64,000 nt of DNA, taken from IMG/VR virus record IMGVR_UViG_2974587864_000001, one strand, 5' to 3'. How positions within the stretch are numbered: position 1 is the stretch's first letter; every line of letters begins with the position of its first letter. The notes beneath the pieces are model-generated. The model did not search any database. It saw only the letters and a list, made by a program, of their open reading frames with translations, and was not told the origin of the DNA. The translations under genes were made by a program, and so were the position numbers. The stretch is from a virus (taxonomy: Duplodnaviria > Heunggongvirae > Uroviricota > Caudoviricetes > Straboviridae). Shown one piece after another: positions 1-64,000 of the stretch.

Positions 1-1
1 G

Positions 2-100
2 GAAGAGAACATTTTCACCCGTGATGGTTCTCTGATTGTGTTTGAAAACGATCTCCGTCCTCAATATACAACATTGACAATGAATCCAATCAGTCAATAA
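2..100 (+). CDS. 6: Baseplate wedge gp6, C-terminal fragment (partial)
   Basis: Manual translation EENIFTRDGSLIVFENDLRPQYTTLTMNPISQ* matches the T4 gp6 C-terminus; lies directly before gp7. Confidence 0.85.
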   Translation, partial: EENIFTRDGSLIVFENDLRPQYTTLTMNPISQ

Positions 101-104
101 TTTT

Positions 105-132
105 AACCCCTGTCATCCGGCAGGGGTTTTTT
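105..132 (+). terminator. Intrinsic terminator after gp6
   Basis: AACCCCTG-loop-CAGGGGTT followed by a T tract; late-like GCTAAATA at 137-144. Confidence 0.75.
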
Positions 133-178
133 GTTTGCTAAATATGGGATATAAGTAACGCAAATTTGGAGAAACATA

Positions 179-3100
179 ATGATTAAAGCGCCGTCAATTA
201 CCAGTTTGCGCGTTGATAAACTGGCTGCTAACTTCGTTTATTTGAAGTGGGATAGCGTCGGCATGGATTTTTACTATGTCGTGGAAATGGCAGAAACTCG
301 CGGGGCAGGTGGTGTTACTATTCCAGATGAAGATTTAACCTGGTTCCAGTTGGGTTACGCTTTTTTGAATGAATGGTTTTCTTCCGATGTCCAGCCAAAC
401 AATTTTTATAAATTCCGCGTCATGGTTACGCACAAGGGCTTTGAACCGTCTGATTGGGTTTATACAGATGAATTATGGACGTTCAGCCTTAACGCCTACG
501 CATATTCAACAATGCGTGAATTTACGCCAAGTGATGCATTCATAAACGAAAAATTCGCAAAGGACAATCAGAACTACGTTAACTTCAATACAGATGTGGT
601 AATGGCAGCGTTGATGAAAGAAGACTTTGTGTTTTCTCCACTTTACACTGACGTATCCCAGATCAGCGATAAAATTCTTACACAAGAAAACTATCACGAA
701 ATCCAGGATCATATTGAACACGTTTGTAATGACATTAACAGAACTTTCCTGGTAGCGTCAAACGGTTTATTGTACCTGTTTGAACGTTTTCAGAACATGG
801 CGAAGGTGTCAAACGACAAAGGACAAACATGGCATTACTACAAGGCGTTTAACGACCGCGTAGGAAACCCTGTATCGCGCTCTGTTGCGTACCAAAGCCG
901 AAACACAACCTATGTACTGGGTTACGATCGTATCTTCTACGGGCGCACCTCAACGGATATTCGCTGGTCTGCGGACGATGTGCGATTCTCTGCTGATGAT
1001 GTTACGTTTGCCAAACTGGGGAACCAGACTGGCCTTGATTTCGACGTAGACTCATACAACACGTTTGCTAAACTGCCTGGTAACGTGTCGAAATATGCAG
1101 AAGCAATGGCATGTTCCGATGACTGGCTTTATGTGGTTGCGAAAAACGTTGTGCGTCGTATCGCACTGAAACAGACACCGATCGACACCGATCCGAGTTC
1201 TCCAACGTTCGGGGAAAAGATTTTCGATACAGCAAGCTATACAGTTGTTCCTGGAAATGATAAGATCGTTGTCAAGAAAATGGATGTGATGGATGGTATT
1301 CTCTATGCACTCGTTACGGGTGAAGTGAAAACCGCTCTGCAAGATCCTACAAAACCCGCTAACGTGGTTCCGTCCGCTGCTGCTGGTGTGTATCAATGGC
1401 AAGAAGACACGAAAACCTTTGTGCGCCTGTACGGGAACACCGAGGAAGAACGTTTTTATATCCAGCATGAATACACCAATATGTCAACGAACGGCACGGA
1501 GATTTTTATTTCCGTAGCGAACTACAAATATCCAGGCACACTTCCCGATCCTGAATTGTTGATCGAGAACCCTGCACTGGTTGGTGCTGTAAAATATGAT
1601 TTGCGTCCTGGCTATACTGCCAGCCTTGCGATTAATTTTGCGACGATTCGCGCTCATATCGACGACCCGACTGTTTGGAAATTTGGTGCGCAGGAATATT
1701 ACAACGAGGCGAATTATAGCTGGTTCTTCCGCGACTCTGTGCGCACATGGATCACTAATGATAACCGTCCTCTGGTGGTGTATCCGAAAATCACCTACAG
1801 CCTTGTAACCGATAGTGCTGGCCCTTCGTCATCACTTCGTGTGAACAAAGAGGTATGGGATCGCGGACATGTTACGATTTACATTAACAACATTAAGTTT
1901 ACCGGATTCACGAAGTATACGAACGGCGTGTTGCTGTATAAGAGTTCAGGAGAAATCATCGGGTTCTTTGAACTGAGTTACCGCGCTCGCGATAACTTAA
2001 CGATTTTCTGGAAACCAGACAATACGTTACTGATTGCCGATCTGATTCAGCAGGAACGCGAAAAACCGTATCAACCGGATCTGTCACCTGGTTTGATTGA
2101 CCCAGATTTAAGCCATATGATTACGCGCTTTGCGCCTCAAAGCTATCTGGATCAGCAGTATTTCGAGAAGTTCGGGGAATACTATTTGCAGTTCGTTTCG
2201 CTGGGTGAAAACACCTACTATAACAAGCTGCTGAACCTGATCAGGAACAAATATCCGCGTGAGAAGAACAGCGTAGAATATCTGTGGTCGGAAGTAAACC
2301 GCCGTAATATCTACCTGGATAAAACGAAGCGCGATCAGGTGGTTCGTTTCTTTGAATCTCGTTGTAGTGATTTCTATTCAACGAAAGGCATCGAAGCAAG
2401 CTATAAATTCCTGTTCAAACTGTTGTATAACGAAGATGTAAGTGTAGAAATCGAAAGTTCGAACACTCTGGAATATGATATTCTGGTTCATTCAACAAAT
2501 ATCAACCAGGACATTGTAGGCCGGACGATTTACACACCAACAGCGAGAGCAAACGTGACGTATATCGAACGCCAGTATGATGACGGTCAATTACGTTGGT
2601 CGGTAACGCTACACAACGTGATCGGTAACTTCCTTGAAGGGCAGGTTGTCAAGTCTGAAAAGACTAACTTCACGGGTACTATTCTGCGTGGTGTGCGTGG
2701 TAAGCAAATGGCGAACAACTCGATCGACTACTTCAACCGTGGGCGTTCTTACTACGTGATGAAAATTCGTTCGAATCTGCCAGCGTCCCGTTATAAGGAT
2801 GACGTTTTACGATTCGTGCATCCGGTAGGCTTTGGCTTTATCGGGATCACCATGCTAACGGTGTTCATCAACTCCGGTTTGTCTATGACGCATAGTGAAA
2901 CGATCATTGATATTCTTCGAAACTATCGCTTCGATAGCGGTTATCCGAAGTATTGGCCTGATCGCGTAGCCCGTCTGGACGGTAACGGAAACCAGACATT
3001 TGACCTTGTAACTGGTGAAGCATTGTACGACCCGCACCCGAAAGCGGGACAACCGTTTGATGTTCCGCCACAATATGACATTGATGAAAAACCGCTGAAT

Positions 3101-3259
3101 GGTGTACTGCCGTCCGCGCGTCGATTTGATCAAAGTCCTCTGTTCGATAGTTCAGCGGTTAAATACTCTCAGTTCCGTAACTTAGTGGAAAAACGATTGA
3201 AAGACGATGCGGGTAATCCTCGCGATCCGAATCCACCGACTCAGAGAAAGGTAGCATAA
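179..3259 (+). CDS. 7: Baseplate wedge initiator gp7
   Basis: 1026 aa; N-terminal Fn3-like start; HPVGFGF motif; position between gp6 and gp8. Confidence 0.9.
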   Translation: MIKAPSITSLRVDKLAANFVYLKWDSVGMDFYYVVEMAETRGAGGVTIPDEDLTWFQLGYAFLNEWFSSDVQPNNFYKFRVMVTHKGFEPSDWVYTDELWTFSLNAYAYSTMREFTPSDAFINEKFAKDNQNYVNFNTDVVMAALMKEDFVFSPLYTDVSQISDKILTQENYHEIQDHIEHVCNDINRTFLVASNGLLYLFERFQNMAKVSNDKGQTWHYYKAFNDRVGNPVSRSVAYQSRNTTYVLGYDRIFYGRTSTDIRWSADDVRFSADDVTFAKLGNQTGLDFDVDSYNTFAKLPGNVSKYAEAMACSDDWLYVVAKNVVRRIALKQTPIDTDPSSPTFGEKIFDTASYTVVPGNDKIVVKKMDVMDGILYALVTGEVKTALQDPTKPANVVPSAAAGVYQWQEDTKTFVRLYGNTEEERFYIQHEYTNMSTNGTEIFISVANYKYPGTLPDPELLIENPALVGAVKYDLRPGYTASLAINFATIRAHIDDPTVWKFGAQEYYNEANYSWFFRDSVRTWITNDNRPLVVYPKITYSLVTDSAGPSSSLRVNKEVWDRGHVTIYINNIKFTGFTKYTNGVLLYKSSGEIIGFFELSYRARDNLTIFWKPDNTLLIADLIQQEREKPYQPDLSPGLIDPDLSHMITRFAPQSYLDQQYFEKFGEYYLQFVSLGENTYYNKLLNLIRNKYPREKNSVEYLWSEVNRRNIYLDKTKRDQVVRFFESRCSDFYSTKGIEASYKFLFKLLYNEDVSVEIESSNTLEYDILVHSTNINQDIVGRTIYTPTARANVTYIERQYDDGQLRWSVTLHNVIGNFLEGQVVKSEKTNFTGTILRGVRGKQMANNSIDYFNRGRSYYVMKIRSNLPASRYKDDVLRFVHPVGFGFIGITMLTVFINSGLSMTHSETIIDILRNYRFDSGYPKYWPDRVARLDGNGNQTFDLVTGEALYDPHPKAGQPFDVPPQYDIDEKPLNGVLPSARRFDQSPLFDSSAVKYSQFRNLVEKRLKDDAGNPRDPNPPTQRKVA

Positions 3260-4251
3260 TGGCTCAACAAAACATCTACCGTGCGGTCGTAACTGGTAAG
3301 TTCCGCACGGAAAACATGATGAACTTTCGCGAAATGATCGGGGACACCCCCGATCATAACTCGATTTATATGTCAATCGGGCGTACCGAACAATGGGCGG
3401 ATAACGAATCCGACCCTGAATTCGCTCCCCCTTATCCGAACGATGATACAGATGGTATCGTTGATATGTGGACGCATATGATCGGGATGACGAAAGTACC
3501 AGGCGAAATGATTGATGCAATCGTTCCGCGTAAAGACTGGGGCGATACTCGATATCCAAACCCAAAAATCTTTTACATTAATGACATCGTGGTTGTAAAC
3601 TCCGCGCCGTATAACCGTACTGACTACGGTAAAGGATGGATGGTATACCGCGTTGTAGACGTTCCTGATATTGGCTCTTGTTCAATCTCCAGTATCACGG
3701 GTAAAGTTGAATGTGTGCGTATTGGTGGTATTTGGACACCGACCCACGAATCGATCGAACCTCCACGCGGGGAAGCGAACGGTATCGACATGGGCGACGG
3801 CTATATCTGGGAATATCTGTATACAATTCCACCAGATGTTGTTATCAACCGCTGTACAAATGAACATATCGTTGTTCCGTTCCCTGATGAACTTGAAGAA
3901 GATCCGGTTCGTTGGGGTTATGATAACGTGATCAAATGGTATCCTGATATGTACGATTTGGTGTACCGAATGAAGGTTCACTCAATGCGATTCCGCGCGT
4001 ATATGGATTCCCTGTTCTTCCCGCAAGCCTCTTTACCTGGCAACCGTGGGTTCCGTCAAATCAGCGTTATTGTAAATCCGCTGCTGAAAAAGGCGCAACC
4101 ATCCGACCCAGAAGTAAAAGCAACGGGGCAGTATTACACGAAAGGACAGCTTGAACTTGACTCAGGACAAATGATCTACATGGAAAACCGTCAACCGATT
4201 ATTCGTTCTCCTGATCAGACCGAAGAAGTCAGTATTATTTTCGAATTCTAA
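3259..4251 (+). CDS. 8: Baseplate wedge gp8
   Basis: 330 aa; PRKDWGD, GDGYIWEYLY and MENRQPI motifs typical of gp8; synteny. Confidence 0.92.
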   Translation: MAQQNIYRAVVTGKFRTENMMNFREMIGDTPDHNSIYMSIGRTEQWADNESDPEFAPPYPNDDTDGIVDMWTHMIGMTKVPGEMIDAIVPRKDWGDTRYPNPKIFYINDIVVVNSAPYNRTDYGKGWMVYRVVDVPDIGSCSISSITGKVECVRIGGIWTPTHESIEPPRGEANGIDMGDGYIWEYLYTIPPDVVINRCTNEHIVVPFPDELEEDPVRWGYDNVIKWYPDMYDLVYRMKVHSMRFRAYMDSLFFPQASLPGNRGFRQISVIVNPLLKKAQPSDPEVKATGQYYTKGQLELDSGQMIYMENRQPIIRSPDQTEEVSIIFEF

Positions 4252-4261
4252 GGAAACCATA

Positions 4262-5125
4262 ATGGCATATCAAACTGGTAAAAAATTAATTGACGTGGGG
4301 CAAATCGGCAACCCGTCAACTGGTGACCCGCTGTATGACGGCGGTGTTAAACTTAACGAAATCATCACCAACGTATACAACGCGTTTGGTGATGTGCGTT
4401 TACTGACTGCGAATGATGGTGTGGGTACAATGTTACTCCACGCGACCGGATATTTCCAGAAATTACCGCGAACCTATTATTCAGGAAACCCGATTGAACT
4501 GGGTTCACTGCATGATATGGATACCTCTACAGGACCAATTACGGTTGTGCTTCCATCGGGTAAACCTGGCGAGGGGTTCTATTTCATAAATAGTAACGGT
4601 AGTATTTCTGTTGATCGTCCTGTTGTATTCCGTCCGCAAGTTGGTGATGGTATCAAAGGGGTTCAGGATCAACTTTACGTGACCTCTCCATATACTCAGA
4701 TTAAAATCTGGTGTGTGAAGAAAGAAGGTTCCGTTACTACATGGGATTATTCTGTTGAATCAATGTTTGGTTCAAAAACAATGCCTGTAGATACTACTAA
4801 ACTCATTCTGAAAGCATCACCGACCGCAATTCCTTTATTTGGTTATAGTGAATTCAGTGGGGCGAAAATTCTCGTGTACGCGGAGAATATGACAGGCACA
4901 GTCAATAAAATGGCTGAAATTCTTTTGTCTGTTGACCGTGTCGCTAAGGGCGTGTATTCAACTGAATACGCAGTTCTCAAAAATAGCGAAGATGAAATGT
5001 ACACGCTTACGTTCACTGTTGGTGCGAGTGATATTGTTTACGCAAACGTACAATCCAAAACCGAGGATCGCATTAAATTCTCGATTAAAGCGGTTGACAC
5101 CATTAAATCAGGGATCGCAGCATGA
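4262..5125 (+). CDS. 9: Baseplate tail-fibre connector gp9
   Basis: 287 aa; GQIGNPSTGDPLYDGGVKLN N-terminus; synteny. Confidence 0.9.
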   Translation: MAYQTGKKLIDVGQIGNPSTGDPLYDGGVKLNEIITNVYNAFGDVRLLTANDGVGTMLLHATGYFQKLPRTYYSGNPIELGSLHDMDTSTGPITVVLPSGKPGEGFYFINSNGSISVDRPVVFRPQVGDGIKGVQDQLYVTSPYTQIKIWCVKKEGSVTTWDYSVESMFGSKTMPVDTTKLILKASPTAIPLFGYSEFSGAKILVYAENMTGTVNKMAEILLSVDRVAKGVYSTEYAVLKNSEDEMYTLTFTVGASDIVYANVQSKTEDRIKFSIKAVDTIKSGIAA

Positions 5126-6939
5126 AACAAGAAATTCTTATCGGTAACGTGGTTGATGACGGCGCAGGTGATTATCTGCGTCGTGGTGGTCAAAAGACTA
5201 ACGCCAACTTTACCGAGTTATATAATAAACTGGGTGACGGGAGTATCCCGCACCCAGCGGGTGCGTGGAAAACGCACACAGCGCCTACGCTGACCCCTAT
5301 TTTCGGTGAATCATGGGCGCTGAATACCAGCAACAACCGTATTACGGTAAACCTCCCTAAAGGCAGTGTAAGCGATTATAACAAGGTTATTCGCTTACGT
5401 GACGTATGGGGTAAGTGGGCGGTAAACAACGTCCGTATCGTCCCTGCAAGCGGTGATACCATCAAAGGCTCACCGACTTACAAAGAACTGTACAAAGACC
5501 TGATGGACGTTGAACTTGTTTATTGTTCTCCTGGACGTTGGGAATATGTTGAAAACAAACAGGTTGACAAAATCACAACTTCGGATCTGGCAACCGTTGC
5601 GAAAGAAACGTATATCGCGACTCAGGGACAAACTGACTTCCTGAACGTGTTCGGCCCTGGTAACTCGTACAACGTCCGCGCACTGGAAGTTTACTATCGC
5701 GGTAACTTGCTGTACATCGACGACAAGAACGGGTTTAATTCATCAAACAGCGATTACGGTTCACCTGGTGCGAGCGCCGGACAACTGGTAGATCTGGATG
5801 GTGTAAATATCCGTCTTAAAAACCCGTGTAACGCTGGTGACACGCTTCAATTCGTTACCTATCTGGATGGTATTGCCGCATGGCGAGCGACGTATGAAGC
5901 GCATACCATGCGCGTATATAACACGGGCGACACAGAACAGGTTAGTATCCCTGGTGAAATCTGGGTTGGTGATTTATCAACTAAACGCACGTTCACTAAT
6001 GCTGAATTTGGTATCAGTCCGCGAATTTTGATTAACCCGAACTCGTTCGAACTGCTGCTGAACGGTCGCCAGCTTGTTAAAGCAGGTGATGCGGATCTCC
6101 CGACATTTGTTTGTGAGGGTGCAGAAGGTTATGATGAAGATAGCTGTATTGCGAACTCCGGCGCGTGGGTTCCTTCTGGACAGGATTACAGTCTGATTTT
6201 TGTTGACTCCGTGGTTACTGGCATTAAATTTGCTCAACCTCTGGAATCCCGTGATGTGGTAACTATTCGCTGGTTCAACAATGATATCGGTACTGTAATG
6301 GAATGGGACGGTGTAGGCGGTATTAAAGAACACACCGATAAGATTTACCTGAACAACGAAGAAGAAGTGACGCTGGTTAATCGGATCGAATATACTGATT
6401 ATAACAACCCAACGCAGAAAACCGCTCGTAAAGTAGCGGATACATTTAGCGGTCGTCTGTTGGATCTACAAGCATTCTTTGATGTTATTCATCCAATCGG
6501 GACAATCTACGAAAACGCGCACAACGATTCAAACCCAGGCGATTATATGGGATTTGGTATCTGGTCACGTTACGCGGAAGGTATGTTCCTTGCAGGTTGG
6601 ACAACCGATGCATCGGATAGCGATTTTGGTCTGAACAATAACGATCTGGATGGTTCCGGTCAACCAACTCACACTTCTGGTGGTACTGGTGGCGAACGTG
6701 GTTATGAAATTAAACCGATCAACGTTCCACAAATTCAGTCAACCGATAAGGTGTTGATTAAAGATGACAACGGGATCATTATTATTGGTGGCTGTCAGGT
6801 TGACCCAGATGCAACAGGGCCAGGTTACACTAAATACCGCGAGGATGTATTAAAAGTAAATCGGGGGAACACTACTCCAGATAAACTAAAAACGCTCCCG
6901 CCTTATATTACTGTTCACCGCTGGATAAGGGTAGCATAA
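5122..6939 (+). CDS. 10: Baseplate wedge/tail pin gp10
   Basis: 605 aa; IGNVVDDGAGDYLRRGGQKTN start and PPYITVHRWIRVA end. Confidence 0.92.
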   Translation: MKQEILIGNVVDDGAGDYLRRGGQKTNANFTELYNKLGDGSIPHPAGAWKTHTAPTLTPIFGESWALNTSNNRITVNLPKGSVSDYNKVIRLRDVWGKWAVNNVRIVPASGDTIKGSPTYKELYKDLMDVELVYCSPGRWEYVENKQVDKITTSDLATVAKETYIATQGQTDFLNVFGPGNSYNVRALEVYYRGNLLYIDDKNGFNSSNSDYGSPGASAGQLVDLDGVNIRLKNPCNAGDTLQFVTYLDGIAAWRATYEAHTMRVYNTGDTEQVSIPGEIWVGDLSTKRTFTNAEFGISPRILINPNSFELLLNGRQLVKAGDADLPTFVCEGAEGYDEDSCIANSGAWVPSGQDYSLIFVDSVVTGIKFAQPLESRDVVTIRWFNNDIGTVMEWDGVGGIKEHTDKIYLNNEEEVTLVNRIEYTDYNNPTQKTARKVADTFSGRLLDLQAFFDVIHPIGTIYENAHNDSNPGDYMGFGIWSRYAEGMFLAGWTTDASDSDFGLNNNDLDGSGQPTHTSGGTGGERGYEIKPINVPQIQSTDKVLIKDDNGIIIIGGCQVDPDATGPGYTKYREDVLKVNRGNTTPDKLKTLPPYITVHRWIRVA

Positions 6940-7602
6940 ATGACTCAGTTTATTTCCAAAACAAGGGAGGGGGCGAAAGTCCCTTCCCGCGAAGCAGACT
7001 TTTTGCAATATGAAATGGGTACGAAAGAACCGCTGATTGGTGGTAAACGTACTATTGGTGGTGCAAACGTCGATCAGCTTCGAAAAGGGGTAGATTACCC
7101 TAACGTACAATCAGCAATTGATGACCTGTATTCTTTGTCTCAGCAGATCCCGATCAATGGGGTAATCATGATGACGGAAGATAGCCCCCCTTCTGCGGTG
7201 CAACAGGTAGAATCAATTACGTTTGATGGGACGGTTTCAAACCCAGATCCAGATCAAACACAGGCGACTATTCACGTTTATGGTTTCCCGTTCGTTTTCG
7301 ACAATACAACGAACGCCTCTACCGTATGTGAGACAGTCTATAACAAATTCGTTGAATTCGTCAACGATGAAAAATATTTCGATTTGGTTACTCGTAAAGG
7401 TCTCAACGGGGAAATTCTGGAAGTTCGTTTTATTGATTCAGTTCCGCATCCGGTTACTAATAAAACTGAATACGGAATTTCGATGGTAGGAACAATCGAC
7501 GTACAGGCTAAATCTGGTTACGGTACATGGACAAAGTTAGGTGAAATTGACCTTGCTGTTACTCCAGCAGTTCCGATTTATTATTTCAAGCGTATTGCAT
7601 GA
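6940..7602 (+). CDS. 11: Baseplate wedge/tail pin gp11
   Basis: 220 aa; SREADFL, NVQSAIDDLY and terminal YYFKRIA motifs; synteny. Confidence 0.88.
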   Translation: MTQFISKTREGAKVPSREADFLQYEMGTKEPLIGGKRTIGGANVDQLRKGVDYPNVQSAIDDLYSLSQQIPINGVIMMTEDSPPSAVQQVESITFDGTVSNPDPDQTQATIHVYGFPFVFDNTTNASTVCETVYNKFVEFVNDEKYFDLVTRKGLNGEILEVRFIDSVPHPVTNKTEYGISMVGTIDVQAKSGYGTWTKLGEIDLAVTPAVPIYYFKRIA

Positions 7603-7611
7603 GGATAACAA

Positions 7612-9000
7612 ATGAACAATACAATTAACCACGTAAGCGATAAATCCGTTTACGTGACATTTGATCCTGCTGGTACGCAATGGCCTAGCACGTTTAAGAA
7701 CGTACAACAGGCATTAGCCGCTATTGGGCCGTGGGCGCGTACTGATGTTGGTTTGCCTAATGCCGCGCCTGGTGTGCGCGGTATTGCTGCTATTGCGACA
7801 CAGGCAATGATTGATGCGGGTACTGATACCCAGACGATCGTAACTCCTGCTTTGCTGGAATACCGTCTGCAAAACCCTCATGCATCACAAACCGTATGGG
7901 GTTACACTCGTTACGCAACTGATGCAGAATCAGTAACAGTAACAAACGATCTGGTTTCTCTTACTCCGCGCTCGTTGAACTATGTGTTTAACACCCGCCA
8001 TGCAAAAGAAAACGTTTGGGGTTCTGTGAAACTGTCAACAACTGCTCAGGCAACATCCGGTACTGATGACACTACCGCAATGACTCCGCTTAAAGTGAAG
8101 CAAGCGATCTCTGCTCTGGTTCCGGTACAGGCAAACGCAACAGAAAGTTCGTTTGGTCTTGTTCAGTTAGCAACTGTTGCAGAAGTTCGCGCGGGTACTA
8201 TTCGCGATGGGTTTGCGATTTCGCCATACACGTTTATTCGTCTGACTGCAAGCGAAAGTGATTTAGGTTTACTCCGTATCGCTACCCAGGCAGAAGTAAA
8301 CGCGGGTACTGATAACACCAAAGCAATCACCCCGCAAAAACTCGCTGCTGTGAAGGGTTCCGGCTCTACTTTCGGTATGGTTAAATTAACAACAGATATC
8401 AATACCGGATTAGCGAATACTGCTTTGTCTGCTGGTGCTAACGTAGTACCGAGCAACAAAAACAGTGCAATTACTGGTGGTGCATTGTATCAGGGTTCGA
8501 TTAGTGCTGACAATAAATACCAGACAAAGACAGATGTTGACGCAAATATCCCGATCGGATGTATGATGCTTGCAGCGTTTAACGCCGATGTTGGTAACTT
8601 GTTTATCTGTAACGGGCGAGCGATGAACCGCAATTCAAACCCAGAACTGTTTGCCCGAATTGGTTATACATACGGCGGTTCTGGTGATATTTTCAACTTG
8701 CCTGATATGCGCGGTCTTGTAGCTCGCGGCTTTGATGGTGGGCGTGGTATGGATGCAGGTCGCGGTTTTGGTACATATCAGGCTGATATGTTTGCGTATC
8801 ACGAACATGATATCCAGATGATTTACCAGAACGGCGGTAATCTTCCTAAGAGTCAAGCAGTTTATGAACTGAAAGGCGCAGAAAAGAATGACCAACGTGT
8901 TATGCACCTGAATAACGATTACAGCAAAGCATTAGGTACTGGCGGAAACGAAACGCGAATGAAAAACCTTGCGGTCAACTACGTAATTCGAGTACGATAA
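7612..9000 (+). CDS. 12: Short tail fibre gp12
   Basis: 462 aa; NNTINHVSDKSVYVTFDP start, ATxAE repeats, tail-collar segment (FNLPDMRGLVARG), HEH metal-type motif. Confidence 0.88.
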   Translation: MNNTINHVSDKSVYVTFDPAGTQWPSTFKNVQQALAAIGPWARTDVGLPNAAPGVRGIAAIATQAMIDAGTDTQTIVTPALLEYRLQNPHASQTVWGYTRYATDAESVTVTNDLVSLTPRSLNYVFNTRHAKENVWGSVKLSTTAQATSGTDDTTAMTPLKVKQAISALVPVQANATESSFGLVQLATVAEVRAGTIRDGFAISPYTFIRLTASESDLGLLRIATQAEVNAGTDNTKAITPQKLAAVKGSGSTFGMVKLTTDINTGLANTALSAGANVVPSNKNSAITGGALYQGSISADNKYQTKTDVDANIPIGCMMLAAFNADVGNLFICNGRAMNRNSNPELFARIGYTYGGSGDIFNLPDMRGLVARGFDGGRGMDAGRGFGTYQADMFAYHEHDIQMIYQNGGNLPKSQAVYELKGAEKNDQRVMHLNNDYSKALGTGGNETRMKNLAVNYVIRVR

Positions 9001-9012
9001 AGGGGTTAATCC

Positions 9013-11301
9013 ATGATTTCAAAACTTAACCCGTTACCAAAGATCCCGTTTGTTGATGGTGTCCCTACGGACACCACACAAACCCAGATCAATTGGATTG
9101 TTAACGGCGAAACTCTCGATGGTGCAAAAACCAAAACCACTAACGAGGGTTCTTTAAACAGATGCGGTGTTCTGGTTCAAAAGAACGCGGTACAATTAGA
9201 AGCAAATACAACTACCCAGACATCAAAAATCAACGAAGTTATCGATCAGGTTAACCTCATTACTGAAAACCTCGCGGCGATCTCTGATGATAGTGTGATC
9301 GACAAACTGGATAAAGTTGTCGCTGATGTTGACGTGCTGAAAGTAGATATGTCTGCTGTACAGGCAACTACAGCAAGCAACACCCTGAAAATTCAGGATA
9401 TCGAAAAGGAAATTGGTGTATGGGATGCGTCAACCGATCCTAAACATCGTACCATTCGAAAAGATATTATTTTCCTGAAAGATGAACTGGGTGCATATCC
9501 TGGCTTTAACGAAGATGGTGATGTTGATCCGTCCTCTACTGGCTCCGGCGTGAAATACAAGGTAATGGCTAACGCTCAGGCGGTATCTATCCATGAAGCA
9601 CGTATTACTAAGCTGGAAGATGACTGGGTAAACTCAGATGTAGGTCATTTAACAGATGAAGTTACCGATCTGCGTAACGAAATGGGACCGAAGCATTTAG
9701 CCACTTTCGAATCTGTGTATGTTCGTCTGAATGGTATCGGTGGCGATATCACTGGTATTAATACCGAACTGTCAAACATCAACACCTATATCGGGCGTAC
9801 AGGCTCAGGTGGTTCTGGTAGTATTGATTCCCGCATGGAAACTGCGGAAACGAACATTACTACTCTGCAAACCCAGATGAATGATCCGGTTGTTGGTGTT
9901 CTGCCTCGCGTAATCCTTCTGGAAAGCGCTGTTGGTAACTCACAGGTTCCAGGTAGTATCCGTTACGATATCAGCACAATGAAACGTAGCATTAGCGATC
10001 TGAACATGATCGTTGGTGAAACAAGTGATGATGGTCTGCGCGGTGAAATGGCACAGGTTATGACCGATATCGGTACTGACTCCCAGCCAACAAGCATCAA
10101 AGGCCGTCTGCTGAATGTGGAAAACACACAGCGCGACGACCACCAGGCACTGGTTGATGTTACCGCAATTGTGGGTAATACGTCAACTGGACTCGTTGCG
10201 GCTAATATCGCGATGGGTAAAGCTGTTTATGGTGACGCAACCAGTTCTGATCCATTCCTCAAAGATGGTATTCAGAAAACGGCTCGCGATAACAAAACTG
10301 CGATCGGCGTTAATACTACAGGATCAGAAACAGGGATTTATAAACTGATTTCCGATCTGACTGCGCGTGTTGCTGCTCTCGAAGCTGGCGGTGGTGGTAA
10401 CGTTGAACAACGTCTGGACGATCTGGAACAGAATAAAGCCTCTCGCCAGGATGTTGCTGATGCTCTGGTTCCGTATATCACAGAAGTTGAAGCGGATAAC
10501 AAATACGAAGCGAAGAAAGTTCCGCTGTCATTTACTCAAAATCTGGTCGGTCGTAACGATTATATCGAGGGTGATGATATTTCTTTATCTGTTACCGTTA
10601 CAGGTGGTAAACTGCCTTATGTGTACCAGTGGAAGAAAGGAACCGCAAATATCGGGACTGATTCACCGAGTGTAATGATCCAGAACATCACAACGAGTGA
10701 TTCCGGCGTATATAAAGTTGTCGTAACCGACGCTGAAAATACTGTGATTACTTCTGATGAACTTGACATTGCGGTACATACGGTTCCTCAGTTCGATACA
10801 AACTTGAGCGATATTTCTGTTGTTGATGGTGATCCATTGACTCTGGAAGTAGTGTTTAGCGGTGGTAAAACTCCGTACACTTACGTATGGCATAAAGACG
10901 GTTCTGTATTAACTGGTGAAACTGGTTCTTCTATCGTCAAGTCTGCTGCAACCAGCGCAGATGCGGGTGATTACTATGTAACCGTAACTGACGCGATGAA
11001 CAGTACCAACGATTCAGCAACCGCGACTGTGACTGTAACTACTCGTCCGGCTCTGGCGTTTACAACGGATCTTCCGGCAACGAAGAGTTACACAACAGGC
11101 GATAATATGGATTTAGCCGTTGTTGTTACTGGTGGCAAAACACCATATACATACAAATGGTTTAAAGATACGGTTGAAGTTACTGGGGAAACTGGCGCAA
11201 GCCTGGCTACAGTAGCAGAAGCGGGAGTATATAAAGTTGAAGTGACTGATGCACTCTCAACCAAAATTACCTCTGCTGAATGTACTGTGACGGTAGCATA
11301 A
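9013..11301 (+). CDS. wac: Fibritin (wac) with three C-terminal Ig-like domains
   Basis: LPKIPFVDGVP N-terminus, coiled-coil heptads, then three repeats of V-x-V-x-GG-K-x-PY-x-Y-x-W-x-K ... G-x-Y-x-V-x-V-T-D-A. Confidence 0.88.
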   Translation: MISKLNPLPKIPFVDGVPTDTTQTQINWIVNGETLDGAKTKTTNEGSLNRCGVLVQKNAVQLEANTTTQTSKINEVIDQVNLITENLAAISDDSVIDKLDKVVADVDVLKVDMSAVQATTASNTLKIQDIEKEIGVWDASTDPKHRTIRKDIIFLKDELGAYPGFNEDGDVDPSSTGSGVKYKVMANAQAVSIHEARITKLEDDWVNSDVGHLTDEVTDLRNEMGPKHLATFESVYVRLNGIGGDITGINTELSNINTYIGRTGSGGSGSIDSRMETAETNITTLQTQMNDPVVGVLPRVILLESAVGNSQVPGSIRYDISTMKRSISDLNMIVGETSDDGLRGEMAQVMTDIGTDSQPTSIKGRLLNVENTQRDDHQALVDVTAIVGNTSTGLVAANIAMGKAVYGDATSSDPFLKDGIQKTARDNKTAIGVNTTGSETGIYKLISDLTARVAALEAGGGGNVEQRLDDLEQNKASRQDVADALVPYITEVEADNKYEAKKVPLSFTQNLVGRNDYIEGDDISLSVTVTGGKLPYVYQWKKGTANIGTDSPSVMIQNITTSDSGVYKVVVTDAENTVITSDELDIAVHTVPQFDTNLSDISVVDGDPLTLEVVFSGGKTPYTYVWHKDGSVLTGETGSSIVKSAATSADAGDYYVTVTDAMNSTNDSATATVTVTTRPALAFTTDLPATKSYTTGDNMDLAVVVTGGKTPYTYKWFKDTVEVTGETGASLATVAEAGVYKVEVTDALSTKITSAECTVTVA

Positions 11302-11308
11302 TTTTAAC

Positions 11309-11328
11309 AAGGGGCGCAAGCCCCTTTT
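11309..11328 (+). terminator. Intrinsic terminator after wac
   Basis: AAGGGGC-GCAA-GCCCCTT then TT. Confidence 0.75.
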
Positions 11329-11337
11329 GAGGATCAT

Positions 11338-12261
11338 ATGATTACGAACAATCCAGAACAGTTAAAGGATGAAATTCTTCGTCGTCTGGGCGCACCAATC
11401 ATCAAAATCGAAATCACACAAGATCAGATTTATGACTGCATTCAACGCGCTTTAGACCTGTATGCAGAATATCATTATAACGGCACAAACAAAACGTATC
11501 TGATTTTGACACTGGGTGATGATAACCCGCGCAACGTGTTCGACTTGAGCAAAGAACACATCTTCGCGATCACGAAGGTATTGCGTACAAACATGGGTTC
11601 ATTGACCACAATGGACGGTACAGCGGTTTATCCGTGGTTTACCGATTTCTTGATGGGGTTGACTGGTGGCTCTCTGGGTGGGCGCTGTGCATCGAGTGTG
11701 TACGGTATGAACGCATACGGCGCGGATATGGGCTACTTTACCCAGATGATGTCCTATCAACGCTCAATGCAAGACCTGCTGGCTCCACTGCCTGATTACT
11801 GGTTCAACGATGATACTGGTCAGTTCTGCGCATGGGGGCAGGTGAACAAAGGTGACATTATCGTTATTGAAGCGATGGTTCGTTCCTTCGTTGATGTCCC
11901 TAGCTCCGTAGGAAGCGTCGCAGGATACGCTACAGCGGGTTCTAACGCAGTGGAAGACCAATCCATAGCCGACATCTACGAAAACCCGTATAACAGCGTT
12001 GTAGGCGGTGTACGAGCGGGACAGGGTTCAACTGTTACGGGCGGAACGTCTGCATATAATAACCGCTGGGTAAAAGACTACTCTACCGCACTGGTGAAAG
12101 AGATCAACGGACAAATTCTGGCTAAGTTCCAGGGAATGCAATTGCCTGGCGGTGTTGCTCCTGATGGTACGCGACTGATCCAGGAAGCGGAAACCAAACT
12201 GCAAAGTCTGCGCGATGAACTGATTTCGATGTCTGACGCAGTACCGATCATTATGGTGTAG
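11338..12261 (+). CDS. 13: Neck protein gp13
   Basis: LKDEILRRLGAPII, RWVKDYSTALVK and LPGGVAPDG motifs. Confidence 0.92.
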   Translation: MITNNPEQLKDEILRRLGAPIIKIEITQDQIYDCIQRALDLYAEYHYNGTNKTYLILTLGDDNPRNVFDLSKEHIFAITKVLRTNMGSLTTMDGTAVYPWFTDFLMGLTGGSLGGRCASSVYGMNAYGADMGYFTQMMSYQRSMQDLLAPLPDYWFNDDTGQFCAWGQVNKGDIIVIEAMVRSFVDVPSSVGSVAGYATAGSNAVEDQSIADIYENPYNSVVGGVRAGQGSTVTGGTSAYNNRWVKDYSTALVKEINGQILAKFQGMQLPGGVAPDGTRLIQEAETKLQSLRDELISMSDAVPIIMV

Positions 12262-12269
12262 GGGGAACA

Positions 12270-13016
12270 ATGCAAAACTGGGATGAAAGTTTATTCGCTC
12301 AGTTGTCTACGGGGGAAGGGGTTGATCGCAACTTAAAGGATCAGGTCACTAACCCGTATGTAAACTGGTACAAATACAACCCGACACAACAGCTACACGA
12401 TTCACTGACAGCAGAATCAATCCAGATGAAATCGCCTGATATGTATTACGTCCGGCGCGAATTCGTGAATATTGATAAGATCCTGGGTGAAGACCGAGAA
12501 TCCAAATTTACGAAGTCATGGAAAATTGCTGCTTATATTGAATCGTATGCCAACTATGAAGGGCAACGAGATTTCTTTAGTAAATTTGGGTTGAGTTCAA
12601 ACGATGAAATGACACTGGTAATTAACCCTCGTTTGTTCGCACATCAAACTGATGGTGGTATTCCTGTTCTGGGGGATTTGGTTTATTTCCCGATGGACAA
12701 TAGCTTGTTTGAAATTACGTGGGTAGAAGCCGATCCGTTCTATCAGTTCGGTGACCGTCCTCAACGCAAAATCAACCTGGCGAAATTCATCTACACAGGT
12801 GAAGAACTGGCTCCCGAATTGCAGCGAAATGAAGGAATCCATATCGAACCTGATGCAGAACTGGATCTCGAACCGATTCGAAATCTTGACGGGCTGGCTG
12901 ATATTAACATTGAACAGTACGAAGAAGACAAAGAATTTGAAAGAGAAGGTGATGAATTCATCGAATCTTTTGATGTTGTCAACGGACGCGGTTCACCGTT
13001 TGCAAGTCTGCCATAA
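12270..13016 (+). CDS. 14: Neck protein gp14
   Basis: NPYVNWY, GDLVYFPMDNSLFEITWVE and PFYQFG motifs. Confidence 0.92.
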   Translation: MQNWDESLFAQLSTGEGVDRNLKDQVTNPYVNWYKYNPTQQLHDSLTAESIQMKSPDMYYVRREFVNIDKILGEDRESKFTKSWKIAAYIESYANYEGQRDFFSKFGLSSNDEMTLVINPRLFAHQTDGGIPVLGDLVYFPMDNSLFEITWVEADPFYQFGDRPQRKINLAKFIYTGEELAPELQRNEGIHIEPDAELDLEPIRNLDGLADINIEQYEEDKEFEREGDEFIESFDVVNGRGSPFASLP

Positions 13017-13063
13017 ATACGTTATATGGGTATAGGCGAAAGTCTATACCCTCTTCGAAGAGG
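13012..13063 (+). promoter_or_regulatory. Late-type promoter CATAAATA plus two overlapping hairpins over the endonuclease RBS
   Basis: CATAAATA 13012-13019; 10-bp stem with GAAA loop 13028-13051; CCTCT-TCGA-AGAGG 13050-13063 covers the SD GAGG. Confidence 0.6.
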
Positions 13064-13073
13064 ATTTTATGAT

Positions 13074-13799
13074 ATGGTTGCAAAAATCTCTATAGAACAA
13101 AGAGAACATCAATTAAAAGAACGTTGTGCGGAATTAGAACTATCTTTTGATGGATGGGTAGACCAATCAGCGATCACAAAATATTCAAAGTTTTATGTTG
13201 TTTGCAGTAAAGGACATAGAACAGAAAAACAGATCAAACCATTTGTCAACAAAAGTCGTCCAAACGGATGTTATTTGTGTTCCCCTAAGATGAAAATATC
13301 AAAGGAAAACAGAATCAAGGAAATCAAAACTCTTACAGATTCAATTGGATATACATTCATAGATTTCGTTGGGGTGTATAAAGATGCACACACAAAAATA
13401 TCAATGGTTTGCGATAAAGGCCATAATTGGGATGTAAGTATAGTTGCTTTTCTCAATCAAGGTCATCGCTGTAAAAAATGCGCAACGTCTGGGTTCAATC
13501 CGAACAAACCAGCATACGTATACGTACAATCACTATCTGGAAAATTTCTGAAATTTGGGATAACCAACAGAACACCAAAGAAAAGAATGTGTGCGCAATC
13601 AAATAAATCCGTTTATAAACACGAACTGGTTTATCAAAAATTATTCGATAAAGGTATTGATGCAATGAGTATTGAACAGAAGATCAAACAATCTCTTGTT
13701 TGTGGCGTAGTTGATAAATCAGATATGATGGATGGATATACAGAAACAACAGATATATCCAATTACGATAAACTGTTGAATATTATAGAAGGAGTATAA
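13074..13799 (+). mobile_element. Putative free-standing homing endonuclease (two Zn-ribbon repeats plus a C-terminal GIY-YIG/T5orf172-like domain)
   Basis: C-x2-GH...C-x2-C twice; AYVY...KFGIT...KR...E...GYTET; AT-rich; interrupts T4 gp14-gp15 adjacency; start placed at ATG 13074 from SD GAGGA. Confidence 0.65.
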
Positions 13800-13801
13800 A
13801 A

Positions 13802-14619
13802 TTGTTTGGATACTGGTATAATAGTTCGCTGCGTAACTACATTGTTCTTATGGGACAATTGTTTAACCATGTTCAGGTTAAAAGAGTACGCGGCGATCAA
13901 GAAAAATACATCAAGGTTCCGATCACCTATGCATCGAAAGAGAAGTTTCTCGCTTCCATGAACAAACTTAACTACACGTTGAGTCAGGAAAACGTTGCTA
14001 AAACGGAAACGATTTTACCGCGCATGAACTTATCACTGGTGGATCTGCAATATAACGCAATCCGTAAAACCAGTATCGCGGTCAACCAAAAAATGACACA
14101 GTTAGCAACCCCACGAAAAACGATCACACAGTTTAACCCTGTGCCATATCGTCTGATTTTCGAACTGGGTGTTTACACGCGATATGAAGATGATATGTTC
14201 CAAATCGCAGAACAGATTTTGCCATATTTTCAACCGCATTTCAACTGTAAGATTACCGAACTGCATAAGAACGATATCACAGTTGACCGAGACATCAAAA
14301 TCAGTCTCCAATCGGTTGCGCCGGATACCACATTCGAGGGCGATGCAAATCAACGCCGTCATGTTGAGTGGTCATTTATGTTTGAATTACAGGGTTATCT
14401 GTACCCGCCTGTAACTGATGTTAAAGGCGAAATCAGAACCGTTTACACGGATTTCTTCGCTAACATGAACCCGTTAGATAAAGATAACTTTGAATCCGTG
14501 GATAGTCAAGCCGATCCGGTAGATTTGCCTATGCAGGACTACACGGGCGAAGAATATATTCAGACGTACTCGCACGATAAGCCGATCCCGTCTGGTGATG
14601 AACCTCCTAAGCCGAGGGA

Positions 14620-14623
<4 letters not shown>
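13802..14623 (+). CDS. 15: Tail sheath stabiliser/terminator gp15 (TTG start)
   Basis: FGYWYNSSLRNY, KVPITYASKEKF, ILPRM and EQILPYFQP motifs. Confidence 0.92.
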
Positions 14624-16969
<2,346 letters not shown>

Positions 16970-16984
16970 AGAGGAAATTCTATA

Positions 16985-18994
16985 ATGGCTTTACAATCTC
17001 CAGGTATTGAAACCAAAGAAACATCGGTACAATCTACCGTTGTTCGAAATTCAACTGGTCGCGCTGCCATTGTCGGTAAATTTTCATGGGGGCCAGCTTA
17101 TCAGATCCGTCAGATTTCTAACGAAGTCGAAATGGTAAACTATTTTGGTTCCCCAGACAACTTGACCGCTGACTATTTCATGAGTGCTGTTAACTTCTTG
17201 CAGTACGGTAATGATCTCCGTGTGGTTCGCGTTGTCGATAAAGATGCCGCTAAAAACGCAAGCGCAATTTTCAACCAGATCAAAACAACTATCGCATCAC
17301 AGGGTTCTAACTACACTGTAAACGATGTGATTAAAGTAAAATACAACAACGTTGTTGTAGAAGAAAACGGTAAAGTGTCCAAAGTTGACAGTAACGGCAA
17401 GATCCTCGCGGTAATCATCCCAAGCGAAAAAATCGTTGCCCGTGCTAAACAGATTGGTACTTACCCAGATATTTCTACTGGCTGGACTACCGAAATTGTT
17501 TCTCAGTCTTCCGGTGTTTCCGCGTCTATTACGATTGACGGCATCGAAAGCGATTCAGGGATCACTCTGTTGAACCTGGATATTGCAAAAGAAACAATTC
17601 AGGGAACCGCATTCCAGACTCTTACCCAGAAATATCAGATCCCGTCTGTCGTGGCTCTGTATCCTGGTGAACTGGGTTCAACTGTTCAGGTGGAGATTAT
17701 CTCCAAAGCTGCTTACGATTCTGGCGCTATGATTTCAGGCTACCCTTCTGGGGTTTCCGTTAAGAACAGCGGTCGTTCTGTAATGACCTACGGGCCACAG
17801 ACCGATAACCAGTACGCTTTTGTTGTGCGTCGTGGTGGTATTGTACAGGAATCCTTCATCGTGTCAACTGAGAAGACCGATAAAGATATCTACGGCGTAA
17901 ACATCTTCATGGATGACTTTTTCGCTAACGGTGGCTCTCAGTACGTTTACGGTACTTCCCTGAACTGGCCTAAAGGCTTCTCCGGTATCCTTGAGTTCGG
18001 CGGTGGTTTGTCCTCAAACGACACTGTAGGCGCTGATGAACTGATGACTGGTTGGGATATGTTCGCTGATCGTGAAGCGCTGCATGTACCTCTGCTGATT
18101 GCTGGTGCGTGTGCTGGTGAAACTGTAGAGATCATGTCTACCGTCCAGAAACACGTTATCTCTATCGGTGATGAACGTCAGGATTGTACTGTGTTTGTGT
18201 CGCCTCCGCGCTCTCTGATGGTGAATATTCCACTGGCAACAGCGGTTGATAACATCATTGAATGGCGTACTGGATATAAACTCAGTGGTGGTACTCCGGT
18301 TGACAATAACCTGAACGTAAGTTCAAGCTATGGCTTCCTGGATGGTAACTATAAATATCAGTATGATAAATACAATGACGTGAACCGTTGGGTTCCGCTG
18401 GCAGGTGATATCGCTGGCCTGTGTGTTTACACTGATAGCGTTGCTCAACCGTGGATGTCTCCAGCAGGTTACAACCGTGGTCAGATCCGCAACTGTATCA
18501 AACTGGCTATCGAACCGCGCACAGCACATCGTGACGCAATGTATCAGGTTCAGATTAACCCGGTAACTGGTTTCGCGGGTGGTTCCGGCTTCGTTCTGTT
18601 CGGTGATAAAACACTGACTAACGTACCGAGTCCATTTGACCGTATCAACGTTCGTCGCTTGTTCAACATGATCAAGAAAGACATCGGTGATAACGCGAAA
18701 TACAAACTGTTTGAAAACAACGACGATTTCACCCGTTCTTCGTTCCGTATGGATACTGGTCAGTACATGACTAATATTCGTGCGCTGGGTGGCTGCTACG
18801 ATTACCGTGTAATCTGTGACACCACGAACAACACGCCGGATGTAATCGACCGTAACGAGTTTGTAGCAACGATCTACGTGAAACCGCCTCGTTCTATCAA
18901 CTACATCACTCTGAACTTCGTAGCAACGTCTACAGGCGCAGATTTCGATGAACTGGTAGGGCCTAACGTCAAAGGGGCTGAAAAGCCCCTATAA
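16985..18994 (+). CDS. 18: Tail sheath gp18
   Basis: LQSPGIETKE, FLQYGNDLRVVRV, WMSPAGYNRG and FDRINVRRLF motifs. Confidence 0.96.
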   Translation: MALQSPGIETKETSVQSTVVRNSTGRAAIVGKFSWGPAYQIRQISNEVEMVNYFGSPDNLTADYFMSAVNFLQYGNDLRVVRVVDKDAAKNASAIFNQIKTTIASQGSNYTVNDVIKVKYNNVVVEENGKVSKVDSNGKILAVIIPSEKIVARAKQIGTYPDISTGWTTEIVSQSSGVSASITIDGIESDSGITLLNLDIAKETIQGTAFQTLTQKYQIPSVVALYPGELGSTVQVEIISKAAYDSGAMISGYPSGVSVKNSGRSVMTYGPQTDNQYAFVVRRGGIVQESFIVSTEKTDKDIYGVNIFMDDFFANGGSQYVYGTSLNWPKGFSGILEFGGGLSSNDTVGADELMTGWDMFADREALHVPLLIAGACAGETVEIMSTVQKHVISIGDERQDCTVFVSPPRSLMVNIPLATAVDNIIEWRTGYKLSGGTPVDNNLNVSSSYGFLDGNYKYQYDKYNDVNRWVPLAGDIAGLCVYTDSVAQPWMSPAGYNRGQIRNCIKLAIEPRTAHRDAMYQVQINPVTGFAGGSGFVLFGDKTLTNVPSPFDRINVRRLFNMIKKDIGDNAKYKLFENNDDFTRSSFRMDTGQYMTNIRALGGCYDYRVICDTTNNTPDVIDRNEFVATIYVKPPRSINYITLNFVATSTGADFDELVGPNVKGAEKPL

Positions 18995-18997
18995 ATA
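18973..18997 (+). promoter_or_regulatory. Hairpin plus late promoter TATAAATA for gp19
   Basis: AGGGGCT-GAAA-AGCCCCT 18973-18990; TATAAATA 18990-18997. Confidence 0.75.
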
Positions 18998-19012
18998 AAT
19001 CCGAGGTTAAAA

Positions 19013-19498
19013 ATGCTTACTGACATTTTACGCGCCTTTGAATCCGGTGATTTCGCACGTCCGAACTTGTTCGAAGTAGAGATCCCGTATCTGGGCAAAA
19101 ACTTTAAATTCAAATGTAAAGCGGCAACCATGCCAGCGGCTACAGTTGAAAAAGTTCCCGTAGGATACCAAAACCGCAAAATCAACGTTGCTGGTGACCG
19201 TACCTATGATGACTGGACAATCACAATCTATAACGATGACGCGCATAATACGCGTGATGCCCTGGTAGCATGGTCAAACATGATGCACGGAATGGGCGAT
19301 CAGATTAGTGGTGATATTCCAGCGAACTACAAAAAAACCGCTACGGTGAAACAGAAAAACCGTAACGATGAAATTACCGCCGAACATACCATCCACGGTC
19401 TTTTCCCTACTAACGTAGGCGAAGTTACCCTGGACTGGGACAGCAACAACGAAGTGTCAACCTTTGAGGTTACTTTCGCGCTGGACTGGTGGGAATAA
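19013..19498 (+). CDS. 19: Tail tube gp19
   Basis: GDFARPNLFEVEIP, AGDRTYDDWTITIYND and FALDWWE motifs. Confidence 0.96.
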   Translation: MLTDILRAFESGDFARPNLFEVEIPYLGKNFKFKCKAATMPAATVEKVPVGYQNRKINVAGDRTYDDWTITIYNDDAHNTRDALVAWSNMMHGMGDQISGDIPANYKKTATVKQKNRNDEITAEHTIHGLFPTNVGEVTLDWDSNNEVSTFEVTFALDWWE

Positions 19499-19502
19499 AG
19501 GC

Positions 19503-19529
19503 TATAAATACAGGGGTAGCAATACCCCT
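19503..19529 (+). promoter_or_regulatory. Late promoter TATAAATA plus GCAA-loop hairpin before gp20
   Basis: TATAAATA 19503-19510; AGGGGTA-GCAA-TACCCCT 19512-19529. Confidence 0.75.
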
Positions 19530-19551
19530 ATCATTATTTTTCGGAGTTACT

Positions 19552-21126
19552 ATGAACTTTTTGGGCTTTGGCAATGTACTTAGCTTTTTCAAGAATTTCG
19601 CCCGTGAGGATGAAATTGAACTTGAACAGCAATTAAAAAATGATGCAGGTTCGATCGCGCCTCCTAAAAATAATGATGGTGCTTATGAAATCGAAACTGA
19701 TCTGACTAATCAGAAATACGCAAGCGTATTCCAGCAGTTTTATTCTGGACAAGATCCGGCGATTCAGAACAAAGAACAATTAATCAATACATATCGCGGC
19801 ATCATGTCTTACCCAGAAGTAGAAAACGCTGTTTCTGAAATTATTGACGATGCGATCGTGAATGAACAGGGTAAAGATATCATTACTTTGGATCTTGCCA
19901 AAACAGATTTTAGTAAGGCGATTCAGGACAAAATCGTAGAAGAATTTGATAACGTTCTAAATATCTATGATTTTGATAACATGGGTGCGCGTCTGTTCCG
20001 TGATTGGTATGTGGATTCCCGTATCTACTTCCATAAAATCATGCATAAAGACGAAAGCAAAGGTATCCGCGAACTGCGTCAACTTGATCCGCGTTCGATG
20101 GAACTGATCCGCGAATCTATCACTGAAACCCTCGATGGTGGCGTGAAAGTATTCCGTGGTTATCGCGAATTTTTCGTGTATAGCGCTCCTAAAAATGGCT
20201 ATACATACAACGGGCAGATCTACCAGCATAACCAGAAGGTTAAAATCCCGCGCTCCGCTATCGTGTATGCGCATTCTGGCCTGGAAGATTGCAGTAACAA
20301 CATTATCGGATATCTGCACCGCGCAGTCAAGCCAGCAAACCAATTGCGTTTACTGGAAGATGCGATGGTCATCTACCGTATCACCCGCGCACCTGAACGC
20401 CGTGTGTTCTACATCGATGTAGGTCAGATGGGTGGCAACAAAGCGACACAGTACGTAAATAACATTGCACAGGGGCTTAAAAACCGCGTTGTGTACGATG
20501 CTAAAACTGGTACTGTTAAGAACCAGCAAAACAACCTGTCAATGACAGAAGATTACTGGTTAATGCGTCGTGACGGTAAAGCTATCACCGAAGTAGACAC
20601 GCTTCCAGGCGGTGCTAACTTCTCTGATATGGATGATATCAAATGGTTTAACCGTAAGCTCTATGAAGCACTGCGTGTGCCATTAAGCCGTATGCCTCGC
20701 GATGATGGGGGTATGCAAATTGGTGGTGGTGGCGAAATCACCCGTGATGAACTGAAATTCAGTAAGTTTATCCGCACACTGCAAATTCAGTTCAGCCCTG
20801 TGCTTTCCGATCCGTTAAAAACTAACCTGATCGCGAAAAAAATCATCACAGAGGAAGAATGGGAAGAAAACGTTAGCAAAATTTCCTTCATTTTCCAGCA
20901 AGATTCATATTACGCGGAAGTGAAAGATATTGAGATTATGGAACGTCGCCTAACGTTGATGTCACAGGTTGAAGGTGTAGTTGGGAAATATGTCTCCCAT
21001 AAATACATCATGAAAGAGATTCTTCGAATGTCTGATGAAGACATTGACGAACAAGCGAAGCTGATCGAAGAAGAATCCAAAGAAGAACGGTTCAAAAATC
21101 CCGAAGAGGAAGAGGAAAACTTTTGA
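19552..21126 (+). CDS. 20: Portal protein gp20
   Basis: WYVDSRIYFHK, YRITRAPERRVFYID and EITRDELKFSKF motifs; start moved to ATG 19552 (SD GGAG), giving 524 aa. Confidence 0.96.
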   Translation: MNFLGFGNVLSFFKNFAREDEIELEQQLKNDAGSIAPPKNNDGAYEIETDLTNQKYASVFQQFYSGQDPAIQNKEQLINTYRGIMSYPEVENAVSEIIDDAIVNEQGKDIITLDLAKTDFSKAIQDKIVEEFDNVLNIYDFDNMGARLFRDWYVDSRIYFHKIMHKDESKGIRELRQLDPRSMELIRESITETLDGGVKVFRGYREFFVYSAPKNGYTYNGQIYQHNQKVKIPRSAIVYAHSGLEDCSNNIIGYLHRAVKPANQLRLLEDAMVIYRITRAPERRVFYIDVGQMGGNKATQYVNNIAQGLKNRVVYDAKTGTVKNQQNNLSMTEDYWLMRRDGKAITEVDTLPGGANFSDMDDIKWFNRKLYEALRVPLSRMPRDDGGMQIGGGGEITRDELKFSKFIRTLQIQFSPVLSDPLKTNLIAKKIITEEEWEENVSKISFIFQQDSYYAEVKDIEIMERRLTLMSQVEGVVGKYVSHKYIMKEILRMSDEDIDEQAKLIEEESKEERFKNPEEEEENF

Positions 21127-21380
21127 TGAAAGAATTTATCGAAGCAATCAAAAGCGGTGATCTGGTGGAAGCGAAGAAGCAATTCTATTCCATCATGGAA
21201 GACCGTACCGAAGCCCTTCGCCAAGAAATGCGCGTTGAACTCGCGGAAGCTGTACGCATCGAAGGTGAAACCGACGATGACGACAACGATGACGATGACG
21301 ACGACAAAGGCGGCGATGATAAAGGCGACGACAAAGACAAAAAGCCGTCTGATAAAAAAGACGACGATAAAGACGAATAA
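21126..21380 (+). CDS. 67: Prohead core protein gp67
   Basis: FIEAIKSGDLVEAKKQF with an acidic D/K-rich tail; synteny. Confidence 0.88.
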   Translation: MKEFIEAIKSGDLVEAKKQFYSIMEDRTEALRQEMRVELAEAVRIEGETDDDDNDDDDDDKGGDDKGDDKDKKPSDKKDDDKDE

Positions 21381-21392
21381 GAGGTGTAAATA

Positions 21393-21800
21393 ATGCAACT
21401 CGAACTCGAAGAAATCAGCGTCGAAGATCTCGAACCCCATTTAACCGAAGCGAAAGCCCGTGTTGATGTTCTGGGGATCGATGACGGCACTGTGAAGATC
21501 ATCGAAAATTTGGCGGTCAATGAACCTCATTTAGCCCTGGCTATGATGTCCATTGTCGAGGGTTTGAGTTTAGATGAAGTCATTGTTAAACACGTAGATT
21601 CGCGCGGTAATGTGGAACGTAAAAAAGACCGTAAAACCCGTGAACGTAATGCGTATCAAACAACTGGTTTAACTAAATCTCAACGTCGCCAAATTGCGCG
21701 TCGTGCGCTAAAAACAAAACGTGCAAACCCTTCTATTACAACCCGCGCACAGCGTAAGCGTAAAAAAGCGCTCCGTAAACGCGCCGCATTAGGGCTATAA
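21393..21800 (+). CDS. 68: Prohead core protein gp68
   Basis: VKHVDSRG and RRQIARRALKTKRANP basic C-terminus. Confidence 0.9.
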   Translation: MQLELEEISVEDLEPHLTEAKARVDVLGIDDGTVKIIENLAVNEPHLALAMMSIVEGLSLDEVIVKHVDSRGNVERKKDRKTRERNAYQTTGLTKSQRRQIARRALKTKRANPSITTRAQRKRKKALRKRAALGL

Positions 21801-21802
21801 AT

Positions 21803-22462
21803 ATGAATGAATCCCAACTCAATGAAAACGGCGATATGCTGCTAATCGAGGAATGGGGTTTACCTTGTGCGGATATTTCCGATTCAATTTTAGAATCGGT
21901 CGGTGAGTCGAAAAAAGACGGTAAACTTCGGATTGAAGGTATTTTCCTCCAGGCCGAAAAAGTTAACCGCAATAAGCGACTGTATCCGAAAAAAGTATTA
22001 GAAGAAGCAGTAAACGATTATATCAGAACTCAGGTTAATACCCGTCAAGCTCTGGGTGAAATGAATCACCCGCCGCGACCGAATGTCGATCCGCGTAATG
22101 CTTGCATCCTAATTGAAAAATTATGGTGGAAAGGTAATGACGTTTGGGGTCGCGCTGTTGTTGTCGAAGGTGATAACGGTGATGGGGATAAACTCGCGGC
22201 GTTAATTCGCGCAGGTTGGGTTCCAGGTGTTTCTTCTCGCGGACTGGGTAAACTTTCCGATTCTGGAAAAGGTTACGGTATCGTACAAGAAGGGTTTAAA
22301 TTGGCGGTAGGCGTTGATGTTGTTTGGGGGCCAAGCGCTCCAGATGCTTACGTTAAGCCGATTACCGAATCTCAGTCAAGCAAAACGCTTGTTGAGAATA
22401 ATAGTGCTGATGATGACGCTTTCAGAAAAATCTCTGAACGTTTGAAAAGTCTATATAAATAA
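21803..22462 (+). CDS. 21: Prohead protease gp21
   Basis: LRIEGIFLQAE, NRNKRLYP, ALGEMNHP and GVSSRGLG motifs; TATAAATA at 21796-21803. Confidence 0.95.
   Translation: MNESQLNENGDMLLIEEWGLPCADISDSILESVGESKKDGKLRIEGIFLQAEKVNRNKRLYPKKVLEEAVNDYIRTQVNTRQALGEMNHPPRPNVDPRNACILIEKLWWKGNDVWGRAVVVEGDNGDGDKLAALIRAGWVPGVSSRGLGKLSDSGKGYGIVQEGFKLAVGVDVVWGPSAPDAYVKPITESQSSKTLVENNSADDDAFRKISERLKSLYK
22454..22461 (+). promoter_or_regulatory. Late promoter TATAAATA for gp22
   Basis: Exact consensus match. Confidence 0.75.
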
Positions 22463-22488
22463 TATCATATCAAACAGGAAACTTAGAA

Positions 22489-23283
22489 ATGCTTAAAGAA
22501 CAACTGTTGGCAGAAGCCCAGAACCTGGATACCCCAGTTGAGTTAGACAGCATTTTCGAATCAGTTGAACTTTCTGATGATGCGAAAGCAAACTTCACCA
22601 CTGTATTCGAACAAGCTGTAAAAGCAGGTGCTGCGAAACTCGCTGAAACCCACATCGCCCAGATCGCGGAACGCTCCGATGAACTGGTTGAAGCCCAGGT
22701 TGCCGAAAAAGCTGGCGAAATCGAAAATAAACTGTACGAAGATGCGAATAAATACTTCGACCACATCGCGCAGGAATGGCTCTCCGAAAACAAAGAAGCT
22801 GTGTCCCGTGATATCAAGGCCGATCTGTTCGAATCTCTGGTAATGGGAATGAAAGAACTGTTCGTTGAACACAACGTAGTTATCCCAGAAGCGCAGGTTG
22901 ATGTTGTTGCAGAACTCGAAGATGAACTGACCGAGAATCAGCAGGAAGTTAAACGCCTGTTCGAAGCTAATCAGGCTCAGGCTAAAGAGATCGCCAACAT
23001 GAAACGCGATACCATCGTTTCAGAAAAAACAAAAGATCTGACTGAATCGCAAATTGAAAAGGTTCAGAACCTGATCGAAGGTTTGGAATATTCCGACAAG
23101 TTCGAATCCAAACTGACCGCAATCGTTGAAATGGTAGCGACTAAAGCGGAAAAACAGGTTGAAGAGAGTACCACTACTCAGACAACCACTAAAGATGACT
23201 TTGTTCCGGTGAATGAAAATACACCTCCAGCAGAGAAATCGAAGATCAATAAATATGTACAAGCGGCTAAAGCCCTTTCCTAA
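22489..23283 (+). CDS. 22: Prohead scaffold gp22
   Basis: MLKEQLLAEAQ start, acidic coiled coil, MKELFVEHNV motif. Confidence 0.93.
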   Translation: MLKEQLLAEAQNLDTPVELDSIFESVELSDDAKANFTTVFEQAVKAGAAKLAETHIAQIAERSDELVEAQVAEKAGEIENKLYEDANKYFDHIAQEWLSENKEAVSRDIKADLFESLVMGMKELFVEHNVVIPEAQVDVVAELEDELTENQQEVKRLFEANQAQAKEIANMKRDTIVSEKTKDLTESQIEKVQNLIEGLEYSDKFESKLTAIVEMVATKAEKQVEESTTTQTTTKDDFVPVNENTPPAEKSKINKYVQAAKALS

Positions 23284-23302
23284 TCTTATAAGGTAAGAAA
23301 CA

Positions 23303-24877
23303 ATGTCTAAGAAAAACGAATTGATGGAAAAATGGAACGATCTTCTGGAATCTCAGGAAGGTTTACCGGATATCGCTACCAAATCCAAAAAACAACTGGT
23401 TGCAGCAATTCTGGAAACTCAGGAAAAGGATGCTGATACTGATCCAGTATATCGCGACGAAAAAATCATTGAATCCTTCGGCGGTTTCCTGGCGGAAGCA
23501 GAGATCGCGGGTGACCACGGTTACGACGCAACCAACATTGCCTCTGGTAAATCCAGCGGTGCAATCACCAACATCGGCCCTGCTGTAATCGGTATGGTTC
23601 GCCGTGCGATTCCTAACCTGATCGCATTCGACATTTGCGGTGTTCAGCCTATGACTGGCCCTACTGGTCAGGTGTTCGCACTACGTGCTGTATACGGTAA
23701 AGATCCTCTGGCTGGCGGTACTCCTGCAAACGTTCGTGAAGCATTCCATCCGATGTTCGCTCCAGACACCATGTATTCTGGTGAAGGTGCAAACACCGCG
23801 TTTGCTGCTATCGCAACTGGTGTTGCTATCGCTTCCGGCGCTATCGTTAAGCACGTATTCCAGGAAACTGGTGTCGCGTACTTCCAGAACGTAACCTCCG
23901 GCAACGTAACCGTAACTGGTGCTGATGCTGCTGCTCTGGATGCTGCTGTAATCGCAGAAAACGAGAAAGGCACTCTGGCTGAAATTTCCGAAGGTATGGC
24001 TACCAGCGTAGCAGAACTCCAGGAAAACTTCAACGGTTCCAGCGCTAACCCGTGGAACGAAATGGCTTTCCGTATCGACAAACAGGTTATCGAAGCTCGT
24101 AGCCGTCAACTGAAAGCACAGTATTCCGTTGAACTGGCACAGGATCTTCGTGCTGTACACGGTATGGACGCTGACGCCGAACTGTCTGCAATCCTGGCAA
24201 CTGAAATCATGCTGGAAATCAACCGCGAAATCGTTGACCTGATCAACTACACCGCGCAGATTGGTAAAACTGGTTTCACCCAGACCGTAGGCTCTAAAGC
24301 TGGTGCGTTTGACTTCCAAGATCCAGTAGATATTCGCGGCGCTCGTTGGGCTGGTGAAAGCTATAAAGCTCTGCTGATTCAGATCGACAAAGAAGCGAAC
24401 GAAATCGCGCGTCAAACTGGTCGTGGTGCTGGTAACTTCATCATCGCTTCTCGTAACGTGGTTTCCGCTCTGGCTCGTATCGACAGCGGCATCACTCCGG
24501 CAGGTCAGGGTCTCCAGAAAACTCTGAACGTAGACACCACTAAAGCGGTATTCGCTGGTGTACTGGGTGGCACTTACAAAGTGTACATCGACCAGTACGC
24601 TCGCCAGGATTACTTCACCGTGGGCTACAAGGGTGATAACGAAATGGATGCTGGTATCTACTACGCTCCATACGTTGCGCTGACTCCGCTGCGTGGTTCT
24701 GATCCTAAGAACTTCCAGCCAGTAATGGGCTTCAAAACTCGTTACGGTATCGGCATCAACCCGTTTGCGAACTCTCGCTCTCAGGCTCCGGCAGATCGTA
24801 TCACCTCTGGTATGATCAGCAAAGAAATGTGCGGTAAAAACGCATACTTCCGCCGCGTGTGGGTTAAGGGACTTTGA
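23303..24877 (+). CDS. 23: Major capsid protein gp23
   Basis: MVRRAIPNLIAFDICGVQPMTGPTGQVFALR and KSRQLKA-type ARSRQLKAQYSVELAQDL motifs. Confidence 0.98.
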   Translation: MSKKNELMEKWNDLLESQEGLPDIATKSKKQLVAAILETQEKDADTDPVYRDEKIIESFGGFLAEAEIAGDHGYDATNIASGKSSGAITNIGPAVIGMVRRAIPNLIAFDICGVQPMTGPTGQVFALRAVYGKDPLAGGTPANVREAFHPMFAPDTMYSGEGANTAFAAIATGVAIASGAIVKHVFQETGVAYFQNVTSGNVTVTGADAAALDAAVIAENEKGTLAEISEGMATSVAELQENFNGSSANPWNEMAFRIDKQVIEARSRQLKAQYSVELAQDLRAVHGMDADAELSAILATEIMLEINREIVDLINYTAQIGKTGFTQTVGSKAGAFDFQDPVDIRGARWAGESYKALLIQIDKEANEIARQTGRGAGNFIIASRNVVSALARIDSGITPAGQGLQKTLNVDTTKAVFAGVLGGTYKVYIDQYARQDYFTVGYKGDNEMDAGIYYAPYVALTPLRGSDPKNFQPVMGFKTRYGIGINPFANSRSQAPADRITSGMISKEMCGKNAYFRRVWVKGL

Positions 24878-24907
24878 TCCTAAGTTGTTGAAAAACAACG
24901 ACTTTTT

Positions 24908-24946
24908 AAAGGGAACCTTCGGGTTCCCTTTTTGTTTATATAAATA
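24908..24946 (+). terminator. UUCG terminator after gp23 followed by late promoter TATAAATA
   Basis: AAAGGGAACC-TTCG-GGTTCCCTTTTT 24908-24933; TATAAATA 24939-24946. Confidence 0.85.
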
Positions 24947-24969
24947 GTGAAAACATTTGAGGCTATATT

Positions 24970-25608
24970 ATGAAACATATCATTTATAAAATAACAAACA
25001 CCATCAATAACAAAATATATGTTGGTGCTCACTCAACCGAAGATATCAACGATTCATACATGGGTTCCGGTATTGCAATCAAAAAAGCGCAAAAGAAATA
25101 TGGTATGGAACATTTCACAAAAGAAATACTTCATGTATTTGACACCCGTGAAGAAATGTATGAGAAGGAAAGGGAAATAGTTGATATTGAATTCATAAAT
25201 CGACCAGATACATATAATGCTGGTATTGGTGGTAAAGGTGCTCCAATGGCATTGATTGGATGGAGTGATGAACAACGCAAGCTGATTTCTGAAAATACTT
25301 CGAAAGCTATGCAAGCTCCAGAAATGCGCGAACGCCTTTCAAAAATCAAAACAGGAAAGAAGCAATCGGAAGAATCCAACAGGAAGCGTTCAGAGACTAT
25401 CAAAGCTATGTATAAGGGTTCTACATTCGATAGAACCGGATCTAAGATCACAGACGCACACAAGGCCAAAATAAGCCGTTCTGTATCGATAGATGGAGTT
25501 GTTTACGCAAGCGGTTCCGATGCTGCTAAAGCGTTGGGACTTTCTCGATCTGGCCTTGATTACCGTTTAAAGAGTGACAAATTTCCTGAATGGAAATTCG
25601 TTGCATAA
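24970..25608 (+). mobile_element. Seg-like GIY-YIG homing endonuclease (SegD position)
   Basis: IIYKITN...IYVGAH...YMGSG...YN GIY-YIG core, NUMOD3-like repeats, C-terminal HTH-like tail; T4 segD also lies between 23 and 24. Confidence 0.85.
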
Positions 25609-25611
25609 ATA
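25604..25611 (+). promoter_or_regulatory. Late-type promoter CATAAATA for gp24, overlapping the endonuclease stop codon
   Basis: CATAAATA contains the TAA at 25606-25608. Confidence 0.6.
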
Positions 25612-25646
25612 AACAATATACTCCCTATAATTCAGGAACCAAAGAA

Positions 25647-26945
25647 ATGAGTGATAAACACTACACAATTCACAAGTTGATGCGTCAGTCTGCGCTTCCG
25701 TCTGGTAAACGAGAAAAAGTTATCAACGAAGCAACAGGCACGACCGACATCAACGTACAGAACACGCGCCCAGAACTGGTTTCTTTGACTCGCGCGGTTA
25801 ACAACCTGATCTATCATGAACTGGTTGCTGTACAAGAAACAGAACTCCCTGTTGCAACACTGTTCGGTGTTCGCTATCGCAACCCTAACGGTGATATGAC
25901 TTTCTCCAGTGCTGCAACCTATTCAGGCCGAATCTCTGGACGTACAGACATCGACGAAATCGATCTGACTAAAGCCTACGTTAAAGGTGATTTGTTCAAG
26001 CATGACGGCACTGACGTTGTTTATGAGGTGATTGCACCTATTACCCTGAACACTCTGGATACTGACAAAGACACCGCGATCATGAAAGCTGTGTTCCAAA
26101 GCAAGATTCGCCTGGTTAGCGAAGCCGCTGACACTTCGAAATACGAAACCAGTGAAGATATCGCGTCAACCTCCTTCCAGATGGATCGCTGGAATATTCC
26201 GGTACGCTCGCGTAAGTTTAAAACCGAAATGACGGTTGAACTGATGCAGGATTTGGAAGCTAACCAGTTCGAAGCTGATGGGGTGATCGAAGACATCCTG
26301 GGAACCGTGGCAAGTGAAGAAGTCAACAAAGACATTATTCAAACACTGATCACCGTTTCCAAACGTTACAACGTCGATGGACTCGTTACGGATGGTATTT
26401 TTGACGGTACTACCGCATACACCGCGAAGGATGCTCCAGCATTGGGTCGTATCCTGTACCAATTAGCGTGTGAAATGGGGCAGGAAATGAATAGAACGAC
26501 TTCATTTGATGCTACCTATGTCCTCGCAACAGCGCGTGTTGTAGGCATTCTGGCTGCGTCTGGTTGGATGCACGAAACCGACGAACAACACCCACTGGCA
26601 ACAGGTAAGCTGAACAACGGTTATTATGTCTATACAGACACAAACAGCCCGTTCGATTATATGCTGACTGGCTGCAAATATGATCTGGGTGATATGGATC
26701 ACGTAGGCTCTCTGTTCTTCGCTCCGTATACCGAAGCTGATGAAGCAGGTTCAATCAAAGTATCCGTAGATCCGGCATCCCTGCAACCGAAAGTTGCTAT
26801 TCTGATGCGTTACGGTCTTTCCGTGAACCCATACACAGCAGAAAGCGAATCCGATCACCTGATCAAAGGTGATGATTGGTCTGCTCTTGCAGGTAAATCT
26901 AAGCTGAGTCAGATCGTAGGTATTAAGTTACCTAAACTGGGTTAA
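25647..26945 (+). CDS. 24: Capsid vertex protein gp24
   Basis: RPELVSLTRAVNNLIY, RSRKFKTEMTVELMQDLEAN and RYGLSVNPY motifs; start set at ATG 25647 (SD AGGA). Confidence 0.92.
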   Translation: MSDKHYTIHKLMRQSALPSGKREKVINEATGTTDINVQNTRPELVSLTRAVNNLIYHELVAVQETELPVATLFGVRYRNPNGDMTFSSAATYSGRISGRTDIDEIDLTKAYVKGDLFKHDGTDVVYEVIAPITLNTLDTDKDTAIMKAVFQSKIRLVSEAADTSKYETSEDIASTSFQMDRWNIPVRSRKFKTEMTVELMQDLEANQFEADGVIEDILGTVASEEVNKDIIQTLITVSKRYNVDGLVTDGIFDGTTAYTAKDAPALGRILYQLACEMGQEMNRTTSFDATYVLATARVVGILAASGWMHETDEQHPLATGKLNNGYYVYTDTNSPFDYMLTGCKYDLGDMDHVGSLFFAPYTEADEAGSIKVSVDPASLQPKVAILMRYGLSVNPYTAESESDHLIKGDDWSALAGKSKLSQIVGIKLPKLG

Positions 26946-26967
26946 CAAGTTTTGTTTTGAGAAGACC

Positions 26968-26996
26968 ATTATAGTAATAAAGATCTATAAGGTCAA
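26968..26996 (-). promoter_or_regulatory. Leftward sigma70-type promoter, antisense to gp24
   Basis: Minus strand TTGACC (26996-26991), 17 nt, TATAAT (26973-26968). Confidence 0.65.
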
Positions 26997-27159
26997 ACGA
27001 GCGAAGCGAGTTTTCACGAACGAAGTGAGTGATGGGTAAGTACGATGTACTGTTTATAATATTTATATTTTATATATAGAGAAAACAGTACATTTCCGTA
27101 TACTTTTTAACCAACATTCACTCACTACGTTCGTTCATGTACTCGCTTCGCTCGTAGAT

Positions 27160-27187
27160 TTGACTTCTTGATCTAACTGGTTATAAT
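27160..27187 (+). promoter_or_regulatory. Rightward sigma70-type promoter for uvsY
   Basis: TTGACT 27160-27165, 16 nt, TATAAT 27182-27187. Confidence 0.7.
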
Positions 27188-27210
27188 GTTACTTTGTTTT
27201 GAGGTGATAC

Positions 27211-27633
27211 ATGGCTGAACTAAAACTTGAAGATCTACAGGCTGAACTTGAAGAGGATATGCGTATTGATCCGTTGAAGTTACAAAGCGAATCAGCAGAC
27301 ATTCCGAAGATTTGGTCAAAATGGCTTCGATACCATTCGAATGCTAAGAAAAAACTTATTCAACTCCATGCGAAGAAAGAAGCGATTGTAAAAGATCGGT
27401 TACTGTTCTACACTGGTAGACACGAAAGCGAAATGACCGATGTCATTTACACTGGTTCGGGTGAAATCAAAATTGCTATCTCCGGTGATCCTAAGACCGT
27501 TGAAGTTAACAAGCTGATCCAATACTTCGAACTGATTGCAGAGTTTACCGGAAAAGCGCTGGATATCGTTAAGAACAAAGGCTACTCCATCAAAAACATG
27601 TTGGAGATCCGTAAACTTGAGAGTGGTGCATAA
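27211..27633 (+). CDS. uvsY: Recombination mediator UvsY
   Basis: LQAELEEDMRID, WSKWLRYHS, DRLLFYTG and KGYSIKNMLEIRKLESGA motifs. Confidence 0.92.
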   Translation: MAELKLEDLQAELEEDMRIDPLKLQSESADIPKIWSKWLRYHSNAKKKLIQLHAKKEAIVKDRLLFYTGRHESEMTDVIYTGSGEIKIAISGDPKTVEVNKLIQYFELIAEFTGKALDIVKNKGYSIKNMLEIRKLESGA

Positions 27634-27634
27634 A

Positions 27635-27817
27635 ATGGCAGAAGAATTTGATTGCAAATGCGTTGTGTGCAAACAACCGATGAACTCCCGTAATACGGCG
27701 TTTGTCAATGAAGCTGGCCCGATCTGCGGTGTCGTATGTTTGCAATATCTCAACGAAAGGAATGATCGCGGTATCAATGAAGCCGACGATCTGAACGAAG
27801 TTCAAATGTTGCTGTAG
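27635..27817 (+). CDS. uvsY.-2: UvsY.-2-like small Zn-finger protein
   Basis: 60 aa from ATG 27635; CVVCKQP...GPICGVVC...LNEVQMLL resembles T4 uvsY.-2; synteny. Confidence 0.75.
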   Translation: MAEEFDCKCVVCKQPMNSRNTAFVNEAGPICGVVCLQYLNERNDRGINEADDLNEVQMLL

Positions 27818-27825
27818 GTGTGAAT

Positions 27826-27963
27826 ATGAAAGACTATTCAAAAATCGACTTTAACGAAGTATTTCGTTTGCTGGGATTGATGGAAGAATGTGTGACCTGG
27901 GTTCATGCACTTCGAATTTCGTTTGAAAGCGGTTGTATCGAAGACGAACGCCCAGATTTATAG
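27826..27963 (+). CDS. 45-aa hypothetical protein (not in the ORF track)
   Basis: Manual translation MKDYSKIDFNEVFRLLGLMEECVTWVHALRISFESGCIEDERPDL*; SD AGGTG. Confidence 0.55.
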   Translation: MKDYSKIDFNEVFRLLGLMEECVTWVHALRISFESGCIEDERPDL

Positions 27964-28159
27964 CAGTAAATAGATGTGTACCCCTTGTGGGACTTGGGCT
28001 TACCGTGTGGCGTACCCATTTGCGCCGTCCGATAGAATTTACTTTCGGTGGGGTGATTGGTAAGATACCTTCGAGTAAAGGCCAGTTAATTGTAATTCAG
28101 AATAGTACAGCACTGAAATAAAATAAATGTACGTGTCGGAACAAACGGTTTCCGAAATT

Positions 28160-28195
28160 AAAAAGCCCCTTCCTTTCGGTTGGGGCTTTCTTTTT
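28160..28195. terminator. Bidirectional terminator between convergent uvsY and uvsW units
   Basis: AAAGCCCC...GGGGCTTT with A and T tracts on either side. Confidence 0.7.
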
Positions 28196-28424
28196 AAAAC
28201 TTCTCTTCTTCTCCGGTTTCAAGTTCGGCTTTCAGTTCTTCTCGCCGTCCCTTGATCGCGTCACGCATTGAAATGTCATCGGATGCTGCAACCTCGACTT
28301 CTTTCACGCGGGTGTTGTAATACTTTTCAAGTTCTTTCAAACCTTCTAGTGTCCGGCACGAAGCAACCTTATTCATGAAATCATCAATCGCTGCTTCGTT
28401 TACGAATGTAGTAAAACTTTTCAT
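28194..28424 (-). CDS. uvsW.1: UvsW.1
   Basis: EAAIDDFMNKVASCRTLEGLKELEKYY...DDISMRDA matches T4 UvsW.1. Confidence 0.88.
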   Translation of the reverse strand: MKSFTTFVNEAAIDDFMNKVASCRTLEGLKELEKYYNTRVKEVEVAASDDISMRDAIKGRREELKAELETGEEEKF

Positions 28425-28433
28425 TTTGGCCTC

Positions 28434-29933
28434 TTAAATTTCTACCTGTTTGATCGCGTAGTCGAATCGTTCTTCATTGTAGATCCGCACACGTTCCATA
28501 GCATGTTTCATACCGTAGTTTGTCGCACTGTATTTATTTTTGGCTGTCTTAGACTTTGACAGCGTAGCCAGGTTATCAACGATATCCCATACAGTAGCGA
28601 GCGCTTTCGATCCGTGCTTACGAAGTACACGACCGATAGACTGTTTCACCACAACAGCAGATTTGCAAGGGTGCGCAAAAATGATGTGGTGTAGGTTCTT
28701 GATTGAGATACCCGTACTCAGTACCCCGATCGAACCGATGACGATTAAACCTTTCGTCGATTCCGCGATTTTCTTCATTTCGTTACGATCGTCAATGTCT
28801 GTATCACCATTGACCAACACCACGTTATCGTAAACCTTGCTCAACTGCTCGTACAGCCATTTTCCGTGCTCTTTGTACCGGAACATCACAAAGGCGTTTT
28901 CGTTCTTCTCACGGGCTAATTTGAGCGCTAATTTTAGAATCCACGCGTTGCGCCGTGTGTGGCTGGTTACGTACTTGATTTCCGTCTGGTAGTCCGCACC
29001 CTTCAATTTTTTGACCTCTTCTTCTTTGTATCGAAGGAAGATCGTGTTAATTTTCAGGTTGGTGACTTGTCCATCATCCATCAAACGACGCGTATCAACT
29101 GGTTTAAAGACTTTGCCGAACGCACCGATGTATTGCATCATGTTCGTTTTCCCTTCTTTCAGGGAACCGGATAAACCCAGTTTGAAGATACATTGATCCA
29201 TCGTGTCGATAATCTTTTTGATGCTCATGCCTGTTGAGAGGTGGCATTCATCAACCATCAAACACATGAACTGTTGGAACCATTCGGCAGGCATTTTAAC
29301 CGCTGATTGCCAGGTAGAAACGTAAATCAGTGCATTACTGTTTTTCGCTGTACCGGAACGGATACCCAGCATTGCCGATTTCGGGAACAAACGATAGTTT
29401 GCGATGTCCTCGATCATTTGGTCAACAAGTGCGGTAGTCGGAACGATGATCAACACTTTCCCGCTGTAATGTTCCAGACACCAACGAGAGATAAGCCCCT
29501 GAATCAGAGATTTACCTGCTGATGTTGGCAGGTTCAGAACACCGCGACGGTTTTTGATACCGTGGAACACTGATTCGCGTTGATACCAGTACGGGTCGAT
29601 CTGTTTGTCGCCGTCATAAACCGGATGTTCGCTAACCCACTTATCAAAATCTTCTTGCGTGATATCCTCAGTTTCGTGGATCTTTGGATCAACCCAGATT
29701 GAATACCCGCGTGATTCTGCGAATTTGGATACCAGATAGGCTAACCCATACGGGAGTTTCCCGTTGTAGTCCATCAAGTAAATGTAACCGTTCCATCCAC
29801 CATATTTGTATTTGGCCTGATACTGATAGCCTGGGGGCTGGAAGCTGAAATAGTCACGCAGTTCATAGACAATGTTTGGTTCTGCCTGAATCTGTACGTG
29901 GCTTGTGTTTAAAAATTTGACTTCAATATCCAC
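28434..29933 (-). CDS. uvsW: UvsW DNA helicase
   Basis: LPTSAGKS Walker A, DECH, LSGS motif, QSIGRVLR motif VI; GTG start. Confidence 0.95.
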   Translation of the reverse strand: MDIEVKFLNTSHVQIQAEPNIVYELRDYFSFQPPGYQYQAKYKYGGWNGYIYLMDYNGKLPYGLAYLVSKFAESRGYSIWVDPKIHETEDITQEDFDKWVSEHPVYDGDKQIDPYWYQRESVFHGIKNRRGVLNLPTSAGKSLIQGLISRWCLEHYSGKVLIIVPTTALVDQMIEDIANYRLFPKSAMLGIRSGTAKNSNALIYVSTWQSAVKMPAEWFQQFMCLMVDECHLSTGMSIKKIIDTMDQCIFKLGLSGSLKEGKTNMMQYIGAFGKVFKPVDTRRLMDDGQVTNLKINTIFLRYKEEEVKKLKGADYQTEIKYVTSHTRRNAWILKLALKLAREKNENAFVMFRYKEHGKWLYEQLSKVYDNVVLVNGDTDIDDRNEMKKIAESTKGLIVIGSIGVLSTGISIKNLHHIIFAHPCKSAVVVKQSIGRVLRKHGSKALATVWDIVDNLATLSKSKTAKNKYSATNYGMKHAMERVRIYNEERFDYAIKQVEI

Positions 29934-29963
29934 TATGATTACCCTATGTACAAAGTATATACG

Positions 29964-29980
29964 TATTTATGTCATAAATA
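29964..29980. promoter_or_regulatory. Back-to-back late promoters (TATTTATG-T-CATAAATA) for uvsW and inh
   Basis: Perfect 8-1-8 inverted repeat giving CATAAATA on both strands. Confidence 0.7.
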
Positions 29981-30004
29981 TTGGATAAACACTTGGAGAT
30001 ACCA

Positions 30005-30664
30005 ATGAACATTGATTACGAAAAAGTTGATGGGTTCCGTACCCTCGACGCAAAAGAACAGAAAGGCGCTTTAGCCGATTACGCTATGACTGTGTTTGCG
30101 GTTAAGCTGAACAAACAAAAATCCTTCGATAACATGCTGGCGGATCTGGTTGCTGCTTTACCGGAAGATGAAGAAAAGCCGGAACTGCTGATCGATTCAC
30201 CAGAACCGGAAATCGTCGCATATAAAGGTGAGGTGACTATGGGTGAACCTGTCATCGAAGCCCCGAACGTTCCCGATGTGGTTATTGATGCTTCTGCGGA
30301 TTTTATGGAGTACGTTAAAGAGGTCGCGCCGGAAGTAGCCGATCAAATCCAATTAGTACCTGATGTCGTAGAAGCTCCTGTAAGCGCTTCTGACGAGTCC
30401 AAAGGCGAACTGGTATGGTTGGAAGGGTTTAGCCCGACAATCTTCATGATGGGGCGCTCTGCGAGTTCTAACGGGTATTATACCTGTCCGTGGTGGATCT
30501 ATGACTGGATTAAACAAACCCCAGACTGGTACAAAGATCCTGATAGCTGTCCACATGCAAGCGCAATCGACACAATCAAATCACTTGCGTTCTATATCGT
30601 GCGCGATGGCGAAGTTCGTGTTCGCGAAACCAGAAATAGCCGATTCGAAACATTTAAGTTTTAG
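30005..30664 (+). CDS. inh: Inhibitor of prohead protease Inh
   Basis: KLNKQKSFDNML and C-terminal WWIYDWI...VRETRNSRF; start ATG 30005 (SD GGAG). Confidence 0.85.
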   Translation: MNIDYEKVDGFRTLDAKEQKGALADYAMTVFAVKLNKQKSFDNMLADLVAALPEDEEKPELLIDSPEPEIVAYKGEVTMGEPVIEAPNVPDVVIDASADFMEYVKEVAPEVADQIQLVPDVVEAPVSASDESKGELVWLEGFSPTIFMMGRSASSNGYYTCPWWIYDWIKQTPDWYKDPDSCPHASAIDTIKSLAFYIVRDGEVRVRETRNSRFETFKF

Positions 30665-30676
30665 CACTTTTTGCTA

Positions 30677-30714
30677 AAAAACTTGTTGACGCATACCCTC
30701 GTTTAAAGTATATT
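30677..30714 (+). promoter_or_regulatory. Early sigma70-type promoter
   Basis: AAAAACTTG-TTGACG 30686-30691, 17 nt, TATATT 30709-30714. Confidence 0.75.
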
Positions 30715-30763
30715 TGTACTCGAAGGCGGGGGAATGGCTCTCGCAGTGAAGAAGGAAAGCAAA

Positions 30764-31081
30764 ATGAAAAACGAAATGATGAAAAATGCTTACTACCCAG
30801 TTCTGTTTGTTTGGGCTGATGGTAAAGTGAAGAAAGTAGTCAATTCAAATGCTCCTTACTATACTGTTGAAGAAGCACTGCGCCACGCTTACGAAGCTGA
30901 TTATCCTGTCCCTGCTGAACCTGGTTATGCTCGTTGGAACGGTTCAAAATGGGTTGCTGATACCTGGGACAACTACGAAGAAGCAAAAATGGAATGCGAT
31001 CCTGATTATGTTTCTCGCCAAATGGAAGCGCACATGATTGCAGACCGTCGCCTGGATAACGAAGCTCGCGGTTTCTATTAA
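30764..31081 (+). CDS. Hypothetical protein
   Basis: ORF with SD AAGGA before ATG 30764; followed by a terminator. Confidence 0.65.
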   Translation: MKNEMMKNAYYPVLFVWADGKVKKVVNSNAPYYTVEEALRHAYEADYPVPAEPGYARWNGSKWVADTWDNYEEAKMECDPDYVSRQMEAHMIADRRLDNEARGFY

Positions 31082-31086
31082 AATTC

Positions 31087-31110
31087 AAAGGGGGCTACGC
31101 CCCCTTTTTT
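31087..31110 (+). terminator. Intrinsic terminator
   Basis: AAAGGGGGC-TAC-GCCCCCTTTTTT. Confidence 0.75.
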
Positions 31111-31121
31111 GTAGGTAAAAT

Positions 31122-31694
31122 ATGACTGAATTAAATCACGAATGCCTGAAAGACTTATCAGAAGGTAAAGAGATCGGAAACGTCATCTTCCTTGATATCG
31201 ACGGCGTTCTAAATAATATGCGGTGCATGAAATTTGGTGAGCATATGGACATTGAATGTGCTCGACACCTGCGCCGGATCGTAAATCATGCGAACTGTGA
31301 TATTGTCATTTCCTCTACATGGAGGATCGGCAACACAACCCATACTCTACGGGAAATCTTCTACCCGTGGGGATTGTATCGCATCATTGGGAAAACCTGT
31401 ACGAATCTAACAGACCGACAAGCAGGACGCGGTGATGAAATCAAAGCATGGATCGACACCTTCGGATGTAAGAATTACCTTATCCTTGATGACGATACCG
31501 ATATGCTACCGGAACAGAGTGAACATTTCATCAATACCGATGGGTTCGTAGGGCTGACAGAAGAACAATCCACTTACGCGATCCGTAATGTGTTCGGTGT
31601 AACAAACCCGTTCTGTCCTGAATGCAACGGCTATGGGCGCGTGAACCAATATGATAAATGTCCGTCTTGTGACGGCAAAATTTTACTTCTCTAA
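31122..31694 (+). CDS. HAD-family phosphatase (Swiss-army-knife RNA-repair HAD type) with a C-terminal CxxCxGxG Zn finger
   Basis: IFLDIDGVLN, IVISSTWR, RGDEIKAW, YLILDD, GLT; tail CPECNGYG...CPSCDG. Confidence 0.75.
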   Translation: MTELNHECLKDLSEGKEIGNVIFLDIDGVLNNMRCMKFGEHMDIECARHLRRIVNHANCDIVISSTWRIGNTTHTLREIFYPWGLYRIIGKTCTNLTDRQAGRGDEIKAWIDTFGCKNYLILDDDTDMLPEQSEHFINTDGFVGLTEEQSTYAIRNVFGVTNPFCPECNGYGRVNQYDKCPSCDGKILLL

Positions 31695-31721
31695 ATAGAG
31701 AAAAACTAAGAGGTTTTGAAA

Positions 31722-32225
31722 ATGGCTACAGAAAAATGGACTACGGTACACCCGATCCCGTGGCGTAACACCAGCTTTACCTATTTGCCGTGGTGGATCT
31801 TTGATATCATCGTGGCTGCGAATGCTGCAAGCGAAGACTGGCGTGATTATGCCGAAGAAAAATACGCGAAAGAATTCGACACACTGAAACAGGCGTATAT
31901 TGATTACACTGATGTTGATTTCATCGAATCTCGTAACGGTTATCTGTATAAGCTGAGTGATTTTACTCCTGCTGATCCTGTCGTAACAATTACACCGAAA
32001 ACCGCTCCTGCTGATTTCAAAGTAGGTGATGCGGATCTGGCTGCAACTGATCTGTTTACCATCGATCCTTCTGGTACAGCAATGACTCTGAGTGTTGACT
32101 CTTCCGGTCATGGTTCTATCGTTGGTGGTAAACTTCATGCGGTTAGTGAAGGTGATGTTGTCGTAACAGCAACCTCTGGATCTGTTACTGCAACTCTGAC
32201 GGTAAACGTTAAAGCTGCTGCATAA
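31722..32225 (+). CDS. hoc: Hoc-like capsid decoration protein (capsid-binding domain first, Ig domain last)
   Basis: HPIPWR...LPWW...ESRNG Hoc motif in the N-half; beta-rich Big_2-like C-half. Confidence 0.75.
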   Translation: MATEKWTTVHPIPWRNTSFTYLPWWIFDIIVAANAASEDWRDYAEEKYAKEFDTLKQAYIDYTDVDFIESRNGYLYKLSDFTPADPVVTITPKTAPADFKVGDADLAATDLFTIDPSGTAMTLSVDSSGHGSIVGGKLHAVSEGDVVVTATSGSVTATLTVNVKAAA

Positions 32226-32245
32226 TAATAACTAAGAAGGTAAAA

Positions 32246-32746
32246 ATGCTACTATTTGAATTCAATGATGTATTCGCAAAATTCAGCGATGCGATCGAAG
32301 CCAAATTTGGCAAACGTCCTCAAAACATGACAGATGCAGAATATGAAGCTGCTGTATCGTCCCTGGTTCGTACAGATTTCTATGAAAAACTGGCGATCGA
32401 GGTGTTGGGTTGGGATATGATGAAATGGGGCATGACCTATCGCGATCGCGAAGTCGGTTTTATTCTCGTCAACGAAGCAAAAAGCCCGTCCTGGGTGAAT
32501 AGTCAAAAAATCGCGTACATGGATAAAGTATGCGCACAGATGGGTATTGTACGTTTAGACTTCTGGACTTGTCGGGATCTGAACGAACTGAAAGCCCACG
32601 CTTACCGTTGCCCTCTGATCTCCCGCAATGATAAGCATCGTCAAGCATGGGATAGCGCAGGGAAATATCGTAGTGTTTTCCTGAACGACGATATGAACAT
32701 CACTATTCAGGATGTGAACCGCTCCTTTGCGGATTACACACCATAA
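32246..32746 (+). CDS. Hypothetical protein
   Basis: 166-aa ORF with SD AAGG. Confidence 0.65.
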   Translation: MLLFEFNDVFAKFSDAIEAKFGKRPQNMTDAEYEAAVSSLVRTDFYEKLAIEVLGWDMMKWGMTYRDREVGFILVNEAKSPSWVNSQKIAYMDKVCAQMGIVRLDFWTCRDLNELKAHAYRCPLISRNDKHRQAWDSAGKYRSVFLNDDMNITIQDVNRSFADYTP

Positions 32747-32751
32747 ACAAA

Positions 32752-32780
32752 AAAGGGAACCGCAATGGTTCCCTTTCTTT
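32752..32780. terminator. Bidirectional terminator
   Basis: AAAGGGAACC-GCAAT-GGTTCCCTTT between convergent genes. Confidence 0.8.
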
Positions 32781-33247
32781 TATGCAATTTTTCTGATTTC
32801 TTTCAATGCTTCTTCTTTGCTACCAACGAAGAGAATCGCTTTACCTCCGGCTTTTCTGAATGGCAACACAGCTTTTGCCCTGTCATCAATCAGTATACCT
32901 TTGTCCGCATATGCTGCTTTCTCTCCGCTGCTTTTGGTGTAGTGGAATTCAGGCAGATAACCGAACACCTTCATCAACGCTTTTCTTTTTTGTTCTGCTA
33001 CCGCATCGGAATTGTATTTCCCTACGCTGGTTAAGATCGCAACCTGACCTAAAGTTCTCAAATGACAGAACAGGTCGATGCCCTCTTGTAATGGTTCCAG
33101 ATTTTCGTAGAAGTCAGTTTGTGATATAGCCTGTTTCGCTTTTTTCAATTCTTCTTCCGGCATTCTCGCCGGGTCTCCGTACATCGGAACAAAAGAACCT
33201 TCCCAGTTGAACAGTACACCATCCATATCGAACAAAAACTTTTTCAT
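32780..33247 (-). CDS. HAD 5'(3')-deoxyribonucleotidase-like protein
   Basis: FLFDMDGVL, ILTS, K..W-equivalent KRKAL, LIDDR; start reset to ATG 33247 (SD GAGGA). Confidence 0.75.
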   Translation of the reverse strand: MKKFLFDMDGVLFNWEGSFVPMYGDPARMPEEELKKAKQAISQTDFYENLEPLQEGIDLFCHLRTLGQVAILTSVGKYNSDAVAEQKRKALMKVFGYLPEFHYTKSSGEKAAYADKGILIDDRAKAVLPFRKAGGKAILFVGSKEEALKEIRKIA

Positions 33248-33271
33248 ATCAATTCCTCGGTTTGTGTGTGC

Positions 33272-33300
33272 ATCATATTCATATATGTTCCTATTGTCAA
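33272..33300 (-). promoter_or_regulatory. Early sigma70-type promoter for the HAD gene
   Basis: Minus strand TTGACA, 17 nt, TATGAT; the -35 overlaps the kinase TGA stop. Confidence 0.8.
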
Positions 33301-34130
33301 CCCCATGTATCAGTTTTCGGTGCGTATGCTGCAACTTTAGCCACTAACTCTTTATCAAGCTGGTCAATGGATTTTTGCGGCTTGCCTTTTGCCTTAACTT
33401 TGATGTAGTTAGACTTAACAACAAACATACCGCCTTTGTCAGATTTCTTGATTTCGCTGTCGATGCCTACTTTGTTGAAGCTGATCCAGATATCGCCGTC
33501 CATGTACTGTTTCAGAGAGTCGCCCATATTCAGGATCTTCGCCATAGTGAGCGCTGCCCCTTCGTGGGTATCCATGAGGATTTCTTTAGGCACAACACGA
33601 TCGCGTTTAAGGTTCTGTTGCATCGCAATATGAACATCGTTCATAACCCAAACGATATGGATGTTTTCTTTCTGATAACCCAGCGCTTCAACATCACGGG
33701 CGATACTTGCCAGCTTGCTCATGCTTTTCAGGGTTACGTCAAAGATCAGGTTTGGTTTACGATCTTCCGGTGCTGATGTGATACCCGCGTAAACACGCGC
33801 CTGGTTTTTGTTTGATACGTTGAACACGTCCGCGATCACATGATGCAGGGTTGCTACGTTGTCCGGGTTTTTCAGGTTCATTGTTTTGACATCGTGACCA
33901 GTTTTCGCTTTGATCTCTGCTGCCAGTTTGGTACTACCCATGACCAATTTTTTGAGTGCGTCAACGTCCAGGGTGATCCCTTCGATGCCTAACAGCTTTT
34001 CGAGGGTGAACCCTTTACCAGAACCCGCACCGCCAGCCAGGATAACTACCTGACCAAATTTAGGATAAGCCTTACCGCCGAAGGTGATCAGCGCTTCATC
34101 AAGGCTCGTAAAGTCTTTGAATGATTTCAT
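33297..34130 (-). CDS. P-loop kinase (zeta-toxin/AAA_33-like) with an internal-protein-like N-terminus
   Basis: VILAGGAGSGKG Walker A, DVD, LIFDVT Walker B, KRDRVVP lid; starts MKSFKDFTSLDEA. Confidence 0.7.
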   Translation of the reverse strand: MKSFKDFTSLDEALITFGGKAYPKFGQVVILAGGAGSGKGFTLEKLLGIEGITLDVDALKKLVMGSTKLAAEIKAKTGHDVKTMNLKNPDNVATLHHVIADVFNVSNKNQARVYAGITSAPEDRKPNLIFDVTLKSMSKLASIARDVEALGYQKENIHIVWVMNDVHIAMQQNLKRDRVVPKEILMDTHEGAALTMAKILNMGDSLKQYMDGDIWISFNKVGIDSEIKKSDKGGMFVVKSNYIKVKAKGKPQKSIDQLDKELVAKVAAYAPKTDTWG

Positions 34131-34158
34131 CTTAGAACTCCAGGTGTTTATTTAAAAG

Positions 34159-34193
34159 TATTTATTGACACGGTTTATGAGTGCGTTTATAGT
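34159..34193. promoter_or_regulatory. Divergent overlapping promoters: late AATAAATA (-) and early TTGACA-17-TATAGT (+)
   Basis: TATTTATT 34159-34166; TTGACA 34165-34170; TATAGT 34188-34193. Confidence 0.7.
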
Positions 34194-34244
34194 GCAATTG
34201 TTCGACGGATAAGCCGGAAGAACTTTAACCATAAGGTAACAATT

Positions 34245-35114
34245 ATGAAAAATGAACTGCATGAATTCATCAACGCCGCTGCTCTTGGCGACCAGTCAAA
34301 ATATAAATCCCGTCGCGATACCCTGATTGACGATTTCTGTAATCTCTTGGGGTTCAAGCGCTGGCATACCCCGTCTATGCGTCCAGATTGTGATCCAAAA
34401 TGGGATTACTTCAAATGGAGTGCTCGCGATCGTGGTTACGTCGATAACGTCCGCGTAATGTCTTTCAACCACTTATACGCAAATTCAACAATTGCTGTTG
34501 CTAAACGCAACGATTCGACTTATCCGAACGGGTGGAGTGTTGCTAAAGTCATAGAAACACTTCTTCAACTGCGTCGCGAATATAAATCAGCATACCGTGT
34601 CAATCCCAATCCTATCTATAATGAATGGCAAATCGTCGCGAAATACCTGCTGAACATCACCTATTCTATTTTCTGTCGCTTCGGGACAAAAGAGATTGGA
34701 TTTGGCTCTCATGATATAATTGCAGAAGCACGTCACCGCATGATCCATGCAATCCTGAAAATTCAAAACTCTGGTGGGCTTGTTCTTGCTGTGTTCTGTG
34801 ATGAAATTGTTTACTACGGAGAACAGGTCGAAGTTGATGATGTTCATCATGAAAAATTCAAAAGATTTGTATTCGGGCAATATAACAGCTATTCATATGG
34901 AAACGATATTCGTGTGATGATGCACCCGCGCATTATGTTGGATATGGAAGGGTGGGAACCAGGTCACGGAATTGGTGATGCCGAAAGCCAACGTGAACGC
35001 CGTGTTCGTTCAGTTGCTAAAACTCGCGAATTGATGACAGGTAGCCTTACTGATTACCTGTTCAGAACAAAAGAAGACGTTGAAAAAGAATTTGTTGACT
35101 TGTCGGGCGAATAG
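34245..35114 (+). CDS. Truncated, apparently inactivated family-B DNA polymerase palm/fingers protein
   Basis: GYVDNVRVMSFNHLYANS (motif A, Asp to Ser), QIVAKYLLNITY (motif B Q-x3-K-x3-N-x2-Y), VLAVFCDE (motif C, one Asp). Confidence 0.6.
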   Translation: MKNELHEFINAAALGDQSKYKSRRDTLIDDFCNLLGFKRWHTPSMRPDCDPKWDYFKWSARDRGYVDNVRVMSFNHLYANSTIAVAKRNDSTYPNGWSVAKVIETLLQLRREYKSAYRVNPNPIYNEWQIVAKYLLNITYSIFCRFGTKEIGFGSHDIIAEARHRMIHAILKIQNSGGLVLAVFCDEIVYYGEQVEVDDVHHEKFKRFVFGQYNSYSYGNDIRVMMHPRIMLDMEGWEPGHGIGDAESQRERRVRSVAKTRELMTGSLTDYLFRTKEDVEKEFVDLSGE

Positions 35115-35123
35115 CGATAAGCT
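35095..35123 (+). promoter_or_regulatory. Possible early promoter for the ART-like gene cluster
   Basis: TTGACT 35095-35100, 17 nt, TAAGCT 35118-35123. Confidence 0.45.
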
Positions 35124-35150
35124 GTAATCTCTGAAAACAAGGAGATAACC

Positions 35151-35468
35151 ATGAATACCATTCACTGCCGCAAAGAGTTCGTTGAGTTCTATCACGGATC
35201 ATGTACTGCTGCCGGAATCGAAAGCATGTTGTTGCCTCCTTGTGATTCTGATACTCTGTCTGAAAAAGGCAGAAAGAAAAATCTGGATCGTGTTTTCTTT
35301 ACTGCTGATATCGGGCTGGCTCGTATCTATGCTGGAAGGGCTGCACGTTCAATAGGTGGTGATCCGGTACTGTATCGGGTTGTGTGTCCGGTAGATGTGG
35401 TATGCATGAACGATGACAAAGGCGCAAGCGTTTATCATGCTGCATGGGCTTTCTGTGAGGAATTATGA
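35151..35468 (+). CDS. Small ADP-ribosyltransferase-fold protein (Arr/Tpt1-like)
   Basis: FYHGS...LLPP...RVFFT.D...A.IYA..A....G.PVLYRV pattern; strong SD AGGAG. Confidence 0.55.
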   Translation: MNTIHCRKEFVEFYHGSCTAAGIESMLLPPCDSDTLSEKGRKKNLDRVFFTADIGLARIYAGRAARSIGGDPVLYRVVCPVDVVCMNDDKGASVYHAAWAFCEEL

Positions 35469-35638
35469 AAGATAAGGTGTTAGCGTATCTCGTTTTCTTG
35501 CTGGGATATCGCGTTGAAGTGATGGGTGGTTATTCTTCTTTGTATGGAGATTTAACCGCGATCTGGATGGTTGCGTTGGGGGTTATGTTTACCTTTATGG
35601 CGATCTGTATTGCGAATGAGGCTGATCAAAATGCTTGA
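35465..35638 (+). CDS. 57-aa predicted membrane protein (not in the ORF track)
   Basis: Manual translation MKDKVLAYLVFLLGYRVEVMGGYSSLYGDLTAIWMVALGVMFTFMAICIANEADQNA*; ATGA overlap with the upstream stop. Confidence 0.6.
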   Translation: MKDKVLAYLVFLLGYRVEVMGGYSSLYGDLTAIWMVALGVMFTFMAICIANEADQNA

Positions 35639-35996
35639 ATTTTATCCTGCTGGTTGCAAGTCAAATCCGCCTGATGCATCGTTCCAATCGTGGATCTATT
35701 TCCATCGTGAACTAAACGACATCATCGAAAGTCAGTGGAAAGACCATCCTGAACGAAGTGCCCCCGATTTAGTCGATAGCGTAACAGATGTACGCACCCT
35801 GGAAAAAGGGCTGTATGATTGTCTGGTTCAGGGAATGGTGTGTAAATTGATTTTGTGGTATGCTCCGATCGGTTCAGATCTAACTCGCAAAATCGCCCGT
35901 GGCTATATCATGACGAAACGTGAGTTTGACCAGATCTGGAACGAACCCGACTGTTTCGAACGCGAAAAATACGAAAATGAGGTTAGTTGCATATGA
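35631..35996 (+). CDS. Hypothetical protein
   Basis: Start ATG 35631 overlaps the previous gene end (SD GAGG). Confidence 0.6.
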   Translation: MLEFYPAGCKSNPPDASFQSWIYFHRELNDIIESQWKDHPERSAPDLVDSVTDVRTLEKGLYDCLVQGMVCKLILWYAPIGSDLTRKIARGYIMTKREFDQIWNEPDCFEREKYENEVSCI

Positions 35997-36319
35997 AACT
36001 ATTTCATGTTGTGTATGGTGGGATGAAAAATATCGACATCGCCGCGTTATCTGCTGGGATGCTGGACGAACTCGAAGCACAGATCGGGAAACGATTCAAA
36101 GCCAGTATCACCGAAACGCAAACTTTGTTTGTCGATCACCCTGCGGATATGGAAAACCTTGTCAACACTCTGGATGATCTGATGATCCCGTGTGCTGATG
36201 GTTGGAACGAAGCATCCGGTGTTCATGTAGTTGTAACTTTTGTTCTTAAAAATGTTGACAGCAGAAATGCCGAAGTGTTAGAGTTTATTCGTAAAATTGA
36301 TTCTACTAAAGGAAAGTAA
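35993..36319 (+). CDS. Hypothetical protein
   Basis: ATGA coupling to the previous stop. Confidence 0.6.
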   Translation: MKLFHVVYGGMKNIDIAALSAGMLDELEAQIGKRFKASITETQTLFVDHPADMENLVNTLDDLMIPCADGWNEASGVHVVVTFVLKNVDSRNAEVLEFIRKIDSTKGK

Positions 36320-36321
36320 CT

Positions 36322-36666
36322 ATGAAAATCGTTCAGCGTAATATCAGCGAAGTTAGCCAGCAGGAAAAAGTACAGATTCATTTCAAATTCAATGATCTGA
36401 AACTGGGCTATGCACAGATCGCCCGTGAGCACATGCTCGATAACGGCGACATTTACGTGATTGTTCAGGAAATTGAGCGAATTCGTGCTTTCCGCGCAGA
36501 AAATCCAAAAGTGAAACATGTTCTGCGTCGTGTGTATATCAACAAACATCGTGAAGAACAGCGTAAACCTAAGACCAAAGCTAAACGCGATCCGCGTCCA
36601 GATAACAAACGTAAAGCAATCAACGGCGCTATGGCGCTGGCGTTCCAGGAAGCGGGTTTGGTGTAA
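36322..36666 (+). CDS. Hypothetical basic protein
   Basis: 114-aa ORF, SD AAGGA, K/R-rich C-half. Confidence 0.65.
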   Translation: MKIVQRNISEVSQQEKVQIHFKFNDLKLGYAQIAREHMLDNGDIYVIVQEIERIRAFRAENPKVKHVLRRVYINKHREEQRKPKTKAKRDPRPDNKRKAINGAMALAFQEAGLV

Positions 36667-36675
36667 GGGGTTTAT

Positions 36676-37203
36676 ATGTCTTCAATGATGAATCGCTGGT
36701 CGGGCGTGATAACTTCGACTATCAAAAAGGATTTGGTGAAGGTTGAAGCAAAACCAAAGCCAGTAGAACCGGAAAAAGTTCAAACTATGGTATCACCCGA
36801 TCCTGCTGAGTTAGAACACCGCCGCCGCGCAAAGCAAATTGAATTCGATCTGCGTGTCGCTCGTTCATACAACAGTAAAAACGATGATGCGCGTAACCGC
36901 AACCTTCAATTTGCTCTGACGTTAAGCGACTGGGCGAAGCTAATGAGTGAACCCGTATGTTCTTACTCCGGCAGACCGTTTAGCAACAAAGGCGGTTGCT
37001 CTGACTCCCGAACAATGGAACGAATCAACGCTTCTCTGGGATACACGGTTGAAAACACGATCGCAGTAACCAGCGCCGCGAATAGCGAGAAATCAAATCT
37101 CGATGCGTTTATGAAGGGTTCTGTGATCCTTCCAGAAGTAAAACTGAAACTGTTACGCAAAGCTGCGTATCAAATTGAAAAACAACTGAAAATCAAGGGT
37201 TAA
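36676..37203 (+). CDS. Srd-like protein (degenerate His-Me-finger-like domain)
   Basis: ARNRNLQFAL...VCSYSGRPFSN...ER.N...GY...N.IAV....N resembles recalled T4 Srd AKRRSKDFNL...VCAYSGEPFDN...ERFD...GY...NVIAV. Confidence 0.55.
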   Translation: MSSMMNRWSGVITSTIKKDLVKVEAKPKPVEPEKVQTMVSPDPAELEHRRRAKQIEFDLRVARSYNSKNDDARNRNLQFALTLSDWAKLMSEPVCSYSGRPFSNKGGCSDSRTMERINASLGYTVENTIAVTSAANSEKSNLDAFMKGSVILPEVKLKLLRKAAYQIEKQLKIKG

Positions 37204-37205
37204 TT

Positions 37206-38249
37206 ATGTTTGTGAAATATTCTTCTCTGACTAACCATTATGAAGGTAAATTCATCAATGGTGTGATCATGAATGGTTTGACTGGTGGCGTGTGGGTTGC
37301 GCGTGAAAAGATCCACGGGGCTAACTTTAGCCTGATTACTTCGGACGGTATCAAAGTCATTCCGGCAAAACGTAGCGGTGAAATCCTCCCTGCTGAACAA
37401 TTCTACGGTTGCGAACCCGTAGTTGCGAAATACTCCGAACCTGTTCGTAAGATGTGGGAAATGATCTCTACTGCGCGTCAGTTAAGCGGTGAGTATAGCG
37501 ATGAACTGGTGATCCAGGTATACGGCGAATTCGCGGGGCGTGGTGTACAGAAAGATGTTGACTACGGAGAAAAAGATTTCTACGTATTTGATATCCGTGT
37601 TAATGGCGAATTCCTCCCTGATAACGTTGTTGCAAATTACGCTGTTGCTGTTGGTCTGAAAATGGCTCCACTGCTGGCATACGGTACGTTTGACGAGATC
37701 CGCGCACTGCCTATCACCTTTGATTCGGTGGTTAACCTGGCGAACTCCGGTGCGATCCCTGCAAAGAACGGCGTTGAACCTGAGTTCAAAAACTTCATGA
37801 CGCTGAAAGATGGTGAAGGTGAGAACATCGCAGAAGGTTTCGTGATGAAGCCTGTTCAACCCGCTTTCATGCCGAACGGTGAACGCGTTGCAATCAAATG
37901 CAAAACGACGAAGTTCACAGAGAAGAAGAACAAGCAAGCGAACCGCTTCAATGCTCCTTCTGAACTGTCAGAAACAGACAAAGTGAAGCTGAACGAATTC
38001 ACCTGCTACCTGACTGAAAACCGCGTGAAAAACGTTCTGTCCAAAATTGACAGCGCGAATCTCACCGCTAAAGATTTCGGTCGCGTGATGGGGCTTACGG
38101 TACAGGACGCGCTGGAAGAAATCGAACGTAACTACGGGACTTTCCTGGAACAGTTCGAAAATCCAACGCTGGCGAAGAAAACCTTCACTAACGAAGCGTC
38201 AAATCTGGTTCGTGAGAACTGGGGCGCAATCCTGAACAATGAATTTTAA
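37206..38249 (+). CDS. rnlB: RNA ligase 2
   Basis: KYSSLTNHY, REKIHGANFS motif I, VYGEFAG, FYVFDI, AEGFVMKP, AIKCK. Confidence 0.93.
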   Translation: MFVKYSSLTNHYEGKFINGVIMNGLTGGVWVAREKIHGANFSLITSDGIKVIPAKRSGEILPAEQFYGCEPVVAKYSEPVRKMWEMISTARQLSGEYSDELVIQVYGEFAGRGVQKDVDYGEKDFYVFDIRVNGEFLPDNVVANYAVAVGLKMAPLLAYGTFDEIRALPITFDSVVNLANSGAIPAKNGVEPEFKNFMTLKDGEGENIAEGFVMKPVQPAFMPNGERVAIKCKTTKFTEKKNKQANRFNAPSELSETDKVKLNEFTCYLTENRVKNVLSKIDSANLTAKDFGRVMGLTVQDALEEIERNYGTFLEQFENPTLAKKTFTNEASNLVRENWGAILNNEF

Positions 38250-38820
38250 AACTGTTCTCGAAAACGCAAAAACGGCTACCCTGATCGGTAGCCGTGAACC
38301 CCCTGAACGTATCGCGAGTATAGCCATAAAGATTGGACGTGCTTTAAGTGATCGGGGGATATTCGCTTACTCTGGTGGTGCTCCTGGAATGGATAGCCAT
38401 TTCATGTTTGACTACTCACCAGAAAGACGGCGTATAATCCTCCCTGAGAACGGTTTTAACGGGTTGTATTCGAATGGTAAGGATATCATCGACTATACAG
38501 AATACGACACGTACAAAGCCGCTGACGAAGCGAGAAAGGTAGCTGGACACTTCGACAACCAAAGCGAATGGACACAACGCCGATACGCTCGCAATTCAAT
38601 GCAGGTATTAACCGAAAACCTGGACAAACCTACAGATTTTGTTCTATTCTGGGCGGTAGAGAAAGATTTTTGTGTTAAAGGTGGTACTGCGATCGCTGCA
38701 AGGCTTGCCAGATTGTATAAAGTTCCAACGTTCAACCTTTGGAATCAAAACGTTCTGGATGAAGTCTGCGATACTTTAGGGATTAACACTAAACCTCCTA
38801 CTCTGGATTTTCTCTGGTGA
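38239..38820 (+). CDS. SLOG-superfamily (DprA/Smf/YspA-like) Rossmannoid protein
   Basis: IGSRE, YSGGAPGMD, YARNSMQV, GGTAIA motifs. Confidence 0.7.
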   Translation: MNFKTVLENAKTATLIGSREPPERIASIAIKIGRALSDRGIFAYSGGAPGMDSHFMFDYSPERRRIILPENGFNGLYSNGKDIIDYTEYDTYKAADEARKVAGHFDNQSEWTQRRYARNSMQVLTENLDKPTDFVLFWAVEKDFCVKGGTAIAARLARLYKVPTFNLWNQNVLDEVCDTLGINTKPPTLDFLW

Positions 38821-38889
38821 TAACTCCCGAACAATCACGTAATTACGAACGCCTCTCTGTTGAAGAGGCATTAAAAAAGGCGAAACATA

Positions 38890-39333
38890 ATGGTAGAAAT
38901 CAATGGAATCGGTGTGAACGCACAGGCGGGAAGCGGGACATCGTGGGTCAAACGCGAAACACAAGATGATCCCCGCTGTGGACGTAGCCCGACACTGGCG
39001 GAACGTGCGCGTAAACTGGTTGATGAAATCAACGCGAAAATGGTCGAAGCATCCCGTAAAGACATTTCCGAGTATGTCCTGAAATATCCGACTAAACAAG
39101 CATATACCTTTGATATGAAACGTTTTATCGGTAAGGTTATGGATCAGGAATGTACCGAAAAAGCATATGCGGATCTAGGTGAATGGCTGGCGGAAGAAGG
39201 GTTTACTTTCGATACCCAGCGCAACCGACAAGCTGCGTTACTCAATACCTTCGCGGGTTCGCGTCGTATTACCAACTTTAGCGATCCTAAGCGTGACGGA
39301 TATAGCGATCTGACTTATTACATCACCTGGTGA
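38890..39333 (+). CDS. Hypothetical protein (start uncertain)
   Basis: 147-aa ORF; a competing 50-codon frame 38817-38969 overlaps its 5' end. Confidence 0.5.
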   Translation: MVEINGIGVNAQAGSGTSWVKRETQDDPRCGRSPTLAERARKLVDEINAKMVEASRKDISEYVLKYPTKQAYTFDMKRFIGKVMDQECTEKAYADLGEWLAEEGFTFDTQRNRQAALLNTFAGSRRITNFSDPKRDGYSDLTYYITW

Positions 39334-39343
39334 AAATAATTCG

Positions 39344-39380
39344 AAAAACTTGTTGACGGGAGTTATGAGTGTGGTAATAT
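39344..39380 (+). promoter_or_regulatory. Early sigma70-type promoter
   Basis: AAAAACTTG-TTGACG (identical 15-mer to 30677-30691), 16 nt, TG-g-TAATAT. Confidence 0.7.
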
Positions 39381-39420
39381 AGCTCCCGTAGACAAGACAC
39401 TAACCTAAAAGGAAAACATC

Positions 39421-39672
39421 ATGGAAATCAAATTAGTACCTACTTGCGCTGGCTACTGCTTGGCACTGAATGGTGTAGCACACAACGGTAAAGGCTTACG
39501 GGCTAACGTTGAAGCAATGCTGAACGAACTGGGTGCGGTTTATGAATATGATGACGTTGCAACCAGCGTTAAAATCATAAGCCTTGAAAAAGATGGTGTT
39601 AACTGTGCGGGTTGGTGGGATTGCTACATCGACTATAGCGACAACCGGGTCTTCTTACTGACCAGCAATTAA
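39421..39672 (+). CDS. Hypothetical protein
   Basis: 83 aa, SD AAGGA. Confidence 0.65.
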   Translation: MEIKLVPTCAGYCLALNGVAHNGKGLRANVEAMLNELGAVYEYDDVATSVKIISLEKDGVNCAGWWDCYIDYSDNRVFLLTSN

Positions 39673-39681
39673 GGATCGAAC

Positions 39682-40146
39682 ATGTTTGGAATGAATGAGT
39701 GTTCAGAAGCGGAAGCGCTCGAAGATTGGGCTGACTTTGATGACCTTGATCTCGATAATGAAGATGGAGAATTCTTCTGTGTTGGGCGCGGGGTTGAAAG
39801 AACAAAGCGTGAACTTCGAAGCCGTTTAGCAATGGGGCGTACTGTTGGATCTGGAAAGAAACAACAAGTTAAATATTCCGATGGTTCGATTCGAAATGAA
39901 ACGGTTGTCAAAGAAGTAAACGGGCGTGTCATTACGTCCGAGCGGCAGAAGGACATCAAACAATTGTACGATGTTGCAAAAGCCGCTAAAGTAGGAACCA
40001 TGATCACTTGTCCTACGTGCAAAGAGTTGCACAAGAAGACGACATATCATAAGGTGTTCTGCTCTAATGGTAAAAAATCCAGGAAAGACTGTAAGAGTAA
40101 ATACTGGAACACGATCCATCCAGAACGTTTGGATCGTATCTTTTAA
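39682..40146 (+). CDS. Hypothetical protein with a C-terminal Zn finger
   Basis: CPTC...FC...C motif; SD AAGGA. Confidence 0.6.
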   Translation: MFGMNECSEAEALEDWADFDDLDLDNEDGEFFCVGRGVERTKRELRSRLAMGRTVGSGKKQQVKYSDGSIRNETVVKEVNGRVITSERQKDIKQLYDVAKAAKVGTMITCPTCKELHKKTTYHKVFCSNGKKSRKDCKSKYWNTIHPERLDRIF

Positions 40147-40169
40147 ATCAAAACGTGGAGTACGTTTAA

Positions 40170-41592
40170 ATGAAAACTTTTAATGAACTGAATAGCCTGA
40201 TCACCTCAACTGATTCCTACAAAGTGTCCCACTGGTTGCAGTATCCACAAGGCACTGATGCAGCGATGTTTTATATTGAATCTCGCGGTGGTAAGTTTGA
40301 TGAAGTAGTAACCGCTGGCGTTAACTTCGTTGCGCGGGTTCTTGCTGAACCAATTACCATGAAACAAGTTGAGTTGGCACGGGTACTTTACCGTAAGCAC
40401 TTTGGGAAAGAGATTTTCAACTACGAAGGGTGGAAGAAGATCGCAGAACTGGGTTATGTCCCTGTTACTTTCCGTGCGATCCCAGAAGGTACGGTTGTTC
40501 CGGTTAAAAATGCCGTTGCGACTGTGTACGCCGAACGTGAATTCTCATGGTTGGCTGGGTGGCTGGAGACAATGACGATTCGCGGTATCTGGTATCCGTC
40601 ATCTGTAGCAACGCTATCGCGTGAGTGTAAAAAGGTTCTGACTCATTACCTTGATATGACTTCTGACCTGACTGGCGAAGCATATAACATCACACTGGGT
40701 ACACGTCTGCATGATTTCGGGGCGCGTGGCGCGACCTCTGCTGAATCTGCGGGTATTGGTGGGCTGGCACACCTCTATAACTTCATCGGGACTGATACCG
40801 TTGAAGGTATGATTATGGCAATCAGTCTGTTTGCGGACTATCAAACTCTGTTTGATGAAGTTGAAAACGTCGAAGCAATCGGTGTTTCAATTCCGGCTCG
40901 CGAACATTCGACTACGATTTCCTACGGTAAAGAGAACGAAGACGAATCATATAAAAACAGCATCGAAATGTTCGGGGATAGTTTCTACGCTTGTGTGTAC
41001 GATTCCTGGGACTACAAAGGCGCTGTAGATCGCATTGCTGAATATAAAGAGCAAATCATTGCTGCGGGTGGTACTCTGGTTGTTCGTCCTGATTCCGGTG
41101 ATATGATTGATAACCCTGCGTAAACTGGGCGAAATCTTCGGATACACCGTAAACAGCAAAGGTTACAAAGTTCTGCATAATTCAGTTCGAATCATCCAGG
41201 GCGACGAGATCCACGGGCCTGAAACAATCAACCGTGTGTTAAGTTGGATGGAAGCGAACAAGTGGGCGAGTGAGAACATCGCGTTCGGTATGGGCGGCGG
41301 TTTGCTGCAAGAAGTTACCCGCGACACTCAAAAGTATGCTGAAAAACTGTGCGCTATCCGCGTGAATGGTGTGTGGAAAGGCGTTTACAAATGCCCGAAA
41401 GGTTCCGAATGGAAACAGAGTAAGAAAGGTTTGCTGATGACCATCACTAACGGTGTGGAATTCAAAACAATCGACACTCTGGAAACTGAGATTCCTGACG
41501 GGTGGCGTGATGCGATGATTACGTATTACGAGAACGGTGTATTAAACACCTCCGATACAGTAGGGGTTATCCGTGAGCGAGCAAGGATTTAA
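40170..41592 (+). pseudogene. nadV: Nicotinamide phosphoribosyltransferase (NadV/NAMPT) split by a frameshift
   Basis: TDSYKVSH, LHDFGARG, IPAREHS, RPDSGD in 40170-41123; GYTVNSKGYKVL, IIQGD, FGMGG, RDTQKYA continue in the +1 frame 41107-41592. Confidence 0.85.
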
Positions 41593-41881
41593 TATCCGCG
41601 CCAACGATAACGGATCAGTAGTCTTCTACAACAATCAGCCCCTTGTCGCTCGCAAGGGGCTTTTTTGTAAGTTGGTGGGCTACGGGTTCAAGTTGGAACA
41701 GGTGGACAACGCGACACTAAAAGAGGTTGTTCGAATTGCTTATCTGCTGAAAGATAAAAAAGATGAACATAAAGCGGTTGCAATGTTGGAGAAATTAGGC
41801 GAAAATCATTGCTTCGTGGTGAATCGTGGGTATAAGTACGAAACGATCGCCTTATTTGAGAAAGGACTGAGTGAACTATGA
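41573..41881 (+). CDS. Hypothetical protein containing an internal terminator-like hairpin
   Basis: GTG start with SD AGGGG; ATGA overlap with dam. Confidence 0.5.
   Translation: MSEQGFNIRANDNGSVVFYNNQPLVARKGLFCKLVGYGFKLEQVDNATLKEVVRIAYLLKDKKDEHKAVAMLEKLGENHCFVVNRGYKYETIALFEKGLSEL
41637..41666 (+). terminator. Intrinsic terminator-like hairpin after nadV
   Basis: AGCCCCTTG-loop-CAAGGGGCT then TTTTT. Confidence 0.7.
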
Positions 41882-42729
41882 GTTATTTGGGTGTTATCCC
41901 CTATACAGGCAACAAGCAGTCTCTATTACCTGAACTCTTCAAGCTGTTCCCCGAAAGAAGTTCATACATGCGTTTCATTGATTGTTTTTGCGGTGGCCTT
42001 AGTGTGTCGTTAAACGTCCCTAAACCCGTTCTAAGCAACGATTACGATAAGACGCTTATTGATATGTATGAGCGTCTTAAAACGCTTCCTGACCTGTCTC
42101 CGGTGCGAGAATTGATTGCATCGAAGGGACTGGGGAAAGACAAGAAAGAAGAGTATCTGAAATTCCGTGATGAATACAACCAGAACAAAGATCCGTTATG
42201 GCTCTATGTCCTGATCCTGCATTCATTCAGCAACGTTAACCGGACAAACGACAAAGGCGACTTCAACGCTAATTTCGGATGCCGGACGCTCAACGATGCA
42301 ACAGTAAAACGCTTTGAACATTTCAAAAAGAATGTGAAAGGCATTGAGTTTTCCAGTGGTTCATTCCGTGACATTGATATCTGTGAAAATGATTTCGTGT
42401 ATTGTGATCCGCCTTACCTGATCACCGATGCAGTGTATAACAAGTTCTGGAACGAAGATCGCGAACGTGAGTTATATGCTTTCCTGGATGAACTGAACAG
42501 CGAAGGAATCATGTTCGGGCTGTCCAATGTGACTCATCACGCCGGAAAACAAAATGATATCCTGATTGAATGGATGCAGAAATACCGCGTTCATAATCTG
42601 GATAAAAAGTATCTGTTAGGCCAGCATACCGACTCTTACGAGCAAAACAAAACGCAAGAAGTCTACGTGTGCAACTACCAGAAACGCGACGTAAATACAT
42701 TCCCTTTAACACTGAACGATTTAATGTAG
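41878..42729 (+). CDS. dam: DNA adenine methyltransferase
   Basis: PYTGNKQSLLPEL, DCFCGGLSVSLN, VYCDPPY; T4 Dam-like. Confidence 0.93.
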   Translation: MSYLGVIPYTGNKQSLLPELFKLFPERSSYMRFIDCFCGGLSVSLNVPKPVLSNDYDKTLIDMYERLKTLPDLSPVRELIASKGLGKDKKEEYLKFRDEYNQNKDPLWLYVLILHSFSNVNRTNDKGDFNANFGCRTLNDATVKRFEHFKKNVKGIEFSSGSFRDIDICENDFVYCDPPYLITDAVYNKFWNEDRERELYAFLDELNSEGIMFGLSNVTHHAGKQNDILIEWMQKYRVHNLDKKYLLGQHTDSYEQNKTQEVYVCNYQKRDVNTFPLTLNDLM

Positions 42730-42735
42730 GTTAAC

Positions 42736-43005
42736 ATGTTTAAAATTTATGGCTATATCCCTTCTGTGTATAACTGCGCTCCGTGCCTGAACTCAAAGCG
42801 CTTGCTGGACGCGAAAAAATATCCGTATGAGTTCGTGTCTGTTGCGGATTCCGTGGAAGACGGTAAACCTGTACTGAACGAAGCGGTGATCGATGAACTT
42901 GAATCCCTGGTTGGTACGCGCCGGATGACCATGCCTCAGATTTTCCATGACGGGAAACATGTAGGCGGGTTCGACCAACTTCGTGAGTACGTCCGCACCC
43001 TGTAA
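42736..43005 (+). CDS. nrdC: Glutaredoxin NrdC
   Basis: MFKIYGY...CAPC..SKRLL...TMPQIF...GGFDQLREY matches T4 NrdC. Confidence 0.88.
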   Translation: MFKIYGYIPSVYNCAPCLNSKRLLDAKKYPYEFVSVADSVEDGKPVLNEAVIDELESLVGTRRMTMPQIFHDGKHVGGFDQLREYVRTL

Positions 43006-43034
43006 TAAATAATGACACGAAAAGAGAGGTTATT

Positions 43035-44114
43035 ATGCAGGATTACGGGCATTGGAAAACGTTAAGAGAAGTTGACATTAATAATTACATAGGATTTGTC
43101 TACGTAATTACATTTGAAAATGGTAAAAAATACGTGGGGGCTAAAAAGATATGGAAACGTATAAAAGTTCCTCCATCTTCGTTTAAGCGCGGCCCCCGAA
43201 AGGGTTTTGAAGAATCGGACTGGAAAACGTATACATCATCATCGAAAGAAGTTAATGATATGATTTCCAGTGGAATACAACCTAAAGATTATTTGATTGT
43301 TGGTTGGTATGATTCATGGGGTAAAACTTTGTTAGCAGAGGCTGAAATGCAATTCTCTAACGATGTTCTCCGAAATCCTGAATGGTTGAACAAGCAAATC
43401 GGCGGTCATTTTAATCCTAACTGTTTTGATGATTTGACTTATGAAGACATCGAAAGGTACATGTCTTTCGATAAAGGCAATGAACACACATCATGGCCCG
43501 TAATGTATCGAGTTGGTAGTAAAACGAAATATGTTAACCCTGATGAAGTAGAATCACATTTACAGCAAGGTTGGCAGTTCGGAAGAAGTAGATTAGAAAA
43601 GTTGTCTGTTGTCTGTATTGTTAGCAAATATAAACTTTATAATACGAAAACTGATGAAGTTGTTGAAGTTGTTAATCAAAATGAATTTGCGCGACAGCAT
43701 AATATAGAATCGGGACACTTGACAAATTTGTTGAAAGGTTCTACTGATAGTGTGGGTGATTGGACATTATTGCCAGAAGTCAGAAGAAAGAACTATGTCA
43801 TCGAAGATGATAAAGGTAATAAATTCTCGTCTGTGTCTGAATGTGAAAGAGCTAATGGATTGAAACGAGGTGCTGCTACTTCTCTATGTAAAAAAGGGAT
43901 CTATAAGAAAATGGTTCCTGAATCCAGGACTCTTTATAAGAAACGGTTATCAACTATTAACTATGTTGAATCTTGTCGTGTTGAATCTGTTTCTAAGATA
44001 ACAGAAAACAGTTTTCGTGGTCTTGTTCCAGATCTTGCTGTATTGCATGATTCGAAAGAATCTGTTATTCTGTGGCTTGAACAATACATATCCTATCTAA
44101 AGGCAACGAAATGA
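43035..44114 (+). mobile_element. GIY-YIG-family putative homing endonuclease with a long C-terminal extension
   Basis: GFVYVITFENGKKYVGAK, ESDWKTYTSSS, E..Q, WLNKQI; AT-rich. Confidence 0.65.
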
Positions 44115-44437
44115 AATATTTAAACGCTCGATTATCGACAAAGCAGAAGCAAAAGCTGATGATGTTGATATCAACCACTGACAAAAAGATCATATCTCTA
44201 CATGATTGGATGCTGGGAAGTGGTGAATCTGATTTGTGTTATGTCAAACCGAAAGACCGACCGATGTTTGATGATTGCGGTCGCACGTTGACAAATTTTT
44301 CTCCTATTACCGTTATTGATGTTTGGCAACTTCTTGAGATTGTGGGGCGTGATATCCCAGTTGACGGAGTTGAACTAATCAGATATCTTAACGAGATTGG
44401 ACACAATTTAGATATTATCCATAAGGCAACCAAATGA
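44111..44437 (+). CDS. Hypothetical AT-rich protein bracketed by 17-bp direct repeats
   Basis: ATGA coupling at both ends; AAGGCAAC(G/C)AAATGAAA at 44100-44116 and 44423-44439. Confidence 0.55.
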   Translation: MKYLNARLSTKQKQKLMMLISTTDKKIISLHDWMLGSGESDLCYVKPKDRPMFDDCGRTLTNFSPITVIDVWQLLEIVGRDIPVDGVELIRYLNEIGHNLDIIHKATK

Positions 44438-46545
44438 AAGTAGAAAAACGCGACGGCAAAACCGTTGATTTTGATAAAGAAAAAATCCGTATTGCTGTAG
44501 AAAAAGCTGGCGGGACTATGACGGATGCTGATGCTGCAATCATGCTGGTTCAGTACAATCATATCCGCGATGGTAGCGCAATGAAGATAGCCCGTATCCA
44601 GGAACTCGTTGAAGAATCCCTGATGAAAACGAACCCAGCGGTCGCCCGTGCATACATCGAATATCGCCACGATCGCGATATTGCCCGTGAACAGAAAAGT
44701 AAGCTGTTCAAAGATATCTCCGGTATGGTGAATCTGTCCAACAAAGAGATCACCAACGAGAACGCGAACAAAGACGCACGGGTGTTCCCGACACAGCGCG
44801 ATCTGCTGGCTGGTATCGTAGCGAAACACTTCGCACGTAACCACATTCTGCCAAAACACATTGTAGAAGCGCATGATTCTGGTGATATCCATTATCATGA
44901 TCTGGATTACAGCCCGTTCACGCCATACACAAACTGCTGTCTGGTGGATTTGAAAGGTATGCTGGCTAATGGCTTCAAGATGGGTAACGCAGACATCGAA
45001 CCCCCGAAATCAATCGGTGTTGCGACTGCTCTTATGGCACAGATCACCGCACAGATTGCCTCTCACCAGTACGGCGGGACAACCTTTGCTAACGTTGATA
45101 AAGTGCTGGCTCCATATGTTCAAATGACATATGATAAGCACTTTAAAGATGCCAAAAAGTATCAAATCCCTCGTGATGTTCAGTATGCAATAGATAAAAC
45201 TGAAAAGGATGTTTTCGACGCGTTTCAGTCATATGAATACGAAGTAAACACCCTGCATACTGCGAACGGTCAAACCCCGTTTGTTACAATTACGTTCGGT
45301 ACTGGTCAATCCCGATGTGAACGCATGATCCAGAAAGCGATTCTGAAAAACCGTATTCGCGGCCTGGGTAAAGAGGGTATCACTCCGGTATTCCCGAAAC
45401 TGGTTATGTTCATGGAAAAAGGAATCAACCTTGATCCAGAGGATCGCAACTATGACATCAAACAACTTGCCCTGGAATGTGCTTCTAAACGCATGTACCC
45501 AGATATCATTAGTTCAGCTAACAACCGTGCTATTACTGGTTCTAGCGTTCCTGTATCTCCTATGGGTTGTCGCAGTTTCCTTAGCGTGTGGCATGATGAT
45601 AACGGTAATGAAATTCTTGATGGACGTAATAACCTGGGTGTGGTGACAATCAACCTCCCGCGTATTGCTCTTGAAGCACAGGAAGCAGACGACGCACACG
45701 AGGCTTTTTGGCGTATTCTTGATGATCGTCTGGGTTTGTGCTTTGAAGCCCTGATGACTCGAATTGATAGTCTACGTGGTGTTAAAGCCAGCGTTGCGCC
45801 TATCCTGTACACAGAAGGTGCATTTGGTGTCCGTCTGAATCCTGATGATGAAATTCTGGAACTGTTCAAAAATGGGCGTAGTTCTATCAGTCTGGGTTAT
45901 ATTGGACTGCACGAAACGCTGTTGATGTTTGGCTCAGGCCAGCATCCATTCGATCGTATCGGCTCCCAGAAATTAGGTCGATTGATCATTGAATATCTCC
46001 GCGCTGCAACCGAAGCATGGAAGAAGAAAACTGGTTTTGGATTCAGTCTGTATTCAACCCCAGCGGAATCGCTCTGCCATCGCTTCTGTAAACTGGACTT
46101 TGAGAAGTTCGGAAGCGTCAAGGGGATCACGGATAAAGGCTGGTACACAAACAGTTTCCACCTGGACGTTGACCGCAAGGTAACACCGTTCGAGAAAATC
46201 GACTATGAAGCCGATTATCATTACATCGCTACTGCTGGTCATATCAGTTACGTTGAATTCCCTGATATGAAAAACAACCTGCAAGCCCTGGAAAAAGTCT
46301 GGGATTATGCGATGGATAAACTGGATTACTTCGGAACTAACCTTCCGGTCGATAAGTGCTTTGTATGTGGCTCTGATGACGAATTCACGCCTACAGAAGA
46401 AGGTTTCCACTGCAAGCACTGCGGTAATCACGATCCGGCTAAAATGAATGTAACTCGTCGTACTTGCGGATATCTGGGCGCTGCTGAACGTCCGATGAAC
46501 AAAGGTAAACAAAACGAAATCATTCACCGTGTGAAACATAACTAA
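44434..46545 (+). CDS. nrdD: Anaerobic ribonucleotide reductase large subunit with ATP cone
   Basis: VEKRDG ATP cone, YTNCC, PMGCRSFL, CxxC...CxxC, RRTCGYLG glycyl-radical motif; no intron. Confidence 0.96.
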   Translation: MKVEKRDGKTVDFDKEKIRIAVEKAGGTMTDADAAIMLVQYNHIRDGSAMKIARIQELVEESLMKTNPAVARAYIEYRHDRDIAREQKSKLFKDISGMVNLSNKEITNENANKDARVFPTQRDLLAGIVAKHFARNHILPKHIVEAHDSGDIHYHDLDYSPFTPYTNCCLVDLKGMLANGFKMGNADIEPPKSIGVATALMAQITAQIASHQYGGTTFANVDKVLAPYVQMTYDKHFKDAKKYQIPRDVQYAIDKTEKDVFDAFQSYEYEVNTLHTANGQTPFVTITFGTGQSRCERMIQKAILKNRIRGLGKEGITPVFPKLVMFMEKGINLDPEDRNYDIKQLALECASKRMYPDIISSANNRAITGSSVPVSPMGCRSFLSVWHDDNGNEILDGRNNLGVVTINLPRIALEAQEADDAHEAFWRILDDRLGLCFEALMTRIDSLRGVKASVAPILYTEGAFGVRLNPDDEILELFKNGRSSISLGYIGLHETLLMFGSGQHPFDRIGSQKLGRLIIEYLRAATEAWKKKTGFGFSLYSTPAESLCHRFCKLDFEKFGSVKGITDKGWYTNSFHLDVDRKVTPFEKIDYEADYHYIATAGHISYVEFPDMKNNLQALEKVWDYAMDKLDYFGTNLPVDKCFVCGSDDEFTPTEEGFHCKHCGNHDPAKMNVTRRTCGYLGAAERPMNKGKQNEIIHRVKHN

Positions 46546-46555
46546 GAACACCTAG

Positions 46556-46599
46556 TATTAGCGCCTTCAATAAATAAAGAAAAATTGAGGGCGCTAATA
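46556..46599 (+). promoter_or_regulatory. RBS-sequestering hairpin with a late promoter in its loop
   Basis: TATTAGCGCCTTCAAT 46556-46571 pairs with ATTGAGGGCGCTAATA 46584-46599 (1 G-U); AATAAATA 46569-46576. Confidence 0.8.
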
Positions 46600-47450
46600 T
46601 GTTTTACACAATCTACAAAATAACCAACACTATCAATGGGCGTGAATATATCGGCGCTCATAAAACTGATAATCTCGATGATCGATACATGGGTTCTGGA
46701 AAGAACATCAAACATGCTATTGATTTCTATGGCATTGAATCTTTCGTAAAGGAAATATTGTATGTTTTTGATACGGAAGAGGAAATGTATCTAAAAGAAG
46801 CTGAACTCGTAACAGACGAGTATATTTCGCTTCCTCACACATACAACATCAAACCCGGTGGTAAAGGCGGAACGGCCTACGAACAAAGCGAAGAACATCG
46901 ACGCAAAAACAGTAATGCGCTAAAAGGAAGAGAAATCACTCCATTACATCGCGATCGGATCTCCCGTGCATTGAAAAATCATGTCCGTAGTGAAGAACAT
47001 CAACGGAAACTGAGTGAAGCATCAAAGATTGCTGTTAGTACACCCGAACATAAAGAAAAGATGTCTGCTCATTTTACAGAACTGTATAAATCTCGTCCTG
47101 AATTGAAACAGCAAATATCATCTTCTGTCAAAGCACATTATGCTAATGAAACAGAAGAAGAGAAAAATCAACGTCGATTGCGTCATACAGGGAAGGTTCG
47201 GTCGGAAGAAACCAAACAAAAACTATCCATTGCTCATAAAGGAAAACATACAGGAGAGAAAAATCCTATGTTCGGCAAACCTGCATCGAATCGCCGTATG
47301 GTTTCTGGTGATGGTGTTGTGTATGGTTCCGTCAAAGAAGCTGCGGAAACACTGGGGTTGTCGCAAGGAACAATCGTTGCTCGATGCAAATCACAGAAAA
47401 ATGTAAATTGGTTCTATGTAGGTGTTGACTTGCCGAATCAAATCGATTAG
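46599..47450 (+). mobile_element. Seg-like GIY-YIG homing endonuclease downstream of nrdD
   Basis: TIYKITN...YIGAH...YMGSG...YN; NUMOD3-like repeats; paralogous to 24970-25608. Confidence 0.85.
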
Positions 47451-47453
47451 TAT
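47425..47453 (+). promoter_or_regulatory. Early sigma70-type promoter for the PspA-like gene
   Basis: TTGACT 47425-47430, 17 nt, TAGTAT 47448-47453, inside the last endonuclease codons. Confidence 0.7.
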
Positions 47454-47499
47454 TTTCTACATCGAAGCAAATCAATTTGAAATAAAATAAGGTAAAATT

Positions 47500-48096
47500 A
47501 TGTTCAAGAAAATCGTAGCATTCGTGACTGGTAAAGTTGAAACTGCAATTGAACAAAACACTTCCCCAGAAGAAGCCTGGCGCAGTGCTGCACGTATCCT
47601 GATCAAAGAGATCGACCGTCTGCAACATACTCGCGTTTCTGCTGTTCAGGAAATCGTGAAGTTGAAAAAGAAAGTCAAAGAACACAAAGACCTTCACACT
47701 GGCAAAGAGTCGGAGATCAAAAAACTGCTGGCGGCGGGGCAGGAAGTGTCCAACAGTCATTATGTTCTGGCGCTGCAACACCGTAACATCTGGCAGGGCT
47801 TGCAGACGAAGATCGAAGAACTGGAAGGGATGAACAAAGAGATTGATCTCTCTGTCGTCGAACTGGATCGCAAACTGGCTGATGTCAAAATCAACCTGGA
47901 GATCATCGAACTGAACAAGCAAACCGAAAGTCTGGGTCTGACTGTACCGGAAGACGTGATCGCCGCTGTAGGCCACACCTCCGTAAGCGTCGATACCATC
48001 GTGACGAAGATTGATGTGTTGCTGGGTGGCAAAAATGCTGCTTCTGTAACCTCCGCTGACGTTAGCGCTTACATCGACTCCCTGAACGCGAAATAA
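47500..48096 (+). CDS. PspA/IM30-like coiled-coil protein
   Basis: Amphipathic MFKKIVAFVTGKVETAIE..SPE start, long heptads, terminal V.AY..SL helix; 198 aa. Confidence 0.5.
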   Translation: MFKKIVAFVTGKVETAIEQNTSPEEAWRSAARILIKEIDRLQHTRVSAVQEIVKLKKKVKEHKDLHTGKESEIKKLLAAGQEVSNSHYVLALQHRNIWQGLQTKIEELEGMNKEIDLSVVELDRKLADVKINLEIIELNKQTESLGLTVPEDVIAAVGHTSVSVDTIVTKIDVLLGGKNAASVTSADVSAYIDSLNAK

Positions 48097-48100
48097 GAGG

Positions 48101-48122
48101 AAGGGGCGCAAGCCCCTTTTTT
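48101..48122 (+). terminator. Intrinsic terminator
   Basis: AAGGGGC-GCAA-GCCCCTTTTTT. Confidence 0.8.
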
Positions 48123-48125
48123 GCT

Positions 48126-49076
48126 ATGAGTTATACTATTCAAAAATATGGTAACGACCATTGGATAATCAACCATGCTCGTAATTTTCGGGTAAAACTT
48201 CCGTCTGATTGGTGGTGTCTTCCTAGTGATGAATGCGACCGATTGATACGGATGTTGCATGATGGGGCGATTAGCCAGCAAGTTTTTCAAGGAATGGTAG
48301 ACCATGCAGCATCGCGGTCACAAGAAAAGTATTGTGCTGAACTCACGTTTGATGGTATGGTTAATTTTCATCTTAAAGAATCATATGAAAGAAGTGCAAC
48401 GGAAGTTCTTAGCGAGATTTACGAAAAAGAGAGGAAAGGTGAAATGATGTTCGAAGATGGTGCATTTAAACCAGCACGTAAAACGTATCCAGACTGGCGC
48501 AAACAGTACGCAGAACAGCTATGGCACATTGACATTCCCGAAGCGCTCATGAAAGCGATTAGCCCTGCGGTTGACTACTATTCAGGCTGGAAAGATGAAT
48601 ATGAGTTAGAGGTCGGTTCGTTTAAGGCGCACGTCATCAAAGCGACCAGAATTCTTGATTTCGTTGAAGCTGTTGCGTCATGTGATATCGTTGAAGATAT
48701 TCGTATTCCTTCAATCAACGTTTCGCGGTATAGTTCTCCTGGTAACATTCGCGGGGATCGTTATGCGAACCTGGCAAGCACTACGGATAAGCTGAACTTC
48801 CATAAAATCAATGAAAAAGGATTTGATGGTTGTGTTCTGATCTCAATGGTGGTTGTCACGACACAAGGCGAATACAAACTGATCATTGATTGTGACAAAG
48901 CGGCTCGTGCAATTCCCACAATCAAACAATGCTTTGGTGAAGATTTCAAAGTATTGATGAAAGCCCGTGCGATGGAAAAATTCATCCATTCGTGCAAAAA
49001 GAACGTGCTGGAGAAGTATGATCCGGCGCTCACATACACCAAAATTGATAAAGATCTGGTAGGTGATTTATGCTGA
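48126..49076 (+). CDS. Hypothetical protein
   Basis: 316-aa ORF; no motif recognised. Confidence 0.7.
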   Translation: MSYTIQKYGNDHWIINHARNFRVKLPSDWWCLPSDECDRLIRMLHDGAISQQVFQGMVDHAASRSQEKYCAELTFDGMVNFHLKESYERSATEVLSEIYEKERKGEMMFEDGAFKPARKTYPDWRKQYAEQLWHIDIPEALMKAISPAVDYYSGWKDEYELEVGSFKAHVIKATRILDFVEAVASCDIVEDIRIPSINVSRYSSPGNIRGDRYANLASTTDKLNFHKINEKGFDGCVLISMVVVTTQGEYKLIIDCDKAARAIPTIKQCFGEDFKVLMKARAMEKFIHSCKKNVLEKYDPALTYTKIDKDLVGDLC

Positions 49077-49354
49077 TTAACAAAGCGCAGTGCAAAGCGA
49101 TAAACTTTCTTCTGCACGAACTGATTGAAAACGGTATCAGATTTGAATTCGTTGATCCGATTAACGGTGATGATCGTCATCTGCTCCGCTGGGTGTCTGG
49201 TAGCAATCCGCTGGATTCAGTATCCCAGGTTGTAGAGTCTGCGCATAACAATATGCCTTGTCGTGTTCTGTTGGGTAGCGTTAACGCCTCCACATGGAAT
49301 GGATCTGATGCTTATTATGTCGGATTCAAAAAAGAGTTGACGGACGACGAATGA
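49070..49354 (+). CDS. Hypothetical protein
   Basis: 94 aa, SD AGGTG, overlaps the previous stop. Confidence 0.6.
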   Translation: MLINKAQCKAINFLLHELIENGIRFEFVDPINGDDRHLLRWVSGSNPLDSVSQVVESAHNNMPCRVLLGSVNASTWNGSDAYYVGFKKELTDDE

Positions 49355-49365
49355 TGTTATAATAT
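49337..49365 (+). promoter_or_regulatory. Early sigma70-type promoter
   Basis: TTGACG 49337-49342; TG-t-TATAAT at 49358 or TAATAT at 49360 (17-nt spacer). Confidence 0.7.
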
Positions 49366-49399
49366 GCCCCTGTAGACAACAAACTATAGGGGCTAAATC

Positions 49400-49591
49400 A
49401 TGAAAATCAAAAATACTGCTACTGAAAATCTTTGCAACGAAATCGCGGTGACTTACTGGAAAGAAGGTCACGTAAAAGCAATGAAGGATTTTCAACAGTG
49501 GTGTGATACCCAGAAGTTAGCCAACTGGGAATACGCCGTAATCGTGGAACGGATCAAAGAACTGATCCTTGAGAAGAAAGGCACTAAATAA
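49400..49591 (+). CDS. Hypothetical protein
   Basis: 63 aa, SD AGGGG. Confidence 0.6.
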   Translation: MKIKNTATENLCNEIAVTYWKEGHVKAMKDFQQWCDTQKLANWEYAVIVERIKELILEKKGTK

Positions 49592-49619
49592 CCATGTAAA
49601 TCAACATGGAATACTTCTC

Positions 49620-50261
49620 ATGAACTATCACAAAATATACAATTCTCTCATATCGAAATATAGGGGAGAATTGCCTTTATCATTTCGCCATACAAAACCT
49701 GGTTATGAAATACATCACATATACCCAAAATCTATGGGAGGTTCTAATGAGCCAGACAACTTGATTTATCTCACTCCAAAGCAACACTATACCGCGCATC
49801 ACCTTCTATCTAAAATGTATGGCGGTACAATGCATAACGCATTCTGGATCATGTCTTGCTCCGGTTCTGTTCCGATTACATCAAGACAGTACCAAACGGC
49901 AAAGGAAAATAAAATCAAACATCAAGTAGGAAAGAAACATTCTCCAGAAACTATAGCGAAGCTCAAAAAATCCAGACAAGGAAGGACATATTCCGAAAAA
50001 TCCCGACAGAAAATGAGCGAATCCCAGAAAGGAAAAACGCGTAGCGAAGAAACAAAACAAAAAACACGAAATAGTTGTCTTCGTTCAATGTCTGGTAGGG
50101 TAAAGGTGGTTGTAGGAACCAGTATTGAATCGCCGGATGTTACAATAACCCTATACGGGAAAACCGATATAAGAAACAACGGATTCAATCAAGGAAAGGT
50201 GCATTCCTGTTGTCGTGGTGAGATAAAAAGTCATAAAGGATATACATGGAGATTTAAATGA
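49620..50261 (+). mobile_element. Mob-like HNH homing endonuclease upstream of nrdG
   Basis: MNYHKIYNSLI...EIHHIYPKSMGGSNEPDNLIYLTPKQHYTAHHLL (MobE-type HNH), NUMOD3 repeats; start reset to ATG 49620. Confidence 0.85.
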
Positions 50262-50749
50262 ACTATATTAGAATTTACAATATGGATCTGGTAAACGGTA
50301 AAGGAGTTCGGGTTGTTATGTTCGTTGCAGGTTGCAACCACAAATGTGACGGATGTTATAATCGTAGTTCTTGGAATCCCCGCAACGGTACACCATACAC
50401 CGAAGAGACTGAAAACGAGTTGATTAAACTCCTTTCAAATCCCCATGTGGACGGGTTGACGCTTACAGGCGGCGATCCGTTTTACCGCACCAATCATCCG
50501 ACGCTCTTAAAACTGCTCCAGCGCGTCCGTGCGACGTTCCCTGATAAAGATGTGTGGGTTTGGACGGGTTACACCCTCGAAGCCTTACAGGGCGATACAG
50601 AACGCTCTAAGCTGTTACCATTCATTGATGTTCTGATCGATGGACGGTACGAAAAGGATCTACCGACTAAGAAACCGTTTCGCGGTTCGGATAATCAGCG
50701 AATGATCGAGTTCAAAAAGAATTCCATCGAAATTAAAAATATCGCTTGA
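50258..50749 (+). CDS. nrdG: Anaerobic RNR activase
   Basis: VNGKGVRV, GCNHKCDGCYN radical-SAM CxxxCxxC, GGDP, RGSDNQR. Confidence 0.95.
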   Translation: MNYIRIYNMDLVNGKGVRVVMFVAGCNHKCDGCYNRSSWNPRNGTPYTEETENELIKLLSNPHVDGLTLTGGDPFYRTNHPTLLKLLQRVRATFPDKDVWVWTGYTLEALQGDTERSKLLPFIDVLIDGRYEKDLPTKKPFRGSDNQRMIEFKKNSIEIKNIA

Positions 50750-50773
50750 CCTGGTTTGTAGTTCTGTTAAGAT
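50746..50773 (+). promoter_or_regulatory. Early sigma70-type promoter
   Basis: TTGACC, 16 nt, TG-t-TAAGAT. Confidence 0.65.
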
Positions 50774-50805
50774 ATCCACATCGAAACAAACTTGAGGACG
50801 AGAAA

Positions 50806-50967
50806 ATGAAAAACGCAATCATCAAAGAAATCTGTGAACTGGTTGATGTGTATGGTTGGAGTTTGGGCGCTGCGAAAGCGGAAGCCAAATCTCGTCTGGA
50901 AGTTGTAATCAAAGCCCGTAGCAAAGATGAATTTGTTACTAAATTGCAAGCCCTCTATGAGAGATAA
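50806..50967 (+). CDS. 53-aa hypothetical protein
   Basis: SD GAGGA before ATG 50806. Confidence 0.6.
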   Translation: MKNAIIKEICELVDVYGWSLGAAKAEAKSRLEVVIKARSKDEFVTKLQALYER

Positions 50968-50971
50968 TATC

Positions 50972-51922
50972 ATGATTCTGAATTTCAAAACCCGTAAAGA
51001 AGCCCGTGACTATTGCTGGAAGTGGTCGATCCCACTGAAAAACATCACCAAAGGAAGCGGTTCACATCCGTGGACGGTGAGAACCAAAGAAACCCGCTTC
51101 GAAACTGGTAAAGATTACAAGCTGGTTGATGTCGAAGGTTTCACTGACAACGGCAAAAACATTGCGAACAGTGTTCAATCAAAACAGATCCACCAATTGC
51201 TGAACGGTGTTGTAAACATCGCAAGCCGTAACGGTGATCGCTACACCTTCAATGCTCCAGCAGGTGTCGCTATGAACACCCTTCGTGCATGGGAAGCGAA
51301 ATACTTCACAGAAGTTGCTCCGGCTAAAGCCCCAGCGCCAAAACGCGCTAAAAAGCCAAAACCAGTAGGCAAACCGTCTGTTGCACCTGCACCAGCGAAA
51401 CCGGATCTGGATTCTGAACTGGATGGTGGTGTTAACCTCGCTCCGGTAACTGAACCAGTTGCAAAACCTGCTGCACCACAACCAGCAACGGTTGAAGCGA
51501 TGCCTGGTAACTTTGTTGTAAACCGTCCGTATGTTCTGGTAGATGAAGCTGGTTTCCTGCGCTCGCACACTGCAAACAAACGCATTGTACAACACATCAA
51601 AAACAACAACGGCGTTCTGGTGTTTGTTACTGTTGACGGCGACGGTGACGCAACTATATCACAAGATCGTAGCCTCCCGTTTGTAATGCATCGTGAGCGT
51701 AAGTTCTTCCGTGAACTCGGTACTGGCGCAGTTCAGGCAGATACCCCAGCGGTTCAGACCGTTGATATTGCCAAACAGCAACGCGACAAAGAGATCATCG
51801 AAGCTGCACTGGCAGTAGAAGACGCACTGGCAGAACACCAGAAAGCGATCGAAGTTGTCACACAGAAAGCTCGCGCAGTTCGCGAAGCCGCTGCAAAACT
51901 TGCACTACTGGCACGTAAGTAA
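50972..51922 (+). CDS. Protein with two FRD2-like domains, a P/A/K linker and a C-terminal coiled coil
   Basis: Internal repeat Y.LVD..GF...N..I...NG...F.E; start reset to ATG 50972. Confidence 0.55.
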   Translation: MILNFKTRKEARDYCWKWSIPLKNITKGSGSHPWTVRTKETRFETGKDYKLVDVEGFTDNGKNIANSVQSKQIHQLLNGVVNIASRNGDRYTFNAPAGVAMNTLRAWEAKYFTEVAPAKAPAPKRAKKPKPVGKPSVAPAPAKPDLDSELDGGVNLAPVTEPVAKPAAPQPATVEAMPGNFVVNRPYVLVDEAGFLRSHTANKRIVQHIKNNNGVLVFVTVDGDGDATISQDRSLPFVMHRERKFFRELGTGAVQADTPAVQTVDIAKQQRDKEIIEAALAVEDALAEHQKAIEVVTQKARAVREAAAKLALLARK

Positions 51923-51930
51923 TATAATTC

Positions 51931-51958
51931 GGGGGTGCTTACGGGCATCCCCTTTTTT
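51931..51958 (+). terminator. Intrinsic terminator
   Basis: GGGGGTGC-TTACGG-GCATCCCC then TTTTTT. Confidence 0.75.
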
Positions 51959-51971
51959 ATTTGAGGTAATC

Positions 51972-52706
51972 ATGGAATTATTCGCTGGAAAAACTTACGG
52001 TTTAACCGTATCCCCTGAAATCTTTGCAGAGAAAACCTGGAAAACAGGTATCGCAAACATCATTCGTGAAAAAGGTTACGTGACGATTGATCGCACCTCG
52101 ATCGGTGAGTTCGAAGACCGCGCGTTTATCATGGACGGTGGTTACGAATATGAACTCCCTGCATCACTATGGAAATGGTTCAAGGAAGTAACGCCGGAAG
52201 AGGGTGAATTCACCCCAGAAGAACCCGAAGAGGTTAATCTGGGTAAAGGTGTAGAGGCTGAAAACGTTATGCGTATTGCAACGCCCGAAGAGGTTTCCGC
52301 TGGTGTTACGGGTTCGGATCTGTGTCTGATGGATATCCCTAAATTCACGTATCGCCCTGTACAGGAAAATCCTCTGCGCGATCTCCGCATCGATCCATCA
52401 TTCGGGGCTAACCTGGAAACGTTGAGCATCGCACCGATGCCTGTACGTAAATCTGATGCAATGCTTCGTTTCGCCTTGCAACATGTTTTCAGTGGTGGTA
52501 GCATCTATCAAATCAACATGGAATCTGAACTGAAAATGCAGGAAGACCAGATTGCAAACCTGTTCGATCTGCACACTCAGTTAACCGCTGTTGAGAATAT
52601 CGAAAAACTGTTAGGCAAAGAGAAAAAGCGTATTTTGCAGGATCTCAAACCATACGGAAAGAAGAATGAAAGTCGAAATCTACGGCATTCCAGAAAGTCT
52701 TCATAA
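51972..52706 (+). CDS. Protein with an N-terminal FRD2-like domain
   Basis: GKTY.L...F...IANIIRE.G...WFKEV; SD GAGG before ATG 51972. Confidence 0.55.
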   Translation: MELFAGKTYGLTVSPEIFAEKTWKTGIANIIREKGYVTIDRTSIGEFEDRAFIMDGGYEYELPASLWKWFKEVTPEEGEFTPEEPEEVNLGKGVEAENVMRIATPEEVSAGVTGSDLCLMDIPKFTYRPVQENPLRDLRIDPSFGANLETLSIAPMPVRKSDAMLRFALQHVFSGGSIYQINMESELKMQEDQIANLFDLHTQLTAVENIEKLLGKEKKRILQDLKPYGKKNESRNLRHSRKSS

Positions 52707-52944
52707 CTGTTACGGGTGTATACAAGCACAAAAGCTGTTGACAGAAAAAGGGATAGAATATACATTTTATCCCGTTCTGAAAGAAGCGAAAAACGATCTG
52801 GGCTTTGAATATGATCGCCCACGTATCGAAGAGTTAGCAAAACGGGTAAGGCAACGCAGTTTAGCGTTTCAATACCCGCGTATTTTTGTCGATAACAAAC
52901 TTATCGGCGGTTATCTGCAACTGAAACAACTTATTGGTGATTAA
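52666..52944 (+). CDS. nrdH: Glutaredoxin NrdH
   Basis: EIYGIPE...CYGC...TFYPVL...YDRP.I..LAKR...YPRIF matches T4 NrdH. Confidence 0.85.
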   Translation: MKVEIYGIPESLHNCYGCIQAQKLLTEKGIEYTFYPVLKEAKNDLGFEYDRPRIEELAKRVRQRSLAFQYPRIFVDNKLIGGYLQLKQLIGD

Positions 52945-53283
52945 ATGAGCCGTGAAATTTTACTCCCTGCTGCAAATGCTGTTCATGCTGAAACAATGGA
53001 ATACATGGAGAAATTCGTTGAACGCGATAACACCGCGATCATCACTCCTACTCACCTGGACGCGCTCGAAGATCGTCTTCATAAGCAGATTAAAGATCAA
53101 TTCCCTGAAAAGGTTAGCCGCAACTTCATTCGTCAGGAAATCGTTGCAATGATGCTGAAACATTACGGCGTTGAAATCTTCGGTGTCGAACCACTGAAAC
53201 CGAAGAAACCGCGTCAAATGCCTAAACAGATTACCGACGAAGCAATCAAGAAATACCAGAAGAAATACGCTAAGAATAAATGA
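52945..53283 (+). CDS. Hypothetical protein
   Basis: 112 aa with a basic C-terminus; abuts nrdH. Confidence 0.65.
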   Translation: MSREILLPAANAVHAETMEYMEKFVERDNTAIITPTHLDALEDRLHKQIKDQFPEKVSRNFIRQEIVAMMLKHYGVEIFGVEPLKPKKPRQMPKQITDEAIKKYQKKYAKNK

Positions 53284-54707
53284 TCTTTAATACGATTGAA
53301 TGTGTTCCGTCAAGTGGTAAAACAAAGGCGATTCTGAACCATATCAATCAAACGGGCGAAAAAGCAATCATCGCATCGATTTCCATGATGTTATCAAAAC
53401 AGTCTTATGACTACTACATCAACCAGGTAAAAGGGAAACGAGCGGTGATTGTGGACACGGATCACCGAACCAAAAGAACCAATAACGATGCGCTGCGTGA
53501 AGTAGTCAATGATTACGATGTGATTTTCATCACTCATGCAGCACTGAAAAACATTGATGACTTTGATTTGTATAAGGATTTTTCCCTGTATATTGACGAA
53601 GTTCCTGATTTGGTTGCGTTCGAAAGTCTGCGATTTAATAGCAATATCAAGCACATACGCGAGATTTGCTTGCCGTTTAGTTGCAATGCCGATGATATCG
53701 TTGATTTAAAACTTGACGAAGAAAAACGAGAACTGGTTACACGATTAGCCTATGATGGTCTTCGTAAACGTGATGATATCGCAATGAAGATGTTCCCGCT
53801 TTACCGTGCTCTGTTAGGGGCTATTCCGGTGAAGATGCAATGTAGCGATTCGGGATATGTCTGTTACTTCGTAGAGGATCATGACGTAAGCCAGTGGAAG
53901 TTCAAAAATGTAACCATTGCTTCATCCAACATCAAAGACACAATTACAGGGAAGATCCTGCAAACGTTTCATGATGTGGAGTTCAAAGATTCACCGCTTC
54001 AAAAGCTGGTTGACTTTAAGCAATACAAAAACACTGGGCGCATACATATACATGTGCTCGCAGAGGGGGATTATTCGCGTTATACGGGCGATCTCTCTCA
54101 ATCTGGGACGACAGTATACACCCAGATTAAAAAACGCGTGGAGGCGCTTCTAGGGGGCGAACAGTTCATCTACTGCACCAACACGTATCGATCGAAGTTT
54201 AGCGAGGGGCAAGAAATTCCGTATAACTCGCACGGATTGAACTTCTATTCGAGCTATACTAACGTGGTAGCATTATTCAGTTACAACCCGTTACCCTGGC
54301 TTCGTCAAATGTTGCGAGCGGTTGCGGTGTCCTCTGGACTCGAAGAGGAAGAATTAGTTGATGCTTATGTTGTCAGTAAATATTACGAACCAGCCTTTCA
54401 GTTATGCGCTCGTTCTGATATCCGACACAACAACAGCAAACGAAAGATTAATTTATTTGTGCCTGATATGCGGTTAGCGAAATACATGAAGGAAAAATAT
54501 TTTCCTGATGCCATTATCGAAACCACAGAAGCAGTTCAAACGAAAAGGCAACGCAAATCATTTCAAACCCTTTTCCAAATGACGGACAAAGAGAAAAACG
54601 CTTTTACGCCATACAAGAAAAGAAACAAATTAGATTATGCGAATCCTCTTCATCACGCGATTGTTAAAGATTGGCTGAACAATTACCGTGAGAAAAAGGC
54701 GACTTGA
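53280..54707 (+). CDS. SF2-like helicase/ATPase not belonging to the T4 core
   Basis: VPSSGKT motif I, IIAS Ia, FITH Ib, YIDEV II, HGLNFY V, FQLCARSDIR VI; basic C-terminal tail. Confidence 0.7.
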   Translation: MIFNTIECVPSSGKTKAILNHINQTGEKAIIASISMMLSKQSYDYYINQVKGKRAVIVDTDHRTKRTNNDALREVVNDYDVIFITHAALKNIDDFDLYKDFSLYIDEVPDLVAFESLRFNSNIKHIREICLPFSCNADDIVDLKLDEEKRELVTRLAYDGLRKRDDIAMKMFPLYRALLGAIPVKMQCSDSGYVCYFVEDHDVSQWKFKNVTIASSNIKDTITGKILQTFHDVEFKDSPLQKLVDFKQYKNTGRIHIHVLAEGDYSRYTGDLSQSGTTVYTQIKKRVEALLGGEQFIYCTNTYRSKFSEGQEIPYNSHGLNFYSSYTNVVALFSYNPLPWLRQMLRAVAVSSGLEEEELVDAYVVSKYYEPAFQLCARSDIRHNNSKRKINLFVPDMRLAKYMKEKYFPDAIIETTEAVQTKRQRKSFQTLFQMTDKEKNAFTPYKKRNKLDYANPLHHAIVKDWLNNYREKKAT

Positions 54708-54732
54708 TGGTCGCCTTTTTTGTTTATAAATA
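54693..54732 (+). terminator. Terminator plus late promoter TATAAATA for gp34
   Basis: AAAAAGGCGAC-TTGATG-GTCGCCTTTTT 54693-54720; TATAAATA 54725-54732. Confidence 0.85.
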
Positions 54733-54763
54733 TCAGTATTGAATAAGATAAAGGAAAACGATA

Positions 54764-57700
54764 ATGGTAGCTAAATCATTCCGCGCCACAAGTGGCCTTG
54801 ATGCTGCTGGCGAAAAAGTTATCAACGTTGGTAAAGCATCCCGCTCTGTGTTGAGCGACGGCGTGAACGTTGACTTTTTTAACGAATTTAACACGATCCA
54901 ACAATACGATTCTACCCGTGGCTATGCTGCGTTTATGGCTATCATGTACGCGCGTCGTATTTGGTACGCTCGCGCAGATATTCCATCACCAGCGGGTGCT
55001 TTCGATGAAACAAAATGGATCTCAACCCGTAACGATCCAAAATGGGTATATAACAACGTAACGAGCACTGACGGTCTCCCTGTTGAATCCGGTACGTACT
55101 TACTGGCTGATGGTCGTTTCTCTGAACTGACATATATTCTACCAGATTCCCCTGTTGAGGGTGATATTATCACCATTAAAGACGGTGGCGGTCTTGCAGG
55201 TCTCAACAACCTTTTGGTTCGTTCAAACACCCGACAGATCCGTTTGCGTGATATTCAGTCAAGCTCTTATCGACTGACTCACCCATACATGACCGTAGCG
55301 TTTATCTTTAACGGTAACTTATGGCGTGTTTCTGAAATGCGCGATAACCGCGATTCGCAGTTTGTGAACGCAACAGGTGCGGGTTCTTTCCAACTGCAAG
55401 CGGGTATGGTAACATTCCGTAATAGCGGTACAGGCAAGATTACTCTGCAATTGCCTAGATACGCAAACGATGGTGACTCAATCACAACTTACGATCTGGA
55501 TCGCCTTGCTTCGGTGAACGTTGCGACTCTGCAAGTTTATCCTGGTAGCGGACACACGATCAGCTATGACGGTATCAACAACGTAACTTCTGTGACTTCA
55601 CAGCGTTCCGGTTATGGTATCTTCATGTTCGATCAGGCTAATAGCCGCTGGGTCGTTTATGATGGTGATCAGCGCGTTCGTCTGCGTCGTATCAGTGATG
55701 ACCTGAACATGTTGCCGAACGATTACGTGTTTATCACCCCGATCGCTGGTAGTCCTCCAACTGTGCGTAACGTAACGCTGACTCTTCCGCAAGATGTTGC
55801 CGAAGGTGATCGCGTGTATATCAGTATGTATATGATGGGGAAAACGCAGAACTGCACAATCAAAGTTAAAGATGATTCCGGTGAAAAGATCCGCACCAAC
55901 AAAAACATGATGCAGTTCCCACAGCGTAAGGATTATCCACCTGATGACTGGTTCAGTGTTGACACTCTGACTTTCAACGCCGATACTGACTATCTTCCAT
56001 ATATAGAATTGTCGTATCTGAAAGCTACGAAAGAATGGGTAGTTGCACAATATCGCCCGATCATTGAACGTGTTGATCCAACAAACCGTTCTCGTCTGGG
56101 TGTGATCGCGCTGGCTACACAGGCAGAAGTAAACAAAAACTGGGAAGATACACCGTCTGATGAACTGGCAGTAACCCCGCGCACACTGGCGAATAAAACC
56201 GCTACTGAAACGCGTCGTGGTATTGCTCGACTGGCTACCACTGCGGAAGTGAACCAGAACACAACGGCTACTTTTTTGGATGACGTAATCGTAACACCTA
56301 AAAAGTTTAACGAACGTACAGCAACAGAAGATCGCCGTGGTGTGTTGGAAATCGCTACCCAGACTGAAACGAATGCTGGTACTGATGACACTACCGCAAT
56401 CACGCCTAAGAAGCTCGACACGCGCCGCGCGACCGAAACCCTAGCAGGTATCGGGAAACTCGTTACAACGGGCGCTACGACAGCGGAGGGGGCTTTACGT
56501 GGGGATGCTGGTACTAACGTCTACAACTTCAATAACGGTGTTGACTTACTGACTCCGAAATCATTGAACGAGAAGACGGCGACCGAAAAGTCAAAAGGTC
56601 TGGTTGTTCTGGCGACCGAAAACGAAGTGGTAACTGGTGCTGCTGCTGGATCTGCTTCAATGCCGATCGTAGTAACTCCTGAAATGCTCCATCGTAAAAC
56701 GTCTACTGAATCACGAATCGGTTTGATTGAAATCGCTACCCAGACAGAAACGAATACTGGAACCGATGATCTCCGTGCGGTAACGCCTAAGAAACTGAAC
56801 GATCGCAAGGCTACTGAATCGCTTGATGGTATTATTGCCCTCGCTACTACTGCGGAAGTTGCAGCAGGTACAGTGACGAACAAGGCAGTTGTTCCGGTTA
56901 AGCTGAAAGAGTTCTTCGACGTTACGGGTCATGTTGCTGTTGCTGCTGCGGACGGGTTAACCCAATCCGGTACTATCTGGACAACGGTTAATTTGGGGAT
57001 TGTTTCTGCTACCGAAACGCAACGTGGTACTTTACGCGTAGCGACTCAGGGCGAAACTGATGCGGGTACGCGTGATGATGTGATTATCACTGCGAAGAAA
57101 CTGCAAGCGAAAAAGGCAACTGATACAGCAGAAGGTATCATTCGTTGTGCGACTAATGCGGAAGCTGGCGCGGGTACTGCTACTAACCTGGCAATTACTC
57201 CGGCTACAATGCAGTTCCTTAACGGTACTGATCCGGCATGGGGCGCAACCACTACCCGACGCGGTGCGGTGTTTATCACAACCAAATCAAACACCTTTAT
57301 CGGTGATAACCTGGTTGGTTCTACTCAGGCAGTAGATAGCTATCTGGAAGATTTCTACGCTGTATCGCCTCGCGGTCTGAACTTTGCTCTGCAAAACTTC
57401 TTACCGAAAATGGCAACAGCACAGAATAGCTTGAGTCTGGGTGGTGTGGTTGCTGCAAGCTGGATGCGTCGTGATGCTGATCAGACCGTGACTGGTAACA
57501 ACACCTTTAACGGTACGAGCAACTTCGTAGGCAACGTAACCACTAACGGCACACTGACGGCGAACGCTGCTGTTGCAGTTAATGCGGTGATGACCTCAAA
57601 CAATAACATCAACCAGTCTGCGAAAGCAAACACGGTTTATGCCAATACTGTTTTGAGCACTGCTGCTGCTGGAACCAAAAACCTGCTTCGTACTTTCCGT

Positions 57701-58423
57701 GGTGGTTCAACGGATACTACCTGGCATGAAACGGTTCAGGGAAGCATGTACCGCCTTGCAACGGGCGCAACGGATCTGGTCGATGTTCTGACTATCGGTG
57801 ATACTTCTAACGGCGCTATGGCGTACTACGGTACGAATATCCGCCTGAACGGTAAAGCCCTGGCAAACATCAATACCGCTGGCGATCTGTTTGTTGCAAG
57901 TGATGCAACTCCTACGGTACAATTACGAACCGCTGCAACTAACGGTTGGAACGGTGTGACAATCAGTAATGATAACGGCGTGACTACTGCGACCGTGATC
58001 AACACCCGAAACTTTACCCAGCATCTTGACAGTACCTATGTCAACGTGGCGGGTGATACGATGACGGGAACCCTTGCGGTTAACGTTAGCGGTACGGGTG
58101 GACGCTTTACCAGTGTAAACGGTACTGGTCATATTCAGGCGGGTGATTTCTCTGGGGCAACTCAGAAAATGCGCTTAACTGGTATCAATGATCAGGTGTT
58201 GACTGAATTCAACATCAACATCACCGATTACAACAAAGCGATGATCAACGGAAACCTGATTTATCATGCGGGTCGTCGTCCGACTCCTGCGGAAATCGGT
58301 GCTGTTGCGCTGGCGGGTTCAACCGTTGATACTCTGGTTGTTCGTGACTACATCAAAATCGGTAACGTGAAAATCTTCGCAAATCCAGTCACTAAGACTT
58401 GTGAATTTGTGTGGGAGGAATAA
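54764..58423 (+). CDS. 34: Long tail fibre proximal subunit gp34
   Basis: FRATSGLDAAGEKVINV start, many ATxxE...TP repeats, terminal FVWEE. Confidence 0.93.
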   Translation: MVAKSFRATSGLDAAGEKVINVGKASRSVLSDGVNVDFFNEFNTIQQYDSTRGYAAFMAIMYARRIWYARADIPSPAGAFDETKWISTRNDPKWVYNNVTSTDGLPVESGTYLLADGRFSELTYILPDSPVEGDIITIKDGGGLAGLNNLLVRSNTRQIRLRDIQSSSYRLTHPYMTVAFIFNGNLWRVSEMRDNRDSQFVNATGAGSFQLQAGMVTFRNSGTGKITLQLPRYANDGDSITTYDLDRLASVNVATLQVYPGSGHTISYDGINNVTSVTSQRSGYGIFMFDQANSRWVVYDGDQRVRLRRISDDLNMLPNDYVFITPIAGSPPTVRNVTLTLPQDVAEGDRVYISMYMMGKTQNCTIKVKDDSGEKIRTNKNMMQFPQRKDYPPDDWFSVDTLTFNADTDYLPYIELSYLKATKEWVVAQYRPIIERVDPTNRSRLGVIALATQAEVNKNWEDTPSDELAVTPRTLANKTATETRRGIARLATTAEVNQNTTATFLDDVIVTPKKFNERTATEDRRGVLEIATQTETNAGTDDTTAITPKKLDTRRATETLAGIGKLVTTGATTAEGALRGDAGTNVYNFNNGVDLLTPKSLNEKTATEKSKGLVVLATENEVVTGAAAGSASMPIVVTPEMLHRKTSTESRIGLIEIATQTETNTGTDDLRAVTPKKLNDRKATESLDGIIALATTAEVAAGTVTNKAVVPVKLKEFFDVTGHVAVAAADGLTQSGTIWTTVNLGIVSATETQRGTLRVATQGETDAGTRDDVIITAKKLQAKKATDTAEGIIRCATNAEAGAGTATNLAITPATMQFLNGTDPAWGATTTRRGAVFITTKSNTFIGDNLVGSTQAVDSYLEDFYAVSPRGLNFALQNFLPKMATAQNSLSLGGVVAASWMRRDADQTVTGNNTFNGTSNFVGNVTTNGTLTANAAVAVNAVMTSNNNINQSAKANTVYANTVLSTAAAGTKNLLRTFRGGSTDTTWHETVQGSMYRLATGATDLVDVLTIGDTSNGAMAYYGTNIRLNGKALANINTAGDLFVASDATPTVQLRTAATNGWNGVTISNDNGVTTATVINTRNFTQHLDSTYVNVAGDTMTGTLAVNVSGTGGRFTSVNGTGHIQAGDFSGATQKMRLTGINDQVLTEFNINITDYNKAMINGNLIYHAGRRPTPAEIGAVALAGSTVDTLVVRDYIKIGNVKIFANPVTKTCEFVWEE

Positions 58424-58428
58424 TTTAA

Positions 58429-60024
58429 ATGGCGAATAACGAATTCATGGCGTTATTCGGCCCTGATAGTTTCACGGCGAATGTGTTTTCAGAAGCAAAC
58501 GCCGTGAAATATCGCCTTGTTGTCCGTGGAACGAATAACGATTCTGCGGTCAACTCGGTTGAGGTATCTATTAACGGGGCTGATATAATTAACCGAAATG
58601 TACAGCGCGGTCGAGGGATTAACCTTGCTGTTATTGATGGTACAAGTTTGGCTTTGCTGGATTTCAAAACGTTTGATATGTATGGTGATCCTACTACGAA
58701 TGGGACTGCGATTAGTGATTACCTCTCTACACTTCCAGCAAACAGGATTGTGTGTTTCTATACTTTCGATGCAATAAAATCGACTGATGCGTTTTTGAGT
58801 TATATGCGCACGATCGGATCTGTTGCATGGCCTGAAACACGATTCTTTAGCACACCAACAACACCAACAAATAACCCGCAACGTTCATCCTATTCAGCGA
58901 TATATTCATCCACGATGAAAAAAATCTGCATGGAAAACTTTGTGGGTGGTTCTGGTAATGGACTTCGAGACAACACAACGAGTTTTGTTGAAGTTGTATT
59001 TGATGAATTCAGCGATATCGGGGTAACTGGTATTCCAGAAAGAATGGTTGATGATGTTCAGGTATATCAGAATAGCGGCAGTGCTTACGGATTCCATTCT
59101 TACGGAATGTGGGATATCGGTTCTACTGTTTTCTTGGGCGACATCTTCAAGTTCACTGGTGATGTGTATTGCTCGCAAGAACTCCGTGATGCTGGCGGCG
59201 AATGCTATCTCTACATGTGGTCACAGAACGCGTCTGGTCAATGGCTATCCTCTGCGATCCTGCGAACAACTGGGTTAGCTCCCGATCAATGGCATTCTCT
59301 GTCAGGGTATTTCACCATCCCTACAGACGCGCTAAACGTCAAGATGGGCTGTCAGGTATATCATTACCCGTCTACGGTGAAAGTGGGTCTTGCTCAGTGT
59401 CGTAATGTCCAGATCAGTAAAGTTCCACGAACCGAAACCGATCGTAATGGGGCCGCAATTGGTGTCAACGGTATCAGGATGCAAACGCTTTCCGAAGTCG
59501 ATGATACTGGAACCGGAAACCCGATTGATATGCTGCTTTCTCTTCCTGTTTCTCCGTCTGGAACGAACAGTGATAAGAAAATCAGTTCACACAACTTTGC
59601 AGAACTCGATTATATTGTTTCTGATCCGGTTGAATATACTTCGACCAATACGGCAGAATATCAATATAAAGAGTGGACGGCTACACAACAACCATCGGTA
59701 GCAAGGGCGACGTTAAGCAGTTATGGAATGAAACCTGGTGATACTGTACGTATGCAATGCCAAATGAAACGTGATGCAACCGCAATCGCGAATAATAAAG
59801 GCGCGTACATCGTAATGCAGTTCTGGGACGCAAACAATACGTATATCTCTGGAATTAACATGCGTGATGTCGGTACAATCCCGAACATTTATTCATTCTA
59901 CAAAAACGAAGGTGTTATTCCTGCTGGTGCTGTTACTTTCGATTTCGGTTTATACCGTTATCCAAATAACACAAACACAGGTTCGATGTCCGCGAAAGAC
60001 GTTAAACTGTCAATTGTGCGTTAA
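58429..60024 (+). CDS. 35: Long tail fibre hinge gp35, extended by an extra C-terminal domain
   Basis: FMALFG...SEANAVKY start, ILEI-like domain, GVNGIRM motif; 531 aa. Confidence 0.85.
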   Translation: MANNEFMALFGPDSFTANVFSEANAVKYRLVVRGTNNDSAVNSVEVSINGADIINRNVQRGRGINLAVIDGTSLALLDFKTFDMYGDPTTNGTAISDYLSTLPANRIVCFYTFDAIKSTDAFLSYMRTIGSVAWPETRFFSTPTTPTNNPQRSSYSAIYSSTMKKICMENFVGGSGNGLRDNTTSFVEVVFDEFSDIGVTGIPERMVDDVQVYQNSGSAYGFHSYGMWDIGSTVFLGDIFKFTGDVYCSQELRDAGGECYLYMWSQNASGQWLSSAILRTTGLAPDQWHSLSGYFTIPTDALNVKMGCQVYHYPSTVKVGLAQCRNVQISKVPRTETDRNGAAIGVNGIRMQTLSEVDDTGTGNPIDMLLSLPVSPSGTNSDKKISSHNFAELDYIVSDPVEYTSTNTAEYQYKEWTATQQPSVARATLSSYGMKPGDTVRMQCQMKRDATAIANNKGAYIVMQFWDANNTYISGINMRDVGTIPNIYSFYKNEGVIPAGAVTFDFGLYRYPNNTNTGSMSAKDVKLSIVR

Positions 60025-60052
60025 AGGGGCGAAAGCCCCTTTTTCATAAATA
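60025..60052 (+). terminator. Terminator plus late-type promoter CATAAATA
   Basis: AGGGGC-GAAA-GCCCCT-TTTT; CATAAATA 60045-60052. Confidence 0.8.
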
Positions 60053-60075
60053 CAGTCATTACAGGAGAAATTTTT

Positions 60076-62295
60076 ATGGCTGATTTGAAATTAGGTACAA
60101 CGCTGGGTGGTGCGGGTATCTGGAGTGCTTCTAACCTTCCTCTATTGCCCTCTGGTGGACAATTAACGTATAAAGGCTGGAGAGTATACACAGAGAATGA
60201 TCGCCCAACAGCAGAAGATATAAACGCGCTATCGATGATTAACGGCGGTACTGTTGCGAAGAATACTACGTTTAGTCAAAACGTGACTGTAGGTGTACAA
60301 TTAACAGCAACCGTGCTTCAATCTAACCAGTCGGTCGGGATCACTCGAAGTGCTGCTGCTCCGGTTGTTGTTTTCCGTCGACCTGATATTACTGGGGTTC
60401 CTGGTTCGGAATCTGGGTTGATGGACATCAACGCATATAACGGTATTTCTGGCGGACAGCTAGCGGGTGCAATTAATGTGAACGCTCGCACAGACGGAGG
60501 AAACAAAGTATACATCCGTGCGTTTAAAGACGGCACACAAAACACTCTGATTAGTCTGGACTCACAAACCCAACAGGTAACAGTTGAACAGGGTTCTTTC
60601 CGTGTGATTGGGACTTCTAACCTCGGTGTGACGAATGCTGCATCACTTGCTGTTACTGGTGCGATGACTGCAAACACGATTACCCCGACGAACTGGTCAA
60701 ACCATGATGAACGTTATATCACGGGTATTCCTCGCGGTATGTCTGGAACCAGTTTCGGGGCGGCTATTGTTACTGAAAAGAACGATGTTCTGTCAGTTGG
60801 TGGTAACGTAACGGACGGCCCATACGGAAATACTACGTATTACGGTCAGGTTGTCAACTATCGCCGTACTCTGAATACTGGCGTTTCGCTGGTTCAAACG
60901 TACTTCGGGAACGAAATGTGGGTTCGTCTTGGATCTGGTTCACCTGGTGCGTGGTCATGGAACCAGGGCGATGCTAATGGCTGGCGACGTGTTTACGACA
61001 CGGTAACTCCACCAACTCCGGCAGAAGTAGGGGCGGTGAGTCGCACAGGTGATGCAATGACGGGTCAGTTATGGATGTCTGCGGATATCAGTATGCGTGG
61101 AACCGTAAGCCGTCACTTCCGTTTCGAATACTTGAAAAACGATGGTACAACAGCGGTTGATGCGTATATCTATAAAGACGGAGTAGACAACACAAGCCGC
61201 CGTCCTGGTGTTCGTATCAACTGCGGTACGCCTAACCGTGTGAGCGGGAACACGTCAAACTCCGGCGATTTTGTGTTCGGTGAAGATGGTACGTTTACGC
61301 TTCCTGGCGGTGGTATGATCAACCAGGATGGTTTGAACCAGAACGTTTATTGTATGAGTGCATTAAGCACAACATCGACAGGTTCTAAGAATTATCTTCG
61401 TCGCTTCCGTGGTGGTTCTGGTGATGTGATTTTTCATGAAACTGCACAAGGCAATACATGGCGGATTGCGTCGGGAAGTTATGATGCACAGGATGAAATG
61501 GTTCTTTCTACTGCTGGTTCTGGCTGGGTTCGGTATCGCGGAGAAGTTGTTTCACAATCAGCAAACGGATTGAGAATCGCTTACGGTAACGTAGGTTCCT
61601 TTATTCGAAGTGATGGGAACAACACATATTTCCTGTTGACAAACAGCGGGGATGTTTATGGGACTTACAACGGATTGCGCCCGATTTATTTCAGCAACAC
61701 GACAGGTAATGTCACGATGGGACATACGTTGAGTGTTGGCGGACGTATTAGCCAGTCAAATAGTTATATTGATAATGGTCTGTTGAACTTAAATGGTTCT
61801 GGAGATTCACAAATTTATTTCACCAGAAGTGGTGCAAACCCTCGTGATATGAGGTTCTTCCATTCCGGTGATGCTACTCGTGGAAACCGTATAGAACTTG
61901 CTGATACAACATCGTATCTGGTTTATTTTGAGCGTCATCCATCGAGCGGTATTCAATTGGTTATGAACGGCAACGGTAGCTTTAACGATGTGTATATTCG
62001 TTCCGATGAAAGACTGAAAAGCAATTTCGGTAAAATTGAAAATGCACTTGATAAAGTTGAACTGTTGAATGGTGTTGTGTATGACAAAGCCAATCATATC
62101 GGTGGTGATGAAACTACCCGTGAAGCTGGTTTGATTGCACAACAACTGCAAGCAGTATTGCCGGAAGCAGTTAAGAATGGCGTTGATGGTGAACAAAACG
62201 AGATCTTAACTATTTCGCCTGTTGCTGTTATCGCCCTGTTGGTTAATGCGGTCAAGGAACTCCGTGAGGAAGTCAGGGAACTCAAATCCCGCTAA
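60076..62295 (+). CDS. Distal tail fibre A: gp36-type N-terminus fused to a gp37-like shaft and S74 autocleaving chaperone
   Basis: MADLKLGTTLGGAGIW start; KNYLRRFRGG module; SDERLKSN...AGLIAQ.LQAVLPEAV...LLVNAVKEL end. Confidence 0.85.
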   Translation: MADLKLGTTLGGAGIWSASNLPLLPSGGQLTYKGWRVYTENDRPTAEDINALSMINGGTVAKNTTFSQNVTVGVQLTATVLQSNQSVGITRSAAAPVVVFRRPDITGVPGSESGLMDINAYNGISGGQLAGAINVNARTDGGNKVYIRAFKDGTQNTLISLDSQTQQVTVEQGSFRVIGTSNLGVTNAASLAVTGAMTANTITPTNWSNHDERYITGIPRGMSGTSFGAAIVTEKNDVLSVGGNVTDGPYGNTTYYGQVVNYRRTLNTGVSLVQTYFGNEMWVRLGSGSPGAWSWNQGDANGWRRVYDTVTPPTPAEVGAVSRTGDAMTGQLWMSADISMRGTVSRHFRFEYLKNDGTTAVDAYIYKDGVDNTSRRPGVRINCGTPNRVSGNTSNSGDFVFGEDGTFTLPGGGMINQDGLNQNVYCMSALSTTSTGSKNYLRRFRGGSGDVIFHETAQGNTWRIASGSYDAQDEMVLSTAGSGWVRYRGEVVSQSANGLRIAYGNVGSFIRSDGNNTYFLLTNSGDVYGTYNGLRPIYFSNTTGNVTMGHTLSVGGRISQSNSYIDNGLLNLNGSGDSQIYFTRSGANPRDMRFFHSGDATRGNRIELADTTSYLVYFERHPSSGIQLVMNGNGSFNDVYIRSDERLKSNFGKIENALDKVELLNGVVYDKANHIGGDETTREAGLIAQQLQAVLPEAVKNGVDGEQNEILTISPVAVIALLVNAVKELREEVRELKSR

Positions 62296-62297
62296 TT

Positions 62298-62331
62298 AAA
62301 AGCCCTTCGGGGCTTTTTCTTTTTATAAATA
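62298..62331 (+). terminator. UUCG terminator plus late promoter TATAAATA
   Basis: AAAAGCCC-TTCG-GGGCTTTT 62298-62317; TATAAATA 62324-62331. Confidence 0.85.
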
Positions 62332-62358
62332 TCATAAAAGCATTTGAGGATCTTAATA

Positions 62359-64000
62359 ATGGCAGATTTAAAAGCGGGTACTACCGTCGGCGGTAATACT
62401 ATCTGGAGTCAGGCAAATTTGCCTGTTCTCCCGTCTGGAAATACTTTAACATATAAAGGCTTTAAGGTATACACAGAAAACGACAAACCAACAAAAGCCG
62501 AAATCGGATTGGGTAACGTAACGAACGATGCACAGGTGAAGAAAGCTGGCGACGATATGACCGGATCGTTGAATATTACAGGTCAGAATAGTCAACTAAC
62601 TGTTCCTTATCGTTTGTTGATGCAGCGCGCGGTTGCTGGCGATCCATATGTTTTGTTTGTTCGTCCAGATAACAACCCACTTACTAACGGATATCCGTCT
62701 ACAACGCTTCGTGTGATGACTATCACTGCCCGTGCTGCAACAACTGCTGATCCTGTTTCCGGCGCACAACTGGCAAACATTTTGTCAGATCAGACAGCAC
62801 AGGGTAACGGGTCATTAACTCTGCAAGCGTTTGCAGCCCCGAACACGTCTACAGGTGCAAGCGGTGCGCGTACAGCGGAAGTCTATTTGAACGGTAACGG
62901 TCAGTTATCAATGACAGGTTCCGGTTTAACAATCGGGATGCAGACCATTGTAAACGGTACGATTTTCGGTACACAAATGGCTATTAAAGGCGATTCAAAC
63001 CGAAATCTGTTCTTCCAGGATAGCGGCGACAACGAATTGAGTTTGATTTATGCTGATACCGGAAAGAACTTGTATGTTCGTACTGGTGGTGGTGCATATG
63101 CAACTCGTTTTGCTTCTGATGGAACTTTAGTTCTTGCCAATCATCTAACTGTTCCTGGTGTAGCTACATTTAACGGTCAAGCGGTAATGAATAGCCGTTT
63201 GTCGGTGTCTACTGATTATGACACTCAGGGGGCTAACAGTGCGGTTCTTCGTGTAGATACAAGCGGTGATGGAAACGGGGTTGGTGATGGTGTAACCCAT
63301 TTAGGATATAAAGACAGTAACGGGAAATTTAACCATTATTTCCGTGGTACTGGTACATTACATGTTAACACCAAACTTGGTATGAACATCAACGTACCCT
63401 CTTATTATAACGATGTACCGCAAACCACACCAGCACAATATTTTTTGTCAACTGGTACACAGGGCGGGAAAAACTATTTGCGTCAGTTCCGAGGCGGTAA
63501 CGCGGACACAATCTGGCATGAAACTGTTCAGGGTGGTGTGTGGAGACTGGCAACAGGTTCTACCGACGCACAGGAAGAATTACAGGTTTCAACTGCTGGT
63601 TATTGTCGTACTCGTCAGGAATTCCAAAGCACAGCAGTAAAAGGCGACGGTGGACAATTCCGAGCGGTTGCTGGCAACTACGGTTTCATTATCCGTAATG
63701 ATGGTGGTAGCACTTATTTCCTTCTGACAGATTCAGGCGATCCATATGGTTCATGGGGTTCATTACGCCCTATTACAATCAGTAACGGTAATGGTGTTGT
63801 TTCTATCGCAAACGGCGCGAACATTAACGGTTCTGTTAACTTTGGCAACGCGGTAAACTTCAACGGCACGGTCGAAACAAACGGTATTGGTTGTGGTACG
63901 CCAAACGGATTGGGTACGACTGGTATTTCTCTGGGTGATAACGATACAGGTTTCAACCAGGAAGGTGATGGTATTCTCAACGCCTATGCAAATAGCCAGC
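62359..64000 (+). CDS. Distal tail fibre B (partial, runs off the window), also with a gp36-type N-terminus
   Basis: Manual translation open to the window end: MADLKAGTTVGGNTIWSQANLPVLPSG...KNYLRQFRGG...YFLLTDSGD...SLGDNDTG; SD GAGGA. Confidence 0.85.
   Translation, partial: MADLKAGTTVGGNTIWSQANLPVLPSGNTLTYKGFKVYTENDKPTKAEIGLGNVTNDAQVKKAGDDMTGSLNITGQNSQLTVPYRLLMQRAVAGDPYVLFVRPDNNPLTNGYPSTTLRVMTITARAATTADPVSGAQLANILSDQTAQGNGSLTLQAFAAPNTSTGASGARTAEVYLNGNGQLSMTGSGLTIGMQTIVNGTIFGTQMAIKGDSNRNLFFQDSGDNELSLIYADTGKNLYVRTGGGAYATRFASDGTLVLANHLTVPGVATFNGQAVMNSRLSVSTDYDTQGANSAVLRVDTSGDGNGVGDGVTHLGYKDSNGKFNHYFRGTGTLHVNTKLGMNINVPSYYNDVPQTTPAQYFLSTGTQGGKNYLRQFRGGNADTIWHETVQGGVWRLATGSTDAQEELQVSTAGYCRTRQEFQSTAVKGDGGQFRAVAGNYGFIIRNDGGSTYFLLTDSGDPYGSWGSLRPITISNGNGVVSIANGANINGSVNFGNAVNFNGTVETNGIGCGTPNGLGTTGISLGDNDTGFNQEGDGILNAYANSQ

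Follow-up and report, generated by a model that had tools for sequence, protein, structure and literature searches.

The imperfect palindrome that fills the gp24-uvsY spacer of this T4-like phage is, in our cautiously held view, probably a replication origin module, present in three copies in RB43/Karamvirus-type T4-like phages, a reading drawn from sequence comparison. An earlier note on this DNA had proposed a bidirectional origin here, and that proposal stands in so far as the palindrome is a cis element that is conserved and under selection, is laid out like an origin and differs from T4 oriF (ori(uvsY)). To our knowledge, among T4-like phages origins have been defined experimentally in T4 only, and we found no description of the element in the T4-relative literature that we searched, a search that was not exhaustive. 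A defined 160-bp unit together with a named candidate initiator gene makes the start of replication in MotA-less T4 relatives testable and, if the reading is right, natural arrays of GCGNAGC mini-hairpins, kept by compensating changes, would be used in a duplex genome.

Results

All the features listed in the earlier note are present and non-random, as judged by sequence reading and by repeat and pattern searches in the window (the whole 64,000-nt stretch of DNA that was analysed). The element lies between gp24 (capsid vertex; 25590..26945, + strand) and uvsY (27211..27633, + strand), both placed from the ORF list and from annotation in relatives; gp24 ends just to its left, and gp24 late transcripts enter it. 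The four copies of ACGA(G/A)CG(A/T)AG(C/T)GAGT, at 26997 and 27016 on the + strand and at 27120 and 27141 on the - strand, have no other exact match within the 64-kb window, and when up to two mismatches are allowed the window holds five matches, a number reached by none of 100 shuffles. They form the inverted pairs 26997-27011/27141-27155 (100% complementary) and 27016-27032/27118-27134 (94% complementary), and both outer repeats contain GCGAAGC. Further in, the 11-bp inner stem (27045-27055/27083-27093) is perfect and, folded as DNA, gives a hairpin of -10.5 kcal/mol (z = -3.9; 0/200 shuffles as good). The 26-nt pure A/T run at 27053-27078 shares 3 nt with this stem, and the loop proper, 27056-27082, includes two G. 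The A/T core (27053..27085, no strand) contains a block, TATATTTTATATATAGAGAAAA (27064-27085), that is nearly invariant between clades, and the A/T cores are three of the four most A/T-rich 40-mers in the 179-kb genome. A T4-type late promoter, TATAAATA, on the minus strand of the core (27068..27061) was dropped because it is not conserved in RB43 or RB16. The entire palindrome is bracketed by the 11-nt direct repeat TTTGTTTTGAG, whose left copy was located by repeat search at 26951..26961 (+ strand) and whose right copy, 27193-27203, is within the uvsY leader; this repeat is kept in RB43, RB16 and Miller. The mirror symmetry described for the palindrome holds for the uvsY copy but not for the two paralogous copies, in which the right arm is different.

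Pattern search also recovered the two outward sigma70-type promoters, the leftward TTGACC-17-TATAAT at 26968..26996 (- strand) and the uvsY promoter TTGACT-16-TATAAT at 27160..27187 (+ strand). Each scores 11/12, and the window holds no other match of this quality, the expected number being 0.08. The leftward promoter is an orphan: it points into gp24 in the antisense direction, in which no plausible ORF follows, and it is kept in Karamvirus, RB43, RB16, Miller, JC221 and Phynn, the last two having the same consensus promoter with a different spacer sequence. Its conservation fits a need for divergent transcription, which it restores at uvsY. All three copies of the element lie between or beside strong sigma70-type promoters, and since the distance from hairpin to promoter differs in the other two copies, the promoters are outside the repeated unit.

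The sequences that had been called iterons are indeed repeats, but they do not behave as double-strand initiator sites. Judged from their letters, all four are DNA mini-hairpins, 15-17 nt long, in which a GNA triloop caps a stem that covaries and includes a tandem G·A pair. The left outer one reads AC-GA-GC-[GAA]-GC-GA-GT (26997..27011, + strand) and the left inner one CAC-GA-AC-[GAA]-GT-GA-GTG (27015..27031, + strand); the right inner (27118..27134) and right outer (27141..27155) mini-hairpins have their GNA-loop sense on the minus strand. TTTT follows the left outer mini-hairpin in the uvsY copies only. A survey of 84 NCGNAGN' motifs in 21 elements revealed a strand rule followed by 81 of them, 42 lying to the left of the core on the + strand and 39 to its right on the - strand, with 3 exceptions. 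Among 44 distinct hairpin sequences, pair 2 was GC, AT or CG, pairs 3-4 were a tandem G·A pair or Watson-Crick, and pair 5 was Watson-Crick in 38/44, with four pair types, against at most 18/44 in slid controls. Phynn has CC-[GAA]-GG at the covarying pair of its left inner mini-hairpin, and the tandem GA/GA positions in the four repeats are never complementary. Stem covariation, non-complementary GA/GA and the strand rule are together the signature of single-strand GNA mini-hairpins. In this regard, the GNA triloop with a sheared G·A pair is a DNA mini-hairpin motif, and GCGNAGC is an ultra-stable DNA mini-hairpin that occurs at the G4 and RSF1010 ssiA priming sites and in N4 promoters (PMC13037366), in agreement with the stability that the earlier note had attributed to GCGAAGC. 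In nearest-neighbour DNA folding the mini-hairpin arms were no more stable than expected (z about 0), a result that is uninformative rather than contrary because, according to a published review, standard models miss mini-hairpin stability; the mini-hairpin case rests on covariation and on published mini-hairpin behaviour.

Around the core, two direct GTAC-containing repeats, AAGTACG and ATGTACTG, lie at 27038..27055 (+ strand), ATGTACTG being the left arm of the 11-bp inner stem, and at 27083..27103 (+ strand) the right arm of the stem, AAACAGTACAT, is followed by a T-tract-spaced second box, GTATAC. The inner repeat is replaced by AACTACA in Pseudotevenvirus, by ATGTCCAC in Phynn and by GTACCCT in Mm5, and it covaries by clade in all three copies. 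Because it changes with clade, it is likelier to be a protein recognition site than the mini-hairpins are, and the clade-specific boxes (two direct and one inverted) could serve as double-strand initiator sites.

The idea that the element is unique to uvsY was not borne out: there are three near-identical copies per genome, at gp24|uvsY, gene 3|orf (copy 2) and rnh|gene 55 (copy 3). All three sites are occupied in Karamvirus, RB43, RB16, Miller, JC221 and Phynn, and Mm5 likewise carries three, of which the one at rnh|55 was confirmed by position. The check for conservation and covariation across relatives, suggested earlier, came out positive, the element being kept in all seven examined, with covarying stems; it was found in 61 phage records. 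In 36 phages the 265-bp spacer has 99.2-100% identity, compared with 96.8-99.9% for its 801-bp context, and in ENT3 a context identity of 96.8% goes with a spacer identity of 99.6%. Substitution in the spacer is about ten times below that in adjacent coding DNA. Spacer identity above that of its context indicates purifying selection on a conserved cis element.

A GC-skew check placed copies 2 and 3 at the two cumulative GC-skew minima and the two major strand switches, minima that are not independent of gene orientation because they coincide with the transcription switch. [quoted passage not shown] The T4 RefSeq entry puts oriF at the uvsY start; the gene 3|2 junction is 3.4 kb away from oriE, and the start of rnh 2.2 kb away from oriG. 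Two of these three agreements in position thus hold only within 2-3.4 kb. A 261-aa orphan gene beside copy 2 (P0001; no Pfam match) was rejected as a candidate initiator, as Matisse has an 81% homologue and lacks the element.

A phyletic screen of 270 ORFs returned exactly one that RB43, JC221, Phynn and Mm5 share and that Matisse and T4 lack; it encodes a 475-aa XPD/DinG-like SF2 helicase (phrog_2467; Walker A PSSGKT, DE box; 53280..54707, + strand). This co-occurrence supports the earlier suggestion that the helicase is the partner of the element, and we regard it as a candidate trans-acting partner and candidate initiator. The link is based on one clade-level loss (Slopekvirus) and two further groups. 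The helicase occurs in 59 phage records at no less than 60% identity, and no nuclease co-occurs with the element in the same 270-ORF screen. Sequence searches of Pfam and PDB gave no match; the protein is placed by fold search only, its best fold matches being XPD/DinG. Its separate helical C-terminal tail (aa ~400-475) is the part that changes fastest, an observation that is not specific evidence for a link to the element.

Searches for MotA_activ and AsiA, for which T4 served as a positive control, gave no match in RB43 or in the nearest complete genome, and RB43 is without MotA/AsiA in the literature too (PMC1524935); the gp24-uvsY spacer contains neither a MotA box nor a TGCTT box. Since no MotA or AsiA gene was found, no MotA box is present and the A/T core is upstream of the promoters, the element differs from T4 ori(uvsY), as the earlier note, seeing no clear MotA box, had expected. 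It is not simply a MotA substitute, because Aeromonas 44RR-type phages have MotA and keep the helicase and the elements.

Matisse (Slopekvirus) has neither helicase nor element; the same three loci hold its three most A/T-rich 150-bp windows, which are mutually related and contain a different A/T-rich repeat. In Aeromonas phage 25 and Proteus phage PM2 the helicase is present at 46-47% identity, together with A/T-rich, hairpin-flanked families of their own, at 6 and 4 loci, respectively. Both families have copies at helicase|55, gp25|uvsY, gene 3|2 and 35|36, and these elements lie within late-gene clusters (3|2, 35|36, 12|13). RB49 gave no sequence match to the PM2 element. Additionally, two Enterobacteriaceae chromosomes carry the bare unit, exactly from the left outer to the right outer hairpin and without the phage promoters. 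The copies precede variable cargo in islands that also contain ABC-3C, HNH and resolvase genes, and a search of the two chromosomes for the helicase was negative. The public runs carrying the stretch were wastewater or unlabelled and none was recorded as RNA, and among them we found no RNA or DNA run from infected cells.

Discussion

For the proposed origin module we infer the following course of events. Divergent early transcription by host RNAP from the flanking promoters, including at uvsY the dedicated orphan promoter, would underwind the DNA between them, and the A/T core would then melt, aided by the phage XPD/DinG-like SF2 helicase, which would recognise the clade-specific boxes around the core. 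As the bubble grows, the strand with its 3' end toward the core would fold into two GNA mini-hairpins per side, which would resist re-annealing and ssDNA-binding protein. The mini-hairpins may in this way hold the origin open and mark the primosome or primer start of outward synthesis on each side. A wider version of this proposal is decidedly more speculative, and we hold it with considerable doubt: non-T-even T4-like phages (RB43/Karamvirus, Morganella, Proteus, Aeromonas, perhaps RB49) might generally have 3-6 dispersed, near-identical origins, opened by a dedicated XPD/DinG-like SF2 helicase via clade-specific boxes, with strand-specific GNA mini-hairpins as single-strand initiation signals, and some enterobacterial defence/mobile islands might carry the bare origin, to be amplified or triggered by an infecting phage. 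The bacterial copies suggest a hijacked phage origin or a phage-sensing decoy, and they are relevant to phage defence and to how therapeutic Enterobacter, Klebsiella and Cronobacter phages are chosen and engineered.

The position of all three copies between or beside strong sigma70-type promoters would also suit a transcription-control region at which no replication starts, its boxes and hairpins being bound by a factor, from phage or host, that sets the timing of divergent early promoters or insulates them. Variants of this idea are a shut-off at the late-transcription switch and a phage-inducible switch, which would suit the bacterial copies upstream of island cargo. Also in favour of the idea are terminator-like T-runs, one after the left outer hairpin of the uvsY copy and one after the right outer hairpin of the rnh|55 copy. 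We nevertheless consider transcription control unlikely: unit and promoter are not at a constant distance and the unit captured by bacteria is without promoters, the analogous elements of Aeromonas phage 25 and PM2 are inside late-gene clusters, the candidate partner gene encodes a helicase and not a regulator fold, and a strand-specific hairpin rule is not expected of double-strand operators. That rule bears equally on the possibility that the element acts as RNA, either as a small RNA from the core or through hairpins in gp24 read-through or antisense transcripts, because the hairpins are on opposite strands on the two sides and no single transcript carries all four in the GNA sense. An RNA would be consistent with the TATAAT-like hexamers in the core, with the terminator-like hairpin plus T-run beyond the core at the rnh copy and with the G·T wobbles that the JC221 inner stem retains on the + strand. 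The core -10-like hexamers, however, lack a preceding -35 hexamer or a conserved activator box, in copies 2 and 3 none of the known promoters is directed inward, and GNA triloops with sheared G·A pairs are a DNA motif. Rfam 15 gave no match at gathering score, its sub-threshold matches being all of the generic long-hairpin, miRNA-hairpin type (best MIR821, 34.6 bits vs 249 required), and an RNA function seems to us quite improbable.

A structured DNA site for some other transaction is also distinctly unlikely in our assessment. It could be a recombination hot spot, a cruciform whose cutting seeds recombination-dependent replication, a place where clamp loading or nicking activates late transcription, or a site for topoisomerase action or DNA condensation. 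The length of the imperfect palindrome, its inner hairpin that could be extruded and its placement in or beside late-gene regions would be suitable for such roles; XPD/DinG-type helicases act in repair and, to judge from the reference list of PMC3016281, T4 origins were first found as recombination hot spots. However, the full palindrome exists at the uvsY copy only, so that copies 2 and 3 cannot extrude one large cruciform, the phyletic screen showed no co-occurring nuclease, and an A/T core with strand-symmetric hairpins suits the opening of a bubble better than cutting. As for a selfish, MITE-like palindromic repeat without function for the phage, the 11-nt direct repeat on either side of the uvsY palindrome looks like a target-site duplication, and there are several copies per genome as well as copies in bacterial chromosomes, but the distribution of the copies does not support this reading of the flanking repeat. 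The same three sites are occupied in deeply diverged genera, the spacer has the roughly tenfold lower substitution noted above, and copies within a genome share clade-specific boxes and show compensatory stem changes, all of which make a selfish repeat highly implausible.

Compared with known origins, the proposed module resembles the R-loop origins T4 oriF and oriG (ori(34)) in that there are several per genome at transcriptional divergence points, one of them directly upstream of uvsY as is oriF, and in that each copy adjoins a promoter and has an A/T-rich unwinding element. Unlike in T4, no MotA-dependent middle promoter is found in the element, and its A/T core is upstream of and between the outward promoters instead of downstream of one; no A/T-richness is seen downstream of the uvsY promoter. 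The T4 origins share no sequence with each other, in contrast to the near-identical copies here, and T4 gave 0 matches to the mini-hairpin motif. Regarding iteron-type origins (R6K/RK2/lambda-like), the adjacent A/T-rich unwinding element is present as the 26-nt run, but the four repeats are inverted across the core rather than being direct initiator-binding repeats. There is a likeness in layout to RSF1010/R1162 oriV (ssiA/ssiB), in which an A/T-rich region is beside short opposite-strand hairpins in an inverted repeat, a placement that there, as here, suits an outward synthesis start on each strand. The arrangement of opposite-strand single-strand initiation hairpins typical of that oriV was found in 81/84 motifs, their priming role being putative, and the CCGAAGG mini-hairpin contained in RSF1010 ssiA (PMC13037366) occurs as a heptamer in the Phynn and JC221 elements. 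RSF1010 has direct-repeat RepC iterons, of which none were seen in the element, and a dedicated RepB' primase; the one gene found to co-occur with the element encodes a helicase. The element has two hairpins per side, most with tandem G·A, flanking the A/T core on both sides.

Mini-hairpins of the GCGNAGC/GCGNNAGC type on a defined strand are also present in the complementary-strand origins of G4/St-1/alpha3 and in the promoters of the N4 virion RNAP, where they are protein landing sites that exclude SSB. Those hairpins act on single-stranded phage DNA or need the giant RNAP of N4, whereas the hairpins of the element are embedded in duplex and their exposure would require melting. Herpes simplex oriS/UL9 offers a palindrome with an A/T centre and inverted boxes, paired with an SF2 helicase as may be the case here, the candidate having a C-terminal helical tail; oriS is without flanking mini-hairpin arrays, and the best fold matches of the 475-aa helicase are XPD/DinG, not UL9. 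With T4 oriE, which has iterons and RepEA/RepEB and uses an early, not a middle, promoter, the element shares position to the extent that copy 2 is at most 3.4 kb from the syntenic site, and there is no sequence or structural likeness between them. Lastly, the PeSL (promoter-early stem-loop) cassettes of RB49 and phi1 are said to be short, repeated non-coding modules of a hairpin and an early promoter, and Arbiol et al. reportedly found them in dozens of copies before small early genes, where they mediate shuffling. The element has instead three fixed copies, a promoter outside the unit at variable spacing, an A/T core with four strand-specific hairpins, and bacterial copies without promoters, none of which fits a mobile cassette of that kind. 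The right end of the rnh copy does resemble a terminator-promoter unit, and its + strand hairpin plus T-run suggests a transcript leaving the core.

Conservation and copy number of the uvsY element

The 265-bp spacer between gp24 (25590-26945) and uvsY (27211-27633) contained every feature that had been listed for it in the earlier note. The 15-mer repeat had four exact copies and no others within the 64 kb, the palindrome consisted of two inverted pairs with complementarity of 100% and 94%, and the 11-bp inner stem (27045-55/27083-93) enclosed an A/T-rich loop with a pure A/T run of 26 nt at 27053-27078. Only two sites in the window fit TTGACY-N15-18-TATAAT, where 0.08 would be expected; these are the outward promoters, each matching at 11/12. 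Folded as single-stranded DNA, the inner hairpin reached -10.5 kcal/mol (z = -3.9). An exact 11-nt direct repeat, TTTGTTTTGAG, encloses the entire palindrome with both promoters (26951-26961 and 27193-27203); its right copy forms part of the uvsY leader, just 5' of the Shine-Dalgarno sequence. RB43, RB16 and Miller share the repeat, which resembles a duplicated leader or a target-site duplication. On the other side of gp24, a 212-aa ORF between gp23 and gp24 (24970-25608) had an insertion-like distribution: by tblastn it was matched in Matisse at 66% and in T4 at 41%, but not in RB43, JC221, Phynn or Mm5. In T4 this position is occupied by a homing endonuclease gene.

Conservation in relatives, on which the earlier proposal depended, was found together with a fixed copy number of three per genome. 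Karamvirus-type T4-like phages, among them Cronobacter GAP161, Citrobacter Margaery and Enterobacter EC-F2, matched the 801 bases around the element at 99.9% identity, and the spacer was about 83-84% identical to those of RB43 and RB16. Among 36 phages the spacer was 99.2-100% identical vs 96.8-99.9% for the 801-bp context (99.6% vs 96.8% in ENT3), so that its conservation far exceeds that of the coding flanks. Two further copies of the central ~110 bp lie in G002, the nearest complete genome (178.8 kb), one at 122.48 kb with 90% identity and one at 51.25 kb with 83%; the three copies share an identical 46-nt block. Three copies each were likewise present in RB43, RB16, Miller, Yersinia phage JC221, Pantoea phage Phynn and Morganella phage Mm5. 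The sites, namely gp24|uvsY, gene 3|orphan gene beside gene 2, and rnh|gene 55, were constant in G002, RB43, RB16, Miller, JC221 and Phynn, and in Mm5 the rnh|55 site was confirmed among its three copies. The mirrored right arm is present in the uvsY copy only; the other two have a different right inner hairpin, with a CCGTC...GACGG stem and a GCGAAGC cap. Because copies inside one genome were more alike than orthologous copies between genera, the comparison indicates concerted evolution.

Mini-hairpins and clade-specific boxes

The repeats had been taken for iterons, an interpretation that should be replaced by strand-specific mini-hairpins combined with clade-specific boxes. A strand rule and covarying stems identify the repeats as hairpins of the form NN-GA-NC-[GNA]-GN'-GA-N'N'. 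In a comparison of 21 elements, 42 of 84 NCGNAGN' motifs were on the + strand left of the core and 39 on the − strand right of it, with 3 exceptions. On either side, the hairpin-forming strand is the one with its 3' end toward the core, which by geometry means that it is the template for outward synthesis. The closing pair was C-G in every one of 44 distinct hairpin sequences, pair 2 was G-C, A-T or C-G, and pairs 3-4 held a tandem G·A/A·G mismatch in 30-32 cases and were both Watson-Crick in 9-12. Watson-Crick pairing was seen at pair 5 in 38/44, where four pair types occurred, and at pair 6 in 31/44, while sliding the partner one or two positions gave at most 18/44 except in one trivial register. 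Furthermore, in some copies the entire stem was swapped and the GNA loop retained (CCGACC-GAA-GGTCGG in JC221, TCGGC-GAA-GCCGA in Phynn). T4 and Matisse had no matches to the hairpin motif. GCGNAGC forms an extraordinarily stable DNA mini-hairpin that has been described from the G4 primase site, RSF1010 ssiA (CCGAAGG) and the N4 hairpin promoters (PMC13037366). In nearest-neighbour folding the mini-hairpins had z about 0 and their stability was not visible; since conventional models are unable to explain this stability (PMC13037366), our case for the hairpins is based on covariation.

The same 21 elements showed a nearly invariant core block, TATAT(T/A)TTATATATAGAGAAAA, surrounded by an inverted repeat that switches with the clade, simultaneously in all three copies. 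The left and right arms of this inner box were ATGTACTG and CAGTACAT in Karamvirus, AACTACAT and ATGTAGTT in Pseudotevenvirus, ATGTCCAC and GTGGACAT in Phynn, and GTACCCT and AGGGTAC in Mm5. The left box is usually doubled as a direct repeat with a spacing of 6-11 nt, which is unneeded for a plain hairpin and might reflect a recognition site.

A candidate helicase partner

A phyletic screen of 270 G002 ORFs against six genomes returned a single ORF that was present in the element-containing RB43, JC221, Phynn and Mm5 yet absent from the element-free Slopekvirus Matisse and T4. This 475-aa protein (53280-54707) is the leading candidate for an initiator acting on the element. As Matisse is nearer to the window phage than Mm5 is, the pattern is a joint absence nested inside the group. 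A Walker A motif (PSSGKT) and a DE box are present in the protein, which is assigned to phrog_2467 (function not annotated) and gave no match in Pfam and PDB sequence searches. Its confident AlphaFold model (pLDDT 87.5) best matched XPD/DinG-type SF2 helicases (E 5e-10, TM about 0.5). In the phage collection the helicase was found in 59 records at at least 60% identity and the Karamvirus-type element in 61. The last ~75 residues form a helical, basic, Lys/Arg-rich tail that was the least conserved part in every pairwise comparison, and 11 of the 27 substitutions between the window phage and RB43, whose inner boxes differ, fell within C-terminal residues 415-462, which is suggestive only. In Proteus and Aeromonas phages gene 55 directly follows the helicase gene, which in the window phage stands just before gp34.

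The same loci in other phages, and copies in bacteria

Matisse (NC_028750), which has neither helicase nor element, carries at the same three loci ~200 bp at 83-91% A/T from a different repeat family (31.85-32.0, 103.5-103.75 and 137.99-138.22 kb; L036). These mutually related stretches are its three most A/T-rich 150-bp windows, and GATC reaches its highest densities per 200 bp, genome-wide, in the rnh|55 and gene 3 members. The three loci are therefore special in both groups, with cassette type and helicase changing together. In Aeromonas phage 25 (NC_008208; helicase 47% identical) a different element built on the same plan (two GC hairpins, TTATCCTTT..A/T..AAAGGATAA, two GC hairpins) occurs six times, at 2847, 30347, 70308, 88153, 109950 and 141095. 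Taken together, these copies occupy helicase|55, gp25|uvsY, gene 3|2, 35|36, 12|13 and a site near rIIA. Proteus phage PM2 (NC_055727), whose helicase is 47% identical, carries an A/T-rich repeat of its own at 25383-25587, 54883-55072, 99084-99277 and 137881-138000 (L125-L130). Taken together, these four loci are helicase|55, gp25|uvsY, gene 3|2 and 35|36. The repeat is tandemly duplicated at three of the four, and an AGGAGC-GAA-GCTCCT mini-hairpin follows the copy at gene 55. Sites upstream of uvsY, at gene 3|2 and beside gene 55 therefore recur in three groups whose elements have at most a few short motifs in common.

One search of species-representative genomes with the Karamvirus-type unit found it complete in a 2.29-Mb contig of Enterobacter quasiroggenkampii (NZ_LFDQ02000001; L136 1955-2125). 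A second Enterobacteriaceae genome (G319; L141) carried it at 95% identity, a total of 2/401 genomes sampled. The other matches were short MAG contigs and a 178-kb contig with three copies that looks like phage DNA within an assembly. The E. quasiroggenkampii copy extends from the left outer hairpin (CCTCGC-GAA-GCGAGG, a compensated stem) exactly to the right outer hairpin, without the phage promoter, and its neighbours encode an ABC-3C CTD9 protein, a 471-aa HNH (HNH_2) protein and a resolvase. The second copy adjoins an IS3-like ORF. The two loci are homologous precisely as far as the right outer hairpin, past which the cargo differs; the upstream 102-aa ORF and the downstream 389-aa ORF had no Pfam match. 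The helicase query had no match in either genome. The unit is therefore transferable and self-contained, and in bacteria would depend on a phage-supplied factor.

Transcription around the unit and possible functions

A replication origin is the best-supported reading of the element and, on these comparative data, somewhat more probable than not; a limited literature search, including T4-relative genome papers, found no description of it. At the uvsY copy, a leftward promoter of consensus type faces no ORF; it persists in Karamvirus, RB43, RB16, Miller, JC221 and Phynn despite changed spacer sequence, which supports the earlier suggestion that divergent transcription across the unit may matter. 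The promoter-to-hairpin distance varies between copies, and the promoters are not part of the repeated unit. The genes on either side of copies 2 and 3 are transcribed divergently, and the left neighbour of the uvsY copy is co-oriented. That the element acts as RNA seems doubtful, the strand rule being one that places hairpins on opposite strands left and right of the core. In the rnh|55 copy (L003 1640-1665) a T-run on the + strand comes after the perfect GC stem of the right outer hairpin, AGCGC-TTC-GCGCT GATTTTATT. This arrangement is conserved in RB43, JC221 and Phynn; it is a predicted intrinsic terminator for a rightward transcript exiting the core, for which no promoter was assignable at that copy.

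Among the alternatives, a region controlling transcription is unlikely. Some other structured-DNA site has a small probability, a little below that of transcription control, and an RNA role a slightly lower one again. A selfish repeat is very improbable.

Relation to T4 origins

With the element read as an origin, its positions can be compared with those of T4. In the T4 RefSeq record, oriF coincides with the uvsY start and carries the remark "primer RNA is same as transcript for gene uvsY"; oriE is inside gene 5, at 3.4 kb from where genes 3 and 2 meet (3|2), and oriG is inside gene 34, with the rnh start 2.2 kb away. These three are located at transcription strand switches and nucleotide-skew shifts; oriF and oriG each combine a MotA promoter with a downstream unwinding element, and no motif is common to T4 origins (Kreuzer and Brister review, PMC3016281). 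MotA and AsiA were absent in G002 and RB43, with T4 as positive control, as was likewise found for RB43 by Nolan et al. (PMC1524935). A T4-style middle-promoter origin is therefore excluded, in line with the earlier expectation of a difference from T4 ori(uvsY). Copies 3 and 2 of G002 coincide with the two cumulative GC-skew minima (~52 and 124 kb) and the two major strand switches, but skew follows gene orientation and is not independent evidence. Of the four most A/T-rich 40-mers in G002, three come from the three cores. In a self-comparison of T4 (OZ035787), a ~100-bp stretch at 79312-79411 had an 84% identical copy ~64 kb away (143371-143470) and further members elsewhere; its coordinates match RefSeq oriE (79355), although the numbering of the two T4 records may differ.

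Follow-up and report, generated by a model that had tools for sequence, protein, structure and literature searches.

What does a phage do with a gene that has the outline of a DNA polymerase core and has lost the catalytic aspartate of motif A? The question is raised by a 289-residue open reading frame in a 64,000-nucleotide stretch of viral DNA (hereafter, the window), which comes from a T4-type phage of the genus Pseudotevenvirus and at this locus is 99% identical to Cronobacter phage GAP161. The protein falls into PHROG 7439 (E 1e-157), which is annotated as 'unknown function'; two GenBank submitters have named homologues 'DNA polymerase', and all other submitters have named them 'hypothetical'. 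From the letters alone, the original prediction had read the gene as an early-expressed, miniature family-B DNA polymerase (PolB) with dead catalytic motifs, serving as a replisome or primase adaptor, as a binder of nucleotides or DNA ends, or as a decoy for defence systems that sense phage polymerases. Here we address what the protein, which we call mini-PolB, is, how its gene varies among phages, and which of these functions the evidence favours.

Taken as a single sequence, mini-PolB matches nothing in Pfam or in the PDB, and a tektin match from a 15-sequence profile against the PDB was judged to be chance; PolB homology emerged only once 13 distant representatives had been included, in a profile of 32 sequences. 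With a word-indexed search, 14 homologues came up, the most distant at 39% identity; when 1.84 billion representatives were searched with a profile, no more than 23 proteins were recovered, with lengths of 223–318 residues, and those with a traced source all come from T4-like phages. Against the PDB, the 32-sequence profile gave 90 matches at E ≤ 10; the best 60 of these 90 are all family-B polymerases, and the first is Thermococcus gorgonarius Pol (Tgo; 1TGO) at E 3.8e-6. Likewise, PF00136 matches four of the 32 family members (best E 2.2e-6), and the NCBIfam matches of the family are exclusively to PolB families.

PolBs carry the consensus DxxSLYPS in motif A, Kx3Nx2YG in motif B, and YGDTDS in motif C. 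The strings that had suggested these motifs are found at residues 64–81, 129–140, and 158–190, with EKFKRF at residues 203–208; that the motif matches are not coincidental follows from the profile alignment, in which each of the three predicted motifs falls on its genuine PolB counterpart. The motif-A alignment spans Tgo 393–417 and pairs S73 with D404 and Y78 with Y409, while profile positions 104–197 align to Tgo 452–545—here R110 and K114 of the fingers pair with R460 and K464, K133 and N137 of motif B with K487 and N491, and D186 with D542, the second Asp of the motif-C DTD. The motif-A Asp is thus replaced by Ser, and the sole remaining motif-C Asp is the second, both as predicted. When the family profile was aligned by hhalign to the gp43 of a related phage (a single sequence), the probability was 2.3%, with the motif B-to-C segment aligned correctly, and against Phynn gp43 the profile gave an E of only 0.04. 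A recent gp43 duplication was considered and rejected; the profile prefers archaeal, Pol II, and Pol alpha types over T4-type gp43, and mini-PolB is nearer to the short-fingered archaeal/Pol II type than to the phage's own gp43.

The predicted structure leads to the same family. An AlphaFold2 model built on the 32-sequence alignment has a mean pLDDT of 91.5 and a pTM of 0.87, and with this model the top 50 Foldseek matches in the PDB are all PolBs (E about 1e-7). In a VIA search, which is independent of Foldseek, the top seven matches are again all PolBs (Z 8.8–10.8; among them P. calidifontis, HSV-1 UL30, Pol alpha, phi29, and RB69), with alignments of 179–205 residues over model residues 6–229. 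ESM Atlas gives PolB matches at a TM of about 0.6 over 211–227 residues, and matches in AFDB clusters and BFVD agree with the PolB fold. Profile and structure searches therefore both find the PolB palm and fingers on which the original prediction depended: the gene encodes a stand-alone palm and fingers derivative of a family-B DNA polymerase.

The features of the gene and its leader are collected in Table 1. ORF calling returned the predicted 289-residue frame, and the predicted absence of an exonuclease and of a full thumb is seen in the alignment as well; the PolB match covers residues 1–225, corresponding to Tgo about 350–616, so there is no N-terminal, exonuclease, or real thumb domain, and two C-terminal helices follow. 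In the model, residues 1–60 form the palm helices that lead up to motif A, the fingers are a short two-helix insert between motif A and motif C, and residues 155–219 form the remaining palm; in the profile alignment, S73 occupies the place of the catalytic Asp and Y78 that of the steric-gate Tyr. The C-terminal helices lie outside the range of most PolB matches, in an acidic segment (residues 226–289, pI 5.1), and may represent the stub of a thumb or serve for docking. Compared with Tgo Pol, P. calidifontis PolB (5MDN), E. coli Pol II (3K57), RB69 gp43 (3KD1), and phi29 Pol (1XHX), mini-PolB shares the palm with inserted two-helix fingers, the Lys and Asn of motif B, the upstream Arg/Lys of the fingers, the second motif-C Asp, and the steric-gate Tyr, with about 180–205 residues superposable. 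It differs in size (289 residues versus 570–1000), in the absence of N-terminal, exonuclease, and thumb domains, in the Ser at the motif-A Asp, and, in the window's lineage, in the loss of the first motif-C Asp.

Table 1. Features of the mini-PolB locus in the window (position 1 is the first letter of the window).
Feature	Position	Strand	Details
Early-type sigma70 promoter	34159..34193	+	AT-rich upstream stretch; -35 TTGACA at 34165-34170; 17-nt spacer; -10 TATAGT at 34188-34193
5'-UTR hairpin	34200..34223	+	4-bp outer stem, 3-bp inner stem, 5-nt loop
Shine-Dalgarno AAGGT	34233..34237	+	7 nt 5' of ATG; read from sequence
mini-PolB coding sequence (P0001)	34245..35114	+	ORF call; 289 aa; PHROG 7439
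Motif-A equivalent, residues 64-81	34434..34487	+	Strand 65-74 and helix 77-89 in model
Fingers, two helices, residues 99-146	34539..34682	+	R110, K114; motif B K133, N137, Y140
Motif-C hairpin, residues 179-191	34779..34817	+	Invariant D186, then E187
HHEK, residues 201-204	34845..34856	+	Strand after motif C; H201 near-invariant
C-terminal helix pair, residues 246-287	34980..35105	+	Model helices 246-272 and 276-287
ART-like gene, 105 aa	35151..35468	+	Immediately 3' of mini-PolB; context gene

Residue conservation was counted over the 32 family members, some of which share only about 20% identity. K133 and D186 are present in all 32, followed by R110 (31/32), K114 and H201 (30/32 each), and N137 and Y/F140 (29/32 each); L106 is also near-invariant, and the Gly that follows the Tyr of motif B is Ser in mini-PolB. 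A survey of the motif-A position across homologues, which had been proposed as a check, found Ser or Thr at position 73 in 25 of the 32, Glu in one distant member (P0023), and Asp in none. At position 184, the place of the first motif-C Asp, the near family has Asn, Tyr, or Phe, whereas six of the 13 distant members keep Asp—two of these six with a full DTD, and P0023 combining its motif-A Glu with a D-x-D motif C. The pair D186-E187 occurs in 16 of the 19 near-family members, and across the whole family D186 alone is conserved among acidic residues.

In the ternary complexes of RB69 and KOD polymerases, the fingers Arg/Lys and the motif-B Lys and Asn grip the triphosphate of the incoming dNTP. 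PolBs studied to date become inactive when the motif-A Asp is lost; because mini-PolB has lost this Asp and is missing the thumb, we consider ordinary replicative or templated polymerisation very unlikely. The description of the motifs as dead is accurate to this extent, since the motif-A Asp is gone and one motif-C Asp is left, but it over-reads the sequence: the triphosphate-binding residues and D186 are among the most conserved positions of the family, and primer-independent PolBs (piPolBs) lack the first motif-C Asp and yet are active (PMC7544198). Mini-PolB would thus seem not to be a simple dead scaffold, and among the functions first proposed for it, that of a nucleotide binder fits the conservation pattern best.

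We accordingly favour, with a probability of roughly 55%, the view that mini-PolB is a non-polymerising PolB remnant with a function of its nucleotide pocket, acting as a dispensable, host-tuned early accessory factor. The palm and fingers remnant would be made early from its own sigma70 promoter, probably together with the ART-like gene downstream, and may bind a nucleoside triphosphate or a related phosphorylated ligand; selection has preserved the residues that form the triphosphate pocket of real PolBs, namely R110, K114, K133, and N137, along with D186 and the sugar-facing Y78. The role of such a factor might lie in counter-defence or in nucleotide-pool handling. Against nucleotide binding, PolBs generally need a primer-template in order to bind free dNTP, and mini-PolB has no thumb with which to hold DNA; a nucleic-acid backbone or a protein might be the actual ligand of the conserved basic residues.

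The same residues might also serve catalysis of another kind. As a minimal non-canonical nucleotidyltransferase, mini-PolB could add template-independent tails to DNA or RNA 3' ends, or nucleotidylate protein hydroxyls, possibly its own Ser73, and D186 together with E187 and/or H201 would then substitute for the motif-A Asp. Such an enzyme would account for the retention of the entire nucleotide-binding set with D186, for the D186-E187 pair of the near family, and for the preference for Ser/Thr at position 73; P0023 and the six distant members with D-x-D, the active piPolBs (PMC7544198), and the RNA-end and nucleotide enzymes among the neighbouring genes are in keeping with it. We nevertheless regard this activity as unlikely—only one acidic residue is conserved family-wide, the consequence of losing the motif-A Asp in other PolBs speaks against it, and there is neither a thumb nor any other domain to hold a substrate.

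The leader of the gene bears on when the protein is made. The predicted near-consensus promoter (TTGACA-17-TATAGT) matched 11 of 12 positions in a consensus scan and was the top site of the region; its -35 hexamer and the AT-rich upstream block are kept in eight phage lineages, with TTGAC invariant and TTGACG in one lineage. Downstream of it, the sequence of the leader hairpin is kept across lineages whose coding sequences are merely 38–54% identical, with one compensatory pair (U-A to C-G), and the block AACCATAAGGT at the Shine-Dalgarno is invariant in all lineages compared. Judging from the promoter, mini-PolB is likely expressed early and from its own sigma70 site. The arrangement resembles the PeSL cassettes of T4-type phages, which are promoter-early stem-loop units whose recombination accounts for insertion, deletion, and replacement (Arbiol et al. 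2010, PMC2839356); both place a variable accessory ORF of a hyperplastic region behind an AT-rich stretch, a sigma70 promoter, a stem-loop, and a Shine-Dalgarno. In contrast to the repeated PeSL motif, the mini-PolB stem-loop is found once within the 64-kb window, has no polyG/polyC stem, and lies inside the transcribed leader.

By tblastn, 171 phage records carry the near family; they include Pseudotevenvirus, Slopekvirus, and Phynn, and their hosts are Klebsiella, Enterobacter, Citrobacter, Cronobacter, and E. coli. A distant Aeromonas-phage member used as query added 92 further records, 46 of them matched over most of the query length; distant members are found in phages of Aeromonas (44RR, 25, and phiAS4 types) and of Vibrio, and in Stenotrophomonas phage IME13. 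A profile search of the T4 genome found no mini-PolB match and detected all four positive controls. In Pseudotevenvirus, Slopekvirus, Phynn, and an Aeromonas-type contig, the gene sits in the hyperplastic region between inh/hoc and gene 24.

Within this region mini-PolB is the most divergent gene of its neighbourhood, with a protein identity of 38–54% versus 89–99% for the neighbouring kinase. Relative to the window, the kinase, ART-like protein, and mini-PolB are respectively 98.6%, 92%, and 54% identical in CfP1, 97.8%, 90%, and 45% in RB16, and 90%, 94%, and 39% in Slopekvirus KLB21 (BLAST identities for mini-PolB are slightly below those of the allele comparison). Sliding DNA identity drops at the start codon and recovers at the stop codon, with flanks at 85–95%, and the motif-C hairpin is the sole stretch of the ORF that is about 82% identical in DNA to the CfP1 allele. 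Synonymous differences are saturated inside the block (pS 0.65–0.82) and lower in the flanks (0.35–0.6), from which it follows that the alleles are older than their flanks, a sign that cassettes have been exchanged and that rapid drift is not the simple explanation. Identities to the window protein also form separate classes, and the range from 60% to 80% is empty.

Among alleles of one type selection is purifying, with dN/dS of 0.078 for a pair at 91% identity and of 0.148 for one at 86%; values within allele types range over 0.08–0.40, with no sign of dN/dS above 1. Between allele classes dS is saturated, and the hypervariability may thus come from the swapping of old alleles and not from an ongoing arms race. 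On the basis of dN/dS and residue conservation, a pseudogene was rejected.

Mini-PolB is surrounded by accessory genes for the handling of nucleotides and NAD. On its upstream side, a divergent operon encodes a zeta-toxin-like P-loop kinase together with an NT5C-type HAD nucleotidase, with a second nucleotidase beyond it; downstream of the ART-like gene come small ORFs, a DUF2774 gene, an Srd-like/HNH gene, and RNA ligase 2. The ART-like gene directly follows mini-PolB in Pseudotevenvirus, Slopekvirus, Phynn, an Aeromonas-type T4-like contig, and IME13, and its product is 68–100% identical where mini-PolB is 30–54% identical. The pairing is frequent and not obligatory; the ART-like gene turns up in 605 phage records, and in many of these, from E. 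coli phages, the same search detected no mini-PolB. Adjacency in a hyperplastic region is in any case a weak sign of shared function.

A cassette of this kind, sharply delimited, hypervariable, and in discrete allele classes, could also encode a decoy for, or an inhibitor of, a host protein, for example a defence system that recognises PolB-type polymerases, and nucleotide binding would then be irrelevant. Promoter-based early expression, dispensability (see below), and an island shared with Srd-like and ART-like genes agree with this idea, and polymerase-sensing defence systems do exist—Borvo is one, although its escape mutations fall in the proofreading cleft of family-A polymerases (bioRxiv 10.1101/2022.08.27.505566), and the proofreading domain it targets is absent from mini-PolB. 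PADLOC gave no meaningful defence-system match and hence no link, the best-conserved residues are internal to the nucleotide pocket instead of forming a surface mimic, and dN/dS within an allele type nowhere rises above 1; a decoy is, in our estimate, improbable.

Close relatives provide natural experiments on whether the gene is needed. The nearest of the complete viral genomes compared (G002) is 96–98% identical to the window over 32200–34134 and 35093–37300, and in place of 34135–35092 it has 584 nt that encode an HNH_3 and AP2 protein, an ORF that terminates in the last codons of mini-PolB itself. The cultured E. coli phage UPEC03 carries a clean deletion of mini-PolB, and so, apparently, does Klebsiella phage iPHaGe-KPN-11i; a short GAT microhomology marks the joint, with the promoter plus the first half of the leader hairpin on one side and about the last 55 nt of the ORF on the other. 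Mini-PolB is therefore dispensable. In UPEC03 the retained early promoter directly precedes the ART-like gene, which suggests that the two genes are normally co-transcribed.

These losses weigh against the proposed replisome or primase adaptor, that is, a non-catalytic scaffold of the kind that herpesvirus UL8 and the C-terminal half of Pol epsilon represent. Precedent is on its side; inactivated PolB paralogues are mostly scaffolds (PMC7544198), HSV-1 UL8 is among the structural matches of the model (9ut1_C, Z 7.2 over 155 residues by VIA, with further UL8 rows in BFVD), and a partner could dock on the C-terminal helices and tail, which are conserved and acidic. The idea of a stable subunit on which a replication complex depends is weakened, however, for this gene is deleted in UPEC03 and replaced in G002, in genomes that are otherwise the same, and a homologue is undetected in T4. 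Furthermore, alleles only 38–54% identical are exchanged while the replication genes are core, the locus is a hyperplastic accessory region outside the replication module, and a pure scaffold is not expected to conserve a nucleotide pocket. UL8, which is reportedly an inactivated PolB in the helicase-primase according to Kazlauskas and Venclovas in 2014, shares with mini-PolB a viral origin and the lack of a canonical active site. It is, however, about 750 residues long, multi-domain in shape, and essential, and it has lost its nucleotide-binding motifs; mini-PolB is a dispensable palm and fingers that has kept the pocket. We find the adaptor role quite unlikely.

That mini-PolB is a decaying or selfish passenger without function for the phage is very improbable, for although it can be lost and is the most divergent gene around, its frame is intact in 171 records with dN/dS of 0.08–0.15, the same few pocket residues are retained down to about 20% identity, and its fold is predicted with high confidence.

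We return to the favoured reading, a PolB remnant with a function of its nucleotide pocket. Inactivated PolB derivatives are already known (UL8, the Pol epsilon C-terminal half, and PolB2; PMC7544198), and archaeal PolB2 (the B2/G2 group) and piPolB have a single conserved motif-C Asp, as mini-PolB does (PMC7544198); both are full length and keep the motif-A Asp, unlike mini-PolB, and PolB2 acts in translesion synthesis (PMC12926913). Our literature search found no description of a stand-alone palm and fingers mini-PolB family in T4-type phages, and the combination of such a protein with a conserved pocket and cassette-like variability appears to be new. Known inactivated polymerase paralogues are large, essential scaffolds; mini-PolB is a tiny, dispensable, fast-swapping fragment.

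The T4-type phages that carry mini-PolB are well studied and infect Klebsiella, Enterobacter, Cronobacter, E. coli, Aeromonas, and Vibrio, and several are candidates for phage therapy; natural deletions of the UPEC03 type and the allele classes offer ready material for a direct test. If nucleotide binding or transfer is true, mini-PolB would reveal a minimal functional PolB core and would point to a new accessory activity in phage-host conflict. Two bolder versions, which we hold to be speculative and rather unlikely, are that mini-PolB is a minimal active palm and fingers module, in which D186 with E187/H201 nucleotidylates a non-DNA acceptor, conceivably Ser73, or that it is a binder of or sponge for triphosphate nucleotides that blunts nucleotide-based host immunity; in both versions it would be paired with the ART-like protein. 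If an active module or sensor of this sort is true, mini-PolB would be the smallest functional PolB-derived module known and would open a new class of phage proteins for counter-defence or host takeover.

Mini-PolB, the 289-aa family-B polymerase remnant of the window, is missing or exchanged in related phages. In an otherwise near-identical phage genome (G002), the promoter and mini-PolB are swapped for a gene resembling homing endonucleases, with HNH_3 and AP2 domains, that is fused in frame to the final six codons of mini-PolB; its full-length form was found in no cultured phage of the collection searched. Escherichia phage UPEC03 has cleanly lost about 840 nt, nearly the entire ORF, and the leader hairpin is joined to the 3' end of the ORF at a GAT microhomology. 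The UPEC03 record shows the short remnant as an ORF on the minus strand and wrongly names the adjacent ART-like gene 'clamp loader subunit'. This small gene directly downstream of mini-PolB is highly conserved (605 records; 68-100% identity among Enterobacteria, Aeromonas, and Acinetobacter phages), and in E. coli Tevenvirinae-type phages it adjoins dmd rather than a mini-PolB.

Features of the mini-PolB locus and its counterparts
Feature	Location	Remarks
AT-rich block	window 34137-34170	minus strand; reads AATAAATA; invariant; upstream of -35
Leader hairpin	window 34200-34223	followed by AACCATAAGGT block
ART-like gene, 105 aa	window 35151-35468	
HNH_3 + AP2 homing-endonuclease-like gene	L022:3485-4045 (G002)	stands where window has 34135-35092
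'DNA polymerase' CDS as annotated	L002:3881-4912	Pantoea phage Phynn, MN038175.1
Deletion of mini-PolB	L023:2631-2806	Escherichia phage UPEC03, MW250785.1
Mini-PolB copy, 97% identical	G001:C10:37819-38685	one contig of bacterial assembly

The 97% identical copy lies in a bacterial assembly (4.2 Mb, 99% complete, 20 contigs) that probably includes a T4-like phage, either contaminating or carried. In Phynn, the CDS is annotated as beginning before the conserved promoter. Judging by the leader and SD, both conserved, the start codon should instead be the ATG at L002:3957, from which the protein is 318 aa, in agreement with the family member P0022.

The invariance of the AT-rich block may be explained by two promoters overlapping there. 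Its sequence reads as a late-promoter-like element, proposed in the original prediction for the divergent kinase gene upstream.

The leader hairpin and the block that follows it are far more conserved than the coding sequence downstream, even among alleles that are only 38-54% identical; one compensatory pair is seen, and the hairpin sequence occurs once within the window. The hairpin could be a translational operator, or it could serve as a recombination arm of a cassette like PeSL, the promoter-early stem-loop cassette of T4-type phages.
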